This document shows, piece after piece, positions 1 through 64,000 of a DNA stretch of 64,000 bases. A program made the position numbers and the translations under genes. The stretch is from a virus. Each line of letters opens with the position of its first letter. Position 1 is the first letter of the stretch. The notes beneath the pieces were generated by a model, which saw only the letters and a program-made list of their open reading frames with translations, was not told the origin of the DNA and did not search any database. Where the stretch lies: IMG/VR virus record IMGVR_UViG_3300045988_143931, positions 64,001 through 128,000 of that record. One strand, written 5' to 3'.

Positions 1-257
1 CAATATGTATTTGTAGAATATACATTACTACCACAAATACTACACCGATGTACAATTTTTGATTTTCCCAACAAGCCAAATTCTCTTTCGTTAGTTGTTG
101 GGATTCTCTTTTGCTTTCTTACACATTCTTCTATAGTATCTATATTAGCCATTAAATCTTTAATATCACCAACAGTTATAACTCCATTTTCATTACTATA
201 TGCAATTTTAAATTGTTGTATGGAAATCAATGCCGCATTTATTTCTTCTTCATACAT
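1..257 (-). CDS. hypothetical protein, truncated by window edge
   Basis: ATG at 257 (MYEEEINAAL...) preceded by GAGGTG. The frame stays open to position 1 and ends in a CxxC segment. Absent from the ORF track because no stop lies in the window. Confidence 0.5.
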   Translation of the reverse strand, partial: MYEEEINAALISIQQFKIAYSNENGVITVGDIKDLMANIDTIEECVRKQKRIPTTNEREFGLLGKSKIVHRCSICGSNVYSTNTY

Positions 258-267
258 TTATATCACC

Positions 268-474
268 TCAATCTCCTATTAGCCAATCTTTTCCATCACA
301 AGATTTGTGTTCTTGGACAATTTCATCAGTTAATTTTATATTTTCAAAAAATCCACTACCAATTGCTGCACAACCATATGAGCAATATTTATCTGTAAAC
401 CCAGTTCTTACAACAATAATTGAATTTTCAAGTAATGACTTGCCACATGTAGAACATTCCATATATCTTACCAT
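268..474 (-). CDS. hypothetical Cys-rich (zinc-ribbon-like) protein
   Basis: Track ORF; GAGGTG RBS upstream of ATG; CSTCG...CSYGC motifs. Confidence 0.6.
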   Translation of the reverse strand: MVRYMECSTCGKSLLENSIIVVRTGFTDKYCSYGCAAIGSGFFENIKLTDEIVQEHKSCDGKDWLIGD

Positions 475-804
475 TTATATCACCTCTTCCAATCTTCCCA
501 ATAAATCATTCTTTACTTCAATTAAAACTTGAATTCTATTTTGCATACTTATAACACCTATATCTCCATTACTCTTGTAATATTTTTGCAATTCATTTTC
601 ACACCTATTAATTTCCATATCAAGCTCACCAATATATTCTCTTATCTTTTCTCTCATATCTGGTTGATTCTCATACTGATATAGTTTTTGTAGTGGTTCT
701 TGCATTTTTTGATTAGAATCTAAATCAGCTTCAGCATATACAAACATACACTGATTTTTTATAAATGGCATATTCCAATTTAATTTTTGTATTAATTTAC
801 CCAT
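475..804 (-). CDS. hypothetical protein
   Basis: Track ORF; AAAGGTG RBS; abuts its neighbours. Confidence 0.6.
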   Translation of the reverse strand: MGKLIQKLNWNMPFIKNQCMFVYAEADLDSNQKMQEPLQKLYQYENQPDMREKIREYIGELDMEINRCENELQKYYKSNGDIGVISMQNRIQVLIEVKNDLLGRLEEVI

Positions 805-816
805 TATCTTTCACCT

Positions 817-954
817 TTAATCTTCAATTCCAAATGCATCATATAATCTAGTTTTTAATTCCAATATAGCCGTTTGCTCATTTGAATTTTTATCTAGTAG
901 TTCCATATTTACTGCCTCATCTATAATCATCTTTATATCATCAATATCGTACAT
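817..954 (-). CDS. hypothetical small protein (45 aa)
   Basis: Hand-called: GGGAGG RBS then ATG at 954 (MYDIDDIKMI...), TAA at 817-819. Fills the gap between track ORFs. Confidence 0.4.
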   Translation of the reverse strand: MYDIDDIKMIIDEAVNMELLDKNSNEQTAILELKTRLYDAFGIED

Positions 955-981
955 ACTATACTACCTCCCAAAACTTGAAAG

Positions 982-1212
982 TTAAATTTCTTTGCCTCTA
1001 TGTTCTATGAACCATCTATTTGCTATTGTATGAGTCAATTCAATTTGAAGCATTAATACAGTATTTGCTCCGAAATCTTTTTCATATTCTTTTTTAATTT
1101 TCCCCAATTCGTTATCATCTGGAAAACCAGATATTTTTTCTGCTTCAAGAAATTGTCCGTATAATACAGATAATTCTTCATCCGATTTTGTTTCAAATAT
1201 ATTCACATGCAT
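982..1212 (-). CDS. hypothetical protein
   Basis: Track ORF; GGGAG RBS. Confidence 0.6.
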   Translation of the reverse strand: MHVNIFETKSDEELSVLYGQFLEAEKISGFPDDNELGKIKKEYEKDFGANTVLMLQIELTHTIANRWFIEHRGKEI

Positions 1213-1252
1213 AATGATTATTCTCCCTTCTTAACTTGAAACTTAGATTTCT

Positions 1253-1525
1253 TTACTTATTCCAACCAGATTTGCTCCATAAAATACTTCCGTTTGCATT
1301 GCAGCTTAATTCAACTCCTTTGTTCTTGAACCATAATTCCATCCAATCAAAGAAATCTCTTGTTGGATTAATTGTAAAACTATCAACACTGTTCATACTT
1401 GGAAGCGTAATCTTTATTTGCGAATTTCCGCTTGTACCATATTCATCATATTCGTATCTAAAAGGACAACCTTTTAATGCAAGTTCATTGTTAAATTCTG
1501 TTACCATTTCTAATGTTATTTTCAT
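1253..1525 (-). CDS. hypothetical protein
   Basis: Track ORF; GGAAAGG RBS. Confidence 0.6.
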   Translation of the reverse strand: MKITLEMVTEFNNELALKGCPFRYEYDEYGTSGNSQIKITLPSMNSVDSFTINPTRDFFDWMELWFKNKGVELSCNANGSILWSKSGWNK

Positions 1526-1570
1526 ATTTTATTTTCCTTTCCACAAGAAACTTGGTTTCCTTAGTTTGCT

Positions 1571-2236
1571 TTATTTTTCACTAAACGAATTATTCTTATT
1601 AGGCATCTCCTCAATGATATCAGAATATTTATTATAGATGTTATTTTCAATTTCTTTTCTAGCTTTAATTGCATCATCTTTGTTAACAAAATAACCTAGA
1701 TGATGATTTTCACCATTAAAATATATTCTAGCCTGCCATTTTTGCTTATCTTTTTTCCATGATACACCAGGATAGCCGCTTGTATTTCTTGAAGTTTTTT
1801 TACCTAAATGAATAAAACTCTCTGCTTTTATGTTGCTATCTGGTAAATATTCTTCAGTTAGACATCCACAAGAATATCTTTTCACTAAATGAGAAATTGA
1901 AAGAGTTATCACATTGCCACATTTACATTTGCATATATACTGTGTACGACCATCTTCTCCTATAGTTGTGTCAATAACGGATAAAAGTCCAAATTTATCA
2001 CCTATTTTAACTCTTCCTTTTCCTAAATGTTTTTCTCTTTGATATTTTTTTTGATAGCACCCACAACTTTTTATTTTTTGCGATGTAATACTACTTGTTT
2101 GTGCATAAAAAATATTACCGCATTCACATTGACATTCCCAATACAATCTATTTTTCCCTTTATATTCTTTATATACTGGTTTAATTACTTTAAAATGTGG
2201 ATATTGTGTATTAGATAACTCTTTTCTCTTTCTCAT
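1571..2236 (-). CDS. AP2-domain DNA-binding protein with duplicated Cys module
   Basis: C-terminal YPGVSWKKDKQKWQARIYFNGENHHLGYFVNKDDAIKARKE matches the AP2/ERF fold signature. Two N-terminal repeats CxCxCGN...SCGC. Start moved to the ATG at 2236 (AGGAG 5 nt upstream). Confidence 0.7.
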   Translation of the reverse strand: MRKRKELSNTQYPHFKVIKPVYKEYKGKNRLYWECQCECGNIFYAQTSSITSQKIKSCGCYQKKYQREKHLGKGRVKIGDKFGLLSVIDTTIGEDGRTQYICKCKCGNVITLSISHLVKRYSCGCLTEEYLPDSNIKAESFIHLGKKTSRNTSGYPGVSWKKDKQKWQARIYFNGENHHLGYFVNKDDAIKARKEIENNIYNKYSDIIEEMPNKNNSFSEK

Positions 2237-2253
2237 TTTCTCTCCTAAAATCA

Positions 2254-2508
2254 CTACTGAAGCTGTTCTTCTATTTCTTTTTCGTTAAGAAATGATAAAT
2301 CATCAATATAAACACACACCTCTTTATTTTCTGTAAGAATCCAAATTACATCTCTTCCATTTCTACAAGTATTTAATGTAATTGTATCATCATTGATCCA
2401 CGATTGAATATTCTCTTCATCCAATTCATAGTTTATTTCATTTAATGCTTCAATAATTGCCTTCTTTTCCCTATCTTCTACCTTTGTGTTTTCGTTCCAT
2501 ACTAACAT
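2254..2508 (-). CDS. hypothetical protein
   Basis: Track ORF; TGGAGG RBS. Confidence 0.6.
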   Translation of the reverse strand: MLVWNENTKVEDREKKAIIEALNEINYELDEENIQSWINDDTITLNTCRNGRDVIWILTENKEVCVYIDDLSFLNEKEIEEQLQ

Positions 2509-2601
2509 ACTCTTTTACCTCCAATTTTCCAATGAATCTATTATTTATTGCTCCTTCCATTCTACATAATATCACCCAACAACTCAACTACTTCATTGCG
2601 T

Positions 2602-3120
2602 TTAATTGAATGGCATATACTCTTCATCCTCTTCACCATTTTCCTTAAAAATATCGTCATCTTCTCCATTATCAATACAAGTATCATAACCATCATTTCC
2701 AATTGTAAAATGTTGAAGAAAATCAACTTCAATAAAATTCGCCATTTCTTGAATTTTTCTTGTGATATTAATATCATTTACACTTGCATCTTTTGAACCA
2801 TTTGGATGATTATGAGCTACAATAAATTTATTCGCACCAGACAATAATAGAAATATTGCAAGCTCTCTCATTTTTATTATAGAAGTATCTGCTGTTCCAT
2901 GTGATAGTTCAAATACTCCTTGTGGAATCATTTGACAATTAAATGACATAATATAAACATATTCTTCTTCAAGATATTTCGTTTCAAATACTTGATTAAA
3001 AAAATCCACCATTTTATCATATGAAGAAAAATCCGAATTCCATTGAATTTTCTCTTTCTCTTTTAACATAGGTAAATTATTCTCTTTATTCCTAAATGTA
3101 ATATATCTTTTAATCTCCAT
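2602..3120 (-). CDS. RadC-like JAB/MPN domain protein
   Basis: FIVAHNHPNGSKDASVNDINITRKI matches the RadC/JAMM HNHPSG...D motif. Start set at MEIKRY (AAGGAG 8 nt upstream). Confidence 0.8.
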   Translation of the reverse strand: MEIKRYITFRNKENNLPMLKEKEKIQWNSDFSSYDKMVDFFNQVFETKYLEEEYVYIMSFNCQMIPQGVFELSHGTADTSIIKMRELAIFLLLSGANKFIVAHNHPNGSKDASVNDINITRKIQEMANFIEVDFLQHFTIGNDGYDTCIDNGEDDDIFKENGEEDEEYMPFN

Positions 3121-3133
3121 TATATATTCTCCT

Positions 3134-4153
3134 TTAAAAAATAGATTTTGCAATTATATTAGCAGCCATATCATTATACTGATTTAAATTATTTTTCAAA
3201 TATATCTTTGTTGTTTCGGTTCTAGCATGTCCTAATAACTGCTGAACCACATATATATTTTCATCTGTCTTTCCCAACATAATATTTGCAAACGAAGCCC
3301 TTAATTTATGAGGTGTTACTGAATATCCAAGAGCTTCCTTTGTATATTTTATAACAATATCAGATAATGATCTTTGTGTCATACGAGTTTTTGATTTTGA
3401 AATGAATAACGCATCTTCATTTTTATCTATTATTTTTTCTCGATCACACATCCAATCTAAAATAGCCTTTTCTAATTGAGAACTCATAGTAAAAGTCCTG
3501 TCTTTATGCCCCTTCTCAATTACACTTTTAATAATATGATTTTCAAAATCAATATCTTCAACATTGATTTCGCTTAATGCTGTTTCACGTATTCCAGTTT
3601 GCATAAATAACATCATAATTGCTCTGTCTCTTGATTTCCATTTATATTGCATAGCAACTGACCTTCTATTTCCTGCTCCACATTCTACAGCCAATAGTAC
3701 TTCTTTTAAATCATCTTCATCTAAGAATTTTCTATTAACAAAATCTTCTCCACGAACCCTTTTTATTTTATTCATAGGATTTTCAGTTATATAATCATTC
3801 TCCGTTAAGAAATCAAAAAAACTTTTTAATACACTATGATAACATTTCCTGTAAGATAATGAAGATTGTTTTTTATTTCCATTATTATCTGTTATATATT
3901 CTATTGAATCCAAAAAACGAGTAATGTCAAACTTTGTTATTTCAATAACTTTAATATGTTTAATATCACTCGGATTAATGTAATATAAAAATTTTGCTAT
4001 TTTTCTTATATATTCTCTACATGCTGTTGGTTGCCTTCCTGATTTAAATTCATAATAATATTCTGTTACATATTGTGGTAATAAAGACAATATTTCTTTT
4101 ATATTTTTTTCTATTTGTAATGAATGTTCTAATCTACCTTTCATTTTTATCAC
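3134..4153 (-). CDS. tyrosine recombinase (XerC/D / phage integrase family)
   Basis: Arg (TGIRETAL), Lys (KGHKDRT), HxxR (HKLRASF) and GH...Y (LLGHARTETTKIYL) are all present. Start uncertain: GTG at 4153 or ATG at 4144. Confidence 0.85.
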   Translation of the reverse strand: MIKMKGRLEHSLQIEKNIKEILSLLPQYVTEYYYEFKSGRQPTACREYIRKIAKFLYYINPSDIKHIKVIEITKFDITRFLDSIEYITDNNGNKKQSSLSYRKCYHSVLKSFFDFLTENDYITENPMNKIKRVRGEDFVNRKFLDEDDLKEVLLAVECGAGNRRSVAMQYKWKSRDRAIMMLFMQTGIRETALSEINVEDIDFENHIIKSVIEKGHKDRTFTMSSQLEKAILDWMCDREKIIDKNEDALFISKSKTRMTQRSLSDIVIKYTKEALGYSVTPHKLRASFANIMLGKTDENIYVVQQLLGHARTETTKIYLKNNLNQYNDMAANIIAKSIF

Positions 4154-4159
4154 CGTCCT

Positions 4160-4516
4160 TTATAGCAGCATATTATTTAATTTTTCAATATTATTTAATA
4201 AGTTTTTTAAACTGTTAGTGGCATCTTCAATTGTTTTAGATAAATCTTCTACATCTTCATCTTCTTTTTTATCAGTTTCCTTGTTTAAGCAGTCTTCAAA
4301 AACATGACCACCATTTTCAACATACATATTAAACAACATATCACCTGGAACTGTTTCAAATAATTTTCCATTATGATAAATCTCGTAATCAGGTACTTCA
4401 TTTATAGGTGCTTTAAATCTAAATATACATAAAATAGCAAATTGCGTATCATCATAACTGTCGAAATAATTTTTTTTCTCTGGTTTATCACTTGCAATAT
4501 AACACCATTCTTTCAT
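4160..4516 (-). CDS. hypothetical acidic protein
   Basis: Track ORF; start moved to ATG at 4516 (AAAGGAG 7 nt upstream). Confidence 0.6.
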   Translation of the reverse strand: MKEWCYIASDKPEKKNYFDSYDDTQFAILCIFRFKAPINEVPDYEIYHNGKLFETVPGDMLFNMYVENGGHVFEDCLNKETDKKEDEDVEDLSKTIEDATNSLKNLLNNIEKLNNMLL

Positions 4517-4529
4517 TATTTTATCTCCT

Positions 4530-5291
4530 TTATTTTTCACTTCGTCTATATTTTACTCTTGCCTCCCCCTCATCTATAAATTTATCTTTTAAAGAGTCAG
4601 CCATTGGGCGTAAAGTTGTTTCGTAATATAATTTTTGTTTATACCACGTACTATATGGTTCAGCCATATGTTCATAATATTCTTTTACATATTTATGGAA
4701 AAATTTATTTATATCTTCTATTAAAGCACCTTGACCAAGCATTTGTTCAATTGTTCCATCTGATAATCGAACAATTTTCTTTGTTTCAGGATTAAATAAT
4801 ACGGAAAATGATTGTTGACAAATTCCATAACCAGACCATAAATGTAACATTTTATAATGTTCTTCAGTAAAAATCATATATCTTTCAACGTATAATTTCC
4901 CCGTTTTAAAATCTTTATATTTTATTCCTGGATATTCCTCTTTTCTATGCTCATTGTCTCCGTATTTAATATGTGTTCTATCACTTTCCCCTCGTAATGC
5001 TTTCGCTTTTTCTTCCTGATATTTTTGCTCAACTCTACCAGCTGTAATATTTTGAGTATATCTACCAGTTTGTGCATCTTTAAGCCAAACATCACCATTA
5101 TAATCTCTCTCAGTTACCATAATATGATTGGTAGACAAGTCTCTTTTGTTCATATTATGATCTAAATAAGTGTTGGTTTCATTGTTTCTATATCTCGTCT
5201 TATGATCATTGTCTTCTATAGCATTTTTTACATCATTGACACCTTTACAACCAATTCCAAATATTGTATAAAATAATCCGAATAAACTCAT
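4530..5291 (-). CDS. hypothetical protein with short hydrophobic N-terminus
   Basis: Track ORF, 253 aa. N-terminus LFGLFYTIFGIGC is signal- or lipoprotein-like (weak). Confidence 0.65.
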   Translation of the reverse strand: MSLFGLFYTIFGIGCKGVNDVKNAIEDNDHKTRYRNNETNTYLDHNMNKRDLSTNHIMVTERDYNGDVWLKDAQTGRYTQNITAGRVEQKYQEEKAKALRGESDRTHIKYGDNEHRKEEYPGIKYKDFKTGKLYVERYMIFTEEHYKMLHLWSGYGICQQSFSVLFNPETKKIVRLSDGTIEQMLGQGALIEDINKFFHKYVKEYYEHMAEPYSTWYKQKLYYETTLRPMADSLKDKFIDEGEARVKYRRSEK

Positions 5292-5308
5292 ATAATTAAC
5301 CGCCTTTT

Positions 5309-5464
5309 TTATCTATGATTAATTCTATCTTTATAATCTTCACCAAAATTTTTTCTCATAAATTCTTCTGCATTTCTTTCTGCATTATTTTTTTCTTCTT
5401 TTTTATTATCTATAAATATTGTGATTGCAAACATTAATATTATTATACTTATAGCTGTACCCAT
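5309..5464 (-). CDS. small membrane protein (51 aa)
   Basis: Hand-called: AGGAGG RBS, ATG at 5464, one N-terminal hydrophobic helix (AISIIILMFAITIFI). Confidence 0.45.
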   Translation of the reverse strand: MGTAISIIILMFAITIFIDNKKEEKNNAERNAEEFMRKNFGEDYKDRINHR

Positions 5465-5519
5465 AATCCATATCCTCCTATTTAACTATTCACATCTCAT
5501 TATTACTATTCTAATTCTA

Positions 5520-5753
5520 TCATATGATTTTAAATTTTGCACTATATATCCAAGTATTAAAATGATCCATAGTAATGAATTTTAATACATCCTCAAATCC
5601 CTTTATTACATCGGTTGCAAACAAAAATCCTTTACTGTATCCCTCGTAATTATTATTAGGAATAATTGTAAGATATTTTCCATTCTTATGTATCTCGTGA
5701 CCTCTATTTTCCATCTCTTTCTTGAATTCTTTATAATCTATCATACTAAACAC
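5520..5753 (-). CDS. hypothetical protein
   Basis: Track ORF; GAAAGG RBS. Confidence 0.6.
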   Translation of the reverse strand: MFSMIDYKEFKKEMENRGHEIHKNGKYLTIIPNNNYEGYSKGFLFATDVIKGFEDVLKFITMDHFNTWIYSAKFKII

Positions 5754-5763
5754 AACCTTTCTT

Positions 5764-5807
5764 AATAAAAATAAAAGAAGTGAATGACAATATGGTTATT
5801 CACTTCT
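5764..5807 (-). terminator. intrinsic terminator
   Basis: 10-bp stem 5776-5785/5798-5807 followed on the minus strand by a U-run (plus-strand A-run 5764-5775). Confidence 0.65.
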
Positions 5808-5843
5808 TTATTCTCCACTATGTATCTATTAAAGAGAAAATGT

Positions 5844-6101
5844 TTATTCCCATTCTCCATTTGTTTTAATCTTGTTAATTACAGGTATTGCTATTTCCTG
5901 CATTACCTGTTTCAGCTCATCCTGCGAAGCTTTTCTTTCCTGTGCTTCGACAAGCTTTGTTGCATCAGTAGGAACTTCACATTTATATTCCATTGAATAT
6001 AATATTATTGCCTCATAAAATTTAGAAACATCTACCGTTTCCACTGCAAACTGAATCTTATGCAACAATTCTGTTTTATTTGCCTGTTCTTCATTAAGCA
6101 T
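5844..6101 (-). CDS. hypothetical protein
   Basis: Track ORF; AAAGGAGGAG RBS. Confidence 0.65.
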   Translation of the reverse strand: MLNEEQANKTELLHKIQFAVETVDVSKFYEAIILYSMEYKCEVPTDATKLVEAQERKASQDELKQVMQEIAIPVINKIKTNGEWE

Positions 6102-6132
6102 ATTTACTCCTCCTTTCTATTATTATGTATTA

Positions 6133-6360
6133 TTATATCACTATTGCTAATTCCTGCATAGTTTCTATTTTTTCTGTAGCAATTTCTTTACCTTCTGCAA
6201 TAGTCATACAAGAACATAATCTTGTCCATGCATTATAAGCTGTGTTGAATATCATTACATCATACTTCTGATTGAATGAATTAATTTCCATTCCAGCCGT
6301 ATATCTATTCACTATACGTATTTTTATTCCATTTACTCTAAAGTTTCTCATTACAATCAC
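6133..6360 (-). CDS. hypothetical protein
   Basis: Track ORF; start ambiguous (GTG 6360 or ATG 6351). Confidence 0.55.
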   Translation of the reverse strand: MIVMRNFRVNGIKIRIVNRYTAGMEINSFNQKYDVMIFNTAYNAWTRLCSCMTIAEGKEIATEKIETMQELAIVI

Positions 6361-6393
6361 AACCTTTCACTGTAAATTATCCATTCCTTTCAA

Positions 6394-6435
6394 TAAAAAA
6401 AAGAGACTGGATATTTTTTAATCTTTCCAATCTCT
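6394..6435 (-). terminator. intrinsic terminator
   Basis: 9-bp stem 6402-6410/6427-6435 with an 8-nt U-run on the minus strand (plus A-run 6394-6401). Confidence 0.65.
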
Positions 6436-6463
6436 TAAATGTTCTCTCTAAATTATTCAATTA

Positions 6464-6736
6464 TTACAAAATTTCATTTTGCTTTTCTAATAAAATTAAT
6501 AATGCACTCATTGTCATTTTCTGTATGTATTCATCTTTATCCAATTCTTTTTCAGTTATTGGCTGATCTTCATCAATAAAATCATAATTTACATACAATG
6601 TAACTCCTGAATTATCCTTGCACCATACTGCAACAACTTTGTCACCACCAAATTCTACAATATCTTCTTTAAGCTCTTTGATTAATTCCGAACATTCATA
6701 ACTAATTCCCAAACCTTGTTCATTTATAAATGCCAT
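6464..6736 (-). CDS. hypothetical protein
   Basis: Track ORF; GGAGGG RBS. Confidence 0.6.
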   Translation of the reverse strand: MAFINEQGLGISYECSELIKELKEDIVEFGGDKVVAVWCKDNSGVTLYVNYDFIDEDQPITEKELDKDEYIQKMTMSALLILLEKQNEIL

Positions 6737-6739
6737 TAT

Positions 6740-7255
6740 TTATCCCTCCAAATTTTTTATAAATCTAAATCCGTTTGCCGTAGTTTTCTTTTTAGAACCA
6801 TCCTTACGATAAAACCAATTGCCTTTTATAATACCTTCTTCAATAACTTCTGTTACTACTGGATGTTTTCTAGTACCAGACCATTCTAAGAAAGCACATT
6901 CCCATCTTTCTTCTGAAGGCTTAGATTCCATTCTTTTCTCTTTTTTATAATCTAAAAGCAATTCCTCAATTTTATCATCTGTCAAATTTTCTATTCTATT
7001 AATATCAAGCGAATAGAATTCTGTTTTATTATAGTGATTACTTGTATGATGCCATAAAGAATATCTCAAGCAAACTTCTTTCAATACTTTTATAGGAAGT
7101 CTTCTTAACTTCTCAATTGAACATTTCAATTCAATTTCTGTATCTTTAATTGTATCAAAAATATTTGCCTTTGTCCACTTACTTAATGGTTTCTCACCAT
7201 CTTCATAAGCTGCAACTGCATTGTTGCTCATCGACCATCCATTATACCCCGCCAT
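6740..7255 (-). CDS. hypothetical protein
   Basis: Track ORF, 171 aa. Confidence 0.6.
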   Translation of the reverse strand: MAGYNGWSMSNNAVAAYEDGEKPLSKWTKANIFDTIKDTEIELKCSIEKLRRLPIKVLKEVCLRYSLWHHTSNHYNKTEFYSLDINRIENLTDDKIEELLLDYKKEKRMESKPSEERWECAFLEWSGTRKHPVVTEVIEEGIIKGNWFYRKDGSKKKTTANGFRFIKNLEG

Positions 7256-7291
7256 ATTATCAACCTTCTTTCTTACATATTATATCACACT

Positions 7292-7486
7292 TTATTTCTC
7301 ATCCTCAATATCTTCTAAGCTGTCAATTCCTAACTCATCCATAATATCATCACAAAGACAACTTCCATCGCATTCAGCTCCATCATACATAACAGTCATC
7401 TCTTCAATATTTAAAACATAACGACTTTCTTTCTGTTGCTTAAATAATTTTAGTACCTGTCTTAATAAATATTCTTTCCTATCCAT
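7292..7486 (-). CDS. hypothetical acidic protein
   Basis: Track ORF; start moved to ATG at 7486 (AAAGGTGG 8 nt upstream). Confidence 0.55.
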   Translation of the reverse strand: MDRKEYLLRQVLKLFKQQKESRYVLNIEEMTVMYDGAECDGSCLCDDIMDELGIDSLEDIEDEK

Positions 7487-7504
7487 AAATTTTACCACCT
7501 TTCC

Positions 7505-7660
7505 TTAAACAAATTCAATGACAATTGCCTTATAAAATACTCCATCGACATTCTCAATCAATATTGTTTCATCCTGATCGCCTGTCATTATTATTATATC
7601 TTTCACATCTAATTCAATTTCTTCATTATTAAATAATAAGTCTTTAAATCTAATTTTCAT
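7505..7660 (-). CDS. hypothetical small protein
   Basis: Track ORF; start moved to MKIRFKDL (GGAGAG RBS). Confidence 0.5.
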   Translation of the reverse strand: MKIRFKDLLFNNEEIELDVKDIIIMTGDQDETILIENVDGVFYKAIVIEFV

Positions 7661-7696
7661 ATAATTTACTCTCCGAAATGTGCTTTTCATCTGGTT

Positions 7697-7906
7697 TTAT
7701 AATTCTAATAAAGAATACGCAACTCTTTCTCTTAATTCATCAATACATTCATTAGGAGTTTTAAATTCTTTAGTTTTTAATCTTGTCCCATTTTTAATTC
7801 CACCACTAACAGAATAAAGTTTCTGTCCTGTTTCCAATGTAATGATATTAATGGAAACACTCTCGTTTTTTACTTCAATAAAGTCTGTTCCAAATATATT
7901 TATCAT
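7697..7906 (-). CDS. hypothetical protein
   Basis: Track ORF; CGGAGG RBS. Confidence 0.6.
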   Translation of the reverse strand: MINIFGTDFIEVKNESVSINIITLETGQKLYSVSGGIKNGTRLKTKEFKTPNECIDELRERVAYSLLEL

Positions 7907-7942
7907 ATTATTAACCTCCGATTCAATCTTGAAATTTCCGTT

Positions 7943-8164
7943 TCATTGCCCAACTTTTATTTCGCTTCTGTCATAATTAGTCTGTATTCCAACAATTCCT
8001 TTTGGACTTTCACATAAAGCCCATCCAAAAGCAAGACAATTATGTAATCTAATGTCAGCTATATCTCTATCGCAACCATAATTATTAACAAGATAATCAA
8101 TTATCTCTTTATCAAAATCTTCTGGATATTTCTGTCCTATATAAAATACTTTTTCTACTTTCAT
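7943..8164 (-). CDS. hypothetical protein
   Basis: Track ORF in the co-oriented array. Confidence 0.55.
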   Translation of the reverse strand: MKVEKVFYIGQKYPEDFDKEIIDYLVNNYGCDRDIADIRLHNCLAFGWALCESPKGIVGIQTNYDRSEIKVGQ

Positions 8165-8180
8165 ATATAATCATTCCTAT

Positions 8181-8411
8181 CTAATTTAATTCCTGTTTAC
8201 ATTCTTCTAACAAATCGTCTACGGTCATTCCATCTGTATTTCTCCACCATAATTGTAAATTATCGTCTTGCGTGTTGACTTCTGCTAAAGGATCATCGAG
8301 CATTGGAATATTTTCATTATCACTTTGCATATCCTGTACAAATGCTTTCTTTGAATCCCATTCGTATTCCACATATTTCCCATCACAATTAATAACAACT
8401 ATATTCAACAT
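8181..8411 (-). CDS. hypothetical protein
   Basis: Track ORF; TGGAGG RBS. Confidence 0.6.
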   Translation of the reverse strand: MLNIVVINCDGKYVEYEWDSKKAFVQDMQSDNENIPMLDDPLAEVNTQDDNLQLWWRNTDGMTVDDLLEECKQELN

Positions 8412-8448
8412 AATATTTCCTCCAATCTGTCAGTAAATCATCGTTTCT

Positions 8449-8658
8449 TTAACTTTTCCCGATATTCCAAATATGCATCCGTTTATCTTCACTTACATAT
8501 TCATCTCCCTCTTTCGAGGATTTAGTCCATATAGACACTTTTTCTACTTCTTTCTTTCCATATTCAAGTTCGACATCTGCAAGAAGTTCTGGTAATGTAT
8601 CTATAAAACCATACCCACCATTTCCTGTATCTACTTCAATTCTATATTCATCATTCAT
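8449..8658 (-). CDS. hypothetical protein
   Basis: Track ORF; start moved to ATG at 8658 (TTGGAG RBS). Confidence 0.55.
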   Translation of the reverse strand: MNDEYRIEVDTGNGGYGFIDTLPELLADVELEYGKKEVEKVSIWTKSSKEGDEYVSEDKRMHIWNIGKS

Positions 8659-8689
8659 AATATTTTTCTCCAATCTTCATAGTAAATCC

Positions 8690-8869
8690 TCATTTCATAT
8701 TATTCTCAATTTCTTTTAGTCTCTCTTCTGAACCGCCAAATTCGTAACACTTACATGGTTCATTATCAACAGATACATCCTTTCCGTATTTCTTTCCGAA
8801 ACATCTTCCAAGCCATTCTTTTCTACATAGTTGGCAGTTATGCATATTCATTTCATGTGTTATGTGCAT
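8690..8869 (-). CDS. hypothetical Cys-rich protein
   Basis: Track ORF; AAGGAG 8 nt before the ATG at 8869. Confidence 0.55.
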   Translation of the reverse strand: MHITHEMNMHNCQLCRKEWLGRCFGKKYGKDVSVDNEPCKCYEFGGSEERLKEIENNMK

Positions 8870-8894
8870 AATTATCACTCCTTTTCATATGATT

Positions 8895-9161
8895 TTATTT
8901 TCCTAATTTTCTTCCACATTCGGGACAATACTTAATAGGGATGTAAATAGCACCAACACCTTCGCCATTAAAATAACCAGGACAAGTGAGAATTAATTCT
9001 GGTATAGCTGTTTGGTAATCGTGAATCACACCATCCCATTTATCATTTTCTAATACATTTCCATTCAATCTACCTTCGTTTAGATTATTACTATGGTATG
9101 GAAGTTTCGGTTGTTCCCATCCAAATTTTACATCTGTTCTTCTTTCGCAATATGTGCACAT
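8895..9161 (-). CDS. zinc-ribbon protein
   Basis: CTYCERR ... CPECGRK pairs; GGAGG 7 nt before the ATG at 9161. Confidence 0.6.
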   Translation of the reverse strand: MCTYCERRTDVKFGWEQPKLPYHSNNLNEGRLNGNVLENDKWDGVIHDYQTAIPELILTCPGYFNGEGVGAIYIPIKYCPECGRKLGK

Positions 9162-9184
9162 AATAATTCCTCCAATCTTACCAT

Positions 9185-9385
9185 TCACCTTAATACAATT
9201 AACTTTGTTTCTTCTACATATTTTCTTGCAGCATCATATCCATTTCTATTAAACTCACCTTCAATACTAAACCAAAGTGAATCTAAAAAATTTGGAATAG
9301 ATGCGAAATCTTTATTTGGATATTTTTCTCTATATCGTTTATACGCTATTTTATACAATTCATCTACTAAATCACGTTTCATCAT
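9185..9385 (-). CDS. hypothetical protein
   Basis: Track ORF trimmed to MMKRDLV (GGAGG 5 nt upstream). This removes the overlap with 9430..9747. Confidence 0.55.
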   Translation of the reverse strand: MMKRDLVDELYKIAYKRYREKYPNKDFASIPNFLDSLWFSIEGEFNRNGYDAARKYVEETKLIVLR

Positions 9386-9429
9386 ATATCCTCCGTTCTT
9401 ACAAAGAAACTCTTGTTTCAATCCACTAC

Positions 9430-9747
9430 TTACACATACTGTACATACCATCCACAGGGAAGTTGCCATACAGAACCATGTTCATCATCTTCTAATTCTT
9501 TTTTCAGTTCTTCTTCTGTAAGACCGTCACTCTGATCCTTTTCGCTTTCTACAAGGTCTTCCCATGTTTGATATGTATAAAAGCAATCATCATACATATT
9601 TATGTAATCATCTGCTGTCTGTAATTCTTTTCGGGATATTTTGTTGAATAACTCCATTAACTCTTTGACTGCTTGTAAGTTATTCCAGTACACACAATTT
9701 GAAATTCCTTCAGCTACTTTTTTAATTGCTTCATCTGTAATTAACAT
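9430..9747 (-). CDS. hypothetical acidic protein
   Basis: Track ORF; AAGGAG RBS. Confidence 0.6.
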   Translation of the reverse strand: MLITDEAIKKVAEGISNCVYWNNLQAVKELMELFNKISRKELQTADDYINMYDDCFYTYQTWEDLVESEKDQSDGLTEEELKKELEDDEHGSVWQLPCGWYVQYV

Positions 9748-9760
9748 ATCTCATCACTCC

Positions 9761-10141
9761 TTAATCTACTTGAATAATTAATCTAATCTGTTTACCACCA
9801 GCACAGTCAATGATAATTCCATTGTCTACTGTTACTAAGCTATCTTTGAATACTCTAACTCTTTCAATATCAGGAGCATCACCTGTTTCCATTTTACTCG
9901 TCAAGAAATCAAATAACTCTTCCTCAACTGATTCCTTTGTAACTTCTTTTACAATCTCAAATCCATTGTGGCAAAAACCAGTCTCATCAGACAACCAATC
10001 AGAAATTTCTTCGGTTGTATACTCTCTATCTGCACTATAATATTCTGCCAATTCATCAGGAATAATCATTTCAGTTGGCAAATCCTGCAATACTTTTTCG
10101 TCTCCGTCTGTGTCCCATTTAATATTTATTGCTTTTAACAT
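9761..10141 (-). CDS. hypothetical acidic protein
   Basis: Track ORF. Confidence 0.55.
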   Translation of the reverse strand: MLKAINIKWDTDGDEKVLQDLPTEMIIPDELAEYYSADREYTTEEISDWLSDETGFCHNGFEIVKEVTKESVEEELFDFLTSKMETGDAPDIERVRVFKDSLVTVDNGIIIDCAGGKQIRLIIQVD

Positions 10142-10147
10142 AACTCA

Positions 10148-10492
10148 TCAACCGTCCTTTCTCTCATATAAACATATCTCTTCTGGATATGCAGCCATTT
10201 TATCTCCGTTCTCAAACTGAATGTGCCACATTGGTAAGCATTCAAGATCTGCTCCATTTTCTTTATCTTCCGTAATTTCTTTTACTCTGCCAATCACAGT
10301 AAATTTCATACCCAGATACTTCTTTTCTCCCGTATATGAAGTACCAAAAGTATCTGCAAATCCAATATGTTCATATAATTCGAAACAATCATTTACAAAA
10401 TTTCTTTCTTCACTTTCCGTCAAATCATCCCTTGTTATATATGGATTATCAAATCCATATGCTTTATGTAATTCTTTAAAATTTTTATACAT
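10148..10492 (-). CDS. hypothetical protein
   Basis: Track ORF; start moved to MYKNFKEL (GGAGG 8 nt upstream). Confidence 0.6.
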   Translation of the reverse strand: MYKNFKELHKAYGFDNPYITRDDLTESEERNFVNDCFELYEHIGFADTFGTSYTGEKKYLGMKFTVIGRVKEITEDKENGADLECLPMWHIQFENGDKMAAYPEEICLYERKDG

Positions 10493-10533
10493 ATCCAATT
10501 CCTCCAATCTTAAAATGAAATTGCTATTTCTTA

Positions 10534-10716
10534 TTACAAATCATAATCGTAGTCTTCATAATTACAGTTACTTTCTGCACAAAACTCAACTGAAATCCCT
10601 GCGCCAAACTTTGCAATTAAAAGCCCTCCACATTTTGGACACCGATTGTTATTTTCTCTAATATCTTCCACAAATTTTTCATTTCTTCCAAGTTTAATAT
10701 CTTTTCTTGTTTTCAT
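10534..10716 (-). CDS. zinc-ribbon protein
   Basis: RCPKCGG ... CAESNC; AAGGAG RBS. Confidence 0.55.
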   Translation of the reverse strand: MKTRKDIKLGRNEKFVEDIRENNNRCPKCGGLLIAKFGAGISVEFCAESNCNYEDYDYDL

Positions 10717-10721
10717 TTCCA

Positions 10722-10970
10722 TCACTCCTTTATCATCATGTTTCTAAAGTATGCAAATACCATTATCATCGCTTTATATTTCCGTGGATGCTTCATAATA
10801 TCCTCAATTTCTTTCTCAAGACCTGCTGTATCTATATCTAATTCGCTTTTTGTAAGAAAGAATCCATTCAATCCACGAAGTTCCTCATTGCCATAAGTTT
10901 CCTTAATTTCTCTTCTTATCATTTTTGCTGTGTCTGTCGCAGCTTGCTCCAATAATTTTTGATCTACCAT
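10722..10970 (-). CDS. hypothetical protein
   Basis: Track ORF; GGAGTG RBS before the ATG at 10970. Confidence 0.55.
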   Translation of the reverse strand: MVDQKLLEQAATDTAKMIRREIKETYGNEELRGLNGFFLTKSELDIDTAGLEKEIEDIMKHPRKYKAMIMVFAYFRNMMIKE

Positions 10971-10971
10971 A

Positions 10972-11271
10972 TTAATCACTCCAATCTTCTAATAACTCAT
11001 ATACTTCATCCTTGTTGTCATACATGTACTGATTAAAAGCTTTATAATCTCCATCTTTATCAGGAAATTCTTCTACAAACTGTTCGTACATTGTATCTGA
11101 TATAATATTTTCATCGAACAACTTGCCTTTGTATTCAAGTTCTGCGTCTGCCCATTCTCCATGTGAAATATATCCAATATCTTCAATTCCGCAATAGTTT
11201 AGGTATTCTTTCATCGGGAAGCTTGCAATTCCGTTTTTAACTACAAAATCTCTCGTTATTGTGCTTGTCAT
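10972..11271 (-). CDS. hypothetical acidic protein
   Basis: Track ORF; GAGGTG RBS. Confidence 0.6.
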   Translation of the reverse strand: MTSTITRDFVVKNGIASFPMKEYLNYCGIEDIGYISHGEWADAELEYKGKLFDENIISDTMYEQFVEEFPDKDGDYKAFNQYMYDNKDEVYELLEDWSD

Positions 11272-11392
11272 CTTCTCACCTCTTCAATTTAGATAAATAC
11301 AAAAACATTACTGTTCCTTTCCATTTTGTGTTATAATACTAATATAGGAGTGAGGACTTACACGGCTGCGTCACCAGCCGATGCCTCTTGTG

Positions 11393-11497
11393 TTAGTAAT
11401 TCTCTTCTATGTATTCCCATGCTTCTTCCTCAGTTGGAAAAGCATTTGTACAACCTGGTACATAGAAGTCGCCGTACATTTTGTAAGGTTTAATCAC
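11393..11497 (-). CDS. hypothetical mini-protein (34 aa)
   Basis: Hand-called: GAGGAGG 7 nt before the GTG at 11497 (MIKPYKMYGDFYVPGC...). Confidence 0.4.
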   Translation of the reverse strand: MIKPYKMYGDFYVPGCTNAFPTEEEAWEYIEENY

Positions 11498-11523
11498 TCT
11501 AACACCTCCTCATATGTATTTAT

Positions 11524-11556
11524 AGAAAAAGCAGAGATAATTAAATCTCTGCTTTA
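11524..11556 (-). terminator. intrinsic terminator
   Basis: Perfect 8-bp stem GCAGAGAT/ATCTCTGC (11531-11538/11545-11552) plus a U-run on the minus strand. Confidence 0.65.
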
Positions 11557-11633
11557 ACTATCACTATTAAGTTATTCTCCACTGTCTCTTAACTGACCGC
11601 CACCATAACTGATAATATATTTAAACATCTTAA

Positions 11634-11828
11634 TCACTCTCCTTTACAATTTTTCAAATAATCAGCTTTATTTTTTCTATATTCTGCTTCAATTTCGTCC
11701 AATCTTTTCTGTTCTTCATCGCACTCTTCTTGTGATTCAAATACATCATAGTAATGTGTATCTCCATCCCAACGATATCGCACAATTTTATCTTTCTCTT
11801 TATCCGTTAATTGATATACTCTGTACAT
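11634..11828 (-). CDS. hypothetical protein
   Basis: Track ORF; start moved to MYRVYQL. Confidence 0.55.
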   Translation of the reverse strand: MYRVYQLTDKEKDKIVRYRWDGDTHYYDVFESQEECDEEQKRLDEIEAEYRKNKADYLKNCKGE

Positions 11829-11833
11829 TTCTA

Positions 11834-12007
11834 TCACTCTCTCTTCAAATTAGGGCACAATCCAAGACCACCATCAATTTCAGGTACTCTTCTAAATGCT
11901 CCTCTGTGTGGACATTCTTCTCTTTCACACTCTGGGCAATAACATTTCTGATACTCTTCATAACTCATTTTCCAATTTGTTTCTGCAAACCTTTCTCTTG
12001 TCATCAT
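11834..12007 (-). CDS. hypothetical Cys-rich protein
   Basis: CYCPECEREECPH motif; AAGGAGAG RBS. Confidence 0.55.
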   Translation of the reverse strand: MMTRERFAETNWKMSYEEYQKCYCPECEREECPHRGAFRRVPEIDGGLGLCPNLKRE

Positions 12008-12012
12008 ATTAA

Positions 12013-12339
12013 TCACTCTCCTTTTAATACTTTCTGTACTTTTTCATTAAATTCCCCATACATTGATTTCCATTCCTTAATAATCTCTTCTGTTGGTTCA
12101 CCAATAAGATTGTATCTTTCCTGTCTGTAATGCTCTGGGGTATCAGTATGAACTTCTTCTACATATACCGCATTTCCCATTTTACTTGCATCACATCCAA
12201 ACCCACTTAATGCAAGCACAATCTGATACTTTGCCTCTCTAAATTCTGGCTTGAAAAACTTGCTATCAATTACTACAAGTTTTCCTTCAATGTGATCGCT
12301 TAATGGTCTACATTCACTTTTATCAATTATTGTTTTCAT
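12013..12339 (-). CDS. hypothetical protein
   Basis: Track ORF. Confidence 0.6.
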   Translation of the reverse strand: MKTIIDKSECRPLSDHIEGKLVVIDSKFFKPEFREAKYQIVLALSGFGCDASKMGNAVYVEEVHTDTPEHYRQERYNLIGEPTEEIIKEWKSMYGEFNEKVQKVLKGE

Positions 12340-12382
12340 ATTTATTTACCTTCCTTTCTGATTAAACGGTTCTTTCATTGCC

Positions 12383-13453
12383 TTATGCTACTGACTTCAT
12401 ATCATCATATAATGTTTCGCTTATGCCAAAATCAGAAGCAATTTCCTGGACAAGCTCATCGCCCCATTTGTCACTAAAATATCCCCAACATGAATCTTTT
12501 TCTTCCCAGTCATCAGTGTCTGTATCATATTCTTCTGTGATAATTCCATACACTTCGTCTTGAAGATACATATTGTACAATTCAATCTCTCCTTTAAGAT
12601 TTTCTATTGCAGCTTCTCTCCAATTTTCTTCCGTTACATCAACAAGATTTCCATTTTTGTCTTTGTACCTTGCACCCCAATTGATAAGTGTTTCTTTTAC
12701 ATTTTCTTTTGTTGTATAAATCCAACCTGCTTGACCAGAATCCCATCTATCACCAAATTCAGATACGCTTATTGAAGTTCCACTATGCTCAAATACAAAT
12801 ACTGGAAGAATTACAACGTCTGATTCTTTTAACATTTTCATTGCTTCTTTGTACATTCCTGCACTTGCATAGAAGATATCCCCGTCAAGCAATCCTTCTC
12901 TTAACTCTCCATTAATATAATCCTTGCACTGTTCTTTAGTTCCCTTATACTGAAACCATCCAATATCATTTGCTACTTTGTATTCTTTGGAAAGTCGTAA
13001 GTTTTTCTCGAACTCATCTTCTCGATTTCTCTTATATACATTAGCCATGTTTATGTATCTGGCTGCATCATCTGACAGTTCAAGCTCATTTGCTTTCTCA
13101 GCCATAGCATTATATTTTAAGACTGTACTTCTAATATCCTTTTCATACTCTGCTTTATTTGGTTTTTCTACAGCAGGTGATTCAATCGAAACAATTTCCA
13201 TACGCTTATTAACAAGTGATTCAATCTGTTCTTCTGTTAAATGTTCCATACAAAGTTCTTTAAAGAAATCCTCTGCATCATCCCATTTATTATGTTTATC
13301 TCCAAGATAACCCCAATTATTTCCCCAACATACGATTTTTCCTATATTGCAATCAAAATCTACTCGTGGATTAAGTGGATCATTGTCCTGTTCAATATGT
13401 AGTCTCATAAGCTTTCCGTTATCTTTATAGTATCTGTATTCTTTATCTGCCAT
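12383..13453 (-). CDS. hypothetical protein (356 aa)
   Basis: Largest ORF of the early arm; GGAGG 9 nt before the ATG at 13453. I could not place it in a family. Confidence 0.7.
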   Translation of the reverse strand: MADKEYRYYKDNGKLMRLHIEQDNDPLNPRVDFDCNIGKIVCWGNNWGYLGDKHNKWDDAEDFFKELCMEHLTEEQIESLVNKRMEIVSIESPAVEKPNKAEYEKDIRSTVLKYNAMAEKANELELSDDAARYINMANVYKRNREDEFEKNLRLSKEYKVANDIGWFQYKGTKEQCKDYINGELREGLLDGDIFYASAGMYKEAMKMLKESDVVILPVFVFEHSGTSISVSEFGDRWDSGQAGWIYTTKENVKETLINWGARYKDKNGNLVDVTEENWREAAIENLKGEIELYNMYLQDEVYGIITEEYDTDTDDWEEKDSCWGYFSDKWGDELVQEIASDFGISETLYDDMKSVA

Positions 13454-13470
13454 ATCAATCAACCTCCGTT

Positions 13471-13908
13471 CTATACTTCATAATCACTTACTGGCTCTGT
13501 GTAACCACTGTCAATTTTAATTTCCGTTGAATCATACTCATCATATACACTATTTCGTGTACCTCTTGTATGTATAATCTTTGCAAGCTGCATAATCACA
13601 TATCTGCGTTCGCAGCCATGTTCATCATAAACTTTATGTGGGTAATACAATGCTCTGCCAATACAAGTTGTAAAATTATCAAAGTCTTTTCCGTAGAACT
13701 GCTCACAACTACTTACATGCACATACCGTAATGCATGATTTCTGATGTATTGTTTTTCATTATCTGTCAATTCATCTGCATTATCTAACAATGAAAAATC
13801 AAACAAGATATTTCTCTTACCAGTTTCAACTGAATCGACATATTCCAAGTTATTTTCTTTTGCTGTCTTTTTAGCTGTCTTGTATAATTTATACTCTTTA
13901 ATCTTCAT
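13471..13908 (-). CDS. hypothetical protein
   Basis: Track ORF; AGGAGG RBS. Confidence 0.6.
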   Translation of the reverse strand: MKIKEYKLYKTAKKTAKENNLEYVDSVETGKRNILFDFSLLDNADELTDNEKQYIRNHALRYVHVSSCEQFYGKDFDNFTTCIGRALYYPHKVYDEHGCERRYVIMQLAKIIHTRGTRNSVYDEYDSTEIKIDSGYTEPVSDYEV

Positions 13909-13922
13909 TTTTCACTTACCTC

Positions 13923-14096
13923 CTATACGGTCTGACATATCAACATTTTTTCATTGTAAATTGAATCAATAACCTCATAGTTCTTCACTTTTTTATTAAA
14001 TGGTGTTTTGTCATACTGTCTTATATCTCCAACATGACCATCAACACATATTTTGTTGATTCGTTCACTTTTTGCTACTTCCATTACAGTTTTCAT
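13923..14096 (-). CDS. hypothetical small protein (57 aa)
   Basis: Hand-called: AGGAGG 10 nt before the ATG at 14096, TAG at 13923-13925. Fills the track gap. Confidence 0.4.
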   Translation of the reverse strand: MKTVMEVAKSERINKICVDGHVGDIRQYDKTPFNKKVKNYEVIDSIYNEKMLICQTV

Positions 14097-14117
14097 TTTT
14101 CATAAACCTCCTACAAT

Positions 14118-14312
14118 TCAAATTTTTCCGACATAATATCTACATTTTCCATATTTCTCATCCTCAATCCAATCACCATTAGCGAAAATCTGTTTCAAGC
14201 ATTCGTTTGCTTCGTATTCTGTATCAAATATAAAAGCACTATCTTCCTCATTTTCCATACAATGACTTAGATAATCTGGAAGTCCATAATATTTTCTATA
14301 TATTGTGTACAT
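14118..14312 (-). CDS. hypothetical protein
   Basis: Track ORF trimmed to MYTIYRKYYG (AAGGAG RBS). Confidence 0.55.
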   Translation of the reverse strand: MYTIYRKYYGLPDYLSHCMENEEDSAFIFDTEYEANECLKQIFANGDWIEDEKYGKCRYYVGKI

Positions 14313-14334
14313 GTATATTTCGCTCCTTCCATTA

Positions 14335-14375
14335 CAAAAGGCAGACACAATTATTTGCATCTGCCTTTATTTATT
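14335..14375. terminator. bidirectional hairpin terminator
   Basis: Stem AAGGCAGA/TCTGCCTT (14338-14345/14360-14367) flanked by an A-run and a T-run. Confidence 0.5.
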
Positions 14376-14386
14376 CTCTGTTTGAT

Positions 14387-14638
14387 TTACACTTCGATTA
14401 CTTCCCAAGTCCATTCATACTCTCCATCACAAGAAGAAAGATAAGCAGTTCCATCATCGCTTATTGTAAAATCAATCTGTTCCTTTCCTTCTTCGTCAGA
14501 ATTATTCATTTCTTCCTCGTAAGTATTCTGTGCATCCTTTTCGAGAAATGCATAAGCATCATCCTCATTATCGAATGCATCATGACTTGCAATTTCTTTA
14601 TTATGAACCGAATAACAAATTACTACATATTTTTTCAT
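14387..14638 (-). CDS. hypothetical acidic protein
   Basis: Track ORF. Confidence 0.6.
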   Translation of the reverse strand: MKKYVVICYSVHNKEIASHDAFDNEDDAYAFLEKDAQNTYEEEMNNSDEEGKEQIDFTISDDGTAYLSSCDGEYEWTWEVIEV

Positions 14639-14676
14639 AATTACTACCTTTGCCTTTCTATTTATATATTTCTTGT

Positions 14677-14838
14677 TTACTCGTTAACTTTCTTTACTTC
14701 AAGGATTTCATACTCAACATCTCCATTATCAAGTCCATAAATTCTTTTACACTCTTCAACGGATGATACTGTGCAACTTTGCGTTCTCCATTCCCAATTA
14801 CTCATTGCGTCTTTGTATCTGAATGTTATATTAAGCAT
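14677..14838 (-). CDS. hypothetical small protein
   Basis: Track ORF trimmed to MLNITFRY (AAAGGAGG 9 nt upstream). Its ATG overlaps the stop of the upstream gene (ATGCTTAA). Confidence 0.5.
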   Translation of the reverse strand: MLNITFRYKDAMSNWEWRTQSCTVSSVEECKRIYGLDNGDVEYEILEVKKVNE

Positions 14839-15343
14839 CTGCATTTTCCTCCTTTGGTGTAATAAGCTTTGTAATTCTATCTTTATGGAATCTACAATAA
14901 TCATCAATACTGCCATTTCCATATACCCAAAACCACTGTTCTTCATAATCCCAAAACACCATCACTTCATGTCCACATGTTACATTACTGAAAACATATT
15001 CTTTTCTTTTTCCATCTGTCGAATTGAAACAATCGTTGATGCTATTTTCGGTTGCTCCATTTTTGGTTGCCTTGAGGTATAAATATCTTTTAAGATTTTC
15101 CAAATCCTTTTCAGTGTCTACATTAAAAATCTCTACTGTGTCATCATATGAGAAATTATCATTAATTTCGCTTTGTGATATAGTTCCGTTGGTCAACCTT
15201 TTCAATTCCTTACTAATTGCAAACAATGCAGATTCCTCATATTTCTTACATTCTTCTTCAGTTCTAAATACCGTACCATCCTCTGCTACATACTCTGTTC
15301 TTACCACTACTTCTCTTGTTTCTTTTACTTCGTTTGTTCTCAT
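14831..15343 (-). CDS. hypothetical protein
   Basis: Track ORF, 170 aa. Confidence 0.6.
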   Translation of the reverse strand: MRTNEVKETREVVVRTEYVAEDGTVFRTEEECKKYEESALFAISKELKRLTNGTISQSEINDNFSYDDTVEIFNVDTEKDLENLKRYLYLKATKNGATENSINDCFNSTDGKRKEYVFSNVTCGHEVMVFWDYEEQWFWVYGNGSIDDYCRFHKDRITKLITPKEENADA

Positions 15344-15364
15344 AATATTTACCTTTTACCTTTC

Positions 15365-15511
15365 TCAGTCTTTGATTTCTATAATTCCATTATCTTCAAG
15401 AATTGTCTTTACCATTTCAAATTGCATATCTCTATCTTCTGTATTTTCAACTGCATCTACAATAGATTCAATTAGCAACTCCATACTTTCACTTGTTAAT
15501 CTAAATTCCAT
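15365..15511 (-). CDS. hypothetical small acidic protein (48 aa)
   Basis: Hand-called ATG at 15511, TGA at 15365-15367; weak RBS. Confidence 0.35.
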   Translation of the reverse strand: MEFRLTSESMELLIESIVDAVENTEDRDMQFEMVKTILEDNGIIEIKD

Positions 15512-15552
15512 TTCAATCACACTCTTTCTAAGTAAATTACAATTTCCTTTGA

Positions 15553-15876
15553 CTACATTTCTTCATTATTATATGTATAATCAAAATCTCCATATTTTAA
15601 TTCAGACTTAATAATATCCCTTGTTTCGGTTTCCCAATCCTCTCTGAATAGTTTTGCTTGTTGTTTCGGAGTATTCTCTTTTTCTTTACATATAATATGT
15701 TCTCCATCCCAATCATGATAAGTAGTAACTGGTTTATATTCCATGTTACCTTCTTCAATTTCCTTTGAGATTTTCATTTTTAACTTTTGTTGTGATGTTC
15801 CAATGAAAAGAAGTCGCATACTAGAATACTCTTTCCATTCATTACAGCTATGTAAATAATATATTTGCTGTGCCAT
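15553..15876 (-). CDS. hypothetical protein
   Basis: Track ORF; GAGGTAGG RBS. Confidence 0.6.
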   Translation of the reverse strand: MAQQIYYLHSCNEWKEYSSMRLLFIGTSQQKLKMKISKEIEEGNMEYKPVTTYHDWDGEHIICKEKENTPKQQAKLFREDWETETRDIIKSELKYGDFDYTYNNEEM

Positions 15877-15905
15877 TTATATCACCTACCTCTACTTTCG
15901 TTAAT

Positions 15906-16250
15906 TTACCATTCAGGTTCAGTATCAATCAAACCTAAATAAAACTCATCCTTTTTAGTGTTCCAAAAATACTCACGCAAATCAGTTAATGTCTTATCCC
16001 CGTTTTTTAATGCCTCATAATCTGATAATACATTTTCGTCTGTATAATTTCTGTATTTATTCTGAGCAATACTAAGTCTGAACGTTTCTCCCTTTCTTAT
16101 CCATCCCCATTTATTTGTATTCTTAGCGATTGGATAAGCTCCGATTGTATATCCGTGTAAATCAGGATATTCCTTTGTATTTTCATCATGCCAATCTTCA
16201 ATCTGTATTTTAGTTCCGTCTGGCATTACTGCTCTATCAATGACTCGCAT
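15906..16250 (-). CDS. hypothetical protein
   Basis: Track ORF trimmed to MRVIDRAV (GGGGAGG 9 nt upstream). Confidence 0.6.
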   Translation of the reverse strand: MRVIDRAVMPDGTKIQIEDWHDENTKEYPDLHGYTIGAYPIAKNTNKWGWIRKGETFRLSIAQNKYRNYTDENVLSDYEALKNGDKTLTDLREYFWNTKKDEFYLGLIDTEPEW

Positions 16251-17214
16251 AATTCTCAACCTCCCCATGTTTTGGAATTTCAATTCCAGACTTTATTTCT
16301 TCTCTCGCAACAATATATGATGAAGTTTTTCTATCAAGTGTATAATATTTTTCTCTTATTTTATTCTGTTCTTCGCTTGCCTCAAAGAAGTCTTTAGTTG
16401 GATCGTCCCAATACCAAACATAATATGTGTGTACAGTATGAGTAATTTCATCATATTTTCTTTTACATCTCATGATGTCACCATTTATCAGGAATGTATC
16501 TTCTTCTAATTTAAGATGATCAAATTCCGTTGGTGATACATGATGCTGTTTCTCTTTCCAAGTCCACACAATGAACTGATTCTGCCAATGTCCTTTGAAA
16601 ATTTCTGCTCTATATGTTCTCAGATAAGCATATAAATCTGTTTTACTTTTCCATGCACAACCTTCTCCAAAATATACATAAGGTGAATCATCTTTAGGAT
16701 TGAATGATATATACTGTTTATCAAAATCCTTTGTTGTGAACTTATATCCATTTTCACTTACAAAAGGATTTTTACTATCTACATATTCCCATAAATTTAC
16801 TTCCGCTATAAAATCAATAGCACCATCTGCACAGCCTCCACAATTACCCCAATCACAAAATCTCTTTTCAATTTTACCTATATATTTTAGTTCTCTTGTT
16901 GGTAAATGTGTCCACGCTCCACCACTTGTATTACAACTAATTCTGCCTTCGTATTCATGAACAAAAGGTGTATATGGTCGTTCACAGATATAAATTTCAT
17001 TCGCATCTGCTTTTTCAATATGAGCTGCTCCATAGTAATCTCCATATTCATTTGTATATCTAACGCAATCACCTATACTTGGAGTCTTTTCAGACCGTGT
17101 ATTTTCTATAAGTTCAACATACATATTTGCCTTATCTACATCGTAATTCATAAGTATATGCGAACTACAAAATCTTGCGTTAATCTCTCTTAATGTATCT
17201 ATTGTATATTTCAT
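16237..17214 (-). CDS. hypothetical protein (325 aa)
   Basis: Track ORF; start moved to MKYTIDT. Confidence 0.65.
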   Translation of the reverse strand: MKYTIDTLREINARFCSSHILMNYDVDKANMYVELIENTRSEKTPSIGDCVRYTNEYGDYYGAAHIEKADANEIYICERPYTPFVHEYEGRISCNTSGGAWTHLPTRELKYIGKIEKRFCDWGNCGGCADGAIDFIAEVNLWEYVDSKNPFVSENGYKFTTKDFDKQYISFNPKDDSPYVYFGEGCAWKSKTDLYAYLRTYRAEIFKGHWQNQFIVWTWKEKQHHVSPTEFDHLKLEEDTFLINGDIMRCKRKYDEITHTVHTYYVWYWDDPTKDFFEASEEQNKIREKYYTLDRKTSSYIVAREEIKSGIEIPKHGEVENYASH

Positions 17215-17232
17215 ACTAATCAACCTGCCTTT

Positions 17233-17643
17233 CTAATTTCTCCAACTTCTTGTTACTGTGTCATATAAAGCTCCGTTTGCATCCTGGTATTCATCATCAT
17301 TTGAATATGTGAATACATAACACTTGTGACCATTAATTATTTTCGTTTCTCTTTCTCCATGCAACATTGCATATCTTTCTCTAAAACTTGCACTATCACA
17401 CATTTCTCTCATTTCTTCATCTCGCTTTGGATTTCCACAAGCTGCTTGTACACAGCCATATAACCATCCATTGAGATAATCAATGTTGTAACAATACTGT
17501 CTCCATGAATCTGAATTATCAGTGAATATATAGAAACTTTCTCCGTCATCTCCTCGCTTAATCCGTGGCTTGCCAAAGTTTGCAATAAATGCCATCAGGT
17601 TGTCTTTAATAATTTCCATTTCATTTTTTGTAAAATCATACAT
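17233..17643 (-). CDS. hypothetical protein
   Basis: Track ORF; AAGGAGG RBS. Confidence 0.6.
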   Translation of the reverse strand: MYDFTKNEMEIIKDNLMAFIANFGKPRIKRGDDGESFYIFTDNSDSWRQYCYNIDYLNGWLYGCVQAACGNPKRDEEMREMCDSASFRERYAMLHGERETKIINGHKCYVFTYSNDDEYQDANGALYDTVTRSWRN

Positions 17644-17665
17644 AATTCATTCCTCCTTGTAATGT

Positions 17666-17704
17666 AATAAAATAGGCAGCTAGGTATTTATTCTCCTAAC
17701 TGCC
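17666..17704 (-). terminator. intrinsic terminator
   Basis: 10-bp stem 17675-17684/17695-17704 plus a U-run on the minus strand. Confidence 0.65.
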
Positions 17705-17714
17705 TTTGCGGTTA

Positions 17715-17930
17715 CTATAAATTTATTGCTTTTCCGTTCTCGTCATATTCAATCGGTGCAATGTGAACCGCATAACCGATTTCTTTTTCTTTATCGTAAA
17801 TCTCCATTGTACCACCTGCACAAAATTCAAATGAGAACCGCTTATCATCCGATTCAAGTAATTTAATCAGATGATCCGTGAGTTCATTTAAGTTCTGTGC
17901 GTCCTCTTTTGATTTTTCAATAGTTGTCAT
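17715..17930 (-). CDS. hypothetical protein
   Basis: Track ORF. Confidence 0.55.
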   Translation of the reverse strand: MTTIEKSKEDAQNLNELTDHLIKLLESDDKRFSFEFCAGGTMEIYDKEKEIGYAVHIAPIEYDENGKAINL

Positions 17931-17936
17931 TTCGCT

Positions 17937-18134
17937 TCACTCCTTTTCATAAATCTCTAATTTATGTAACAAATCAAACATTGCTACATATCTACCCTGA
18001 TTCCGTTCTTTGAGTTTATCATTGTCGTTCTGCATTGCATCATCATAATCTTTATTTACTTTTCTAAATTCCTCTGCAATAATTTCAAGAATTTCATCCT
18101 TTGTCTTTTCACATGTATATCTACTCATTTCCAT
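17937..18134 (-). CDS. hypothetical protein
   Basis: Track ORF trimmed to MEMSRYT. Confidence 0.5.
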   Translation of the reverse strand: MEMSRYTCEKTKDEILEIIAEEFRKVNKDYDDAMQNDNDKLKERNQGRYVAMFDLLHKLEIYEKE

Positions 18135-18231
18135 CACTCCGTTCCCTATAATTTTCAAATCCAATTCCACCACTATAATTAATAATCATTTGTATATAAT
18201 ATGGTAAAAATTCCGTTCCTTTTTCAATCAT
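18121..18231 (-). CDS. hypothetical mini-protein (36 aa)
   Basis: Hand-called: AAGGAG RBS, ATG at 18231. Confidence 0.3.
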   Translation of the reverse strand: MIEKGTEFLPYYIQMIINYSGGIGFENYRERSDGNE

Positions 18232-18267
18232 ATGTTCTTTCTCCTTCCATATTATGAAATCTTAGTT

Positions 18268-18513
18268 TCAATGCCATCTATAAATTTCTTTATTTCCATT
18301 TACAGTGTCAGCAACCAATATGTAATCACCTGTTGCGTAATATTCTCCTGTATACATTGTACGAATAGTATCGTTTATGTATTTTCTAAATGAAAAAGAT
18401 TTGGCAAGTACCTTTTTATCAAAGTCCCTTACAACCGCATATGAAAATAAACCTCTCTTTTCCACATGTGCAATACTTATTTCTCCGAATACTCTAATGT
18501 TTGATTTTTTCAT
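18268..18513 (-). CDS. hypothetical protein
   Basis: Track ORF; start moved to the ATG at 18513. Confidence 0.55.
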   Translation of the reverse strand: MKKSNIRVFGEISIAHVEKRGLFSYAVVRDFDKKVLAKSFSFRKYINDTIRTMYTGEYYATGDYILVADTVNGNKEIYRWH

Positions 18514-18549
18514 TTTTGATTTCTCCAATCTTCTAAAGAAATGTGAATT

Positions 18550-18699
18550 TCAGACACTCATTATTCCATCTAAATAATCATTTAAGCCTTCAAAATAATC
18601 TTCGTTTGGCTGTTCCTGATGAACAAATTCCTCTTCGCACTGTTCTTCATAAGCTGTTTTCTGTGTCTCTTTATAAATAATTTCATCAATTCTATTCAT
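18550..18699 (-). CDS. hypothetical small acidic protein (49 aa)
   Basis: Hand-called: GGAGG RBS, ATG at 18699, TGA at 18550-18552. Confidence 0.4.
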   Translation of the reverse strand: MNRIDEIIYKETQKTAYEEQCEEEFVHQEQPNEDYFEGLNDYLDGIMSV

Positions 18700-18733
18700 T
18701 TCTCTTGCCTCCAACTCTAACAAACACACAATT

Positions 18734-19018
18734 TCAGTGTTTCTTTTTTCTGCAAGAATAACATCTGCAAGGTGCTTTCATATTCCTATCAGTAAACCAG
18801 ATTCTTTCATCATCTGTTTGCCAAAAATATTTTCCGCATTCCTTACATTTTTTAACATCCTTTAGATCATTTGCGTTATGCTTTTCTACGGCATTATCTG
18901 CATATGTCTTATTAGCCATCCATGAAACAGTTGAATCGCATGGCATCGTCTGAACTTCTGTCGCAGTATTATCTGCTACAAATTTCTCTCCATTAAAATA
19001 AATCTTATATCCTAACAT
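18734..19018 (-). CDS. zinc-ribbon protein
   Basis: CKECGKYFWQTDDERIWF...PCRCYSCRKKK (CxxC...CxxC ribbon). Start moved to MLGYKIY. Confidence 0.6.
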   Translation of the reverse strand: MLGYKIYFNGEKFVADNTATEVQTMPCDSTVSWMANKTYADNAVEKHNANDLKDVKKCKECGKYFWQTDDERIWFTDRNMKAPCRCYSCRKKKH

Positions 19019-19049
19019 ATTATTTCCTTTCTTCCAATGAAACACGCAT

Positions 19050-19199
19050 TTACTTTGCATTTACAGCTTCTACTAACAAATCATGATATAAACAACAATC
19101 AAAATTGTTATTCCAATCTAATTTTCGTCCTACCTTTTTCTCTGCATCTTCCCAAGATAAAAGATAAGAGTATTTACGTTCAAATTCCTGAAAACTCAT
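19050..19199 (-). CDS. hypothetical small protein (49 aa)
   Basis: Hand-called ATG at 19199, TAA at 19050-19052. Confidence 0.35.
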   Translation of the reverse strand: MSFQEFERKYSYLLSWEDAEKKVGRKLDWNNNFDCCLYHDLLVEAVNAK

Positions 19200-19240
19200 T
19201 ATTTTACCTTTACCTTTCCTTATGAATTATCCATTTCTAA

Positions 19241-19441
19241 TTAATCATTGTTCCATTCACCATTTAACACTTTATTTATTTTTACTTTGTTTATGTCCTG
19301 GTCGTTAAGAGTAATAGATGAAATGCCTTTAAATTTCTCAATTAACTCTTCTCTTGGCATAGTCCAATCAAACACTCTTAAATATGTCATTACATCTTCT
19401 TTTTTCACATATTCTCCGCTCGTGAAATCATTATATTTCAT
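19241..19441 (-). CDS. hypothetical protein
   Basis: Track ORF trimmed to MKYNDFTSG (GGAG RBS). Confidence 0.5.
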   Translation of the reverse strand: MKYNDFTSGEYVKKEDVMTYLRVFDWTMPREELIEKFKGISSITLNDQDINKVKINKVLNGEWNND

Positions 19442-19469
19442 TTTATTTTCTCCAATCTTTCCTATGTTT

Positions 19470-19937
19470 TTATATATCTGCATTATTTGCACCATCAGAG
19501 AATCCATCATCATATCCCTTGTTGTACATAGGATTCTCGAACTTTGTGTTTGCTATTGGACTATCTTCTTCAATACCGAACCACTCTTTCTCTTTATCTG
19601 TCATCTCACAACAATTTTCAAAAAATTCAAACGCACTTTCTCTATCATCGGAAATAAGTCCGTCCTTAAAGGATGTCGCAAGTTCTTCAAGTCTTGTCCG
19701 TGGAATATAATTCTTATTTACTTTTTCAAACAGCTTTTCAGTTGCTTTATTAAGTGCAACTAATTTTTCTTTATCATTTAAAAACATATAATATATACCA
19801 TGTTCCCACTGCTGTCCCCATCTTTCCAAGGCAGAATATCCGCAAGCTACAATATAATTATTATCTGTTTCAATAAGAGAGAATTTTTTACCTTTTTCAT
19901 TTGATACTACTAATATTTCTCTATGATTTTCTTTCAT
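19470..19937 (-). CDS. hypothetical protein, possible cognate partner of the HicA-like toxin
   Basis: GGAGGTG RBS. The ATG lies 1 nt after the HicA-like stop. I saw no HicB or HTH signature. Confidence 0.6.
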   Translation of the reverse strand: MKENHREILVVSNEKGKKFSLIETDNNYIVACGYSALERWGQQWEHGIYYMFLNDKEKLVALNKATEKLFEKVNKNYIPRTRLEELATSFKDGLISDDRESAFEFFENCCEMTDKEKEWFGIEEDSPIANTKFENPMYNKGYDDGFSDGANNADI

Positions 19938-19938
19938 C

Positions 19939-20136
19939 TCACACCTCCAAGTTATATTCTTTAATTAATCTCTGTTTTACCATATCATTCAGATCCTTAT
20001 TGACAGGCATTATCCTATGCGTTGTTCGATTAATATATACGAAATGACTCCCCTTACATCTTGTCGGCGTATATCCATTCTTCCGTAATATCACATCAAA
20101 GTCACGCATTCGCTTTGACTTTCTAAAATTGTGCAT
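19939..20136 (-). CDS. hicA: HicA-like toxin (mRNA interferase family)
   Basis: ILRKNGYTPTRCKGSHFVYINRTTHRIMPVNKDLNDMVKQRLIKEYNL matches the HicA pattern (GF..r.kGSH..y......vP.h.dl....l..ilk). AAAGGAG 8 nt before the ATG at 20136. Confidence 0.75.
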   Translation of the reverse strand: MHNFRKSKRMRDFDVILRKNGYTPTRCKGSHFVYINRTTHRIMPVNKDLNDMVKQRLIKEYNLEV

Positions 20137-20201
20137 AAATCTCACTCCTTTCTTTTACCCGTATAGCCTGATAGTGCAGCTTTATATGTATATGTTCTCT
20201 C

Positions 20202-21134
20202 TTATGCTGTTCTCTTTTTAATAAAAATAACCTTTGTACCTTCAATCACTCTTGACTGTTCAAGTCCAAGTCCCTCTACAATCATATCCTCAACATAAAG
20301 AGATACCGCTGTTCTAAAATCTAAAATAGGATATTTTGCACAAGCATTTGCCTTTAAATTCTCTGGTGTAATCTTTCTGAACTCTTCTGATAGAAATTTC
20401 TTTGTTTCGCTTCTGTCTTGAGCATATAACTTATACATATCTCTTAATGCACGAGTTACATAACTTACATATCCACTGTGCTTTCTATCAAATCCAGAAT
20501 CTCTTATTATGTCATATACATATTCTGCACAAGCTCCGTTGTCAATTGAACAGAGACTCAATGCTTCTGTATATGAACCAAGAACTCCACTTCCTCTATT
20601 GCCTGCATTTTCTCTATACTCAAACCCATAGATGTTTTTCATTTTTTCAAGTGTTTCTGTTGCCGGATCATGTAATACAAGCATTGCACCATGCTTCTGA
20701 ATTGGCGTTACCTTTCTAACTGATACACCCTGAAATGCATACAGTTCTGCTTCAAATGCAACTCTTTCAGAATCTTCCGTTGGTGCATTTAAGATTAACT
20801 GCACCTTTAAATCTTTGTATTTGTCTTTATCTACAATCTGACTTGCAATCCATCTTCCATAGCCATCAACTATATACACTTTACCTTCTTCCCAATGTGG
20901 TACACCAAGTAAAGGCATGAGCTTTCTTTCATCCCAATTATTAGTGAGATATTTTAAATCTCTTTCCGTTCTTTCGTCTGTCTGATACCGTGAATCAATT
21001 TCCATTAATTCAACAGGTATTCTAATAATTGCAATGTCTTCATGTATATCAGTGTATGCCTTTGTAAGACCTTCTAACTTGTCAACACTTCCCTTTGACT
21101 TTCTTCCTGTTACTACTTCAAACATTTTGCACAT
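20202..21134 (-). CDS. ParB/Srx-fold (DGQHR-variant) protein
   Basis: IDSRYQTDER...KVYIVDGYGRWIASQI resembles the ParB-like nuclease N-terminal domain. Confidence 0.6.
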   Translation of the reverse strand: MCKMFEVVTGRKSKGSVDKLEGLTKAYTDIHEDIAIIRIPVELMEIDSRYQTDERTERDLKYLTNNWDERKLMPLLGVPHWEEGKVYIVDGYGRWIASQIVDKDKYKDLKVQLILNAPTEDSERVAFEAELYAFQGVSVRKVTPIQKHGAMLVLHDPATETLEKMKNIYGFEYRENAGNRGSGVLGSYTEALSLCSIDNGACAEYVYDIIRDSGFDRKHSGYVSYVTRALRDMYKLYAQDRSETKKFLSEEFRKITPENLKANACAKYPILDFRTAVSLYVEDMIVEGLGLEQSRVIEGTKVIFIKKRTA

Positions 21135-21214
21135 AATTAACTACCTCTTTTCTTTTAATATTTTTGATATGTATTTTGTGTATAAAAATAACGGCTTGCC
21201 TTTTGGTTCGCCGT

Positions 21215-21511
21215 TTAGTTACTAAACTTTTCAAGCCATTCATCTGTTTTCAGATAATCTTGATAGTCTATATCAATCAAACCTAATTCATCTGCCATTT
21301 GATATAGCCACTCTTTGCATTCTTCACTTCCATCTTCTGCAAGTAATTTACAAAGTTCCTGAATAACAGGTGTTACCGTTTCTCTTGCCTTTGATTCTTC
21401 AAACTCAACAAGATAATCGTAAGCATTACAAGCAATTTCCTTTGGTGTGAAATTACCCTTCCAGTTTGCATTGCCATATTCTGCAATATCATAAAAATCT
21501 CCATATTCCAT
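21215..21511 (-). CDS. hypothetical acidic protein
   Basis: Track ORF. Confidence 0.6.
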   Translation of the reverse strand: MEYGDFYDIAEYGNANWKGNFTPKEIACNAYDYLVEFEESKARETVTPVIQELCKLLAEDGSEECKEWLYQMADELGLIDIDYQDYLKTDEWLEKFSN

Positions 21512-21633
21512 TATATCTCACCTCTTTCCATTAAATAATTTCTATATGCATTCTCGCTTTCAAACTGCTGATATTTACCTATTGATGGTACAAATCCCAT
21601 ATAAGCAAACCCATTATAATATCCCTTTATCAT
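21511..21633 (-). CDS. hypothetical mini-protein (40 aa)
   Basis: Hand-called: GAAAGG RBS, ATG at 21633, TAATG overlap with the next gene. Confidence 0.35.
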   Translation of the reverse strand: MIKGYYNGFAYMGFVPSIGKYQQFESENAYRNYLMERGEI

Positions 21634-21893
21634 GCTAACGCCTTTCTTAATTTGCATTTAAGAGTGTCGAATATACTCGGCTCTATAACAAGAAAATTGT
21701 CGTCTTGCATACACCTGCTTTCATATACTTGCTGATACTCCATCATCTGCACTGGTGTTAAGCTGTCATATGGAGTTAATAGATTTCTGTCTATAATGTC
21801 GTTTCCATCATTTCCTTTTATGATTCTGAAATTAAACATTCCAGGAACTTCTCTTTTGTGTATGACTTTTGTTTTGCTTTTAAATAGCATCAT
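21630..21893 (-). CDS. hypothetical protein
   Basis: Track ORF; GGAGG RBS. Confidence 0.6.
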   Translation of the reverse strand: MMLFKSKTKVIHKREVPGMFNFRIIKGNDGNDIIDRNLLTPYDSLTPVQMMEYQQVYESRCMQDDNFLVIEPSIFDTLKCKLRKALA

Positions 21894-21898
21894 TTCCT

Positions 21899-22054
21899 TT
21901 ATACCTCCTGTGCTAATCTTGCATCACGCATAATCCGTGATATTTCATTTTCTGTTTTTGCATTATGAATCTGTATTATTACTTCATCCGAATAACACAA
22001 ATCTCTTGCTGTTGTGATTGCTGTTCTCTTGTAATTGTACATTTCTCTTGACAT
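21899..22054 (-). CDS. hypothetical small protein (51 aa)
   Basis: Hand-called: AGGGAG RBS, ATG at 22054 (MSREMYNYKRTAITTARD...), TAA at 21899-21901. Confidence 0.45.
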   Translation of the reverse strand: MSREMYNYKRTAITTARDLCYSDEVIIQIHNAKTENEISRIMRDARLAQEV

Positions 22055-22072
22055 ATTAATATTCTCCCTTCT

Positions 22073-22408
22073 TTATCTTACAAAACCTGAATATTGAGCT
22101 TTGATAATTGTGTCGTCATATATGATATCTGTATAATTGTCGTGCATTATTAATGAGCAGATATCTCCCTTGTACCAATCTTCGGAATTATCTATAAATG
22201 TCCAAAGGTTTCCGTTGAAATCCTTGGTTGTTATTTCGTTTCCGTTTACACACTCAACCACTGTTGACAGTGGGTATGTGTGTTGATTGTAAGTTGCCTT
22301 TTGAACTGCTCTACCTATAAATAAGGCAGAAATTGAGAGCGTGACTGTTAAGATTACCATGAGCAGTTTTCTCTTTTCCTGATGTGTAAATTTGATTTCT
22401 TTTCGCAT
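22073..22408 (-). CDS. membrane-anchored hypothetical protein
   Basis: Track ORF; N-terminal hydrophobic helix LLMVILTVTLSISALFIG. Confidence 0.6.
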   Translation of the reverse strand: MRKEIKFTHQEKRKLLMVILTVTLSISALFIGRAVQKATYNQHTYPLSTVVECVNGNEITTKDFNGNLWTFIDNSEDWYKGDICSLIMHDNYTDIIYDDTIIKAQYSGFVR

Positions 22409-22492
22409 TGCTTTAGTTTCCTTTCTTGTAGTATTGATTTTGGGTATAAAAATAGCACCCTTTGCGTTTTGCTTTGGGTGCTTTCTTGAATA

Positions 22493-22708
22493 TTATAATT
22501 CTTCTAAGTCTGCAAGATTATGTCTGAATCTTGTTCGACTATTGGTTTTACTGTCTACAACAGTATATTTCCCTTTCTCTTCATTGATATAGAATCCATC
22601 TTTGTTTACTTTTGATGTTTTCCATTTATAGCCTTCGTTTTCACATTCTTTCCATGCCACTTTTTCGGCATTTACTGAATACTGCCTTTTAAGTTCTTCT
22701 TTGTTCAT
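22493..22708 (-). CDS. hypothetical protein, first gene of the leftward array
   Basis: Track ORF trimmed to MNKEELKRQ (AGGAGGG 8 nt upstream). Confidence 0.6.
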   Translation of the reverse strand: MNKEELKRQYSVNAEKVAWKECENEGYKWKTSKVNKDGFYINEEKGKYTVVDSKTNSRTRFRHNLADLEEL

Positions 22709-22760
22709 AGTATTAACCCTCCTATATAATTTATATTTTATTTTCGACATTAAATGTCAA

Positions 22761-22834
22761 TGTGCTTGTAGGAATCGAACCTACTGATAAGTATAATGTT
22801 GTTAGCATTATATTATTCACCACATATAAGCACA
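22761..22834 (-). tRNA. tRNA-like element (degenerate; anticodon loop CUAACAA, nominal AAC)
   Basis: On the minus strand: perfect 7-bp acceptor stem (TGTGCTT/AAGCACA), canonical T-arm GTAGG-TTCGATT-CCTAC and a 5-6 bp anticodon stem. The D-arm is weak, position 8 is A and the variable region is about 9-10 nt. Confidence 0.4.
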
Positions 22835-23863
22835 AATAAGATAAGTAGCCCTCACATCCTCTGTTATATATTCACTTATTTCCTATTAGGTAGACCTCAA
22901 ACATTAAATGGTATATTCACTTATTACTTATCATCAGGTGACTAACCCTTATGCAGTCAACAGTTTATTATTTTAATTCGCTCCAACTGTTACGAATACC
23001 TTACACTGTTTTATACAAACCGATTGCAAGACATACGGTTTTATCAGTGACATTATTCTCGAACTGATTACAGAATATACTATCAACCTAGTTACACTAG
23101 ACAGTAGGATTTATAGGCAGGGATTGTACTGCTCATACCTCATACACGAATGTAGATAGATACATTCAACATTAGTGTTACCACTAATTCTTGTGTATTG
23201 TTCCACTAGCAACTTTTCAAATAACCAAGCATAAGTTTTCATCGTTTTACCGAAACGCCAGTCGCTAACTATATACTGAGCTATCGAATCATTGTTAATT
23301 TTTATGATAGTGAATTGTGTCAATCACTCACTATATTTGTACCAAGATGCTATGTGATAGTGTTTACACACTATGTATTATGTACTTGCCACCAGCCACC
23401 ACTTTTCATGCGCTGTTCACCAAGTTTTCCCGAATATAGAGTTTATATTCGCTGACCTAGCCACTTGGGAGTGCTCCGTAACACCCTTGTCAGCCCTATA
23501 CGACATCTCCTCGTTTATGGTTCTCGCAAACCACACCCTTGACCGTTCAATCATATGTATTCTTGTAGTGTTGTGCTGATAGTTTAGAGCAGAACATCTA
23601 CTTGTCCACAAAACCTGAAGTCTATCGTCACCTACTTATTAACGCACACCTCCTAACTAGGTTGTATTTTGTGTAAGTGTATTGATGTCGTGTGTAGGTT
23701 AATCACACTAGAATACACATACAGTAACCTTTATGCATTGCGTCTTTAAATTTTGGGTGACTTTAATAGACCGTTTGGGAAGAACTGTCGTACCTCTACG
23801 GCTTATCACGGTTTTATTTGTATTGTGTTTAATGTTATGTATTTTTATTGACATATGGGTTGA
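22835..23863 (-). ncRNA. candidate large structured ncRNA (orientation inferred)
   Basis: About 1 kb with only three short RBS-less ORFs (64-70 aa) in a tightly packed genome, and visibly less AT-rich than its flanks. Hairpins include 23357-23374 (7 bp; loop reads GUAA on the minus strand), 23518-23533 (loop UGCGAG on the minus strand) and nested helices 23677-23683/23712-23718 around 23690-23694/23704-23708. Confidence 0.35.
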
Positions 23864-23911
23864 GTAAAAAAGAACCCTATCTTGACGAAAATGTAAGTCA
23901 AAAATAGGGTT
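23864..23911 (-). terminator. intrinsic terminator of the 24019..24447 gene
   Basis: Long hairpin (outer stem AACCCTAT/ATAGGGTT, 23873-23880/23904-23911) followed on the minus strand by CUUUUUU. Confidence 0.6.
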
Positions 23912-24018
23912 GATGATGGAGAACCCATCACAAAATGATGATGTAGATTTTGTGACCTACCCACTCAAAGAGTGGGTAACGCACTAGGCTTGACACGGTT
24001 TATACTCGCCTAGTCGAG

Positions 24019-24447
24019 TTATTTAGCCATACGGCTCTGCTGATTATCCATGAACTTTGTAGCATCTTCGGCAGACTTGAACTCGTAAATCTGCACATAC
24101 TTGTCATCCTTTGCAAGTGCGTCATAGACCTTATCACCCTTGCCAAGCTTAGTTGCACCAAAGTCTTCAGTCGCAGACATCTTGATGGCAAACCTAGCCT
24201 TGCTTGACAGAAATGCACCCTTGACTGTACGGACGAACTTGCCATCGCACTCAAGAGAGCCGACAATCCGTGTAGACTTCTTAGATGCTGTCTTAGGCTC
24301 TGACTTAGGTGTTGTGTCTTTAGGTGTCTCTGTCTTAGGCTGTTCAACTGCTCCAAGTCCTAAGAGTTTAGCGATTTTCTGTGCTTCTGTAGCGTTAATC
24401 TGATAAGCTACTCCATTAACGATAACTGCATTCTTTAATTCTTTCAT
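24019..24447 (-). CDS. hypothetical two-domain protein, compositional outlier
   Basis: Protein-like translation MKELKNAVIVNG...PKTETPKDTTPKSEPK linker...C-terminal domain. Markedly higher G+C than all neighbours. Start taken at the ATG at 24447 (GAAAGG upstream). Confidence 0.65.
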   Translation of the reverse strand: MKELKNAVIVNGVAYQINATEAQKIAKLLGLGAVEQPKTETPKDTTPKSEPKTASKKSTRIVGSLECDGKFVRTVKGAFLSSKARFAIKMSATEDFGATKLGKGDKVYDALAKDDKYVQIYEFKSAEDATKFMDNQQSRMAK

Positions 24448-24720
24448 AATTACCAACCTTTCTGTCTCATCTTAGAGACTTAAAAAAATATTTTTTGTTC
24501 ACTGAACTGCTCGTCAGCCGTTCAGCTTGGCTACACCTTATCACAAAAAAATTCTGCTTGTTTCGGTGCAAAACTTCCAAAAATGCTTATTTTTCGTGGT
24601 TTTGAGTATGGCGAGAATGGGGGGTGGCAAAAACGGATTAAACCCTTATGAAATGTAAAACCAGGTATAGCAGGTTTATTTACACACCAAGTCAAAAAAT
24701 TTTTTATTAAAAATAAATTA

Positions 24721-25440
24721 TCTTATTCTCAATCCATTAAATCCCCAATAAAATCAAGCAAAATCCCAATTTTCCCATCTCAAACTCCATATCGTACCCC
24801 ATATCGCTCAAACCTACTAACCAAGCCACTTTCACCCATCTTACAACCCAAAAATCAAACTTTCATTTCATTAAAAATTCACTCACAAATCCAAAATTAT
24901 CCTTATTTATAAGCACTTTTACCGATAACCATTTTTAATCCAGAATCATCATTATAATCAATTACATAAATCATAAATCTCTAATCAACAATAAGGGGGC
25001 TACATAAAAACCACATCAAAAAATCTAAAATTACCTATATACATCACAAAAACAGCCAAAAAAATCCAATACAAACCATCAAAAATCCTACTATAACAAT
25101 GCCAAAAACTCCCATCTCTCATCTAATCCCTCTATCATGCCCATATACAGTATTTTTATTTTACCCTACCAATAACACATAAAATCATTTTTACCTACCT
25201 AAATGCTCAAAATACAAGGTCAATTTTTTACATCACCCAAAATCACATTAACTATCTATATATATTCATGCACATTTACTATAAATAATATTATCAATTC
25301 TCACACTTATATAAAAATCAATTCTCATAGCTCAAATTTCAATTTTTACCCTCTACCCTAACAACTAGCCACCTGACATATAAAAATCCAAAATAGACTC
25401 AAAATCATACATTTTTCTCCTTATATTCCATGTAAAGAAT
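24721..25440. other. G-depleted (plus strand) non-coding tract
   Basis: Hand count gives about 26 G in 720 nt, and 24841-24900 has none. C is abundant. No ORF of 60 aa or more on either strand. The AAAATC motif recurs at least 11 times. Confidence 0.8.
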
Positions 25441-25511
25441 TTTATATCAGAACAAATTTAAAAAAGAGAATATAAAATTGTATAAATCACATTTCTAAGG
25501 AGGGTTTACAA

Positions 25512-26486
25512 ATGAATACATATTTAATACCAACAACGGCAGCATATTGTTATGAACCATATGATTACATTTATTTTGTTTATGCTGATACACCACAAGA
25601 AGCTTATATAAAAGCATGTACTAAATTACAAGGAGAATATATACCACTTGAATCACAAGAATATGAATCATATCCATTTAAATTGTACAAGCCAGATGAT
25701 ACAACTATTTTTCCATTCCATGAATCAAGAAAATATGATATACTTGCAGAAGCATTTAAAAATACAGAAGGAGCAGAATATATGGCGTATTTCAATGTAA
25801 ACTGGAATGATTATATAGAAGATATAATTAAAATAGCAGATAAAGAAAATTGGTCTAATGATACATACCCTAATAATAAAATTCTTACAAATTATATGGT
25901 TCACACATATAAAAAATTATCTTCTGAAAAGAACGTAATTATTAATAATGAATATGCACTATTTAACACAGGACTTTTTACCGAATTCTATCAACCAATA
26001 TACGCATATCAAGATAAAAGCAAAAATGGATTAAAGTTTCTTACATCATATGATTTAGGAAATATGAATATTTCTGATCGCCCACCAAGAGCAAATTATT
26101 TTGATGATCCATCTCTCTTATTATTTGATTGGCACTACGAAATAAACATTAATTATAAACATATATTGAAAGATATTAATAATATTGAAAGAATTCCCGA
26201 AAAGCTTAAAGATAGCAAAAATATTCTTAACAATCTCAATGGTTCAATAGAAACTATGAAGAAGCGAGTATCAGCTAATTATAAATTGGCAATACCACAA
26301 TATTATGAAAATAAGATTCAGTTGTTACTTCCATTATGCTTAGAGGATGATACTACTCCATCATTAGCTTTAACCGTAACTAAAGTAGGAAATTATTATC
26401 AAGGTCACACATGTTTAACACTTGATATGGCATATAATAATGCTCGTCTTATTGCAAAACCAGAATCTAACTGGTTATCAATATAA
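25512..26486 (+). CDS. DUF3825-like protein
   Basis: AAGGAGGG RBS. The C-terminal half (ALFNTGL...PQYYENKIQLLLPLCL...ALTV...YQGHTCLTLDMAYNNARLIAKPESNWL) resembles the DUF3825 pattern as I recall it. Confidence 0.55.
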   Translation: MNTYLIPTTAAYCYEPYDYIYFVYADTPQEAYIKACTKLQGEYIPLESQEYESYPFKLYKPDDTTIFPFHESRKYDILAEAFKNTEGAEYMAYFNVNWNDYIEDIIKIADKENWSNDTYPNNKILTNYMVHTYKKLSSEKNVIINNEYALFNTGLFTEFYQPIYAYQDKSKNGLKFLTSYDLGNMNISDRPPRANYFDDPSLLLFDWHYEININYKHILKDINNIERIPEKLKDSKNILNNLNGSIETMKKRVSANYKLAIPQYYENKIQLLLPLCLEDDTTPSLALTVTKVGNYYQGHTCLTLDMAYNNARLIAKPESNWLSI

Positions 26487-26507
26487 ATCAAATAAATATA
26501 AAAAATT

Positions 26508-26538
26508 AACAGGCGGTAATTAAGCTGTCTGTTTTTTA
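26508..26538 (+). terminator. intrinsic terminator
   Basis: 7-bp stem 26508-26514/26527-26533 followed by TTTTTT. Confidence 0.55.
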
Positions 26539-26901
26539 TTGCATAAATTTATATTATTCTCCACTATTCTATTTAATAATTCTTAAAAACTTAAATCTCT
26601 TTAAGAGAACAATCTATTGTAAATAATCATTACACCACTCTTACCAAATAAAAAAATAAATTTAAAGGAGGATTCTATATGGGTAACTTAAAACTAATTA
26701 CAACAGAAACATTTAATAACTTATCATGTAACTTTTATAGAAATATATTTGATGAATTAGCATATTAAATCACTTCTCAATCTATTTAGGGAGAAAAAAT
26801 CACACCTCACAGAAAAAATTAGCCACTTTTATCTCATACCCTTATAAGTTATCACCTAAGACATAAAAATTGAAATTCACCCTCAAAATCGTTAATTTAC
26901 T

Positions 26902-27027
26902 CCACAGATATGGGGTATGAGAAAACTATATACAAGCTCAAAAAGATAGTATGTGCGTAAGCACAAGATGTAGCCCTTTGATAAGGGCGGTCTTTTCGCA
27001 GCGTTAGCAAGAAAAGAACATCTGTGG
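26902..27027 (+). promoter_or_regulatory. structured leader-like element (multi-hairpin, closed by a long-range helix)
   Basis: CCACAGAT (26902-26909) pairs with ATCTGTGG (27020-27027). Inside are hairpins 26952-26965 (GUAA loop), GCCCTT-TGAT-AAGGGC and TCTTTTC...GAAAAGA. It lies 40 nt upstream of the ORF at 27069. Confidence 0.35.
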
Positions 27028-27068
27028 GATAGACAATTGAAGAGAATAATATATCAAAGGAGTAATCT

Positions 27069-27347
27069 ATGATACAAGATGATATATCAAAATATCTTAA
27101 ACAAAAAGAAAGCAATATTTCAAAGAGCAATCGCAAATCAAAGCACAAACATCAATATAAAGAATGTTTAATTCAATTTCCGATTGCATTTACAGGGAAA
27201 ACATTCATAAACACAAAGTTATATGGATATTGTTCCATCTGTGGAAAAATAGGTTCAGTTAAGAATGGAAAATTTAAAACTGAATTAGAGCAATTAGAAA
27301 AATCAAGACAAGGTAACAATAGTTTTCTTATTGCTATATCAGGTTAA
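27069..27347 (+). CDS. hypothetical basic protein
   Basis: Track ORF; AAAGGAG RBS; CSICG motif. Confidence 0.6.
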   Translation: MIQDDISKYLKQKESNISKSNRKSKHKHQYKECLIQFPIAFTGKTFINTKLYGYCSICGKIGSVKNGKFKTELEQLEKSRQGNNSFLIAISG

Positions 27348-27456
27348 AAAATATATGAAAGATATCATAATAAGTTACCTATATTTTTTATTGAAGATTC
27401 ATTTGCTGATTATGTTGTTTTAGAAAAAGAGAATAATTCAAAAGGAGAATGATATT

Positions 27457-27663
27457 ATGAAAAAATCAATTTTATTTAAAAGAACAAGAAAATCCGTTGC
27501 CAAGAAACTATCTAATCATATTTATATAGATATTATTAATAGCCATGATACAAAATTAATAATAGATAACTTTACATTATTAGAACTTATTTATATTGAA
27601 AGAGCATTAAAGAAATTGGATTCTATGTCAGAAGAAGAAATTCAAGAATTAAATATAGAATAA
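27457..27663 (+). CDS. hypothetical protein
   Basis: Track ORF; AAAGGAG RBS. Confidence 0.6.
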   Translation: MKKSILFKRTRKSVAKKLSNHIYIDIINSHDTKLIIDNFTLLELIYIERALKKLDSMSEEEIQELNIE

Positions 27664-27672
27664 TTTCACATA

Positions 27673-27916
27673 GGTACATCTCATATGTACCCAAATGAAA
27701 ACGTTAATCAAAAACACCATGTACCTAAACCAATCAATAACAATCAAACAAAAAATTATAGAGCTTGTATGAAGCGTAAGCGAAATACAAGCGTAATATT
27801 CTTCTCTTGATAATATGAGTCTATATAGATATTGACCTACACAAATCCACACCTGACATGTACCCAAATGAAGAAATTTTTTACTTTTGGGTACGTCATA
27901 CATGTACCCAAATGAA
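27673..27916 (+). repeat. operator/centromere-like repeats (15-mer ATGTACCCAAATGAA x3 plus palindromes)
   Basis: Exact copies at 27685-27699, 27858-27872 and 27902-27916. Near-copy at 27719-27730. Palindromes GGTACAT/ATGTACC (27673-27691) and TTTGGGTAC/GTACCCAAA (27886-27913). A TTGACA lies at 27920-27925. Confidence 0.7.
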
Positions 27917-28051
27917 TTTTTGACAATTTCATAAATGTAAAAATTCACGACTTTTAGAAGTCAAGATGGAGAATATACTATTGTACCACTTACAATACTC
28001 TCATCTCACAAATTGTAACTGTAAATTATATTTTAGAAGAAAGGAAAGAAA

Positions 28052-29026
28052 ATGGAACAAAAAGAATTAAAAATCGATCCTGAATTAAGGGATTTATTAC
28101 CACCACTTACTGATGATGAGTACAAACAGCTCGAAAAAAATATTGTAGAAAATGGATTTGATAAAAATTTTCCTATTATGGAATGGCATGGATTCATTGT
28201 GGATGGACACAATCGCTATTCTATCTGTAAAAAACACAATATTGAGTACGTTGTTGGTACTCTTGGGTATGAGACGAAGGATGAAGTTATGGAATGGATG
28301 TTGGATATCCAACTTGGCAGACGCAACTTATCTCCTATTCAAAGAATTGCTGTGGCTGAAAAGTATCGACCTATTTATGAAAAGCAAGCAAAAGAAAGAC
28401 AGGCTACTTCAACTGGTGGAGCTAATCCACAGCTTACACCAAATCTGGTGGAAGCTGACAAAACTAATAATCGTTCAGAAAATGAAACCAATTCAAAGTT
28501 GGCTAAAATTGCAAATGTTGGAAAAGAAACTTATAGACAAGCAAAACGTGTTCTTGATTCAAATAATGAAGAACTTAAGAATCGTGTTTTATCAGGTAAA
28601 ACTTCTATTAGTGCTGGCTATAAAGAATTACAGAATGAGAAGAAAAAAGAACAAATATCTGATAATAAAGATAGAGAATATAATACTGAACCACCAACCA
28701 CACCCTCTCCTACTATTCAACCTTCTCAATCGTCTCAAAAAAATCAAGTTAGTGAAGAGGTAAGGCAAATATGCGAAGACCTTAAAACTGAAAAGTCAAA
28801 AGAATATCTTGATTCTATTTGGAATTACAAGATTGACATAATTGAATGTATGAATACTGGATTTGAAAGATTTTATGATGGATTTGTTAGTATTCTTAAT
28901 GATATGGAAAATCGTGTAACTAAATCAGAATTAGATGAATGCATTACCAATGCGGAGAATAATATAGCAAAACTATTAACCGCTATTGAATTAGCAAAAA
29001 AAATAACATTAAAAACGGAGGATTAG
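28052..29026 (+). CDS. ParB-like N-terminal domain protein
   Basis: LLPPLTDDEYKQLEKNIVENGF...IVDGHNRYSICKK is typical of the ParB/Srx nuclease-like domain. The C-terminal half has a low-complexity linker. Confidence 0.75.
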   Translation: MEQKELKIDPELRDLLPPLTDDEYKQLEKNIVENGFDKNFPIMEWHGFIVDGHNRYSICKKHNIEYVVGTLGYETKDEVMEWMLDIQLGRRNLSPIQRIAVAEKYRPIYEKQAKERQATSTGGANPQLTPNLVEADKTNNRSENETNSKLAKIANVGKETYRQAKRVLDSNNEELKNRVLSGKTSISAGYKELQNEKKKEQISDNKDREYNTEPPTTPSPTIQPSQSSQKNQVSEEVRQICEDLKTEKSKEYLDSIWNYKIDIIECMNTGFERFYDGFVSILNDMENRVTKSELDECITNAENNIAKLLTAIELAKKITLKTED

Positions 29027-29029
29027 ATA

Positions 29030-29875
29030 ATGAAATTAAAAGACTTAGTAAAAGGAACAAAAGTAACAGATAATAAGATTGCACATAAGGAAGTACCAAT
29101 TGATAAATTGGATGCAATGCTTAACTATCAGAGAGATATTGATATGAAACGTGTAGAAAAACTTAGTAGTGATGAATATTTTGATGAAAACGAAGTAGAT
29201 GAAGTAAAAGTTAGCGTTAGAGAAGATGGTTCTATGAAAGTATGTGATGGTCAGCATACTATTGCAATTTTAAAGATGAGAGGATGGACGACTGTACCGT
29301 GTGAACTTCGTTATGGTTTAACTATTGAGGAAGAGAATGATTGGTTTACCATAACTAATACAAAAGAAAAGCCACAGAATAGAAAACGCACACTTACATC
29401 TCAGATTAATGGTACATATGAAAAAAATAAGATTGAACAGGATTTTAATAATTGCATAAAAGCACTTGGCTTTAAGTTAGATATTTTTGGAGAAGAACCA
29501 GGAAATGATTATAAAATTAAGTGTCCTGCAAAACTATTAGATATGTATAAGGAATATTCGTCAAGAAATGACGTAGATGGCTTTATTGAATGTATGGATT
29601 TAGTCAAGGGCTGTTGGAATGGAAATTCAAAATCATTGCAGTGGAATTATATTAGGGGAATGTTTGACTTTTATGAAACATATAAAGGTATTTTTGACAA
29701 TAAGAGACTTATTACTTCTGTCGGGAAAAAATCCCCATCTATCATTAAAGAAATTGCAGATAATGATAAATATACAAAGAAACCATCTTTAAAATATGCA
29801 AAGATTTATGTAAATGAATACAATTCTGGTTTAAATAAGAACAAAAGATTAAAAATGTCCTTATTAGAAGATTAA
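29030..29875 (+). CDS. DGQHR-type ParB-fold (DndB-like) protein
   Basis: LNYQRDIDMKRVEKL...KVCDGQHTIAILK matches the QR...DGQHR signature with R replaced by T. Confidence 0.65.
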   Translation: MKLKDLVKGTKVTDNKIAHKEVPIDKLDAMLNYQRDIDMKRVEKLSSDEYFDENEVDEVKVSVREDGSMKVCDGQHTIAILKMRGWTTVPCELRYGLTIEEENDWFTITNTKEKPQNRKRTLTSQINGTYEKNKIEQDFNNCIKALGFKLDIFGEEPGNDYKIKCPAKLLDMYKEYSSRNDVDGFIECMDLVKGCWNGNSKSLQWNYIRGMFDFYETYKGIFDNKRLITSVGKKSPSIIKEIADNDKYTKKPSLKYAKIYVNEYNSGLNKNKRLKMSLLED

Positions 29876-29894
29876 CATAGTGAGGTGATACGTC

Positions 29895-30680
29895 TTGCCA
29901 AACTATGTAAAAATTCCACGAGAAATCATCTATGATAAAGATCTCTCATCTAAGCGTGTAATAATCTTCTCATATCTTTGCACAAGACGTTCACTTGATG
30001 ACACGGTGGCATTTTCTACAACAGAACTTTGTCACTGGTCTAAACTGAAACCTAATTACAGAGATGGGAAAATAAATCAAAAATATTATGAAGTTCTATT
30101 ACTTCTCTCTCATTATGGATATTTTGAATCATGTCCTGATTTTGAGAAGTGTCTAAAAGAAAACACCAATTCGGTGAAATATCAGCAAGTACAACTAAAT
30201 ATTGAAAAATTCGATGTGCCTGATAATTTTGGAATCATTTATTTTGATGAATTGGATAAAATATTGAATTTTAAGGAAGAGTTAAAAGGTAAAAATATAG
30301 ACCTTGCGAGAATGTCATCTGCTTATATCTTACTCTTACTTTCCTATATTCGTGTCAATTTGAATCGTATAGAAGATAAACCCCTCTGTTGCTATCGGTA
30401 TTTCAAAACGATTTCAGAAGATATTGGACTTTCTGAGAGATATATAGGACGCATAGTTGATATTTTGGAAGAATTAAAAATTATAAAATGTCAACCTATG
30501 AAGAGAGAAAAATATATTAAAGATGGGAAAGAAAAATATTTAACTACTCCAAAGGTATTTGTTGATTATAGACATTTTATAAATGATGAGCATGGTCAAA
30601 GAATTGATAATAAATATGATCCATGTGAGGAAATCAAAAAACAAATAGAGATTTTGGAGAACAATAAGTTAAGAACATAA
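29895..30680 (+). CDS. hypothetical protein, possibly a winged-helix replication/organiser factor
   Basis: TTG start after GAGGTGA. N-terminus IPREIIYDKDLSSKRVIIFSYLCTRR resembles initiator N-domains. The functional call rests on position and is weak. Confidence 0.35.
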   Translation: MPNYVKIPREIIYDKDLSSKRVIIFSYLCTRRSLDDTVAFSTTELCHWSKLKPNYRDGKINQKYYEVLLLLSHYGYFESCPDFEKCLKENTNSVKYQQVQLNIEKFDVPDNFGIIYFDELDKILNFKEELKGKNIDLARMSSAYILLLLSYIRVNLNRIEDKPLCCYRYFKTISEDIGLSERYIGRIVDILEELKIIKCQPMKREKYIKDGKEKYLTTPKVFVDYRHFINDEHGQRIDNKYDPCEEIKKQIEILENNKLRT

Positions 30681-30712
30681 AGAGATACTGCCACTTACGA
30701 CAATATCTCTTT
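30679..30712. terminator. hairpin, possible bidirectional terminator
   Basis: AAAGAGATA / TATCTCTTT stem with a 16-nt loop; short flanking A/T runs. Confidence 0.4.
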
Positions 30713-30846
30713 ACCATAAATTTGCGCAATGAGTGTTACACTAAACACTCTAATTTGCAGTGAGGCTTCTAATTCACTGGTGAATTATTGTTAAAAAAGT
30801 TACTATAAGAAATGAATACAATAGTAATTCACGTACCTACTATATC

Positions 30847-31008
30847 CTATTTCTTATATGATATGCCATTTTTCGTGATGGCGACACGTTCTTTTCCTGA
30901 AGTTACAAGTAGCTTCAATTCTTTATACCGTGTAAAACACTTAACACAATATTTAACAAGATTCAAAACTGCGATTATAACAGCTGGTGTAAGAATAATG
31001 ATTAGCAA
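30847..31008 (-). CDS. small membrane peptide (53 aa), antisense to the plus-strand module
   Basis: AAGGAGG (31019-31025) lies 10 nt before the TTG at 31008. Product MLIIILTPAVIIAVLNLVKYCVKCFTRYKELKLLVTSGKERVAITKNGISYKK has a hydrophobic N-terminus and a basic tail. TAG at 30847-30849. Confidence 0.4.
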   Translation of the reverse strand: MLIIILTPAVIIAVLNLVKYCVKCFTRYKELKLLVTSGKERVAITKNGISYKK

Positions 31009-31323
31009 TATCTACAATCCTCCTTTCATAATAAGACACTATTAAAATAGGAAAGATTATAGATTTCACTATTTTTAATGTGCATAATCACACCTCCGTA
31101 CCTGATATAAGAATCAGTCGTGACTTTAGTTAATGAGTTACAAGTGTATATACACATCTTAATGATTATACCATATCAGTGAATTAGAACAAACCCTCAT
31201 ATTTTAATTTTTTAATAAAACCCTTTTGCAATAAGGGAATATATAAAAGTAACACATAAACCGTATCACACTATATATAAAGGAGCGATGATATGAACTA
31301 TTTAACAAGGAGAACAAATATTT

Positions 31324-31575
31324 ATGACAAAGGAAACAGAAAATCATGTAGCAAGAAGAACAATGGAACTTAAGAGAAAGAATAAGCTTGTATGCTATCC
31401 CAAGCTAGTCGAATCAGATTTCGGTGGCTGTGGAGTTAATATTGCCAGTCGTATAGCGGCAGATTTTAAGTTTGATGAAACCAAAAAGAGAGAATGTACA
31501 ACTAGAGATTATAACAAAAAGCTTAAGGCTTGTGAAGAAAGACAAAATTTAAAGGAGGAAGCGGTACATGCTTAG
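31324..31575 (+). CDS. hypothetical protein
   Basis: Track ORF; the RBS spacing is long. Confidence 0.5.
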   Translation: MTKETENHVARRTMELKRKNKLVCYPKLVESDFGGCGVNIASRIAADFKFDETKKRECTTRDYNKKLKACEERQNLKEEAVHA

Positions 31576-31906
31576 ATACGAAATTATTGCTAATGTTGGT
31601 ATTAGCGTAGACTTACATAATAATTACACAGTGGTTACCTTGGCAAAATGGAATAAAGAGAAAGAATCTTATTTAGCTACTTTCTACATTAAACAGACAG
31701 ATATTGACCATTTAGATCTTATGGATGACCAGATTGAAATAGAGTTTTCTTCTGAGATAAAAACAATCAAGAATGATTTAGTGAAATATATTGAAATGCT
31801 TATAGAAAGAGGAATTATTCAGAGATATATGGACAGATACAAATATGAACTTGATTGTATTGATAGAGGAACTGCTATGTTTGAGTTAGAGAGAAATGTT
31901 AAGTAA
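31568..31906 (+). CDS. hypothetical protein
   Basis: Track ORF; AAAGGAGG RBS. Confidence 0.6.
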   Translation: MLRYEIIANVGISVDLHNNYTVVTLAKWNKEKESYLATFYIKQTDIDHLDLMDDQIEIEFSSEIKTIKNDLVKYIEMLIERGIIQRYMDRYKYELDCIDRGTAMFELERNVK

Positions 31907-32312
31907 ATCAGATTATAGATATTTTAAAAAAGCTAAAATGGCTGCTACCATCTCGGATTATAAAAAAACACATATAGGGTGCATAGCCGTTTACCAAGGA
32001 AATGTAATAGGAATTGGTTGTAATACAATTAAAACGCATCCTATTCAAAAATATTATAACAGATATAGAAATTCATGGAATAAGAATGGTATTAAACCGA
32101 CTTTACATGCTGAAATCAATTGTCTTAATTCTATCCGTCATCTGGATATAAATTTCCAAAAAGTAAAATTATATATTTTTAGAACGAGATTAGACAGAGA
32201 ATTTGGTATGTGTCGTCCATGTCCAAGTTGTATGGCAGCGATTAAAGATTTAGGGATAAAACATATTTACTATACAAGCAACGATGGATATTCCTATGAA
32301 TGTATAAATTAA
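31896..32312 (+). CDS. dCMP/cytidine deaminase family protein
   Basis: HAEINCL and PCPSCMAAI are the zinc-binding H-A-E ... PCxxC motifs. Confidence 0.85.
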   Translation: MLSKSDYRYFKKAKMAATISDYKKTHIGCIAVYQGNVIGIGCNTIKTHPIQKYYNRYRNSWNKNGIKPTLHAEINCLNSIRHLDINFQKVKLYIFRTRLDREFGMCRPCPSCMAAIKDLGIKHIYYTSNDGYSYECIN

Positions 32313-32329
32313 AAAGAGAGGTTATATGT

Positions 32330-32569
32330 ATGTGCAACATTTGTGGCAATAATCCTTGTCTTATAAGATGTCCAAACTTTCATCAGAAATATAATTACTT
32401 ATGTTGCTATTGTGGTGGGGGTATTTTAAGTGGACAAGATTATCTGAGAAATTCAGAAGGACAATATATACATAGAGACTGTATTCCATGTACTGATTAT
32501 CTTATAGATTGGTTGGGATATCGTGTCGAAACAATGGACGAGGAGGATTATAAAGATGAGAATTATTGA
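32330..32569 (+). CDS. Cys-rich hypothetical protein
   Basis: Track ORF trimmed to MCNICGNNPC (GAGAGG RBS); multiple CxxC pairs. Confidence 0.55.
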   Translation: MCNICGNNPCLIRCPNFHQKYNYLCCYCGGGILSGQDYLRNSEGQYIHRDCIPCTDYLIDWLGYRVETMDEEDYKDENY

Positions 32570-32831
32570 TAGACTGAAAATATTTTTTGATATTGATTAC
32601 AGTTCAAATAAGGAATATTGGATTCCAATTAATGAGATTAAAATTAGAGAAGAATTTCTTGCTACTCCACCCAATTACAGAAAATTCAGGAAGAAAGAAA
32701 ATACATTCATCAAGTATGGTGAACTGGGGAAGATTATAATTGACAGAAATTATGAATTGATAGACGGATATTGTTCGTATCTTATTTGCAAGAAATATGA
32801 CATAGGTAAAGCTCCTGTGTGGTTTGAATAA
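32556..32831 (+). CDS. hypothetical protein (possibly a small ParB-like fold)
   Basis: Trimmed to MRIIDRLK (GAGGAGG RBS). ELIDGYCSYLICKKYDIGKAPV is weakly ParB-like. Confidence 0.5.
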   Translation: MRIIDRLKIFFDIDYSSNKEYWIPINEIKIREEFLATPPNYRKFRKKENTFIKYGELGKIIIDRNYELIDGYCSYLICKKYDIGKAPVWFE

Positions 32832-32881
32832 TTGTAAATAGAAATTTCATTTAGAGAATATATAAGTGGAGGTAAATTTAT

Positions 32882-33097
32882 ATGAATAATAATTTTGACA
32901 ATGTTGAAGAAATGAAAGAATTGATTATAGATGAACTTTCGGAATGTGAATTTGACAGCAATTTCAGATGTGAAGAATGTTCTGAATTGGAGCAATGTTA
33001 TTGCAAAGCATCTATAAAATCATCTCATGAATTCGCAGAGAGCTTAGATTATGGTGGATATGATTCTGAAGATGAATTTTGGGAGAATTTAGATTAA
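32882..33097 (+). CDS. hypothetical acidic protein
   Basis: Track ORF; GTGGAGG RBS. Confidence 0.6.
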   Translation: MNNNFDNVEEMKELIIDELSECEFDSNFRCEECSELEQCYCKASIKSSHEFAESLDYGGYDSEDEFWENLD

Positions 33098-33114
33098 ATA
33101 TGGAGGTATAACTA

Positions 33115-35982
33115 TTGGATAATACAGGAATTTACATACCATCTATTGATGCAAAGGATATTTATTTATCAGCACATTACATTGAGGAAAATCCAGAAGG
33201 ATATAATTTAAAACTCAAAGATGGACAGTATAATTTACGAAAATTTATTAATACACTTGATTACAGTTTGGATCTTATAGAATTAAAAGATATTTATTAT
33301 AGGAAATTTAGAAAACATGATTTTTCATTTAGAATTAAAAAGCACGATTATTCTGTGAATGTAATTAATCTCACATTTAAGTATTCCGTTAAAGAATGGA
33401 ATCAGATGAACAAAAACACTTTTGTAAGACTTGGATATGATTACAGAGAACTTACATTTGAAGATGGAATTGCTAAAAATAGCGAAGGTGAAATTGTTGG
33501 GATTAAGACGAATGAAAAAATTGAAGATCCGATTGATATACCAAAACCATTTGTTAAAAAGCAGGTAAACATCTACGACAAAAAAGATAAATCTATTGTC
33601 AAAGAGATTCAAACTCAGTATCACAAAAAGGGTGAACCAAAGACTATAAAGACAAATGCAGAACTTAGAACTGAGTTGTATAAAGATGGATTTATATGTA
33701 ATGGTATTAAATATTGTCGTATGAAACGTTCTACTGGTTCAGCAAGAGTTGGTAAATGTCTCTTTATCAGAGAAGATTTATATGAATCAATTTTAAAGTT
33801 CAGTTCAGGTAGTCTTAAATACAATCAAGGCGATCCAATTGACTTAGCTGCATATGAGGGATATATTGCTCTTCCATCTAGTAGTATTATTGATACAATT
33901 TCAATTAAACCAGAAAATATTCTTTTAATTGATGACTATGATAGCATATTTAATGAGGATGTAATCGAGACTCACGATGAAGATGGATGGCTTAAAACCA
34001 CTGAAAAGAATTGTAAAATCACAAATACAATTTGGGATGGTCAGTCTCTTATGGATATATCATTATTTGGTGATTATTCAGAATATGGTATGCTTCTGCT
34101 TAGAAATCTAATGTTCAAGTCTTGTTGTTTTAACTGCAATATCCAACAATGGTTCAAAGATAATAATATAACAGATGTATCTCAGCTCAATGGTAAAACA
34201 AGAGCTACACGCATTGAAGATGTAAAGCTAATTACCACACCTAACAGTATTAAATATTTGAAATTTAGTACATGGGACGAATGGCTTGACCACTTATATT
34301 CTGATTTTGGTGTTGTAAAGCATGATAAGAAAACTCACTTCTTTGGTGGTCGTTTGGTACAGACTCATTATCAATTACTCAATACTCTTCAGATGTCAAA
34401 AGATGAAGTAAGGGAATTTTTGCAGGAATCACTCGACTTTGCACAAATGCTTAGAGATAGACCAGAAGTTGTGCGCTATTACATTAAATATCCTGATATT
34501 GATGAAATGTCACCTATGGATAAACCTATGAGTAGTAAGAATGATGTAGTTTATAACTTAATGTGTGTGAATGATAATTTTACAAAAACAAAATACTATC
34601 AAGAATTTCTTATTGACTTACTTCGTTCATATTACAAAAATCTCAAAAATGGACATATTTATGTAAATGGTAATTACTCTACTCTTCTTGGCAATCCAAT
34701 AGAAATGCTACAACAATCAATCGGTAAGTTTGAAGGAAAAAGTCAAATTGGAATTGGCAACATACATAGTACACGTTTTGAATATAACAAAACTCTTCTT
34801 GCTAGTCGTTCACCTCATGTTACAATTGGAAACATTTGGCTTCCATATAATACGGAGAATAAATTGATAGATTGTTATCTTAATCTTACAAATGAGATTG
34901 TGTGTATTAATTCTATTGGAGAAAATGTATTGCAGAGACTATCGGGTGCTGATTTTGATAGTGATACAGTAATGTTAACAGATAATGAAAAACTCATTCG
35001 TGCAGCTAAAAGAAATTATCATATATTCAAAACACCAACATCGTTTGTTAGTTCAACAAAAGTTAAAAGATATTATACACCTGAACAACAGGCAGATCTT
35101 GATATTAAAACATCTGTAAATAAAATCGGTGAAATTGTTAATCTATCACAAGAATTAAATTCTTTACTTTGGGATAAGATGTATCATGGTGCTACTTATG
35201 ATGATATTAAGGAATTGTATTATGATATATGTCAGTTAGATGTTATGTCTGGAATTGAAATTGATAAAGCAAAGAAAGAATTTATTATCAACAATGGTAA
35301 GGAGTTAGACAAGTTACGTGAAAAGTATGATGAGTTTGTGCGTGAATATGAAGAAAATGAAGAAGGCGAATTAGTAAGAGGCAAAAAGCGTATGCCACAC
35401 TTCTTCTCTCATATCTCTAAACAAAAAGGATATTACAATCCCGACAAGAAACATTATTGTAAATGTCACACTTCGATGGATTATTTGCAGACTATTATTA
35501 ATGGATTTAAAATTAAGAATCCTTATAAAAAGGATTGGCTTCCATTTGTATCTATATTAGATAACTCTTTATTTAGGACATCTAGTATAAATCAAAAACA
35601 GATAAATCGAATTTATAGTATTTTAAAGAAATACATAAATGAAAGGAAGAATATATTCGCCATTGATTCCGACTCAAAAGAAGAACGAAATGATAAAGCA
35701 AATAAGCTTAAAGTTGATTTAATTGCAGATATTGAATCAGAAACAATTGGTTTTTCAACATTATATCGTTTACTTTCTTCTCTTGAGGATAAAGAAAATT
35801 CTCAAATCAAAAATCTTTTATTAGAAGTTTTGTATCTTTGTGGTAATGATAGCTTTAATAAAGCTATTATCCAATCTAAAAATGAAATTCTCCAATTAGA
35901 AGGTAATGGATCTGATATTAAATTATTTAATATTGGGTTTAAAATTACAAAAAAACAAGTAAATTCGGAAATTGACAGCTAA
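33115..35982 (+). CDS. YonO-like / RdRP-like single-subunit two-barrel RNA polymerase
   Basis: TTG start after TGGAGGT. LLASRSPHVTIGNIW...IVCINSIGENVLQRLSGADFDSDTVMLTD (DFDSD at nt 34951-34965) matches the R.P....gdi...(~35 aa)...sGgDxDGD catalytic barrel of QDE-1-type RdRPs and YonO. Confidence 0.6.
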   Translation: MDNTGIYIPSIDAKDIYLSAHYIEENPEGYNLKLKDGQYNLRKFINTLDYSLDLIELKDIYYRKFRKHDFSFRIKKHDYSVNVINLTFKYSVKEWNQMNKNTFVRLGYDYRELTFEDGIAKNSEGEIVGIKTNEKIEDPIDIPKPFVKKQVNIYDKKDKSIVKEIQTQYHKKGEPKTIKTNAELRTELYKDGFICNGIKYCRMKRSTGSARVGKCLFIREDLYESILKFSSGSLKYNQGDPIDLAAYEGYIALPSSSIIDTISIKPENILLIDDYDSIFNEDVIETHDEDGWLKTTEKNCKITNTIWDGQSLMDISLFGDYSEYGMLLLRNLMFKSCCFNCNIQQWFKDNNITDVSQLNGKTRATRIEDVKLITTPNSIKYLKFSTWDEWLDHLYSDFGVVKHDKKTHFFGGRLVQTHYQLLNTLQMSKDEVREFLQESLDFAQMLRDRPEVVRYYIKYPDIDEMSPMDKPMSSKNDVVYNLMCVNDNFTKTKYYQEFLIDLLRSYYKNLKNGHIYVNGNYSTLLGNPIEMLQQSIGKFEGKSQIGIGNIHSTRFEYNKTLLASRSPHVTIGNIWLPYNTENKLIDCYLNLTNEIVCINSIGENVLQRLSGADFDSDTVMLTDNEKLIRAAKRNYHIFKTPTSFVSSTKVKRYYTPEQQADLDIKTSVNKIGEIVNLSQELNSLLWDKMYHGATYDDIKELYYDICQLDVMSGIEIDKAKKEFIINNGKELDKLREKYDEFVREYEENEEGELVRGKKRMPHFFSHISKQKGYYNPDKKHYCKCHTSMDYLQTIINGFKIKNPYKKDWLPFVSILDNSLFRTSSINQKQINRIYSILKKYINERKNIFAIDSDSKEERNDKANKLKVDLIADIESETIGFSTLYRLLSSLEDKENSQIKNLLLEVLYLCGNDSFNKAIIQSKNEILQLEGNGSDIKLFNIGFKITKKQVNSEIDS

Positions 35983-36108
35983 TTACAGTTCTCATATGAG
36001 AGCGAAATTAAAGTTACATAGGAGAGGGTAGTTTTCTACTTATTACTTTTATGATTACTGCCCTACTCTATTGTAAAATTCTATAAATGCGATTATAGCA
36101 AAGGAGGA

Positions 36109-36429
36109 ATTACAATACAACAAGGAAAAAAATATTATAATCAAAATGATATTGCAAATGAAATTCGTAATAGGATTGATTGTTCATCAATAGATGTACT
36201 TCGTGTACTTAATTCGTTAGGTGATGTGGTAAAGGATAAATTTAGTGATAGTGATGAATATGTTGAATTAAAAATATTTCCTGGACTAAAAGTAACTTCA
36301 AGATATATACCACTTGAACAATCTAAATCTAATCTTAATTTAAAAAATAATTCTATTTTATCTATTACTTCAGTGTTCACTGATGATTTTCGTAAAAAAG
36401 TTAGAGAATTACATAATAATTTAGAATGA
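36109..36429 (+). CDS. HU/IHF-like DNA-binding protein with a non-canonical start
   Basis: The frame is open from 36055. YNQNDIANEIRNRIDCSSIDVLRVLNSLGDVVKDKF...VELKIFPGLKVTSRYIP has an HU-fold pattern. A perfect AAAGGAGG (36100-36107) is followed only by ATT (36109) and ATA (36115). The first canonical start (GTG 36226) would delete helix 1. Confidence 0.5.
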   Translation: MTIQQGKKYYNQNDIANEIRNRIDCSSIDVLRVLNSLGDVVKDKFSDSDEYVELKIFPGLKVTSRYIPLEQSKSNLNLKNNSILSITSVFTDDFRKKVRELHNNLE

Positions 36430-36559
36430 AATCAGCTTTTCTTAATATCCTGCCCTATAGGGGCATTACATAATATTAAAAGTTTATCTCATAAGCTAAC
36501 CTCTCTTTCTTATATCGGTGGTTACATTATTTTGATAATGGTGTAATCACTGATACTCT

Positions 36560-36631
36560 TCCCATATAGTTCAATGGTAGAGCAACGGACTGTTAATCCG
36601 TAAGTTACAGGTTCGAATCCTGTTGTGGGAG
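36560..36631 (+). tRNA. tRNA-Asn (GTT)
   Basis: Cloverleaf by hand: acceptor TCCCATA/TGTGGGA, anticodon loop CTGTTAA, T-arm ACAGG-TTCGAAT-CCTGT. Confidence 0.85.
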
Positions 36632-37459
36632 TTATCCTATTTTTATAGGACTGGTCGGTTTCGGATCAGAGAATATTAAATTCTAAAATAAGCATGGTGA
36701 CATGTATAAAGTGGTTCTTATCGCATTATAAGGCTGCGACTGTAGTGATACAGTTTGACGGAAAACACATAGGATTTATACCTAACCTAAAATCAGAGGG
36801 CTACTGCTAATGATATGGTTCGGTAGGTGTCATGAAAAAGGCACTGTTAATTAACACAGAAATGTGGGGATAATCCGTGTATGGTTGGTGGAAATACCGC
36901 AAGTATAACTGCTAGTCATATTTTGGTAATATCTCTTAAGTTGAAAAACAGGGATAGAATCAAAAAGCAAGGAGATCGCAATCCAAGCAGGATGGTGATG
37001 ATTGGGCGGTACTCAAAAGGTACTGATGGTCAAATATACACCTCATCGTCCAAAATTTAATTACATACTTTTAAATTGGTCAAATAATAGAAAAGATAGA
37101 TTATTTAAAGAAAATAACAAGCAAAAGTGTGTATGACCGCAAAGAGAAAAACAACTTATTGTCCTGTAATATGGACACATATAACACTCGCAAGGTGTTA
37201 TGTGAGAAAGTACAAGTATATGCAACTCTAATAGGCTGCAACCTATGAATCTCGCAAGGAAGAATGTGTAAAAAGAAAATCTATAATGCTTTGTGGTAAG
37301 AGTTTGCCAGTTATGTCAAAACTGGTGTTGTTGCTACCTACTGTCTAATCGACAGTGTGATAAATTGTGTCCAACCGCAATAGATGGTAGTGTATTGAGT
37401 CAATATCTCAGCTCATATTAAGTAAGAGTCTCATACTTCGGTATGGGATTTTTTATTTT
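36632..37459 (+). ncRNA. candidate large structured ncRNA (GOLLD/ROOL-class or novel)
   Basis: No ORF of 60 aa or more in six frames over about 0.8 kb, lying between two tRNAs. GNRA-capped hairpins at 36693-36704, 36739-36754 and 37181-37201. CTCGCAAGG occurs twice and ACCGCAA three times. The region ends in a UUCG hairpin plus U-run. Confidence 0.45.
37430..37459 (+). terminator. intrinsic terminator (UUCG-capped)
   Basis: 7-bp stem 37430-37436/37441-37447, loop TTCG, then ATTTTTTATTTT. Confidence 0.65.
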
Positions 37460-37533
37460 GGGAATTAGTTCAGTTTGGTTAGAACGCCTGATTTGGGTTC
37501 AGGAGGTCGTGGGTTCAAATCCTACATTTCCAA
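37459..37533 (+). tRNA. tRNA-Pro (TGG)
   Basis: Acceptor TGGGAAT/ATTTCCA, anticodon stem CCTGA/TCAGG with loop TTTGGGT, T-arm GTGGG-TTCAAAT-CCTAC. Confidence 0.8.
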
Positions 37534-37571
37534 CTACTATTCTACTTTGTAGGAAATAAATCAAGAAAGAA

Positions 37572-37718
37572 GTGAAAATTATTAAGTACATTTCAAAAAA
37601 TGAAATTGAAAAATTATTATTCGAAGGTGTAATTAGAAACACAAGACGAGGATATGTAGATCGCAGAGGCGAACATATTGGATATTACAAGACTTGCTTA
37701 AGTAGGTTCTGCTTATGA
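37572..37718 (+). CDS. hypothetical small protein (48 aa)
   Basis: Hand-called GTG start (MKIIKYISKNEIEKLLFEGVIRNTRRGYVDRRGEHIGYYKT...). Its stop overlaps the next ATG (ATGA coupling). Confidence 0.45.
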   Translation: MKIIKYISKNEIEKLLFEGVIRNTRRGYVDRRGEHIGYYKTCLSRFCL

Positions 37719-38026
37719 AAAATCGAATTGAATATAAAGGTTTTTATATTGACAAGACTGAAAATGGCTATCGTATCTGTAGACAAGAAGATACAGAAAA
37801 GCATACTCATCTCTCGAATCTTAATCCGTCATATAGACTTATAGACAATGTGTTATCAAATAAAATTCCTACTCGTTGTGGATGTTATTATTTAGAGTCA
37901 CATATTCGTTTGAGTTATGATGAAGATTATATCAGAAAGATTCGTGAGTATATCAAAGTAAAACAGAATAAAACGAAACAAATGTATTTTAATCCTGGCA
38001 GAAAGCGTTCTGGTGGGAATTTTTAA
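37715..38026 (+). CDS. hypothetical protein
   Basis: Track ORF. Confidence 0.6.
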   Translation: MKNRIEYKGFYIDKTENGYRICRQEDTEKHTHLSNLNPSYRLIDNVLSNKIPTRCGCYYLESHIRLSYDEDYIRKIREYIKVKQNKTKQMYFNPGRKRSGGNF

Positions 38027-38044
38027 TTTATGGAGGAAAAGGAA

Positions 38045-38272
38045 ATGGCAGCTAGTAAATTAAAATTTACAAGAACAACTACAGATAAATTAACAGTAAA
38101 GGCAGGTACACTCTCAGAGGATTGTACTACTATTACATACACTGATGAGAATGATATGGAGCAGGAAGTAAAAGTAGCCGATCTGCTTACTTCATTTAAG
38201 AATCAGGTAATTGATTTTACTGTTGCATTAAAGACAGATGAGGAGCTGGATGTTCCGTCTGATGAAGAGTAA
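38045..38272 (+). CDS. hypothetical acidic protein
   Basis: Track ORF trimmed to MAASKLKF (GGAGGA RBS). Confidence 0.6.
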   Translation: MAASKLKFTRTTTDKLTVKAGTLSEDCTTITYTDENDMEQEVKVADLLTSFKNQVIDFTVALKTDEELDVPSDEE

Positions 38273-38277
38273 GGAGT

Positions 38278-39486
38278 GTGATTATCATAACTTCTTATAA
38301 AAGATTTGAAAATGAGACAGACGAAGAACTTATCTACAGAGTTTGTTCAGACAAAGATCTTATTGGCTCGTGGCAAAATGTGGCTGATATATTAAATGAG
38401 TTGCTTGGTACAGAGTATACGGAATCAAAATTTCGCAAACAGTTTCAAGCTTTTAACAAAATGTTAAGTGCTAATAGAAGTAAATTTACCGATTCTGATG
38501 AACAGATTAAGGAGATTGAAGTTCAAAAGCGTGAGTTGGAAAAAGAACGCAAAAAGCTTCAAAGCGAAAAGATTGAATATAACAAATGGTTGCGTGAAGA
38601 AGCTAGGGATGAATTAATTGCAGAGAAAATTTGTGAAGCAATTACTTCTCTTGATAAATATTCTTCTCCTGTGCGCATATCTCCATCATCTAACAAAAAA
38701 TCATGGATATTGGCAATTTCAGATTGTCATTATGGTTGTGAATATGAAATTAAAGATTTTTATGGTGGTATTATAAACGCTTACTCTCCCGAAATCTTTG
38801 AGGAAAGAATGACTATTTTATTTAATAAAGTTGTAGATAAAATTGAGGATCTTGGCATAAAAGAGCTTTCTATCATTGAACTTGGAGATGGTATTGATGG
38901 TGTTCTTAGAATGTCTCAGTTAATGCGCCTTAGATATGGAGTTATTGAATCAAGTATTCGTTATGCTGATTATTTAGCGAATTGGTTGAATGAATTGAGT
39001 AAATATGTCTCGATTAAGTTTCAAATGGTTTATGACTCAAACCATAATCAACTTAGACTTTTAGATGGAAAGAAAAATACCTTTCCAGATGAAAATGTAA
39101 GTAAAATTATGATGGCTCTTATTAAAGAGCGATTAAAAGATAATGAAAATATTGTTATCTTAGAAAATCCAACAGGTATGACATATTCAATAATGTCTAC
39201 ATACTGTGTTGTTGGATTTCATGGTGAAAAGAAAAATCTTAAAAATAATCTTTTAGAAATGTCTCGTACTTATGGAGTTCATATAGATTACACAATTTCT
39301 GGACATATTCATCATGATAGTATGGCTGAAATCGGATTGGATTCTGCTGTATTATCTGTCGGTTCAGTAATTGGTATAGATCCATATAGTATGACATTAA
39401 ATGCAGCTTCCAATGCCTCATGTTCTATGTTTGAGTTTATACAAGGAGAAGGAAGAACTGCTGAATATGTTTTTAAATTGAATTAA
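38278..39486 (+). CDS. calcineurin-like metallophosphoesterase (Mre11/SbcD-type)
   Basis: Motifs in order: SDCHYG, ELGDGIDG, DSNHN, GFHGEK, SGHIHHD. The N-terminal ~130 aa are coiled-coil-like. The exact start is uncertain. Confidence 0.75.
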   Translation: MIIITSYKRFENETDEELIYRVCSDKDLIGSWQNVADILNELLGTEYTESKFRKQFQAFNKMLSANRSKFTDSDEQIKEIEVQKRELEKERKKLQSEKIEYNKWLREEARDELIAEKICEAITSLDKYSSPVRISPSSNKKSWILAISDCHYGCEYEIKDFYGGIINAYSPEIFEERMTILFNKVVDKIEDLGIKELSIIELGDGIDGVLRMSQLMRLRYGVIESSIRYADYLANWLNELSKYVSIKFQMVYDSNHNQLRLLDGKKNTFPDENVSKIMMALIKERLKDNENIVILENPTGMTYSIMSTYCVVGFHGEKKNLKNNLLEMSRTYGVHIDYTISGHIHHDSMAEIGLDSAVLSVGSVIGIDPYSMTLNAASNASCSMFEFIQGEGRTAEYVFKLN

Positions 39487-39506
39487 GTGTAGAAATACTA
39501 ATTTCA

Positions 39507-39536
39507 AGACCAAGTACGAGTGACTTGGCTTTTATA
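39507..39536 (+). terminator. intrinsic terminator
   Basis: CCAAGT/ACTTGG stem then CTTTTATATT. Confidence 0.5.
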
Positions 39537-39713
39537 TTATGCATAAGTAACTATGAAAATTGGGCTAATTTTCTACTTTTAATTAGTCCGATTGTATAGA
39601 AATTGTGATGTTACTGTCACAATTGTAAGTTATGAGGGAGTGTACTCAAATGAGACGCTACCCTCTTTTATATTACAAAATAAAATTAAGGAAAATAAAG
39701 GAGAAAATTAAAA

Positions 39714-39998
39714 ATGGTAAAGAACGAATTAGTAAGTGCAATCGCAGAAAGAATTGAAGGAGCTAAAAAAGGTGATATTGCTCTTATACTTGATACATAC
39801 GCAGAGGTTATTACAGATACATTAAAGGCTGATGCTACGGAATCTGTTCCTGTAGGTAAACTTGGTAAGTTTAAGGTTAAGGATGTACCTAAGAGAACAG
39901 GCAAGATTATGTTAGGTGACAGAAAAGGTGAGGAATATATAACTCCTGCCCATCAGGAAATCACATTTAAGATGAATAAGTCAGCAAAGCAGCTTTAA
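39714..39998 (+). CDS. HU-family DNA-binding protein
   Basis: MVKNELVSAIAERIEGAKKGDIALILDTYAEVI...GKFKVKDVPKRTGK...ITFKMNKSAK is the canonical HU layout. Strong RBS. Confidence 0.85.
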   Translation: MVKNELVSAIAERIEGAKKGDIALILDTYAEVITDTLKADATESVPVGKLGKFKVKDVPKRTGKIMLGDRKGEEYITPAHQEITFKMNKSAKQL

Positions 39999-40010
39999 TT
40001 CTGAAGGGAC

Positions 40011-40670
40011 GTGATTACTATAGATACAATAATTATAAATGATATACATGAATTAGCTGATTGGGCTAATTCAATGTATCATAATGTAGTTTCTTATGAT
40101 AATTTAAACAGTATAGCAATTGTTGCCAAGTATTATGAAGCAAAGACATTAATCGAAACTCTTATTGCTGAAAGAGGTTTTGAAATTTCAAGTATTAAAG
40201 AACTCGGCGATTCTAATGTCAATGGATATACAGATGAATATATTATCACATTATTTGTTGGTGACATTGGTTGTGAGCCTGCAAAAGATAATAATGGATA
40301 TAAGGATATATGCGGAGAAGCCGTTTATGTTCTTGAGAATTGCAATTCTAAGATAATGTCGCATGTTTATGGTGAGAATATATTTGAAGTGTATATTGAT
40401 AATATCAAAGATACTGATGATGACTACGATGGCGATTGTGAGAATTGCGATTGTTGTGGTAATGATACTTATTATTTTGATGTAAAATCTGGAACTTATG
40501 AGATTAATGGTAAAAAGGTATCTAAGAAAGAATTGTTAGATTATTTAGGTGAGAAAATTGATGAAATGTCTGAATGGAATAAGAGCTTTTCTTCTATAGT
40601 TTCTGAATATGAAGCAATTCATAATAGTATTAAAAGAATCTATAAACTTGATGATTTGTTAAGATTTTAA
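40011..40670 (+). CDS. hypothetical acidic Cys-containing protein
   Basis: Track ORF; GTG start. Confidence 0.55.
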   Translation: MITIDTIIINDIHELADWANSMYHNVVSYDNLNSIAIVAKYYEAKTLIETLIAERGFEISSIKELGDSNVNGYTDEYIITLFVGDIGCEPAKDNNGYKDICGEAVYVLENCNSKIMSHVYGENIFEVYIDNIKDTDDDYDGDCENCDCCGNDTYYFDVKSGTYEINGKKVSKKELLDYLGEKIDEMSEWNKSFSSIVSEYEAIHNSIKRIYKLDDLLRF

Positions 40671-40707
40671 TTAGCAATATGTTGCTAGTTAATAATTAAA
40701 TATATTT

Positions 40708-40743
40708 GGAGTGTGCAATTATTGGTTGCACACTCCTTTATTA
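40708..40743 (+). terminator. intrinsic terminator
   Basis: 11-bp stem GGAGTGTGCAA/TTGCACACTCC then TTTATTA. Confidence 0.7.
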
Positions 40744-40744
40744 T

Positions 40745-40827
40745 GGGTAGGTATGCAAGTGGTTAAAGTAGGCAGACTGTAAATCTGTTGGCGAAAGCCT
40801 TCGAAAGTCCGAATCTTTCCCTGCCCA
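40745..40827 (+). tRNA. tRNA-Tyr (GTA), class II with long variable arm
   Basis: Aligns position by position with bacterial tRNA-Tyr. Anticodon loop CTGTAAA. T-loop is TCCGAAT (C at position 55). Confidence 0.85.
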
Positions 40828-40858
40828 CTAAAATAATTAAAATAAATAAAATATTACA

Positions 40859-40897
40859 AGAAGTAGCTTAGTTTACCACTATCCTACTTCTTTTTTA
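40859..40897 (+). terminator. intrinsic terminator
   Basis: AGAAGTAG/CTACTTCT stem then TTTTTT. Confidence 0.65.
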
Positions 40898-40900
40898 TAT

Positions 40901-41947
40901 GTGAAAGGAAGTGATTTAGTGGCACATGTAACAAGGGTAAAATATTTTACCAAGGATAAGGAGAAATTCATAAATCCTGATAACTTGAAGAAATATAAAA
41001 AATATCTCCAATCAAATATTATAAAAAATCAGGATGTTAAAGATACAACATATAAAAGATATGAGGGATTGTTTCGTCATTTTCTTATGTGGCTAGGTGA
41101 AAACTATGGTGATTTAGATTTATATTCAAATGAGTTTATGGAGAATGCCGTTGATATTATGGAGAATTATATTATGTTCTGCCAGGAAATACTTCTGAAT
41201 CATAAAAAGATTATCAACATGAAAATCTCTGCTATTAGTTCATTCTATATTTGGTCTATGAAACGTGGTTTTGTTAAATACCATCCTTTTGATGGGAAAC
41301 TTGATAGAATGAAGAAAGCTAATGAGGAACATATTTTAAATTCGTATTTCCTTACAGAAGAACAAGTTCAGACAATCCGTAGAGAATTATCTGAAAATGA
41401 TAAGTATTCAATTCAAGATCAAATTTTATTTGAAGTAAGTTTTGACTCAGCAAATAGAATTGGTGCATTGTTAAGATTGCAGTTATCCAAACTTGATTTA
41501 GAGAACAATATGTTTGTAGATATAAGGGAAAAAGAAGGATACCGTACACAGGTAGTTTTCGGGGATGTTGCAAAAGAGCTTATTCAAGAGTGGCTTGAAA
41601 TGCGAAAGAATGATTATGACCACTTGGAATGTGATTCATTGTTGATCACAAAATACAATGGAGAATATAAACCTATGGGTGACAGTGCAATCAGAGATAG
41701 AATGAAGAAATATGGCGAAATTATTGGAATTTCTGACTATAGACCTCATTGCCAGCGTAAGACTAGGCTAAATCTTGTATATGAGGAAACTGGTGATTTA
41801 GCATTAGCAGCCGAGCTTGCCAATCATCGATCCACTGAAACAACTAGAGAATTTTACTGCCGCAAGCAGACCAAAGCAGAGGTTATGAATAAAATCAATG
41901 CTCTAAGAAGCAAAAATTCTAATGTTGCTGACGAAGAGAATAAATAA
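40901..41947 (+). CDS. tyrosine recombinase family protein
   Basis: R (SANRIGAL), HxxR (HCQRKT) and H...Y (ANHRSTETTREFY). The start may be the GTG at 40919 (AAAGGAAG RBS). Confidence 0.8.
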   Translation: MKGSDLVAHVTRVKYFTKDKEKFINPDNLKKYKKYLQSNIIKNQDVKDTTYKRYEGLFRHFLMWLGENYGDLDLYSNEFMENAVDIMENYIMFCQEILLNHKKIINMKISAISSFYIWSMKRGFVKYHPFDGKLDRMKKANEEHILNSYFLTEEQVQTIRRELSENDKYSIQDQILFEVSFDSANRIGALLRLQLSKLDLENNMFVDIREKEGYRTQVVFGDVAKELIQEWLEMRKNDYDHLECDSLLITKYNGEYKPMGDSAIRDRMKKYGEIIGISDYRPHCQRKTRLNLVYEETGDLALAAELANHRSTETTREFYCRKQTKAEVMNKINALRSKNSNVADEENK

Positions 41948-42013
41948 TCCTTCCGAAACCACTCAGATATATGTTATCCGTGAAGATACTGAGGATGCCG
42001 ATGAAGCTTTCGT

Positions 42014-42661
42014 CTAACACTTCTTTTTATTCCAACACTTCTTCACATAACAACCAAATTTAATAATTTTAACCCCTAGAATATCTATCCCTTTAATTAT
42101 AATCTTAATAAGAAAAATAACTAAGAATACCTCTCCACATACAAATGCATATTTGTAGACCATACCTTCATTATTAAATAAAGCTGCAATTATAAATGAC
42201 ATATAAATAATTAGTCCATCTACTCCACAGAAAAATATGAACTTATCGTCTTTAGATGAATACATAACACTCTGTATAAAATTAGGTTCAAGATATCCTA
42301 ATCTTCTGCGTAGATATGAATTTCTATCATATATGTTATTTTTGAAATTATTGTAGTTATATTTATTATGATTGTCTTTTAATATTATATATGTTTTATG
42401 AGTGGATCTGTCAATATATTTGATATTATAATCATTCATATAAGTTGATATATGATTTATAATATCATTTATAGTATTTTCGTTATATTCCTTATTATTG
42501 CTTAAAATTTTATACAAGGGATAATAAATTTGATTATATGCAATTTTCATATTATCTAATGGAATATTCTTATTATAATTATATTTGGTTACAATAAAGG
42601 TAAATATACCTGTTATAAGTGCAGGAAGAATTATTTTTAATATTTCTATAAATGATTTCAT
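42014..42661 (-). CDS. membrane protein, very AT-rich cassette
   Basis: Track ORF. N-terminal TM (ILKIILPALITGIFTFIV), C-terminal TMs and an Asn/Tyr/Lys-rich middle. GAGGT RBS. Confidence 0.65.
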   Translation of the reverse strand: MKSFIEILKIILPALITGIFTFIVTKYNYNKNIPLDNMKIAYNQIYYPLYKILSNNKEYNENTINDIINHISTYMNDYNIKYIDRSTHKTYIILKDNHNKYNYNNFKNNIYDRNSYLRRRLGYLEPNFIQSVMYSSKDDKFIFFCGVDGLIIYMSFIIAALFNNEGMVYKYAFVCGEVFLVIFLIKIIIKGIDILGVKIIKFGCYVKKCWNKKKC

Positions 42662-42685
42662 AATTTTACCTCATTATATTTTTAC

Positions 42686-42714
42686 TTGCATCAGCTAATT
42701 ATATGTGTTACAAT
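42686..42714 (+). promoter_or_regulatory. sigma-A-type promoter
   Basis: TTGCAT (42686-42691), 17-nt spacer, then TGtTACAAT (extended -10; -10 at 42709-42714). Confidence 0.55.
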
Positions 42715-42720
42715 ACAAAC

Positions 42721-42838
42721 CAAAAGAAACAAGCAATTATCCGTTAGACGGTTGAGCCAATATAATCAACAATGGCTAAATAAATATAATATTCAACACA
42801 TTAATGACCGTGCTTTGGCGAGTGGCGGTCATTTTTGT
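42721..42838 (+). ncRNA. candidate small antisense RNA (~118 nt)
   Basis: Bounded by the promoter above and a terminator (AATGACCG/CGGTCATT, 42803-42810/42826-42833, plus TTTTT). Internal hairpins CCGT-TAGA-CGG and AGCCA...TGGCT. No ORF. Overlaps the 3-prime end of the minus-strand peptide gene. Confidence 0.45.
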
Positions 42839-42929
42839 GTTTATCAAGAACTCTAACTAGGTATGTAGAGCAAATTCCGCTTACTATACCAGTTACTAAT
42901 GTAAAAATTAGTAAACCACAAAATGTCAC
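42801..42929 (-). CDS. small hydrophobic peptide (42 aa), type I toxin-like
   Basis: AAGGAGG (42937-42943) lies 7 nt before the GTG at 42929. Product MTFCGLLIFTLVTGIVSGICSTYLVRVLDKHKNDRHSPKHGH has one TM helix and a basic tail. TAA at 42801-42803. Confidence 0.5.
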   Translation of the reverse strand: MTFCGLLIFTLVTGIVSGICSTYLVRVLDKHKNDRHSPKHGH

Positions 42930-43453
42930 GTATTATCCTCCTTTGTAAGTATTTCCTACATGATGTCACGAGGATATTTATATAACAGAACATCACTGCT
43001 CTGACGTGACTCAAACACCTAACCATCTCTATCTAGCCAAACAAAGATGTTTGAATAACCGCTTGTCCTTTACATTATAAATCATATGACATTTTCTGTC
43101 AAAATATTCCAAAAAAAGAGAATAATATAACATATAAATCAATCAGAGAATATAAAAGTATCTTAAAAAGAATTTCTTTTGTATGGGTTGAGTCTAATTT
43201 GATCCTAGTTTTCTTAATTCTATCGACATCTAGGATAATCGGTTAATTTCAACCTTAGAAATGAGAAGATGTTCGTGCCTCTCTGCGTTAATGAGAATCC
43301 TTAATTGACGGATAAGAGTCATTAAATCTTATCAATTGATCTTTACTCCGAAGACCGAAAATATATAGAGAATAATCAGTAAGCATGGATACCTTGTGTG
43401 TCTTAGGGTACTTAGTTTGTACCTGAATAATAAAGTGGGTGATACCCACATTA

Positions 43454-43526
43454 GATCTGTTCGTCTAGTGGTCTAGGACATCGCCCTTTCACGGCGGCAA
43501 CAGGAGTCCGAATCTCCTACAGATCA
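43454..43526 (+). tRNA. tRNA-Glu (TTC)
   Basis: Acceptor GATCTGT/ACAGATC, D-arm GTCTAGTGGTCTAGGAC, anticodon loop CTTTCAC, T-arm AGGAG-TCCGAAT-CTCCT (C55). Confidence 0.85.
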
Positions 43527-43709
43527 TTATGCGGTAAACCTGATGTGAAAACCTATTTTTTGGATGCATACGAAACTTAGGCGTGTAAGCTCAACACTTA
43601 CTACCGCCCTTATGTTTTTTATAACTTTTTAGTTATTATAACAACATATTCTATTTAAACTTTTTCTTAGATATTTTCGATCAGCATATGGAGAGATATA
43701 TAAAAAAAG

Positions 43710-43740
43710 TTGTTCAAATCCTTTTTTATTATGATATACT
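43710..43740 (+). promoter_or_regulatory. putative promoter of the 43765 gene
   Basis: TTGTTC, then 19 nt, then TGaTATACT (extended -10). Confidence 0.4.
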
Positions 43741-43764
43741 GTATATCAAAAAAGGAGAAAAATT

Positions 43765-44469
43765 ATGGAAAATTTACTCAAAAAGTTTAATATATTTGAT
43801 TTATTTACTATGCTTATTCCAGGTGTGATTATTTTAACTTTATCCTGTATTTCATTATCATTCGAATATTATGACAGGTGGACAAATTGGGAAAAGGAAA
43901 AATATGTAATCTTTTTTGTAATTAGTTACTTGTTAGGTATAGTTTTTCAACAGCTTGGAAATATAGTTGATCAAAAATGGATATATAGACATGTATATGG
44001 TGGAAGCCCTAGAGAAATTTTTCTTTTAAAAGATAAATATATGAAAATACTAAATAATGAATTGGCTTATAAGGACGCATTAAATATAAAAAAGTATTTA
44101 ATTGATTATTTTGATATAGATACCAAAAATATTAGAAATATTGAACAACAAAAGCAATTAAACGCAAGAATATTTTCATATTGTTTAAACATTGTAGAAA
44201 TAAATGGGTTATCATTCAAGGCTGATAAAATGCTTGTTATTTCTGAAATGAGTAGATCATTGTCGTTAGGGTTTATATCTATAATTTTATTAAATCTGCT
44301 TATGATTCTATTTTTTCATTTTCATTATGTATTTTTTCTTATGGAAAATATTATATTATTATTTTTAGCTTATATATTTTTTGATAGAAAAAAACAATAT
44401 GAAAAGTATAGATATATAATTATTTTACGAATGTTTTCAATATATATGAGAGATAAAGAAATTAAATAA
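43765..44469 (+). CDS. multi-pass membrane protein, AT-rich cassette
   Basis: AAAGGAG RBS. TM helices at the N-terminus (LFTMLIPGVIILTLSCI, VIFFVISYLLGIVF) and the C-terminus. Confidence 0.65.
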   Translation: MENLLKKFNIFDLFTMLIPGVIILTLSCISLSFEYYDRWTNWEKEKYVIFFVISYLLGIVFQQLGNIVDQKWIYRHVYGGSPREIFLLKDKYMKILNNELAYKDALNIKKYLIDYFDIDTKNIRNIEQQKQLNARIFSYCLNIVEINGLSFKADKMLVISEMSRSLSLGFISIILLNLLMILFFHFHYVFFLMENIILLFLAYIFFDRKKQYEKYRYIIILRMFSIYMRDKEIK

Positions 44470-44512
44470 AATAGTAAAGAGTCATTTCCTTTGGAGGTGG
44501 CTCTTTTGTTAT

Positions 44513-44600
44513 GTAGTATTGGCAGAGTTGGTATTGCACCTGATTGCTAATCAGAGGTCATCGTTTATTCGGTGCATAGGTTCAAGTCCTATATACTACG
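44513..44600 (+). tRNA. tRNA-Ser (GCT), class II
   Basis: Acceptor GTAGTAT/ATACTAC, anticodon loop TTGCTAA, long variable arm, T-arm ATAGG-TTCAAGT-CCTAT. Confidence 0.8.
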
Positions 44601-44605
44601 CTCAT

Positions 44606-44689
44606 GCCGTGTGTCCGATTGGTCGAGGGTGCTGTCTTGAAAACAGTCTGGATGTAAAAGTCTTTAGGGTTCGAATCCCTAACACGGCG
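44606..44689 (+). tRNA. tRNA-Ser (TGA), class II
   Basis: Acceptor GCCGTGT/ACACGGC, anticodon loop CTTGAAA, long variable arm, T-arm TAGGG-TTCGAAT-CCCTA. Confidence 0.8.
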
Positions 44690-44788
44690 TTCTAAATAAA
44701 TTGCACTTTCATTGGAAATTTAATATTGGAAATTATGAGAAGTTATTTCGTATGAGGTGGCTTCTTTTTTATATTGAAATAAAAGGAG

Positions 44789-46114
44789 GTGGTCGTTAGT
44801 TTGGCTACGACAAAAGAGACACAGCCTACAAAATTAACGGCTGCACAATTAAAGAAGAAAATTGAAACACAGGAAGAGAAAATCAAGTCACTTAAAGAGG
44901 GTGCTTGGTGTTACATGTGTGATACTCATAAAGCTAAAGATAAATTTTATGTAAGTACAGATCCTATGAGTAAAAGTGGTCTTACTCCAATTTGTAAAGA
45001 CTGTGCAAAAAAGATAGCCCTTAAAATTGGGAAGGACAAGGTTGAACATGAGCCTGATAAGAACTCTGTAATCGAAACAATGAGGTATCTTAATAAGCCT
45101 TTTTTGTCAAAATTATGGGATGCTAGTATTCAAGAATCGGAAAATTTAGCTTTAGGCAAAGTTCGTTCTAATGGTTATTATTCATATATAAAGAATGTGG
45201 CTATGGGACAATATAACACCATGACATTTAAAGATTCGGATATTTTTGATAATCACGCAGTCGAGGACGAGACACCAAAGGAACAAACAACCGAGGAGGA
45301 ACTTATTGAGTCTCACGCAGGATTGGATACATATGATAGTTTCTTAAAAAATAAGAATGATGTTATTCGATTACTCAGCTATGATCCTTTTGAAAAAGAG
45401 GATATAGCCGACCAACCATTTTTATATTCTCAGTTATTAGGTCTATTAGATTCTAGTGAAGATGCAAATGAAGACATGATGCGTACCTCTTCCGCTATCT
45501 CTATTGTTCGTGGATTCTTACAACAATCTAAAATTGATGATACCATATCAAAATTAATGTGTGATATTTCTAATATTGAACGCAATTCTGCAACAATTAA
45601 ATCCCTACAAGAAAGTAAAGGAAAAATAACTTCGGTCATTACAAGTCTTGCTCAAGACAGTTGTATTTCATTAAAGCACAATAAAAATGCTAAAAAAGGT
45701 GAAAATACTTGGACTGGTAAAATCAAAAAAATTAAGAGTCTTAACCTACGAAGTGGTGAAGTCAATGGTTTTGACATTGATACTTGTAGAGGTATGCAAC
45801 AAGTTCAGGAAATTAGCGATGCTTCTATTATGAAGCAATTGGCACTTGACGAATCTGAATGGTCAGATATGGTTTCTGAAATGCGTGTTGTAAATACTGG
45901 TCTTCGTAAAGAAAAGGATGCTTATCAAGAAATTAATAGAATCTTATTGAGAGAAAATCTTGATTTGAGGGATACATTAAAAGAAAATAATTTACTAAAC
46001 GAAGAACAGTTAAAAGATTTAAAAGATGTTTATTCTGTTTTTGCGGAATTTGACGAAGAGAAAGAATCTCCTGATGAAGAATCAAAGGAGGTTGTTGAAA
46101 ATGAATCAGAATAA
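44789..46114 (+). CDS. hypothetical protein upstream of terminase (possible small terminase or packaging accessory)
   Basis: Zinc-ribbon CYMCD...CKDCAKK and an acidic tail. It overlaps the TerL start. The true start is probably the TTG at 44801. Function is inferred from position only. Confidence 0.4.
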   Translation: MVVSLATTKETQPTKLTAAQLKKKIETQEEKIKSLKEGAWCYMCDTHKAKDKFYVSTDPMSKSGLTPICKDCAKKIALKIGKDKVEHEPDKNSVIETMRYLNKPFLSKLWDASIQESENLALGKVRSNGYYSYIKNVAMGQYNTMTFKDSDIFDNHAVEDETPKEQTTEEELIESHAGLDTYDSFLKNKNDVIRLLSYDPFEKEDIADQPFLYSQLLGLLDSSEDANEDMMRTSSAISIVRGFLQQSKIDDTISKLMCDISNIERNSATIKSLQESKGKITSVITSLAQDSCISLKHNKNAKKGENTWTGKIKKIKSLNLRSGEVNGFDIDTCRGMQQVQEISDASIMKQLALDESEWSDMVSEMRVVNTGLRKEKDAYQEINRILLRENLDLRDTLKENNLLNEEQLKDLKDVYSVFAEFDEEKESPDEESKEVVENESE

Positions 46115-48155
46115 ACAAATGATTATGAATTACTATCAGAATGAAATTCTTGATTATGATAAGGATTTTTATAATCAATACGGAATATATGTAAAACCAC
46201 ATGGTTACTCTATTTCTTCTCGTAAAATTGAATCTTATATTCAAATCGCTGAAATCCAAAAATATCTGCAATGCAACCCAGTAAAAGCTATAGATCTCTT
46301 TTTCAATATAGAGCTTTTAGATGGGCAAGCACTTCTTGTACAAAGAAGTTGGGTTTGCCCAAATGTACTTGCAGTATGTACTCGTGGATATGGTAAAAGT
46401 ACAGTTATTGACCTTGAGATTATGTCTAAAGATATGTGTTTTTGTAATGTATGGACATATATTGCAAGCGGTACAGGTGGTCAGGCTGAACAAACTTTCA
46501 CTACTTTGGAACGACTTGCCAATGATAACATTGATACATTTTACGGTTCAACTGGTTCTTTATTTAAGAACGAGATTGAAATTAAAAATGCAGCAGGTGA
46601 TGGATTTTCACACTCGTCCAATGGTTTTTCCTATTCATGTTATAACGGATCTATGACTAGGACATTGAACGGAAATATAGATGCAAAAAGAGGTATGCGA
46701 GGAACAGTAATTTTTGACGAAAGTGGTTTCTTGTCTGATGAAATGATGAATGTATATGGTGCATTCGCTGTTGTAAATAAAAGTTTAAAAACTGGTAAAG
46801 ATATTGATGGTAATTCAATTGATCCTATCCGTCAAAGATGCTTACCAAGAGATTTATCTTATCAAAAATATTATATTAGTTCTGCTTCGTCAACAGATAC
46901 ACAATTTTGGAGATTATATAGAGATTTTTCAAAACAGCAGATTATGGGAAATCCTGACTATTGTGTATTGCATATAGATTGTGAACAAGCATTTAAACCA
47001 ACTCTTAGAGGAGAATTAGTCACTCCTCTTCTATCTCGTAATACGGTTGAATCCGAAATGAGAACAAATCCAGAAAAAGCTAGGCGTGAGTATTATTGTA
47101 TTTTTACTACAGATGCTGGTACTGACGCAATTATTCGTAGAGGTGTTATTACACGTAACGAAGAAACTAGAAAACCACTTCTATATAACGATACAGGTGA
47201 TAAAAAATTCGTCATCACATATGATCCTGCTAGAAGTCGAGATAATTCAGTCATTCTTGTTGGAGAAATTTATGAATACGAACAGGTAGACGGAAGCATT
47301 GATACAAGAATGAGATTGGTAAACTGTATTAATCTTATTGATGTTGGTAAAAAAATCAAATCTCCTATGCAGACACCAGATCAGATTGAATATTTAAAAA
47401 AAGTAATTCTTGATTATAACGGTGGAGCTGACGCATATGGAAATATTGTTGGTGTATACATTGATGCAGGTAGCGGTGGATCTGGTGTTAATATAGCTGA
47501 TTATTTAATGCCAGATTGGACAGACTCTGCTGGCATTGTTCATAGAGGCTTAATAGATAAAGAATACTCTGCCGATTATGTTAAGAAATTTCCAAATGCA
47601 GTAGACAAAGTACATCTTATGTCCCCTGCTGGTTACAAATCTGAAATGTATGAAGCAATGATAGAATTGATGAATCAGGATAAAATCAGTTTTACAGCAC
47701 AATATGACCATAAAGGCTATCTCACTGTTTTTGATGTTGATGAGAAAAAATTGGCTAAAGAAAAAGAACGAATTTCTGCTGAACTCAGAAAACAAAAAGT
47801 TAATGAAAAGGAATTTGAAACTAAGCTCAATGAAGAATTAGAGAAAATTGAATCCGTTAATACAAAAACTATAAAACTTGATTGGCAGGATGAAATTGCT
47901 CTTGCTAACATTGATGCTTTAAAAGAAGAACTTGTAAATATGGTTCGTAAGAAAAGAGATTCTGGAAAAGATTCATTTGAACTTACGCCTGAAAAAGCCA
48001 ATAAGCTCCACGATGATCGTGCGTATACGGCGTGTATGGCTTCTTACGCCCTCATGTGTGAACGTAGAAAAGCTATTACAAATAGAAAACGTCCAACCGA
48101 AGATGCCACAAGTTTCATAAATAAACTTACAATTCGTAAAGCAAAATACAATTAA
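46101..48155 (+). CDS. terL: terminase large subunit
   Basis: Walker A VCTRGYGKST, Walker B-like VIFDESGF, size about 680 aa, immediately upstream of the portal candidate. Start set at MNQNKQ (AAGGAGG 10 nt upstream). Confidence 0.8.
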   Translation: MNQNKQMIMNYYQNEILDYDKDFYNQYGIYVKPHGYSISSRKIESYIQIAEIQKYLQCNPVKAIDLFFNIELLDGQALLVQRSWVCPNVLAVCTRGYGKSTVIDLEIMSKDMCFCNVWTYIASGTGGQAEQTFTTLERLANDNIDTFYGSTGSLFKNEIEIKNAAGDGFSHSSNGFSYSCYNGSMTRTLNGNIDAKRGMRGTVIFDESGFLSDEMMNVYGAFAVVNKSLKTGKDIDGNSIDPIRQRCLPRDLSYQKYYISSASSTDTQFWRLYRDFSKQQIMGNPDYCVLHIDCEQAFKPTLRGELVTPLLSRNTVESEMRTNPEKARREYYCIFTTDAGTDAIIRRGVITRNEETRKPLLYNDTGDKKFVITYDPARSRDNSVILVGEIYEYEQVDGSIDTRMRLVNCINLIDVGKKIKSPMQTPDQIEYLKKVILDYNGGADAYGNIVGVYIDAGSGGSGVNIADYLMPDWTDSAGIVHRGLIDKEYSADYVKKFPNAVDKVHLMSPAGYKSEMYEAMIELMNQDKISFTAQYDHKGYLTVFDVDEKKLAKEKERISAELRKQKVNEKEFETKLNEELEKIESVNTKTIKLDWQDEIALANIDALKEELVNMVRKKRDSGKDSFELTPEKANKLHDDRAYTACMASYALMCERRKAITNRKRPTEDATSFINKLTIRKAKYN

Positions 48156-48173
48156 GGAGGTGCATTATCAAAT

Positions 48174-49751
48174 ATGCCAAGACCTAAGAAAGTAGATGCA
48201 AATTCTAATGCACCTGCTAAAATAAATAATTCACAGAAGAAAACCACTTCTTCTACTCCAAAACAGCCAACCACAAATGAAATGCGTGAATGGTATGAGA
48301 AAAATAAAAGTAGACTTGAACATTATGAAGACGCAACAAGTGCAATTACAAGTCTTCGAGACATTCAGAAATCATCCAGATATACGTCAATCAGTAACTA
48401 CTCAAAGGAAGATGTAAAAACATACATAAAGAATATCTCTTCTAATGAAAAGAATCTACGAAGCTTATCTCGTTATCTTTATTATCGTTCAGAAATCTAT
48501 TATCGTCTTTGTAAATATTATGCAAATCAGATTGATCTGACAATTCGTAATATAGTTCCCCCTTTTATAATCTCAGGTGAAAACGATATACAATCCACTT
48601 TACAAAAGTATCAAGAAACAGTTGATATAGTTGACACTCTAGGATTGAATTATGAATTTCGTAAAGCTGCGTCTATCACTTTAAGAGAAGATGTATTTTA
48701 TGGATGTGCTTATTATACAGAAGGACAAGGAATGTTTGTTCTTCCATTAGATCCAGATTATATGAAAATAGCAGGTATGTTTCCTGATGGTTCATTTGCA
48801 GGAGCTATGGATATGAGTTATTTCCGTAGTCATCAGGAACTTCTTGAATATTGGGGAGAGCCATTCAATAGTATGTGGAACACATATCAGAGCACAAATG
48901 AAAAATATCAGCTAATTCCAGAAGAATATAATGTATGTATTAAATTTAGGTCTGAAGACTGGGAAACCATCGTTCCCGTGCTTACACCTATATTTTTATC
49001 ATTGATTGATCTTATGGACGCTTCTGATTATCAAGCAGTTCAACAGGCAGCTAATATTTATAAATTAGTGTGGCTTGAAATGAAGACAATGGGTAATGAT
49101 GTAGATGATTGGGCTGTAAATCCAGATATAATGATTCAATATTTTAATCGTATGCTTGAAGAAGCTTTACCACCTTATATCTCTGCTGCTATTGTTCCTG
49201 GTGAATTACATGAAATTAGTTTCCCAGATGATGCTACTGGTGATGTAACAAAGGTTGAAAAAGCAACAAAAGAAATTCTTAATACGGCTGGTGGTGCTCA
49301 GATATTAAATTTAAACTCCGCTTCTAACTCTACTGCCTTTACATATGGCGTACTTGCAGATTCTACATTTTCTATTTCAACTCTTATTCCACAGATTCAA
49401 GCGATTGTAAATCGACTTTTATCTAGTTGGATATCTGAACCTTGTAAAGTTAAATTCTTTGATGTTTCTATTTATCAGAAGGATGATTTTAAAAAATCAA
49501 TCTTGGAATCATGCACTAATGGATTACCAAACAAAATTCTTTATAACACATTGAATGGTGTGTCTGAAAAAGATACGTTATCTATGAACTTTTTGGAAGA
49601 AGACTGTTTGCAACTTAGTTCAAAATTCAAACCACTATCTAGCACTTATACTCAGACAGGTAATAATAAAGGCGGTGGTCAAGAGAAGGATGATTCGGAA
49701 CTTACAGATGCTGGGCTTCGTACAAGAGACGAGAATTTAAATGATAAATAG
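48174..49751 (+). CDS. portal protein (by position and size)
   Basis: 525 aa, directly after TerL, with basic N- and C-terminal tails. Confidence 0.6.
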   Translation: MPRPKKVDANSNAPAKINNSQKKTTSSTPKQPTTNEMREWYEKNKSRLEHYEDATSAITSLRDIQKSSRYTSISNYSKEDVKTYIKNISSNEKNLRSLSRYLYYRSEIYYRLCKYYANQIDLTIRNIVPPFIISGENDIQSTLQKYQETVDIVDTLGLNYEFRKAASITLREDVFYGCAYYTEGQGMFVLPLDPDYMKIAGMFPDGSFAGAMDMSYFRSHQELLEYWGEPFNSMWNTYQSTNEKYQLIPEEYNVCIKFRSEDWETIVPVLTPIFLSLIDLMDASDYQAVQQAANIYKLVWLEMKTMGNDVDDWAVNPDIMIQYFNRMLEEALPPYISAAIVPGELHEISFPDDATGDVTKVEKATKEILNTAGGAQILNLNSASNSTAFTYGVLADSTFSISTLIPQIQAIVNRLLSSWISEPCKVKFFDVSIYQKDDFKKSILESCTNGLPNKILYNTLNGVSEKDTLSMNFLEEDCLQLSSKFKPLSSTYTQTGNNKGGGQEKDDSELTDAGLRTRDENLNDK

Positions 49752-49762
49752 GAGTTGATGGA

Positions 49763-49942
49763 ATGAACCAAAAATTTATACAAACGCAAGATGCACCTAC
49801 TGCTACTCTCCTATCTCAATTAGGATATCAACAGGTGCAAAATTCTAATGGTATTTATGTATTTTTGAATACTGATACCCTTCGGTTTTCAGAAAATATA
49901 GATATAAATAAATTAAAGTATACAAATATGCTTACATTTTAG
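49763..49942 (+). CDS. hypothetical small protein (59 aa)
   Basis: Hand-called: AGGAG RBS, ATG at 49763, TAG at 49940-49942. Confidence 0.45.
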   Translation: MNQKFIQTQDAPTATLLSQLGYQQVQNSNGIYVFLNTDTLRFSENIDINKLKYTNMLTF

Positions 49943-49966
49943 TCGTCTTCCTTGGGCGACTTTTAT
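49942..49966 (+). terminator. intrinsic terminator/attenuator
   Basis: GTCGTC/GGCGAC stem then TTTT. Confidence 0.5.
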
Positions 49967-49996
49967 TATGTCAGAAAGGAGGAAAAGACTAAGTAG

Positions 49997-51694
49997 ATGC
50001 CAAAGGTTATTAAAAAGAAAATTTTAACTGAAGATGATTTACTAAAATTCTGTCAAGAGCAGAAATTTGCAAAATTTAGTTCTAAAGATACTGGCTATCA
50101 GTTGGCTTTAAAAGTACCTACTACTTTTGAGATAGATGATACCGTAGATGAAAATCATCGTGGAATGATGCGTCTTAAATTCAGAATTTTTCATACAGGA
50201 CTTAACAGAAATAAGAGTTATGTATCAAAAGATGCTGCTGAGAAAGCAATGAATACAATTGCTGACAGACCCGTGTTGGCTGCAATCCATCAGCTTGCAG
50301 ACGGAACTTGGGATTTCGAAGGTCATGAGATGGAAATTGTTAAAGACGAAAAAGGTAATGAAGAACTTAGATATATTGAATCTCAAGTTGGCTCTTTCTC
50401 ATCTGAACCTGCGTTTTGGGAACATGATGATAATTTAGATAAAGATTATGTATGTGCTTATGCTTATATAAGTGAAGAATATACAAAGGCTTGTGAGATT
50501 ATTCGTGCCAAACAAGGTTCAAAAAATAGTTGCGAGCTTTTCATTGATGAACTCTCCTACAACGCCAAGGAGAAGTATCTTGACTTAAACGATTTCTATG
50601 TAAATGCTTCTACTTTATTAGGAAGTCATGATGACGGCACAGAAATTCAGGAAGGTATGGAAGGTTCTCGTGCCGATATTGCGGATTTTAGTGTAAATAA
50701 CAATTCAGTAAAATTTGACAAAGATGAAAAAATGATTGAACTCTTAGAAAATCTTAACAAGACACTTTCTAATTTCAATAAAGAACAGACTTCTGTTCAA
50801 ACACAATCAAAGGAAGGAGGAGCAAATAATAAAATGACAAAATTTGAAGAGTTACTTGCCAAATATGGTAAGACTGCTGAAGATGTAACATTCGACTATG
50901 CAGAAATGTCAGATGAGGAACTTGAAGCAAAATTCGCTGAGATGTTCGATAATGACAATTCAGACGGAGACAATTCAGATAACGGAGAATCTGGTGAGCC
51001 TTCCAATGATGGAGAAGGTGATGGCGAAGAAGCTTCAGAACCAGAAGGCGATGAAGGTGGAAGTCAGACTTTTGAAAAGATTGTTCGTACATATGAAATT
51101 TCTCATGAAGATACAAGATATGCGCTCTATAATCTGTTAGCACCATATGAAGAGTCAGATAATGATTATTACTACATCTCAAATGTATTTGATTCTTATT
51201 TTGTATATGAGGGTTGGTGTACTGATAAAATCTACCGCCAGAACTATACGAAAGATGGTGACAATGTTGCATTTGATGGTGAACGTATTGAATTATTCCG
51301 TGAGCTTTTAACAGCAAGTGAGAAGGCTGAACTTGAATCCATGCGTTCAAATTACGCTGCCCTCAAAGAGTTTAAAGAGACAGCAGAAAAGAATGAACTT
51401 CATACACAGAAAGAAGCCATTATCAATGCTGATAACTATTCTGTTCTTACAAAGAAAGATTCAGAGGGAAATTATGTAAATGCTGATTTCGCTGAATTAG
51501 TAAAGACTATGGATAATTATTCCGTAGAAGATTTTGAAACAAAGGTAAAAGTTATGCATTCAGATTATATGTCTGCACATGCAAACTTCTCTTCTACTGG
51601 CACAAAGAAAAACACAAATTCAGTTAAGATGTTTATGAATGTGAATAGCACAAAAAAGAAAAATAGTCGCTATGGAAATTTAAAGTTTAATTAA
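49997..51694 (+). CDS. scaffold / prohead-maturation protein candidate
   Basis: 565 aa between portal and capsid. Long acidic low-complexity linker (DNDNSDGDNSDNGESGEPSNDGEGDGEE) and coiled-coil-like C-terminal half. The N-domain is faintly prohead-protease-like. Confidence 0.45.
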   Translation: MPKVIKKKILTEDDLLKFCQEQKFAKFSSKDTGYQLALKVPTTFEIDDTVDENHRGMMRLKFRIFHTGLNRNKSYVSKDAAEKAMNTIADRPVLAAIHQLADGTWDFEGHEMEIVKDEKGNEELRYIESQVGSFSSEPAFWEHDDNLDKDYVCAYAYISEEYTKACEIIRAKQGSKNSCELFIDELSYNAKEKYLDLNDFYVNASTLLGSHDDGTEIQEGMEGSRADIADFSVNNNSVKFDKDEKMIELLENLNKTLSNFNKEQTSVQTQSKEGGANNKMTKFEELLAKYGKTAEDVTFDYAEMSDEELEAKFAEMFDNDNSDGDNSDNGESGEPSNDGEGDGEEASEPEGDEGGSQTFEKIVRTYEISHEDTRYALYNLLAPYEESDNDYYYISNVFDSYFVYEGWCTDKIYRQNYTKDGDNVAFDGERIELFRELLTASEKAELESMRSNYAALKEFKETAEKNELHTQKEAIINADNYSVLTKKDSEGNYVNADFAELVKTMDNYSVEDFETKVKVMHSDYMSAHANFSSTGTKKNTNSVKMFMNVNSTKKKNSRYGNLKFN

Positions 51695-51722
51695 AAACTT
51701 AATACAACTAACAATCAACATG

Positions 51723-51750
51723 CTCGTTGCTTTTTTGCAACGAGTTTTTT
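51723..51750 (+). terminator. intrinsic terminator/attenuator
   Basis: CTCGTTGC/GCAACGAG stem then TTTTTT. Confidence 0.7.
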
Positions 51751-51780
51751 AATGAAAAAATTTTAAGGAGGAATTTTATT

Positions 51781-52257
51781 ATGGCAAATATGTCAATTAA
51801 GTATGAAATTGCCAAACATGCAACTGCTAATCCTTCTAATGTTTTAGCAGCAAATTATGGCGAGCATATGTTTTCTGTTGAACTTACAACAGATACCGAT
51901 AATGGTAATTTAATCGCAATCGGAGATTGGAAGAGTCTCGATCTTTATAAAGAAGCTGCTGTAACTACTTTTACAGGAAAAATCGTACAGCAGATGAGCA
52001 ATGGCAATTATCTTGTACTCGTTACCGATCCTGGAGATGCAGTTTTAGTATATTCCGTTCCTGTTGGGGCTGAAGATTGGACTAATACATGGAAGAAAGA
52101 GTCAAACCTTTACAATCTGGCTGGCGACAGAGTTCGTTGCTATGGTTTACACAAATATGACACTTTTGAACTTTCTACTGAAGGATTCGATGGAAAACCA
52201 GAGGTAGGAAAGGCAATCACAGGCGTAAGTGCTAAGAAACTTACCGTTGAAGTTTAA
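51781..52257 (+). CDS. head-associated protein (decoration or accessory candidate)
   Basis: AAGGAGG RBS; start at MANMSIKY; lies immediately before the capsid candidate. Confidence 0.45.
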   Translation: MANMSIKYEIAKHATANPSNVLAANYGEHMFSVELTTDTDNGNLIAIGDWKSLDLYKEAAVTTFTGKIVQQMSNGNYLVLVTDPGDAVLVYSVPVGAEDWTNTWKKESNLYNLAGDRVRCYGLHKYDTFELSTEGFDGKPEVGKAITGVSAKKLTVEV

Positions 52258-52281
52258 TTATGGAAGGAGGTTTAAAATAAT

Positions 52282-53391
52282 ATGTTAGTATTTTCTGATA
52301 ATTTAAAAAGAGTATTCTCTAAACCAGAGAATGATTTCGAAGGCTTTAGAAAGCTTTTCTATGATTATACACATGGTATAACAGTATATGATGAGGACGG
52401 AAACGAAGTTCCTAAGAATGCTGTAAACGCAAAAATTAACAGTGTTTGTTTCGATATTTTAGGATTAGATCCTACACAGAAATATTCAAAGAGAGATATT
52501 AAAAGAGCAATGAAGAGAAACGGTCTTGAACTTATGGAGGTTCTTGAGGATACTCTTGATATTAAGGTTACAACTGGTTTACAGGAAAATGAATTCTTTA
52601 ATCAGTTTGTTGAGTCAAAGAATATTTCTCAGGGAGATAAAAATGAGTTCTGGACAGATAAGGATGTAATTCTTACTGTTGCTAAAGTATCTGGGGATCA
52701 TCATGACTTATCAATGCAGAAACTTGCAGAGGGTGAATCTTTCTCAGTAAAGACATCCAACTACGCAATCAAGGTTGGTATGGATATTGATGTATATCTT
52801 ACAGGTCGCAAAGATTGGTCTAAGTTTGTTGATGCTGTATCAATCGCTATGCAGGAAGAAGTTCAGAATGATATGCTTACAGAGGTAATGTCTGTAGGTG
52901 ATAAAATTCCTGCACAGGAAGTATTCCATGTAACAAAGGAGATTACTGCTTCTAACAAGGAATCTTTTGATCAGTTACTTGATGATGTTTCTGCTGCTAA
53001 TGGTGGAGTTGATGTAACAGTATTCGGTTTAAAGACAGACCTTAAAAAGCTTAATGCATTTACAGATGTTGATTGGGCTACAGATGCTCAGAAAGAGGAT
53101 ATGGCAAAACTTGGTAGACTTGGTACATACGAGACTACTACTCTTGTCGAAATCCCACAGAGATTTGTTAAGAATGATGTTACAAAGAAACTCATCAAGC
53201 CTGGTACTCTTCTTATTGTTCCTAATGTTGACAATAAGTTCTGCAAGTTTGTAGATGTTGGAGAAACAGAAATTGTTGAGGTTACTGAAAAGGCTGATAG
53301 AGCTGACGACTTCATGACATACGAAGTACAGAGAGAAATGGGCATCGCATGTATCTTTGATAGATACTTTGGTGTTTGGACTATTGCCTAA
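52282..53391 (+). CDS. major capsid protein candidate
   Basis: 369 aa, strong GAAGGAGG RBS, bracketed by terminators, in the expected position after the scaffold-like gene. Confidence 0.55.
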   Translation: MLVFSDNLKRVFSKPENDFEGFRKLFYDYTHGITVYDEDGNEVPKNAVNAKINSVCFDILGLDPTQKYSKRDIKRAMKRNGLELMEVLEDTLDIKVTTGLQENEFFNQFVESKNISQGDKNEFWTDKDVILTVAKVSGDHHDLSMQKLAEGESFSVKTSNYAIKVGMDIDVYLTGRKDWSKFVDAVSIAMQEEVQNDMLTEVMSVGDKIPAQEVFHVTKEITASNKESFDQLLDDVSAANGGVDVTVFGLKTDLKKLNAFTDVDWATDAQKEDMAKLGRLGTYETTTLVEIPQRFVKNDVTKKLIKPGTLLIVPNVDNKFCKFVDVGETEIVEVTEKADRADDFMTYEVQREMGIACIFDRYFGVWTIA

Positions 53392-53411
53392 ATAAAAAAA
53401 ACAGAAGTTAT

Positions 53412-53444
53412 AAGAGGTTGGTATAATCCAGCCTCTTATTTTTA
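53412..53444 (+). terminator. intrinsic terminator/attenuator
   Basis: 10-bp stem 53412-53421/53428-53437 then ATTTTTAT. Confidence 0.7.
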
Positions 53445-53464
53445 TGGAACGAAAGGATTATAAA

Positions 53465-54007
53465 ATGGCTTATACAAAGAAAACAACAACTCCAAAGACG
53501 GAGAATAAAGAAGAAAAAGAATCTACAGTTAAAAAGGAAGTTAGAAAGTTTGATGCAACAGATGCCATTGAATGTAAATCAATTGTTTCTGGATGTCTTG
53601 GTATGATTGGAATTAAATCAGGTGTGAATTATGAATGGGCTGGTCGTGGCGATGTTACAGAGGTGGAGTATCAGGATCTTGTAGCTGCTATTCGTTCAGG
53701 TAAGAGACATATTACAGAACCTTTCTTTATCATTCAGGACGAAGATTTTCTTGCAGAATTTCCGCAGGTTCAGAAAATTTATACAACTATGTATTCAGTT
53801 GGCGACTTAGAAGATTTGTTAATTAACCCAGATGCAGATACCATGATTGCGACAATTGAAACACTTCCAGATGGTGCAAAAGAATCAATTAAAAATATTG
53901 CAGCAACTTTGATAGCAAACGGACGTGTTGATAGCGTAAAGAAAATAAAAGCACTTGATGCATTTTATGGGACGAATTTTACACTGATGTCTGAATTATT
54001 TGAATAG
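53465..54007 (+). CDS. virion module protein
   Basis: Track ORF trimmed to MAYTKKTT (GAAAGGA RBS). Confidence 0.55.
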   Translation: MAYTKKTTTPKTENKEEKESTVKKEVRKFDATDAIECKSIVSGCLGMIGIKSGVNYEWAGRGDVTEVEYQDLVAAIRSGKRHITEPFFIIQDEDFLAEFPQVQKIYTTMYSVGDLEDLLINPDADTMIATIETLPDGAKESIKNIAATLIANGRVDSVKKIKALDAFYGTNFTLMSELFE

Positions 54008-54022
54008 TAAGGGAGGCTCACA

Positions 54023-54478
54023 ATGACGCTTCCATACGAAACAATTTTTTCACGAACAAGAGGACGAATTTCAGATCCGAAAGAACTTTATCTTGACGAA
54101 AACGATTTGCTTGAAATATATACAGAAAGATTGCATAACGTAATCTCCAATCCAAGAGTGCGTAGACTATTCTCTTCTCTTACACTCGATGACGAAATTC
54201 AACAGTTGTATTTTACGCTGAATAATTCAGTAGACGAAACGGCTGATATGAATTTTGTTGTAGGAATTCTTGTACTTGGAATGACGATTGAGTGGTTACA
54301 ACCACAGGTTGATTCTATTATGCACACATCAGTAATGATAGGTGGTAAAGAAGAAAAGAAGATACTTGATAATCATAAAAATATGATTGACCGTCTTGAT
54401 TCCATGAAAACTGAATTGAACAAACGCATTCGTGATTACGGATATATGTACAATTCTTATATCAATACGGAGTCCTAA
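54023..54478 (+). CDS. virion module protein (head-tail connector candidate)
   Basis: GGGAGG RBS; call based on position. Confidence 0.5.
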   Translation: MTLPYETIFSRTRGRISDPKELYLDENDLLEIYTERLHNVISNPRVRRLFSSLTLDDEIQQLYFTLNNSVDETADMNFVVGILVLGMTIEWLQPQVDSIMHTSVMIGGKEEKKILDNHKNMIDRLDSMKTELNKRIRDYGYMYNSYINTES

Positions 54479-54479
54479 T

Positions 54480-54845
54480 ATGCAATACATATATGGCAAC
54501 TTTACAGACAAGCAAATCAATGAAGCAGTTCGTGCAATGCATGGCGACATTCACAAACTACTGCTCTATAAAGACAAAACAATTGAAGAGAAAATATTTG
54601 AAGATGATGAAGCATTTCTCGTTTTCTTTGAAAACGTTATGTTTAAATTAGGTGGTACAAAAAATTTATTTAACGACAACGGACTTATGGTAACTCTTAT
54701 GGCAACTTTACAAGGTGCTATGGATAATTTCAAGAGTGACCATTTTAGTTACAAAAAATTCCGTAGGGCAATCTTAGATTCTCACGGATATATTAAGCAG
54801 ATGTTTGAGGGAGGTGTAAGCGATGCCGAGTCTACAAACAGCTAG
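54480..54845 (+). CDS. virion module protein
   Basis: Track ORF trimmed to MQYIYGNF. Confidence 0.5.
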   Translation: MQYIYGNFTDKQINEAVRAMHGDIHKLLLYKDKTIEEKIFEDDEAFLVFFENVMFKLGGTKNLFNDNGLMVTLMATLQGAMDNFKSDHFSYKKFRRAILDSHGYIKQMFEGGVSDAESTNS

Positions 54846-56088
54846 GCGTGTCGCAAACGCCAAGAACAACGGTGCTAAAACTATTGGTCAGATTTATAAG
54901 GAACAGTCTGACGACATGATGAATTGGACTTGGGACAATGATAAGCAGAGTAAAAAATGCTATATCTATGATTGGAAACATGACGATTCGCCAGATATAA
55001 ATGTTGGTATGACATATGAGAATACCACAAAGACACCGATTGATGCAAAGATACTTGTAAGTAAGTATGGTTCTATTGATAAGGACTCTCCTACTTTACA
55101 GTGTCAGTTTAGACCAAAACAGAAAGAATACTTTACAGAAGATGATGAGCTATTCTATATGGAAGAATACAGAAAGAAGTACCAATTAGTTGATATTTTT
55201 GTGGGGATGTTTTTGGATATTCCAGATAAAGATGGACTTTATCATAAACACTTAATCTGTATGAAAGATGTTGAACAGGACTTTCAGAAGTATTTCATTT
55301 TACCTTGCGATTATCTCTTGCAGTGGATTCAAACAAAAGCAGATAAAAGATATAAGAGAAGTATGTGGTGCGTTTTAAAATCACAGTCTAGTTACAACTC
55401 AGGAATTTGGGTAGATAACGTGACTGCAAGCCAACAGAATCAGGAACTTCTGTTTATTCCAACAAATGAAATATCTGATACCATCTATTATGTTTCTGAA
55501 GATAACAATAATAATCAACGACTCATTGTAGATATTCCAAATTACTCAATTGAAAATTGGACACCTAATACATGGGTGGTCAGCAAGGTGGAACGAGTAA
55601 ATGTTCGAGGAAGGACAAAACTTACTCTATATCAGAAACCATTCAACAACAATACTGATTACATCGAAAAAGATGAAAATGGTATTATAACAGGTCTTTG
55701 GGCTAACTATTTTGGTGGCACTGCCCCAATAGATCCATCTACTCCAATTACTCCCCCATCTTCTATCACAGCAAGAATTTCAGCATCCACTTCAACAATC
55801 AAAGTTGGTGGCAGCTATAAAAATCTCACAGTAAATCTATTCAATGATTCCAATGAAGATATTACAACTGAATATGCTGATGCAATCTTTACATGGACTT
55901 GCTCTATTGACGATGAAGATTGGACTGATAAAGTAACATGGCGAGCTGGTACACAGTATAACCAAAAGAAAGTAAAGTTTCATAATGACACTTTTACTAT
56001 CGGCAAAATACTGTCTGTTAAGTGCGAGATTATTAAGGATAACTTACCGATTGAATCTGAGATTTTGCCATTAGAATTAACTGAATAG
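54823..56088 (+). CDS. virion module protein with Ig-like C-terminal domain
   Basis: GAGGGAGG RBS. C-terminus ITARISASTSTIKVGGSYKNLTVNL...FTWTC is Ig/BIG-like. Confidence 0.55.
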   Translation: MPSLQTARRVANAKNNGAKTIGQIYKEQSDDMMNWTWDNDKQSKKCYIYDWKHDDSPDINVGMTYENTTKTPIDAKILVSKYGSIDKDSPTLQCQFRPKQKEYFTEDDELFYMEEYRKKYQLVDIFVGMFLDIPDKDGLYHKHLICMKDVEQDFQKYFILPCDYLLQWIQTKADKRYKRSMWCVLKSQSSYNSGIWVDNVTASQQNQELLFIPTNEISDTIYYVSEDNNNNQRLIVDIPNYSIENWTPNTWVVSKVERVNVRGRTKLTLYQKPFNNNTDYIEKDENGIITGLWANYFGGTAPIDPSTPITPPSSITARISASTSTIKVGGSYKNLTVNLFNDSNEDITTEYADAIFTWTCSIDDEDWTDKVTWRAGTQYNQKKVKFHNDTFTIGKILSVKCEIIKDNLPIESEILPLELTE

Positions 56089-56098
56089 GAGGTGTTTT

Positions 56099-56761
56099 AT
56101 GGCAGAAAAATTAGTTACAAAGAATGACCTGTTAAATAAACTTCGTGCATATAACAACACTCCTGACGATGAAAATATTTTATATAAAAAAAAAATAGAA
56201 AAGGCTTTGTTATCAAACCCTTGTTTACTTTATGCACTCAATGAAAAAACGTTAGAGTCTGAACTTTTTGATGATGATGGCAATATCAATTGGGAATGGA
56301 ATGAAGAAAAGAAGGAATACGAGCCTCTTGGAGAATGGGATAGATATTTTTCAGATACAGCAGGTGATGGAAATATACTTCCGTATTTATTTATTCCAGA
56401 CACTCAGACAAAAGTACGAAATTATATTTGTTATCAAGTAAGTTTTCAAGACACAGTTAGATATCAACCTGGATTAAAAGAAACGTTGGTTACTTTTACT
56501 ATTTTTGTTCATGGCAATGATAGGATGGATAAATTAACAGGTATTCCAAGACACGATCTTATTGCTTCTATTATAAGAGAACGATTTGCATGGTCAAATG
56601 TATTTGGGATGCAAACGCACATTATATCAAATCGTGAATCTACTACGGATAACAATTACGTTGTACGTACTCTTGTGTTCCAACTTACAGATTTAAATAG
56701 TAAGGTTCAGACACCTTATGGTGGACAATCACAGATGATGAACTATCAGTTAAGGCGGTGA
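56099..56761 (+). CDS. virion module protein
   Basis: TAGGAGG RBS. Confidence 0.55.
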   Translation: MAEKLVTKNDLLNKLRAYNNTPDDENILYKKKIEKALLSNPCLLYALNEKTLESELFDDDGNINWEWNEEKKEYEPLGEWDRYFSDTAGDGNILPYLFIPDTQTKVRNYICYQVSFQDTVRYQPGLKETLVTFTIFVHGNDRMDKLTGIPRHDLIASIIRERFAWSNVFGMQTHIISNRESTTDNNYVVRTLVFQLTDLNSKVQTPYGGQSQMMNYQLRR

Positions 56762-56765
56762 TATT

Positions 56766-57602
56766 ATGGCACAGCAAGATACTGATATGTTAGACGGGCT
56801 TCAAGCTGCTGTCATAGCCGAAGCCCAAAAGAAAAAAGAGAATACACAAGAATATAAATTTGATTCACTTAAAATGTATTTTAAAGAAGATTACTTTGTT
56901 AAGGGTATTCGCATTGTGCAACCGACTATAGGCAATATTCTCAATATCGGTGAGTCAAAATTTTATTCTGGTCTTTCGCCTTTTCTGTACAATTCTACTT
57001 CTATTCGTGTAATGTTATGGGATTTACCTCAACGAATAGATTGGTGTAAAGTAAAAGATATCGAAGTGTTTGGAATGTTAAAAAGCACAACAAATACTGA
57101 TAATTCTGCAATTCAATTATTATTTCCAGATTATAGAATTGAACATATGCAGTTAATGCAGTTTCAAGAAAAAGATTCTGACAAACCTCAGTTATGCTTA
57201 TATGATTCTGAAAATAATTTTATTTTAAAAGAATCTGAATATATGGAAATAGCAGAATATATTAGAACTCTGCTTAATATACACCCAAAAATAGAAAAAG
57301 CAAAAGGTAAAACAACAAAACAATGGATGATAGATGAAGATAGAATGAATATGGCACAGCAAGAAGTTAAAAATTCTTCTACTCTTTTACCTCTTATATC
57401 AGCGTGTATCAATCATCCTGGTTTTAAGTATAAATTACAGGAATTAAGAGATGTTGGGATTTATGAATTTATGGATTCTGTTCAAAGATTGCAGATATAT
57501 GAATCTACCCATGCACTTATGAGTGGAATGTATAGCGGTTTTTGTGATACATCTAAAATTTCAAAAGAACAATTTAATTTCATGCGTGAAATACATGAAT
57601 AA
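56766..57602 (+). CDS. virion module protein
   Basis: Track ORF. Confidence 0.55.
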   Translation: MAQQDTDMLDGLQAAVIAEAQKKKENTQEYKFDSLKMYFKEDYFVKGIRIVQPTIGNILNIGESKFYSGLSPFLYNSTSIRVMLWDLPQRIDWCKVKDIEVFGMLKSTTNTDNSAIQLLFPDYRIEHMQLMQFQEKDSDKPQLCLYDSENNFILKESEYMEIAEYIRTLLNIHPKIEKAKGKTTKQWMIDEDRMNMAQQEVKNSSTLLPLISACINHPGFKYKLQELRDVGIYEFMDSVQRLQIYESTHALMSGMYSGFCDTSKISKEQFNFMREIHE

Positions 57603-57610
57603 ACAAGATT

Positions 57611-57636
57611 AGAGCGATTTGTATCGCTCTTTTTTA
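57611..57636 (+). terminator. intrinsic terminator/attenuator
   Basis: AGAGCGAT/ATCGCTCT stem then TTTTT. Confidence 0.7.
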
Positions 57637-57673
57637 ATACAAAAAAAATAAAATTTAAGGAGGAATTTAGATT

Positions 57674-58465
57674 ATGGCATTTAAGTTAGGTGACGTAATT
57701 ATTGACCGTCTTCAGTTCGGTTATGGTGCTACAAAGACTAAAGCTCTTTATGCACTGACACAGTTGACAAATGCAACTATTGATATCACTGCTGATTCAA
57801 CAGATATCAAAGATAAAGATGGTAACTTGATTTATAGAAAGTATTCAGGTAAGAGTGGTGAAGTTACTGCTACTAATGCATTCATGAACCTTTCTGTAAT
57901 TGAAGCTATTTCTGCTCAAGATGCTGAGATTGCTTCTGATTCTAATACAATTGTTATGCCTATTTTTAAGATTGTAAAAGCAGGTGAAACACTTGATATT
58001 ACAGATGCTGTTGAGGATTCATTTATTGTAAATGCACTTTCAGCGAATGGTTCACTTGGAAAGGCTTATACAAAAGGTTCTGCTGTTTCTGCGACAGAAT
58101 TCAAAGTAGACACAGAAACAGAACACAAACTTACACCACCATCAGATCCAGAGGAAACACAGTATCTTATTAAGTTCAAGAAAAATGTTAAGAGTGGTGC
58201 TAAACTTACAATTTCTGGTGATAAATATCCAAAGGCACATGAGTTATACTTCAAGGCTCTTGCGGTTGATAAATGTGAAATTGGAAGCTATCGTGGTTGT
58301 ATTATTCATATTTCATCATTCATGCCAAGTCCAGAAGTAAGTCTTGCACTTCAGGGTGGAGATTCACAGACAATGGATTATAAGGGTGCAATCCTTACAA
58401 ATGCATGTTCTACATCTCAGGATATGGTTGAAATCTACTTTGTAGACGAAGAAGAGGAAGTCTAA
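57674..58465 (+). CDS. major tail (tube) protein candidate
   Basis: 263 aa, strong AAGGAGG RBS, bracketed by terminators, Thr/Ser/Ala-rich beta-type sequence. Positional call only. Confidence 0.4.
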   Translation: MAFKLGDVIIDRLQFGYGATKTKALYALTQLTNATIDITADSTDIKDKDGNLIYRKYSGKSGEVTATNAFMNLSVIEAISAQDAEIASDSNTIVMPIFKIVKAGETLDITDAVEDSFIVNALSANGSLGKAYTKGSAVSATEFKVDTETEHKLTPPSDPEETQYLIKFKKNVKSGAKLTISGDKYPKAHELYFKALAVDKCEIGSYRGCIIHISSFMPSPEVSLALQGGDSQTMDYKGAILTNACSTSQDMVEIYFVDEEEEV

Positions 58466-58489
58466 TCTTTATACAACCAAAACATATTT

Positions 58490-58520
58490 AGAAGAGTGGT
58501 CTTCCACTCTTCTATTATAT
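58490..58520 (+). terminator. intrinsic terminator/attenuator
   Basis: 10-bp stem AGAAGAGTGG/CCACTCTTCT. Confidence 0.6.
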
Positions 58521-58535
58521 TAAGGAGATGAATGA

Positions 58536-58913
58536 ATGAGCAAGAATGATTTAAGAATGTGCTGCGTTTGTCATGAGGAGTATTCATTTTGCCCAGTTTG
58601 TAATCCAGAAGACAGATTAAAACCCACATGGCATTTTGCTTATTGTAGTGAAAATTGCAAAGACATTTACAATATTACTTCTTCATTTGAAGATGGACGC
58701 ATGACAGATATTGAAGCAAAAGCAAAATTAGAAAAACTCGATTTAAGCAAAAAAGAATATTTGGGTGAAAGTTATCAAAATTCTATTGCTTCAATTATGA
58801 AGGCAAAAACACAAGTTATTAAGAAAGAAAATAAAAAGGCAGAAGTTAAATCTGTCAAAAAGGATATTGTTACGAAAGTCGAAAACGAGGCTGAAAGTGA
58901 TGTTGAACAGTGA
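58536..58913 (+). CDS. zinc-finger protein with basic tail
   Basis: CCVCHEEYSFCPVCN...YCSENC; AAGGAG RBS. Confidence 0.6.
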   Translation: MSKNDLRMCCVCHEEYSFCPVCNPEDRLKPTWHFAYCSENCKDIYNITSSFEDGRMTDIEAKAKLEKLDLSKKEYLGESYQNSIASIMKAKTQVIKKENKKAEVKSVKKDIVTKVENEAESDVEQ

Positions 58914-58926
58914 TTTTGAAAACTCT

Positions 58927-58975
58927 ATAGGGGAATATAACATTACTGTTTAATGCTATATTCCCCTATTTTTTA
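58927..58975 (+). terminator. intrinsic terminator
   Basis: 13-bp stem ATAGGGGAATATA/TATATTCCCCTAT then TTTTT. Confidence 0.7.
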
Positions 58976-59003
58976 CGAATATTGTATGGAATGAAAGGAT
59001 AAT

Positions 59004-59225
59004 ATGGTTAAAACAAATTTAAAACCGAGGGATTATTTACCACATGAGGCAGTTAGAATTGTTAATCCCAAACAGTCTCTTCTTTATATAAAGAATGGTG
59101 TGTATCCTATAGATATGTATGTAAGTATTGATGATAAAACAAATAATTCAATTCTTGCAATGGTATTTTTAAAAGAAGACACCGCTGATGTATATAAAAA
59201 GTGGTGCAATTATGAATTAGATTAG
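59004..59225 (+). CDS. hypothetical protein
   Basis: Track ORF; GAAAGGA RBS. Confidence 0.55.
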   Translation: MVKTNLKPRDYLPHEAVRIVNPKQSLLYIKNGVYPIDMYVSIDDKTNNSILAMVFLKEDTADVYKKWCNYELD

Positions 59226-59236
59226 GTGGTGATTGA

Positions 59237-60343
59237 ATGTATTTAGATAATGCAGCGACAACTCCATTAAAATCGGAAGTTAAGGATTATATTATATCTC
59301 TTTTTGACACATACCAGAATCCATCGTCAATGTATCAATCTGGTGTTAATGTAAAACAAATAATTACCACAGCACGAAATAATGTCGCCAAATTCATCAA
59401 TGCAAATCCAGAAAATATTATTTTTACATCGGGCGGTTCAGCCAACAATACGCTTTTTATTAAAGGTTATACTCAGAGAAATGAATGTAGAGTGTTATAC
59501 TCTCCTACTTCACATAAATCGGTGCTGAAGTGTGTAGAATCACTTAAATATAAGTGTTCACTTAAAGTTGATTATACAGGAAAAATTGATCTTCAAGATC
59601 TTAAAGAATGTTTATCTATAGATACAATGAAGAAGCTTGTAGTTATAGAACATGCTAACTCTGAGATTGGAACAATTCAAGATATAAAACAGATTATTGA
59701 AATGTGTCATTTTTATAACGCAATAGTCTATGTAGATTGTACAGGTTCTATTAGTCAAATCCCTGTAGATATAAGAACTTTAGATGTTGATGGTTTGGGG
59801 TTTTCCGCACATAAGCTTTCAGCTCTAAAGGGCGTAGGTATTTTATATAAGAAGAAACATATCGAACTTGAACCACTTATATATGGTTCACAAGAACAAG
59901 GGTTGTTTGGTGGTACTGAAAATGTAATAGGTATAGCCGCACTTGGTAAGGCAGTTGAGAATTATGATTACTCTTCTATTACATCTAATAATCGTAATTA
60001 TATCTATAATAACATTAAAAATAATATTCCAGATTCATATTTGGTTGGAGCTGATTTGAAGCATAGATTACCACATAATCTATACATATGTTTTAAAGGA
60101 ATACAAGCTGAATCATTGATGATATTACTTGATATGAATGGGTATCAAGTATCAACTGGAAGTGCTTGTACAAGTGGCGATTTAACACCATCTTCTACTC
60201 TATTGGCTATTAAAATGAATAATGGAGATATAAATAGTTGTATAAGAATTACATTAAGTGGTAAAGAAGAGATTACTGAACTGAATACGTTTTGTGAAGT
60301 ATTGAAGAGGTGTATAGAAACATTAAGACAAATGAATAAATAA
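59237..60343 (+). CDS. cysteine desulfurase (NifS/IscS class V aminotransferase)
   Basis: N-terminal MYLDNAATTP, PLP-lysine motif FSAHKLSALKGVGILY, active-site loop STGSACTSG. Confidence 0.85.
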   Translation: MYLDNAATTPLKSEVKDYIISLFDTYQNPSSMYQSGVNVKQIITTARNNVAKFINANPENIIFTSGGSANNTLFIKGYTQRNECRVLYSPTSHKSVLKCVESLKYKCSLKVDYTGKIDLQDLKECLSIDTMKKLVVIEHANSEIGTIQDIKQIIEMCHFYNAIVYVDCTGSISQIPVDIRTLDVDGLGFSAHKLSALKGVGILYKKKHIELEPLIYGSQEQGLFGGTENVIGIAALGKAVENYDYSSITSNNRNYIYNNIKNNIPDSYLVGADLKHRLPHNLYICFKGIQAESLMILLDMNGYQVSTGSACTSGDLTPSSTLLAIKMNNGDINSCIRITLSGKEEITELNTFCEVLKRCIETLRQMNK

Positions 60344-60363
60344 AAATAAGGAGGAAATAAATT

Positions 60364-60735
60364 ATGAAGGAAGTTTTTCAAAATATAAATTGGTTAGAAC
60401 TTTTATCTGCAATCTGGACAATTGTTCTTGTTCCAATATTAACAAAAATATATTCTTATTTTAAAGATAAGAAACTTGATAAGTATGTAGATATTCTTTA
60501 TAGCGAAGTAAAGAAGGCTGTTAAATCTGTATATGAAACAGAAGTTAAAGATATTAAGGGTACTGCCGATTGGACACCCGAAAAACAGGCAGAAGTTAAG
60601 GCTGTTGCCAAGGAAAAGGCTATTCAAGCACTTAATACGATAGTATACAAGACACTTAAGGAAGCTAATACAGATTTTGATTCATATTTAGATAGTCTCA
60701 TAGGTACGGCTTTATACGATGTAAAGCACGAATAA
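60364..60735 (+). CDS. membrane-anchored protein, holin-like candidate
   Basis: Single N-terminal TM (LELLSAIWTIVLVPILT) and a charged C-terminus. Lies upstream of the endolysin. Confidence 0.4.
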   Translation: MKEVFQNINWLELLSAIWTIVLVPILTKIYSYFKDKKLDKYVDILYSEVKKAVKSVYETEVKDIKGTADWTPEKQAEVKAVAKEKAIQALNTIVYKTLKEANTDFDSYLDSLIGTALYDVKHE

Positions 60736-60749
60736 AGGAGACTATATGA

Positions 60750-61223
60750 ATGGGAGCAATAGAAAGATTAGCTGATATAGATTATGTATTAGTAATACTT
60801 GGATTTTTTGCTGTGCTATTTGCGGCAAAGGAAATTATAGAAATATTTGGTTATTTTAAGAAGAAATGGCGTATTAAGACTGGGATTGAACAAGATAAAG
60901 AAACATTAGAAAGCAGAATAAAAACACTTGAAAAACATGATAATTGGCAGTATCAAGAAATTCAGAAAATATCTAAAGGTATTGATGATATTAAAGATAA
61001 TCTTGTAAAAAGAGAACTAAAGGATAAAGAAGAAACAGTTGCTACTCTTAGAGGACAATTATATGGACTTCATGAAAAATTTGTAACGAAGGGATTTATT
61101 GATAAATCTGGATTAAAAACATTTATTGAGCTTGGTAAAATATATGAAGCTGCTGGAGGCGATGATATTTACCATGATAAGTTATATCCTGAAATTATGG
61201 CTTTGCCAATTAAAGAAGATTAA
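60750..61223 (+). CDS. membrane-anchored coiled-coil protein, holin-like (BhlA-type architecture) candidate
   Basis: N-terminal TM (YVLVILGFFAVLFAA) then a coiled coil. Confidence 0.4.
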   Translation: MGAIERLADIDYVLVILGFFAVLFAAKEIIEIFGYFKKKWRIKTGIEQDKETLESRIKTLEKHDNWQYQEIQKISKGIDDIKDNLVKRELKDKEETVATLRGQLYGLHEKFVTKGFIDKSGLKTFIELGKIYEAAGGDDIYHDKLYPEIMALPIKED

Positions 61224-61310
61224 TTTTTATAATATCACATATTTGGTAAACTTTGCTTAACATATATTTATGTATAATACTCATATAAAATAAATTATTG
61301 GAAATACTTT

Positions 61311-61514
61311 ATGTATATGAAGAACAAAGTTGATGAATATCGTTGTAAACAAAATATGACATTACAGCAATTATCAGAAAGAACAGGTATTTCAAGAACC
61401 ACTCTTTCAAAAATTGTAAATAATCAAACAAATGATATTTTATTAAGTCATGCAATCACCTTATCTCGTGTACTTAAAGTAAATCTATATGAATTATTCT
61501 GTATACAGAAATAA
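61311..61514 (+). CDS. XRE-family helix-turn-helix regulator
   Basis: MTLQQLSERTGISRTTLSKIVNNQ is a canonical HTH_3 core. Confidence 0.8.
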   Translation: MYMKNKVDEYRCKQNMTLQQLSERTGISRTTLSKIVNNQTNDILLSHAITLSRVLKVNLYELFCIQK

Positions 61515-61527
61515 TGGAGGAATGTTT

Positions 61528-61698
61528 ATGACATATTTTAATTTAATTTGCGAAGAATTATGTATAACTGGAGGAAAGGTTATATATATTGATACCAATG
61601 TTAGAACTCTTGAAGAAGTACATAAGATAGTAACTGATAATGCTGAAAAATATCCAAAAGGAAAATGGGAATTATACCCTATGCAAATAATAATTTAA
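61528..61698 (+). CDS. hypothetical small protein
   Basis: Track ORF trimmed to MTYFNLICEE (TGGAGG RBS). Confidence 0.5.
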   Translation: MTYFNLICEELCITGGKVIYIDTNVRTLEEVHKIVTDNAEKYPKGKWELYPMQIII

Positions 61699-61727
61699 TA
61701 ACAAACAATTAAATAGAAACATTTAAT

Positions 61728-61765
61728 AAGAACGAGCTAAATTTTGACTCGTTCTTTTATTTTGT
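61728..61765 (+). terminator. intrinsic terminator
   Basis: AAGAACGAG/CTCGTTCTT stem then TTTATTTT. Confidence 0.65.
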
Positions 61766-61785
61766 CTAAAAATAAAGGAGGAACT

Positions 61786-63129
61786 ATGGCTTATAGAATT
61801 ATAGATGTATCAGATAATAATGGACAGCTTGATTGGGATACAATTAAGTCAAGTATTAATGGTGCAATTATCAGAATTGGGTTTGGTTCAGATTATGAAA
61901 ATCAGGATGATTCACAGGCTATTAGAAATATGCAGGAATGTGAAAGACTTGGCATCCCTTATGGTGTGTACATATATTCTTATTGTCTTAATATAGAAGA
62001 AACAAGAAGTGAAGCAGCTCATATATTAAGAATAATTCAGGGATTTAATCCTGTTCTTGGTGTATGGTTCGACATGGAAGACGCTGATGGGTATAAAAGA
62101 AATCATGGTCTTGTTCCCGAACAAAATGGTGAACTTCTCACAGATTTTTGTGTAGATTTCATGCAGATTGTTAAGGATGCAGGATACAAAACGGGTGTTT
62201 ACGCAAATTATAGTTATTTTACCAATGTATTAAACGATGGTAAATTAATGTCTTTTGAAGGATTTAACAGATGGCTTGCACATTGGGGAATAGATGAACC
62301 TTCGATGGATTGTCTGTTGTGGCAATATACATCAGATGGTTATATTGAGGGAATTTCATACTATACAGAAACACCTGTATATGATGATAATGGTGTTCCA
62401 ACAGGTGAGACGACAACAGAACTTCATCATAGATTTGATATGAATTATTATTATGGAGAATTACCTAATGTTGAACCAGTTATTCCATCTGAACCAACTG
62501 AAGATAACTCGGAATCAGATGATATTGAAACAAAATATCATGTAGGAGATTATGTGTCATATCATACAATTTATGCGTCTTCTACTTCCGAAAATGGATT
62601 AACACCTTCAATTACAGAAGGCACAATTACTAATATCATTGCATCTGCAAGAAATCCATATCTTATTAACGATGGTACAGGATGGATTAATGATAATTGT
62701 ATTGTTGAAAATAATGATAAAAATACTTCTGAACCAGAATCTCCTGATATAAAAGAATCTACAGGTCTTGCTCATTCTATTGGCGAATATGTCACATATT
62801 CAGCACTCTTTGCTTCTTCAGCTTCCGAAGAACCACTTAATCCACTTTATACAGATGGAACTATTACAGCTATCGCTGAAGGTGCGAGAAATCCATATCT
62901 TATTGAAAATGGTAGGGGTTGGGTAAATGACTCTGTTATTAATGGTAGTTCTACGCCAGAAGACAATTATGAAGAACCATCTTATGATACATATGAAGTT
63001 GAAAGCGGAGATTGTCTTTCAGCCATTGGTGATAAGCTTGGTGTAGATTGGTATTCTATTGCAGAAGCTAATGGTATCGGAGAACCATATACTATTTATC
63101 CAGGTCAATCTCTTATTATACCTAGATAG
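61786..63129 (+). CDS. endolysin: GH25 muramidase + 2 SH3-like repeats + LysM
   Basis: N-terminus IIDVSDNNGQLDWDTIK...GAIIRIGFG is GH25-like. Two ~55-aa repeats (GDYVSYHTIYASS...ARNPYLINDGTGWIND and GEYVTYSALFASS...ARNPYLIENGRGWVND). C-terminal LysM YEVESGDCLSAIGDKLGVDWYSIAEANGI...IYPGQSLIIP. Start at MAYRII (AAAGGAGG). Confidence 0.85.
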   Translation: MAYRIIDVSDNNGQLDWDTIKSSINGAIIRIGFGSDYENQDDSQAIRNMQECERLGIPYGVYIYSYCLNIEETRSEAAHILRIIQGFNPVLGVWFDMEDADGYKRNHGLVPEQNGELLTDFCVDFMQIVKDAGYKTGVYANYSYFTNVLNDGKLMSFEGFNRWLAHWGIDEPSMDCLLWQYTSDGYIEGISYYTETPVYDDNGVPTGETTTELHHRFDMNYYYGELPNVEPVIPSEPTEDNSESDDIETKYHVGDYVSYHTIYASSTSENGLTPSITEGTITNIIASARNPYLINDGTGWINDNCIVENNDKNTSEPESPDIKESTGLAHSIGEYVTYSALFASSASEEPLNPLYTDGTITAIAEGARNPYLIENGRGWVNDSVINGSSTPEDNYEEPSYDTYEVESGDCLSAIGDKLGVDWYSIAEANGIGEPYTIYPGQSLIIPR

Positions 63130-63260
63130 TATACTAATAATAAAGAAAGTGTGGTTTCATAGTAATTTTTGAAGCCACACTTATTTTTCAAAAAATTATA
63201 AATACACATTCAAAATGTCTTTACTACTATCTAGCCATGTAGTAAGGGCATTTTATTTAT

Positions 63261-63755
63261 ATGGAGAGTGTGTGGCTAGACCACTCTCCTGCCCCCTTAA
63301 TTAAGAAAGGAATGAAAGATATAGAAATTATTGATTTGATTTTAAACCAAGATGTATTGGAGAAATATAATAAATATTATTTCAAACAACATCCTAAAGC
63401 AAGGAAAATTCCTATTGAAAGACCAATGCACCCCTCGATCAACACATGGATGATATTACCAAGAATACAGATGAATCAACTTAAACAAAAATGGAAAGAT
63501 TTTATTGTTTTTTGGATAAAGGACTTAGGTTTACAAGATAAACACTTAGAGTCTTTTGAGATGATATTTACCACTTATATGCCGACAAAAAGGCGTGTGG
63601 ATTGTGATAACACAGTTCCTAAATTTATCCTAGATGGATTTAGTGAATCAGGTTTTATTATTGATGACGATGGGAAGCATTTACATTCTCTTACATTAAA
63701 AACAGGATATGATAAGGATAATCCAAGAACGGAAATAAAAATTATAGTGAAATAA
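63261..63755 (+). CDS. rusA: RusA-family Holliday junction resolvase
   Basis: PTKRRVDCDNTVPKFILDGFSESGFIIDDDGKHL matches the RusA D.DN..K..lD.l...g...DD motif. The start codon is uncertain. Confidence 0.7.
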   Translation: MESVWLDHSPAPLIKKGMKDIEIIDLILNQDVLEKYNKYYFKQHPKARKIPIERPMHPSINTWMILPRIQMNQLKQKWKDFIVFWIKDLGLQDKHLESFEMIFTTYMPTKRRVDCDNTVPKFILDGFSESGFIIDDDGKHLHSLTLKTGYDKDNPRTEIKIIVK

Positions 63756-63771
63756 AGGAGAATATTAAGAT

Positions 63772-64000
63772 ATGAACAAAACATTAAAGGTATATCAGAT
63801 AATTAATGTCAATGCAAGAATTAAAAATGTAATTGAAGGTGACTCAGCAATTAATGCTGCATTTAAGTTTAAACTACTCAGATTATATTCAGAAATTCAG
63901 GGAGTTGTAAAGGATTTTGAAATGACCAAAGACTCTCTTGTTAATAAGTATGGTAAAGATGTTGTTGACGAAAAGGGGGAAGTTGTTCCAAATCAGAAGA
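63772..64000 (+). CDS. hypothetical protein, truncated by window edge
   Basis: AAAGGAG RBS, ATG at 63772 (MNKTLKVYQIINVN...), frame open to the window end. Confidence 0.5.
   Translation, partial: MNKTLKVYQIINVNARIKNVIEGDSAINAAFKFKLLRLYSEIQGVVKDFEMTKDSLVNKYGKDVVDEKGEVVPNQK

Follow-up and report, generated by a model that had tools for sequence, protein, structure and literature searches.

To our knowledge, conserved and intricately folded non-coding RNAs longer than 500 nt are very few in bacteria and phages. Such large RNAs include the rRNAs, RNase P RNA, group II introns, OLE, GOLLD, ROOL and raiA. GOLLD members are often longer than 800 nt; GOLLD is a 14-mer RNA-only cage, and both GOLLD and ROOL have recently been shown to form RNA-only cages. 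The ends of long non-coding RNAs can be set by small folded elements, e.g. the 3' end of MALAT1, where RNase P cuts at the tRNA-like mascRNA. The Pistol self-cleaving ribozyme, which acts by internal phosphoester transfer, is a class for which we know of no established biological role. GOLLD and ROOL follow a common theme, being phage-encoded, large, located beside tRNA-type elements and poorly conserved in an internal region (PMC12286853, PMC5737381). Theta ribozymes adjoin phage tRNAs in gut phages (PMC10879173).

The window, i.e. the whole stretch of DNA analysed here, comprises 64,000 nt and is phage DNA, encoding terminase, ParB-like and DUF3825 genes and a 955-aa RdRP-like protein; the phage carries its own RdRP-like polymerase. 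A GOLLD RNA lies at 36632-37459 (RF02032, 100.3 bits, E 7.7e-27, curated threshold 150 bits), exactly between tRNA-Asn and tRNA-Pro. The block under study, 22835-23863, had been set beside that locus in a first-pass annotation on account of its tRNA-type neighbour, and the shared setting is borne out by the two tRNAs flanking GOLLD. Within the block, a very large structured RNA at 22938-23809 is strongly supported. It resembles GOLLD in its phage location, its tRNA-type neighbours as possible processing sites, its length of at least about 800 nt (core 872 nt, excised form predicted at about 1121 nt), its many helices, its conserved junctions and loops and its poorly conserved internal region. 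It differs from GOLLD in lacking a covariance-model match and common sequence blocks, and the consensus motifs of the GOLLD 3' domain, AAGCAAAAGU and CUCGCAAGG, were not seen on reading the giant RNA. Whereas the GOLLD model represents a universally conserved 3' region, the giant RNA is most conserved across clades in its 5' two-thirds and variable in its 3'-most domain, and in one clade a Pistol ribozyme flanks it on the 5' side. ROOL (RF03087) is likewise a large, ornate phage or prophage RNA, often near tRNA islands and with an unconserved internal linker; in contrast to ROOL, the giant RNA has no match to the model at E<=10, is nearly twice the ROOL mean length of 581 nt and is known from two clades of large human-gut phages only. 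With theta ribozymes and mascRNA the locus shares a ribozyme or tRNA-like fold at the boundary of a functional RNA, where cleavage defines an end. Here, however, the ribozyme is Pistol, the cargo is a giant non-coding RNA, and Pistol and a tRNA-like element hold the same position in two sister clades.

A search of the block and its flanks (22600-24200) against Rfam, as the first-pass annotation had proposed, returned no family for the block itself at E<=10, including GOLLD, ROOL and group I and II introns, and matched the Pistol ribozyme (RF02679) in the flank. The literature searched describes neither a Pistol-linked nor a third giant phage RNA. The giant RNA is a family missing from Rfam 15 and from the searched literature, and it fails membership of both GOLLD and ROOL by covariance model. 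By analogy of size, ornateness, phage origin, tRNA linkage and variable interior, it can be read as a new family of the GOLLD/ROOL kind. The features of the locus, in the direction of minus-strand transcription, are as follows.

24019-24456, minus strand: ORF145, function unassigned, likely start ATG at 24447
23951-24019, minus strand: Pistol self-cleaving ribozyme (Rfam RF02679, 60 bits against a gathering threshold of 34.5)
23928-23955, minus strand: leader hairpin a (UCACAAAA / UUUUGUGA), seen in single-sequence folds and as an RNAalifold helix (alignment A2, columns 68-76/94-100)
23856-23927, minus strand: leader hairpin b (UGGGUU / AACCCA), one G-C pair being A-U in the L008 group (double change)
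22835-23863, minus strand: block under study, longest frame in the ORF list 70 aa
23810-23855, minus strand: A-rich single-stranded linker ending in conserved AAAUAAAACC (alignments A1 and A2)
22938-23809, minus strand: giant RNA core, about 872 nt, closed by P1
23809-23803 / 22945-22938, minus strand: closing helix P1, 7 bp (pair table)
23492-23802, minus strand: domain 1, closed by stacked P2 and P3
23802-23798 / 23497-23493, minus strand: helix P2, carrying a conserved G.G
23793-23787 / 23504-23498, minus strand: helix P3 (pair table)
23508-23540, minus strand: window-only insert in domain 1, holding hairpin 23518-23533
23303-23491, minus strand: domain 2, helices 11-16, the best-conserved part of the RNA
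23203-23302, minus strand: variable central region (alignments A1 and A2)
23104-23202, minus strand: domain 3a, helices 17-20, with a GUAA-loop hairpin and a conserved GUUG junction (about 23170)
22946-23103, minus strand: domain 3b, helices 21-25 (alignment A2, pair counts)
22835-22937, minus strand: spacer with hairpin 22929-22917 / 22849-22835 (RNAalifold helix)
22760-22834, minus strand: tRNA-like element (ARAGORN tRNA-Val(aac))
22493-22708, minus strand: first gene downstream (71 aa); its ribosome-binding site reads GGAGG
23111-23323, minus strand: short ORF, 70 aa (ORF list)
23373-23579, plus strand: short ORF, 68 aa (ORF list)
23417-23611, minus strand: short ORF, 64 aa (ORF list)

As had been claimed, reading frames are nearly absent from 22835-23863, where the ORF list holds short ones only. 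The raised G+C described in the first-pass annotation applies to the 5' half of the RNA (0.41-0.42 at 23300-23750 against 0.30-0.36 around it) and not to 22850-23300, where G+C is 0.35. Each of the six frames contains 14-37 stops, with all three stop types represented, and the longest frame opened by any single stop-codon reassignment is 129 codons. No 3-base periodicity was found, variable columns being spread evenly over codon positions (159/275, 160/274 and 151/272). The stop counts, the 129-codon maximum and the absent periodicity rule out pseudogene and reassigned-stop readings and speak against the decayed coding region that had been named as an alternative; the block is non-coding.

Secondary structure was curated from RNAalifold output on alignment A2, which comprises 11 non-redundant representatives from human-gut phages (<96% identity, the most distant at 60-69%), and pairs were then counted against shuffled and slid-partner controls. 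The resulting model has 186 pairs in 25 helices. Standard pairs occupy 95.3% of cells over the 11 homologs, and in the slid-partner control only 30-42% of cells pair. Double-sided changes occur at 75 pairs, against 31.4 +/- 3.5 in shuffled alignments (0/500) and 6-17 with slid partners, so that the covariation check on collected homologs proposed at the outset gives a result far above its controls. The MFE z-score is -1.78 on the minus strand and -0.26 on the plus strand. Many invariant G-U pairs are found on the minus strand; read from the plus strand these would be A-C mismatches, which identifies the minus strand as that of the RNA. The leftward reading proposed in the first-pass annotation agrees with both lines of evidence, and the block carries conserved RNA structure on the minus strand. 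Individual helices picked out by eye have fared well: those at 23357-23374 (loop GUAA), 23677-23683/23712-23718, 23690-23694/23704-23708 and 23147-23168 are the covarying helices 15, 6, 7 and 19, respectively. The hairpin at 23518-23533 lies in an insert that is confined to the window lineage.

The closing of the RNA was considered in more than one form. A longer P1 (23809-23792 with 22956-22937), given by RNAalifold on the first alignment, was dropped beyond 7 bp, as the extension has four mismatches. The local P2/P3 stack was preferred over the long P1 because P2 shows a G-C to A-U double change and zero mismatches. On the Pistol-containing alignment RNAalifold pairs 23997-23978 with 22958-22937; covariation is absent from this pairing, which is therefore treated as an unproven alternative. 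Segments 23738-23734 and 22955-22951 form a candidate long-range pair. Domain 2 holds the invariant stretches ACAAGG and AGGUCA, the loop AGAAAGUGGUG and the hairpin tip GUGAUUGACAC. The central region (23203-23302), in which no helix passed the filter, is short in the window and about 200 nt longer in L006, L008, L013, L028 and L045 (numbers with the prefix L denote homologous loci). Domain 3a holds GAGGU...ACAAUCCC...AAAUCCUA. In domain 3b, hairpin 22992-22985 / 22965-22958 presents a 19-nt loop, GGAGCGAAUUAAAAUAAUA, which is near-invariant in clade A, the clade of the window, with one U/C position.

For relatives, IMG/VR was queried with the upstream protein and patterns drawn from invariant blocks, and metagenomes with one 23-mer. 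About 30 contigs were recovered from viromes and metagenomes, those from metagenomes all being human gut. Every full-length relative of the window clade has a Pistol ribozyme, about 1 kb free of genes and a tRNA-like element in the same order. Two exact invariant-block patterns retrieved the same clade only from IMG/VR, and looser ones added L028, L030 and later L047. BLAST against 50,697 GenBank phage records gave no real match to the RNA (near-whole or 3' part) or to ORF145, and none to the terminase. A first scan for host prophages, with one genome per species, was empty; L048-L050, from a second prophage scan, matched neither in nhmmer nor with model R1 and were set aside.

A second clade, B, was reached through the motif CTTGG..TGATTGACACAA, which is kept in the most divergent member and which located a higher-GC contig (L047/L051). 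Its upstream protein is an ORF145 homolog, 26% identical, and a gap of 1.2-1.7 kb free of genes follows each of four further relatives of that protein. The clade-A profile matches all five clade-B gaps (nhmmer, E 4e-18 to 7e-29), and conservation thus extends beyond close relatives, the want of which had been named as grounds for giving up the RNA reading. Covariance models were built for helices 11-15 of domain 2 (R1), for domain 3a (R2) and for domain 3b (R3). R1 matches five of five clade-B members over the full model length (E 3e-10 to 3e-9), and R2 matches two of them, L055 (E 9e-5) and L051 (E 0.008). In a plain sequence alignment of clade B, P2 (20/20), P3 (30/30) and helix 16 (50/50) are fully paired with new compensatory pairs, the clade-B helix sequences of domain 1 being GGACGU/AGGUCU and GACAGUC/GGCUGUC. 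Domain 2 taken over both clades is 93.9% paired and has double changes at 29 of 46 pairs against 16.9 +/- 2.2, in an alignment that was fitted to the model and leans towards it; the margin is large despite this fitting. Neither domain 3b (model R3) nor P1 found a counterpart in clade B, and the 3' architecture is therefore not universal.

The 5' flank is shared between the clades in part. An ORF145 homolog precedes the RNA in both, but not in L045; ORF145 itself has no Pfam or PHROG match. Since structure prediction failed (the AlphaFold model is of low confidence, pLDDT 51.6), the ORF145 family is only a possible protein partner of the giant RNA. The UAA stop of ORF145 (24021-24019) shares its last base with the first base of the Pistol ribozyme. 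Both the ribozyme at 23951-24019 and ORF145 upstream of it were overlooked in the first-pass annotation, which had placed the block at the head of the leftward operon; because they precede it on the same strand, the block lies away from the operon head. The Pistol match spans the full model (1-68) with one non-standard pair, and the P1 hairpin, pseudoknot, P2, P3 and G-U dinucleotide are all present. Pistol scores 60-70 bits in every clade-A locus scanned with Rfam, and its P1 and P3 show compensatory changes. The predicted scissile bond, G23956|U23955, falls within the conserved G-U dinucleotide that separates P3 from the 3' strand of P2, a position taken from the Rfam consensus alignment and from established Pistol biochemistry (PMC4604425). 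Rfam finds no Pistol in clade B. In its place stand a terminator-like hairpin and then a small tRNA-like element that lacks a D-arm, has the acceptor CGGCUAU/GUAGCCG and shows covariation in its T-arm.

Between Pistol and the core, hairpin a is predicted to form at the 5' end that cleavage leaves, taking up again the CACA strand of Pistol P2. It folds in 9 of 11 clade-A members (not in L013 or L045) and is re-coded in L031 and L046. The loop of hairpin b contains, in the window lineage, an inserted hairpin and U-tract at 23864-23911. This segment had been taken for a terminator bounding the block. The hairpin exists; a terminator scan made no call there, L028, L031, L043 and L046 lack the insert, and the U-tract is peculiar to the window lineage, so that a conserved terminator is not upheld: 23864-23911 is a lineage-specific insertion within a conserved leader hairpin. 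As a point against continuous transcription in the window lineage, this U-tract hairpin between Pistol and core could halt some of the read-through. The upstream part of the linker 23810-23855 is also an insertion of the window lineage.

At the 3' end, the spacer 22835-22937 is lacking in L046 and cut to a short hairpin in L028 and L031, and is dispensable. The tRNA-like element that had been described next to the block is recovered by ARAGORN at 22760-22834 on the minus strand as tRNA-Val(aac). It has a 7-bp acceptor stem, a canonical T-arm (GUAGG-UUCGAUU-CCUAC) and a long arm tipped by the loop CUAACAA (anticodon AAC), and the D-stem is absent. The anticodon-type loop is of 7 nt, with U33 and a purine at 37; in L043 it reads CUAAUAA. 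RNAalifold pairs 226/230 cells with 5 compensatory pairs. Tested as a canonical tRNA, the element does not match RF00005 at gathering (29 bits) and has no D-stem cloverleaf, the best match in the Rfam tRNA clan being tRNA-Sec (18.9 bits, E 1.3); relaxed ARAGORN is too noisy to serve as sole evidence. The clade-B 3' tRNA-like element has the loop CUAACAA in all five loci, with covarying stems. RNase P is presumed to cut at the element of the window and so to define where the giant RNA ends on its 3' side.

Pistol and the tRNA-like element probably excise the giant RNA from a longer transcript. A leftward transcript would begin upstream of ORF145 and include the giant RNA; Pistol, starting at the last base of the ORF145 stop, would cut G23956|U23955; the new 5' end would refold as hairpin a from one strand of the ribozyme; and RNase P would cut on the 5' side of the tRNA-like element (22834) to release the RNA. 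The released form would be about 1.1 kb in the window and 942-1253 nt in relatives, with at least three domains closed by P1, and may act as a stable, ornate, trans-acting RNA of the GOLLD/ROOL kind during infection. The cut-prone flanks, the swap of the 5' module, the dispensable spacers and the position of GOLLD between two tRNAs together lead us to infer excision as a free RNA of about 1.1 kb. Excision by interchangeable modules is supported by clade B, in which a tRNA-like element stands in place of Pistol and the same 3' element is kept. From this arrangement we infer that both ends are cleaved and that the RNA is stable and acts in trans. Since a terminator-like hairpin precedes the 5' tRNA-like element in clade B, transcription may start from an internal promoter, and the RNA is not necessarily co-transcribed with ORF145. 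A sigma-70 promoter scan was uninformative (7 sites against 13.3 expected from shuffles) and no promoter was identified by it. The proposal as a whole, i.e. a giant non-coding RNA family outside Rfam that is excised by Pistol and RNase P and acts in trans, is considered quite probable.

The RNA, which immediately precedes a run of small genes on the same strand, could also be a cis-acting leader of the leftward early genes, serving for example antitermination, attenuation or sensing and functioning only as a segment of the mRNA; the terminator-like hairpin in the leader of the window lineage would fit such a part. That hairpin is, however, lineage-specific, and about 25 covarying helices over about 900 nt far exceed known cis-regulators. 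A tRNA-like processing signal stands between the RNA and the downstream genes. Those genes vary among members while the RNA itself is retained, the 71-aa gene having a tblastn homolog in L038 only (13 loci tabulated), and Rfam cis-regulatory families give no match. A leader confined to its mRNA is thus judged unlikely.

An extremely divergent member of GOLLD or ROOL, which would give the phage two paralogous giant RNAs, would share the genomic theme of those families (PMC12286853, PMC5737381). Divergent members do exist, since the window's true GOLLD itself scores 100.3 against a gathering threshold of 150. The giant RNA nevertheless gives no match to either model at E<=10 in the 1.6-kb search, and the GOLLD and ROOL models match no other member of either clade. 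Its conserved blocks are unlike the GOLLD consensus. The kinship with 36632-37459 suggested in the first-pass annotation does not survive direct comparison, in which the family profile and R1-R3 find nothing in the window's GOLLD; the short segment said to resemble 36883-36897 gives a best blastn E of 0.35, with nhmmer and R1-R3 empty there, and its similarity to the GOLLD region is chance. Membership of GOLLD or ROOL is accordingly held to be quite improbable.

A large RNA with a closing helix, several domains and a ribozyme alongside might further be a self-splicing intron, a retroelement RNA or another mobile RNA element, yet group I and group II intron models give no match at E<=10, no host gene is split, no reverse transcriptase or homing endonuclease ORF lies in or beside the block, and the position relative to ORF145 is fixed in two clades, which leaves this origin very improbable. 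Although gut phages do reassign stop codons (PMC10879173) and the gap looks intergenic and lies near a divergent control region, a decayed gene, a stop-reassigned gene or a DNA-level element such as an origin or packaging site is scarcely credible given the frequent stops of all three types in six frames, the limit of 129 opened codons, the absent codon periodicity, the compensatory changes and strand-specific G-U pairs, which indicate RNA, and the ribozyme and tRNA-like element at the flanks.

The known range of the giant RNA is two clades of large human-gut phages, and IMG/VR contigs of 150-183 kb suggest large genomes. Among GenBank records, the closely related MT835469 (RdRP-like protein 80.7% identical) appears to be without ORF145 and the RNA, and the module is therefore accessory. 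Distant relatives of the RdRP-like protein occur in Enterocloster, Thomasclavelia and Bacillus phages; these, together with strong GGAGG ribosome-binding sites, make a gut Bacillota host likely. In public data the linked protein family (ORF145) numbers 394 clusters at 90% identity; the phage group is thus common in the human gut, as is the element in human-gut metagenomes.

We lean, with some reserve, towards a description of the RNA as an undescribed class of giant (about 0.95-1.25 kb) phage RNAs with a fold unrelated to GOLLD and ROOL, interchangeable end modules and a first concrete role for Pistol, which may work in trans as an RNA machine or assembly, possibly with its Val(AAC)-type tRNA-like element attached. 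A biological role for Pistol as a 5'-end processor is plausible. Because Pistol stands where the sister clade has a tRNA-like element, this role is directly testable: the ribozyme would set the 5' end of the giant RNA and part it from the upstream mRNA. If the reading is true, GOLLD and ROOL would be joined by a third kind of giant phage RNA, with a different fold and as a new target for structural and functional work, and its occurrence with GOLLD in one genome would mean that large gut phages invest in several such RNAs.

Segments upstream of and within the giant RNA, the structured minus-strand RNA with its core at 23809-22938, offer candidate pairings beyond the closing helix P1. The Pistol segment GUGUCAAGCCUAGUGCG (23997-23978) is similar to the 5' strand of P1 and the adjacent helix P2, GUGAUAAGCCGUAGAGG (23809-23792). 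With Pistol included, RNAalifold joins 23997-23978 to the 3' strand 22958-22937; no covariation was found for this pairing, which could be a candidate alternative formed prior to Pistol cleavage. A second, long-range candidate, AUGCA/UGCAU, pairs 23738-23734 with 22955-22951 (5 bp, two compensatory pairs) and links domain 1 to the strand adjoining P1. As the motif is palindromic, an intermolecular contact is also conceivable.

Two short motifs are common to clade A, the Pistol-bearing clade of the window, and to the distant clade B: the GUUG junction of domain 3a (~23170) and the loop CUAACAA (22804-22798) of the tRNA-like element, whose anticodon AAC reads GUU. Codon-anticodon-like docking of this loop on the junction in cis is conceivable, with a 4-nt match that could easily arise by chance. 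The loop variant CUAAUAA of the clade-A locus L043 would still allow a G.U pair. In the clade-B RNAs, near-identical loops of the CCCUUUAGG type cap three hairpins of the leader and one internal hairpin, and a T-loop-like hairpin, AGGUGG-UUCGAUU-CCACCU, occupies the place of the GUAA-loop hairpin of domain 3a in clade A.

Clade-B hairpin sites (CCCUUUAGG-type and T-loop-like)
L051 ~6480-6560 and 6960-6980
L051 7330-7350

The 'sister' block of the first-pass annotation, 36632-37459 on the plus strand, is a GOLLD RNA. Its match to RF02032 (36990-37414; E 7.7e-27) scores 100.3 bits against a curated 150 bits and is thus below threshold; the block escapes a default Rfam scan at the gathering threshold. 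It is abutted exactly on either side by a tRNA gene.

36559-36632, tRNA-Asn
37459-37534, tRNA-Pro

Upstream of ORF145, the co-oriented gene preceding Pistol, ~750 nt (24650-25400) are nearly G-free on the plus strand (GC skew ~ -0.7), the minus strand being 4% C. The tract holds no ORF of at least 100 aa and sits in a divergent region, with ORF145 on one side and a DUF3825 gene on the other. A C-poor stretch precedes ORF145 in the clade-A relatives too, the 500 nt with the least C containing 3-8%; this composition is weaker in clade B (12-14% C).

RdRP-like genes lie in the window and in clade B.

33115-35982, plus strand, 955-aa RdRP-like protein that weakly resembles eukaryotic-type RdRP (PF05183, phrog_8308)
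L055, L056 and L058, positions 1 to ~1900, minus strand, clade-B RdRP-like gene

The 955-aa protein is probably a phage-encoded RNA polymerase, and the phage's possession of this putative enzyme may be why no sigma-70 promoter is evident. The clade-B gene adjoins the ORF145-RNA module in divergent orientation. Identity in the RdRP-like protein is 80.7% for MT835469.1, a human-faecal phage of 176 kb; neither ORF145 nor the giant RNA was found by tblastn and blastn in this linear record, which is cut near the equivalent region.

The clade-A locus L045 (1607-2999) is mosaic. No other clade-A member is as divergent in Pistol and the 5' half, yet its 3' half is near the L010 group, and ORF145 is replaced upstream by a different gene, which together suggests recombination inside the RNA locus.

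Follow-up and report, generated by a model that had tools for sequence, protein, structure and literature searches.

The window, a stretch of 64,000 nucleotides of viral DNA considered here at its full length, encodes a large terminase, a portal protein, an exonuclease, an integrase-like protein and an endolysin, and is thus phage DNA. The element under study occupies positions 36633-37458 on the plus strand (826 nt), where it lies between the genes for tRNA-Asn(GTT) and tRNA-Pro(TGG). An earlier note had described this interval as a tRNA-flanked, hairpin-rich region that is free of ORFs and less AT-rich than its surroundings, and the closer analysis agrees: both tRNA genes are present on the plus strand, no ORF of at least 60 aa lies between them (the longest, at 36881-37060, spans 59 aa) and the GC content is 0.36-0.39 inside the element compared with 0.24-0.30 in intervals centred just upstream, the contrast with the downstream side (0.30-0.33) being weaker. 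The minimum free energy predicted for the 826 nt is -213.8 kcal/mol, compared with -182.7 ± 5.9 kcal/mol for 20 dinucleotide shuffles (z = -5.26).

The individual hairpins that the note had picked out are likewise found, namely CATG-GTGA-CATG at 36693-36704, ACTGTA-GTGA-TACAGT at 36739-36754, ATAACAC-TCGCAAG-GTGTTAT at 37181-37201, the CCAGTT/AACTGG pairing at 37307-37325 and CTCATAC-TTCG-GTATGGG followed by a U-run at 37430-37458. The duplicated CUCGCAAGG (37187 and 37251) corresponds to two CGCAA-loop hairpins located at conserved positions of the GOLLD consensus. The string ACCGCAA, which had been noted as a triplicate, does occur three times, but it is not a repeated motif, since the three copies play different structural roles: the copy at 36896 forms a stem end and loop, the copy at 37136 is a strand of a long-range helix and the copy at 37374 contributes a loop and stem. 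We therefore reject ACCGCAA as a functional repeat, because its roles differ in the helix table.

Elsewhere in the window, an integrase-like ORF (40901-41947, plus strand; PHROG integrase, E = 6e-28) directly follows tRNA-Tyr (40745-40828), a hint of a temperate lifestyle or of an attachment site linked to the tRNA. A Pistol ribozyme (RF02679) at 23951-24019 on the minus strand scores 60 bits against a gathering score of 34.5 and is situated at the start region of minus-strand ORFs (24000-24456). The tRNA-Ser(TGA) called by ARAGORN at 44605-44690 (plus strand) also gives a sub-threshold Rfam match to tRNA-Sec (37.2 versus 47 bits) and is most likely a Ser tRNA with a long variable arm.

In a default Rfam scan of the window, tRNAs and the one Pistol ribozyme are the sole matches. 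In a permissive scan of 36400-37700, the GOLLD model RF02032 aligns end to end (model positions 1-416 of 416) with 36990-37414, exclusively on the plus strand and with a score of 100.3 bits (E = 7.7e-27; E = 3.8e-25 for the whole window). GOLLD is missed by the default scan because this score does not reach the Rfam gathering score of 150 bits, which is an operational annotation threshold rather than a structural feature. The UCAAAAG loop, AAGCAAAAGU, the two CUCGCAAGG hairpins and the terminal AUCUCAGC are in register with the model and are invariant across 32 homologues. Indeed, the order of elements follows the GOLLD model throughout, running from the UCAAAAG hairpin through an A-rich variable stretch, AAGCAAAAGU, the long-range helix ACCGCAAAG/CUUUGUGGU and the two CUCGCAAGG hairpins to the GCCAGUU/AACUGGU hairpin, a three-way element and the terminal AUAUCUCAGC hairpin. 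The RNA measures 783 nt to the terminal GOLLD hairpin and 826 nt including the 3' hairpin, in a family of about 800 nt. Together, these features place the element almost certainly within the GOLLD family.

The earlier note had left open whether the region belongs to the GOLLD/ROOL class or is new, and had proposed a covariance-model scan as a check. The GOLLD part of this suggestion stands, the ROOL part does not. ROOL is also a large ornate RNA of phages and prophages that forms a closed RNA-only cage and occupies the same niche near tRNA islands (PMC12286853), but the element bears no sequence or structure match to it, with ROOL, HEARO, OLE and raiA all giving nothing at E ≤ 10 across 36400-37700 and ROOL nothing at E ≤ 0.01 across the whole window, which leaves membership in any of these known large-RNA families with a negligible probability.

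The RNA has a two-part build, consisting of a structured 5' domain of about 357 nt, the UCAAAAG hairpin, an AU-rich linker, the conserved 3' domain and an extra 3' hairpin with a U-run (Table 1). In the GOLLD family, the 3' region is universally conserved and the less conserved 5' region forms a separate domain, with a disordered variable linker (PMC12286853). The AU-rich stretch of the window RNA, which aligns with the low-confidence A-rich stretch of the Rfam model, corresponds to this variable linker of PMC12286853. It may be closed by an invariant helix (helix 16; 37063-37069/37126-37132), the 3' strand of which lies in the adjoining core; this helix is predicted, with zero double changes. 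In the 5' domain, the invariant GAAA loop may be the conserved L11a loop described in PMC12286853. At the other end, the 3' terminal hairpin (helix 28) is 97.9% paired with compensatory changes in six of its eight pairs, and together with the U-run it resembles an intrinsic terminator, a terminator scan returning a site at 37424-37453. The U-run is present in most members of the subfamily described below; four aligned homologues in which tRNA-Thr comes next retain the hairpin and have no U-run.

Table 1. Positions of the RNA, its structural elements and its flanking features in the window.
Feature	Position	Strand	Basis and remarks
Candidate leader hairpin ATCGGTGGTTACA ... TGTAATCACTGAT	36514-36554	+	Ends 4-5 nt before tRNA-Asn
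tRNA-Asn(GTT)	36559-36632	+	ARAGORN; Rfam tRNA 72.4 bits at 36560-36631; no encoded CCA; abuts RNA 5' end
GOLLD 5' domain, about 357 nt	36633-36989	+	RNAalifold on 32 homologues; 5' hairpin and 13 covariation-tested helices
5' hairpin	36635-36650	+	In 5' domain
GNRA-capped hairpins	36693-36704 and 36740-36753	+	In 5' domain
Long-range 5'-domain helix	36767-36776/36872-36880	+	Covariation-tested
CGCAA-capped helix	36883-36917	+	In 5' domain
Invariant GAAA loop	36943-36946	+	In 5' domain
First 3'-domain hairpin	36990-37051	+	RF02032 positions 1-61; helices 14 and 15, 99% paired, 7 compensatory pairs
Invariant UCAAAAG loop	37013-37019	+	Inside first 3'-domain hairpin
Variable AU-rich linker	37052-37118	+	Indel-rich, poorly conserved columns 495-658 of alignment A1
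Conserved 3'-domain core	37119-37415	+	RF02032 alignment; helices 17-27, 97.7-100% paired, all compensatory
Long-range core helix	37136-37144/37289-37297	+	In core
AAGCAAAAGU, two CUCGCAAGG hairpins and GCCAGUU/AACUGGU hairpin	within 37119-37415	+	
Three-way element	37332-37392	+	In core
Terminal AUAUCUCAGC hairpin	37396-37415	+	In core
3' terminal hairpin UCUCAUAC-UUCG-GUAUGGGA with U-run AUUUUUUAUUU	37429-37458	+	Helix 28; abuts tRNA-Pro
tRNA-Pro(TGG)	37459-37534	+	ARAGORN; Rfam tRNA 65.6 bits; abuts RNA 3' end

The secondary structure is supported by an alignment of 32 distinct full-length copies (alignment A1), for which RNAalifold predicts 184 base pairs, with double changes in 103; a 182-pair version was counted. 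In these 182 pairs, 98.7% of the cells are paired, compared with 31-44% in versions with the 3' partner slid by 1-3 columns, and compensatory double changes are observed in 103 pairs, compared with 11-21 in the slid versions and with no match to the observed value in 500 shuffles, a margin that is very large even though taking the consensus structure from the same alignment that was counted favours the structure. Thus, the covariation test among homologues that the note had also proposed turns out strongly positive. Compensatory changes occur in 11 of the 13 helices of the 5' half, whereas in the 3' domain each of helices 14, 15 and 17-27 has 2-7 pairs changed on both sides, and these 3' helices coincide with the independently curated Rfam consensus structure. 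The plus strand can be assigned as the RNA strand, because, read on the opposite strand, many of the invariant G-U pairs would turn into C-A mismatches.

A search within the subfamily for covarying unpaired columns, as expected of kissing loops and pseudoknots, yielded only weak candidates, and tertiary and quaternary contacts are without covariation because the loops are nearly invariant within the subfamily. The weak tertiary candidates are ACAAC/GUUGU at 37151-37155/37327-37331 and GAUA/UAUC at 37359-37362/37404-37407, the latter of which would be compatible with a contact that has been published for loop L27 and junction J24/26.

The same alignment excludes a protein-coding explanation. 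The 59-aa frame falls just below the 60-aa cut-off and could in principle be part of a hidden or intron-interrupted gene, but most homologues, among them the closest (93.6% identity), interrupt it with stop codons or frameshifts, the pattern of substitutions reflects base-pairing instead of codon periodicity, the lengths of indels are not multiples of three and the permissive Rfam scan finds no match to the group I or group II intron families, so that such a gene is exceedingly improbable. A conserved coding frame spanning the region, which the earlier note had named as an observation that would speak against a large RNA, is accordingly not found.

The relatives of the element were collected by scanning IMG/VR viral contigs with the motif AAGCAAAAGT, a gap of 45-75 nt and CTCGCAAGG, which returned 118 loci. 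The window element is matched by 44 of them, which we refer to as the subfamily, leaving 74 others. Most of the 44 cover the whole element with 72-94% identity, a few being partial or weaker (down to 69%), and the closest homologue is L004 at 93.6%. With a stricter three-part pattern, another 28 viral contigs are added, most of them 90-190 kb in length, so that the subfamily occurs in at least about 70 viral contigs, with lengths of 90-190 kb in many cases. These large phage contigs are of gut type. In a single scan of bacterial genomes, two members with 73-75% identity were found in bins named Lachnospira sp. and Kineothrix sp.; these sequences provide a hint, and no more than a hint, of Lachnospiraceae hosts, because phage contigs can be mis-binned. 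A blastn search of the element against 50,697 GenBank phage records found no homologue and matched only the flanking tRNAs, and a megablast search with 15 kb found one distant fecal phage record, in which the RNA is not covered.

The low score against RF02032 is shared by these relatives. At the gathering threshold, none of the 13 subfamily loci tested is reported; in E-value mode, seven of nine score 79-99 bits, the remaining two not being listed. In contrast, five loci from the same motif scan that lie outside the subfamily score 203-305 bits, so the subfamily, with 79-100 bits including the window, stands apart from other GOLLDs. The low score of the window element is thus a property of its lineage rather than the mark of a damaged copy, since its relatives also score low while other GOLLDs reach 203-305 bits. 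We read the below-threshold score as that of a divergent subfamily poorly captured by the Rfam model, not as the loss of a defining feature, and do not count it as a missing feature because the helices, loops and architecture of the family are all found. Compared with the model, the window RNA has one shortened 3'-domain hairpin and its central three-way region aligns poorly. The "or new" branch of the earlier note therefore falls away: the element is not a new RNA category, but a new divergent lineage of GOLLD.

Some members of the subfamily differ within the RNA itself. In eight of them (L073, L077, L083, L030, L101, L060, L048 and L072), a further 30-68 nt are inserted within the span of a 5'-domain helix (columns 197-254 of alignment A1), an insertion that is absent from the window. 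In blocks, the alignment also has a mosaic appearance between lineages, a pattern suggestive of recombination inside the RNA gene. One related phage contig (L028) additionally carries a skipping-rope RNA (RF02924; 1583-1651, minus strand; 49.5 bits, gathering score 36.7) at a distance of about 4 kb from the GOLLD of that contig; the Rfam scan finds no counterpart of this RNA at threshold in the window.

Beyond the 3' domain, the beginning of the 5' domain may also be shared with some other GOLLDs. A covariance model (R1) built from the first four 5' helices (approximately 36651-36756 of the window) and searched in the 74 loci outside the subfamily matches five of them, each match being individually weak (E = 0.009-0.046, with the E-values of the model being rough). 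All five are on the correct strand and lie 421-542 nt upstream of the 3' motif, compared with a distance of 470 nt in the window, and one of them is in L020, whose 3' domain scores 304.8 bits. In addition, a module resembling P1-P4 of GOLLD env-38 is recognisable by eye in the window, with the same order of motifs: a hairpin, AAAUAA, a GNRA-capped hairpin, GAUAAAGUGG, a hairpin, CUGCG and a second GNRA-capped hairpin. The env-38 sequence was taken from the supplement of PMC12286853, where the recovered text comprises 816 nt rather than about 835 nt. When this 816-nt text was added to the alignment by MAFFT, the 3' hairpin was visibly misaligned and about half of the pairs were kept; the numbering and contacts of env-38 are accordingly not transferable.

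The score of 100.3 bits against a gathering score of 150, as well as the absence of a homologue among the 50,697 GenBank phage records, would also suit an undescribed class of large phage RNA unrelated to GOLLD. We consider this very improbable, given that the match to RF02032 is full-length (E = 7.7e-27) with signature loops and helices in register, that the weak R1 match connects the 5' module with a locus bearing a 3' domain of 304.8 bits (L020) and that the element agrees with GOLLD in size, in tRNA context and in having two domains and a variable linker. Indeed, env-38 shares with the window RNA the length of about 800 nt, a separate structured 5' domain, a variable linker following the first 3'-domain hairpin and a location in a phage genome beside tRNAs, and the 3' domain matches the whole of RF02032 with the same helices and signature loops.

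GOLLD genes neighbour tRNAs, some members carry a tRNA inside the linker and env-38 itself lies downstream of tRNA-Met (PMC12286853). In the window subfamily, this association is near-obligatory. A same-strand tRNA directly precedes the first hairpin in 28 of the 34 subfamily loci with enough flank and a tRNA directly follows the 3' hairpin in 35 of 38, compared with 13 of 62 (upstream) and 14 of 71 (downstream) for the other loci from the same motif scan. The spacer between tRNA and RNA is 0-2 nt at both ends in nearly all subfamily members. The identity of the tRNA varies, being Asn or Met upstream and Pro, Lys, Thr, Asn, Phe, Ile or Glu downstream. Thus, what sets the subfamily apart from other GOLLDs is a conserved hairpin at the 5' end, a conserved hairpin at the 3' end, usually accompanied by a U-run, and a near-obligatory tRNA on each side; within the linker of the subfamily, no tRNA is found. 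In two members (L059 and L085), the tRNA directly downstream of GOLLD is called "tRNA-??? (ct)" by ARAGORN, which denotes an irregularity in the anticodon loop, and may be a phage tRNA of an unusual or suppressor type.

A candidate leader hairpin precedes tRNA-Asn in the window and is kept upstream of the leading tRNA in homologues, irrespective of whether that tRNA is Asn or Met. In the corresponding alignment (A2), 95% of the cells are paired, compared with 18-62% when slid, and double changes occur in 5 of 13 pairs. The hairpin may represent the 5' end, or a promoter-proximal leader, of a joint tRNA-GOLLD transcript. In homologues, a TTATAT- or TATAAT-like box precedes the leader hairpin. 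A consensus promoter scan found no consensus promoter, with 10 promoter-like matches compared with 11.7 ± 3.6 in shuffles, and no promoter is assigned because the matches do not exceed chance.

Taken as a whole, we regard it as very likely that 36633-37458 (plus strand) represents a GOLLD-family non-coding RNA of an uncultivated tailed phage, with the anatomy described above and a working that we envisage as follows. The RNA would be transcribed on the plus strand jointly with the upstream tRNA. Its 5' end would be made by RNase Z-type 3' trimming of the CCA-less tRNA-Asn: with no CCA encoded, trimming just past the discriminator base would generate the RNA 5' end. The 3' end would be set by the terminator-like hairpin and U-run or, on read-through, by an RNase P cut at the 5' end of tRNA-Pro. 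These putative ends build on the established biology of tRNA 3' trimming and RNase P cleavage, and we propose only tentatively, at somewhat less than an even chance, that tRNA processing defines the ends of the RNA.

Once freed, the RNA of about 800 nt would fold into separate 5' and 3' domains. During lytic growth, copies of it could then assemble in the manner of env-38, held together by loop-loop and A-minor contacts, to form a closed multimeric RNA cage that has the variable linker in its interior. Cryo-EM of env-38 has revealed a closed homo-oligomeric cage, a 14-mer with D7 symmetry, and a rise in expression during phage lytic growth has been reported for the GOLLD family (PMC12286853). 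By homology with env-38, we lean slightly towards cage formation by the window RNA as well.

In a different working, the RNA, being a GOLLD, would not be excised at all and would act with one or both of the neighbouring tRNAs still covalently attached, for example so that the cage displays or sequesters these tRNAs. Such an arrangement would be in keeping with the spacers of 0-2 nt at both ends in nearly all members and with the hypothesis of covalently linked tRNAs put forward in PMC12286853, which notes tRNAs in some GOLLD linkers; a tRNA of this kind (2206-2276, minus strand) is present in the linker of the canonical GOLLD of L012 (203 bits; match at 1923-2362, minus strand). However, the flanking tRNAs score highly, lack an encoded CCA and look like ordinary processing substrates; in most members, the RNA is separated from the downstream tRNA by a terminator-like hairpin and U-run, and env-38 assembles without an attached tRNA (PMC12286853). 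We therefore consider an unexcised RNA improbable and retain release of the RNA from its flanking tRNAs as the preferred working.

The presence of tRNAs on both sides is not new as such, since it has already been described for mycobacterial GOLLDs, which have tRNA genes on both sides and lie within horizontally acquired phage-like tRNA clusters (PMC6582537); GOLLD in Mycobacterium tRNA arrays is also attributed to Morgado et al. 2020, as cited in PMC12286853. The mycobacterial setting is nevertheless different: the arrays, which are found in Actinobacteria, comprise about 32 tRNAs, and the RNA itself contains a pseudo-tRNA, whereas the window has one tRNA on each side, no linker tRNA, a low-GC phage genome and a possible Lachnospiraceae host.

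A parallel to the proposed release is tRNA punctuation. In mitochondrial polycistrons, transcripts are punctuated by tRNAs, and RNase P and RNase Z define the ends of the neighbouring RNAs. Similarly, tRNAs abut both ends of the window RNA, and across the subfamily their identity is swappable while their presence is conserved, which is what a processing handle would look like. The parallel is one of mechanism only, and most members also carry a terminator-like 3' hairpin that would be able to set the 3' end alone. A bolder reading is that selection acts on more than the GOLLD gene in this subfamily, the selected unit being a fixed cassette of leader hairpin, any tRNA, GOLLD, 3' hairpin and any tRNA, in which the tRNAs serve as processing handles. 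Host RNase Z and RNase P would then excise a GOLLD monomer of exact length, and cage assembly would perhaps be coupled to the maturation of the phage tRNAs. We put this cassette forward as a speculative and rather unlikely extension.

GOLLD is among the largest non-coding RNAs of bacteria and phages and forms an RNA-only cage. The subfamily reported here exposes a gap in annotation, namely a widespread lineage that is invisible to default Rfam annotation, and its addition to the Rfam seed would widen the family and sharpen covariation analysis. Its alignment provides unusually dense compensatory support for a complete secondary structure of the 5' domain. Moreover, the near-obligatory and swappable flanking tRNAs offer a concrete and testable idea on the origin of the RNA ends; if the cassette reading were true, it would constitute the first defined biogenesis pathway for GOLLD and a testable functional tie to tRNAs.
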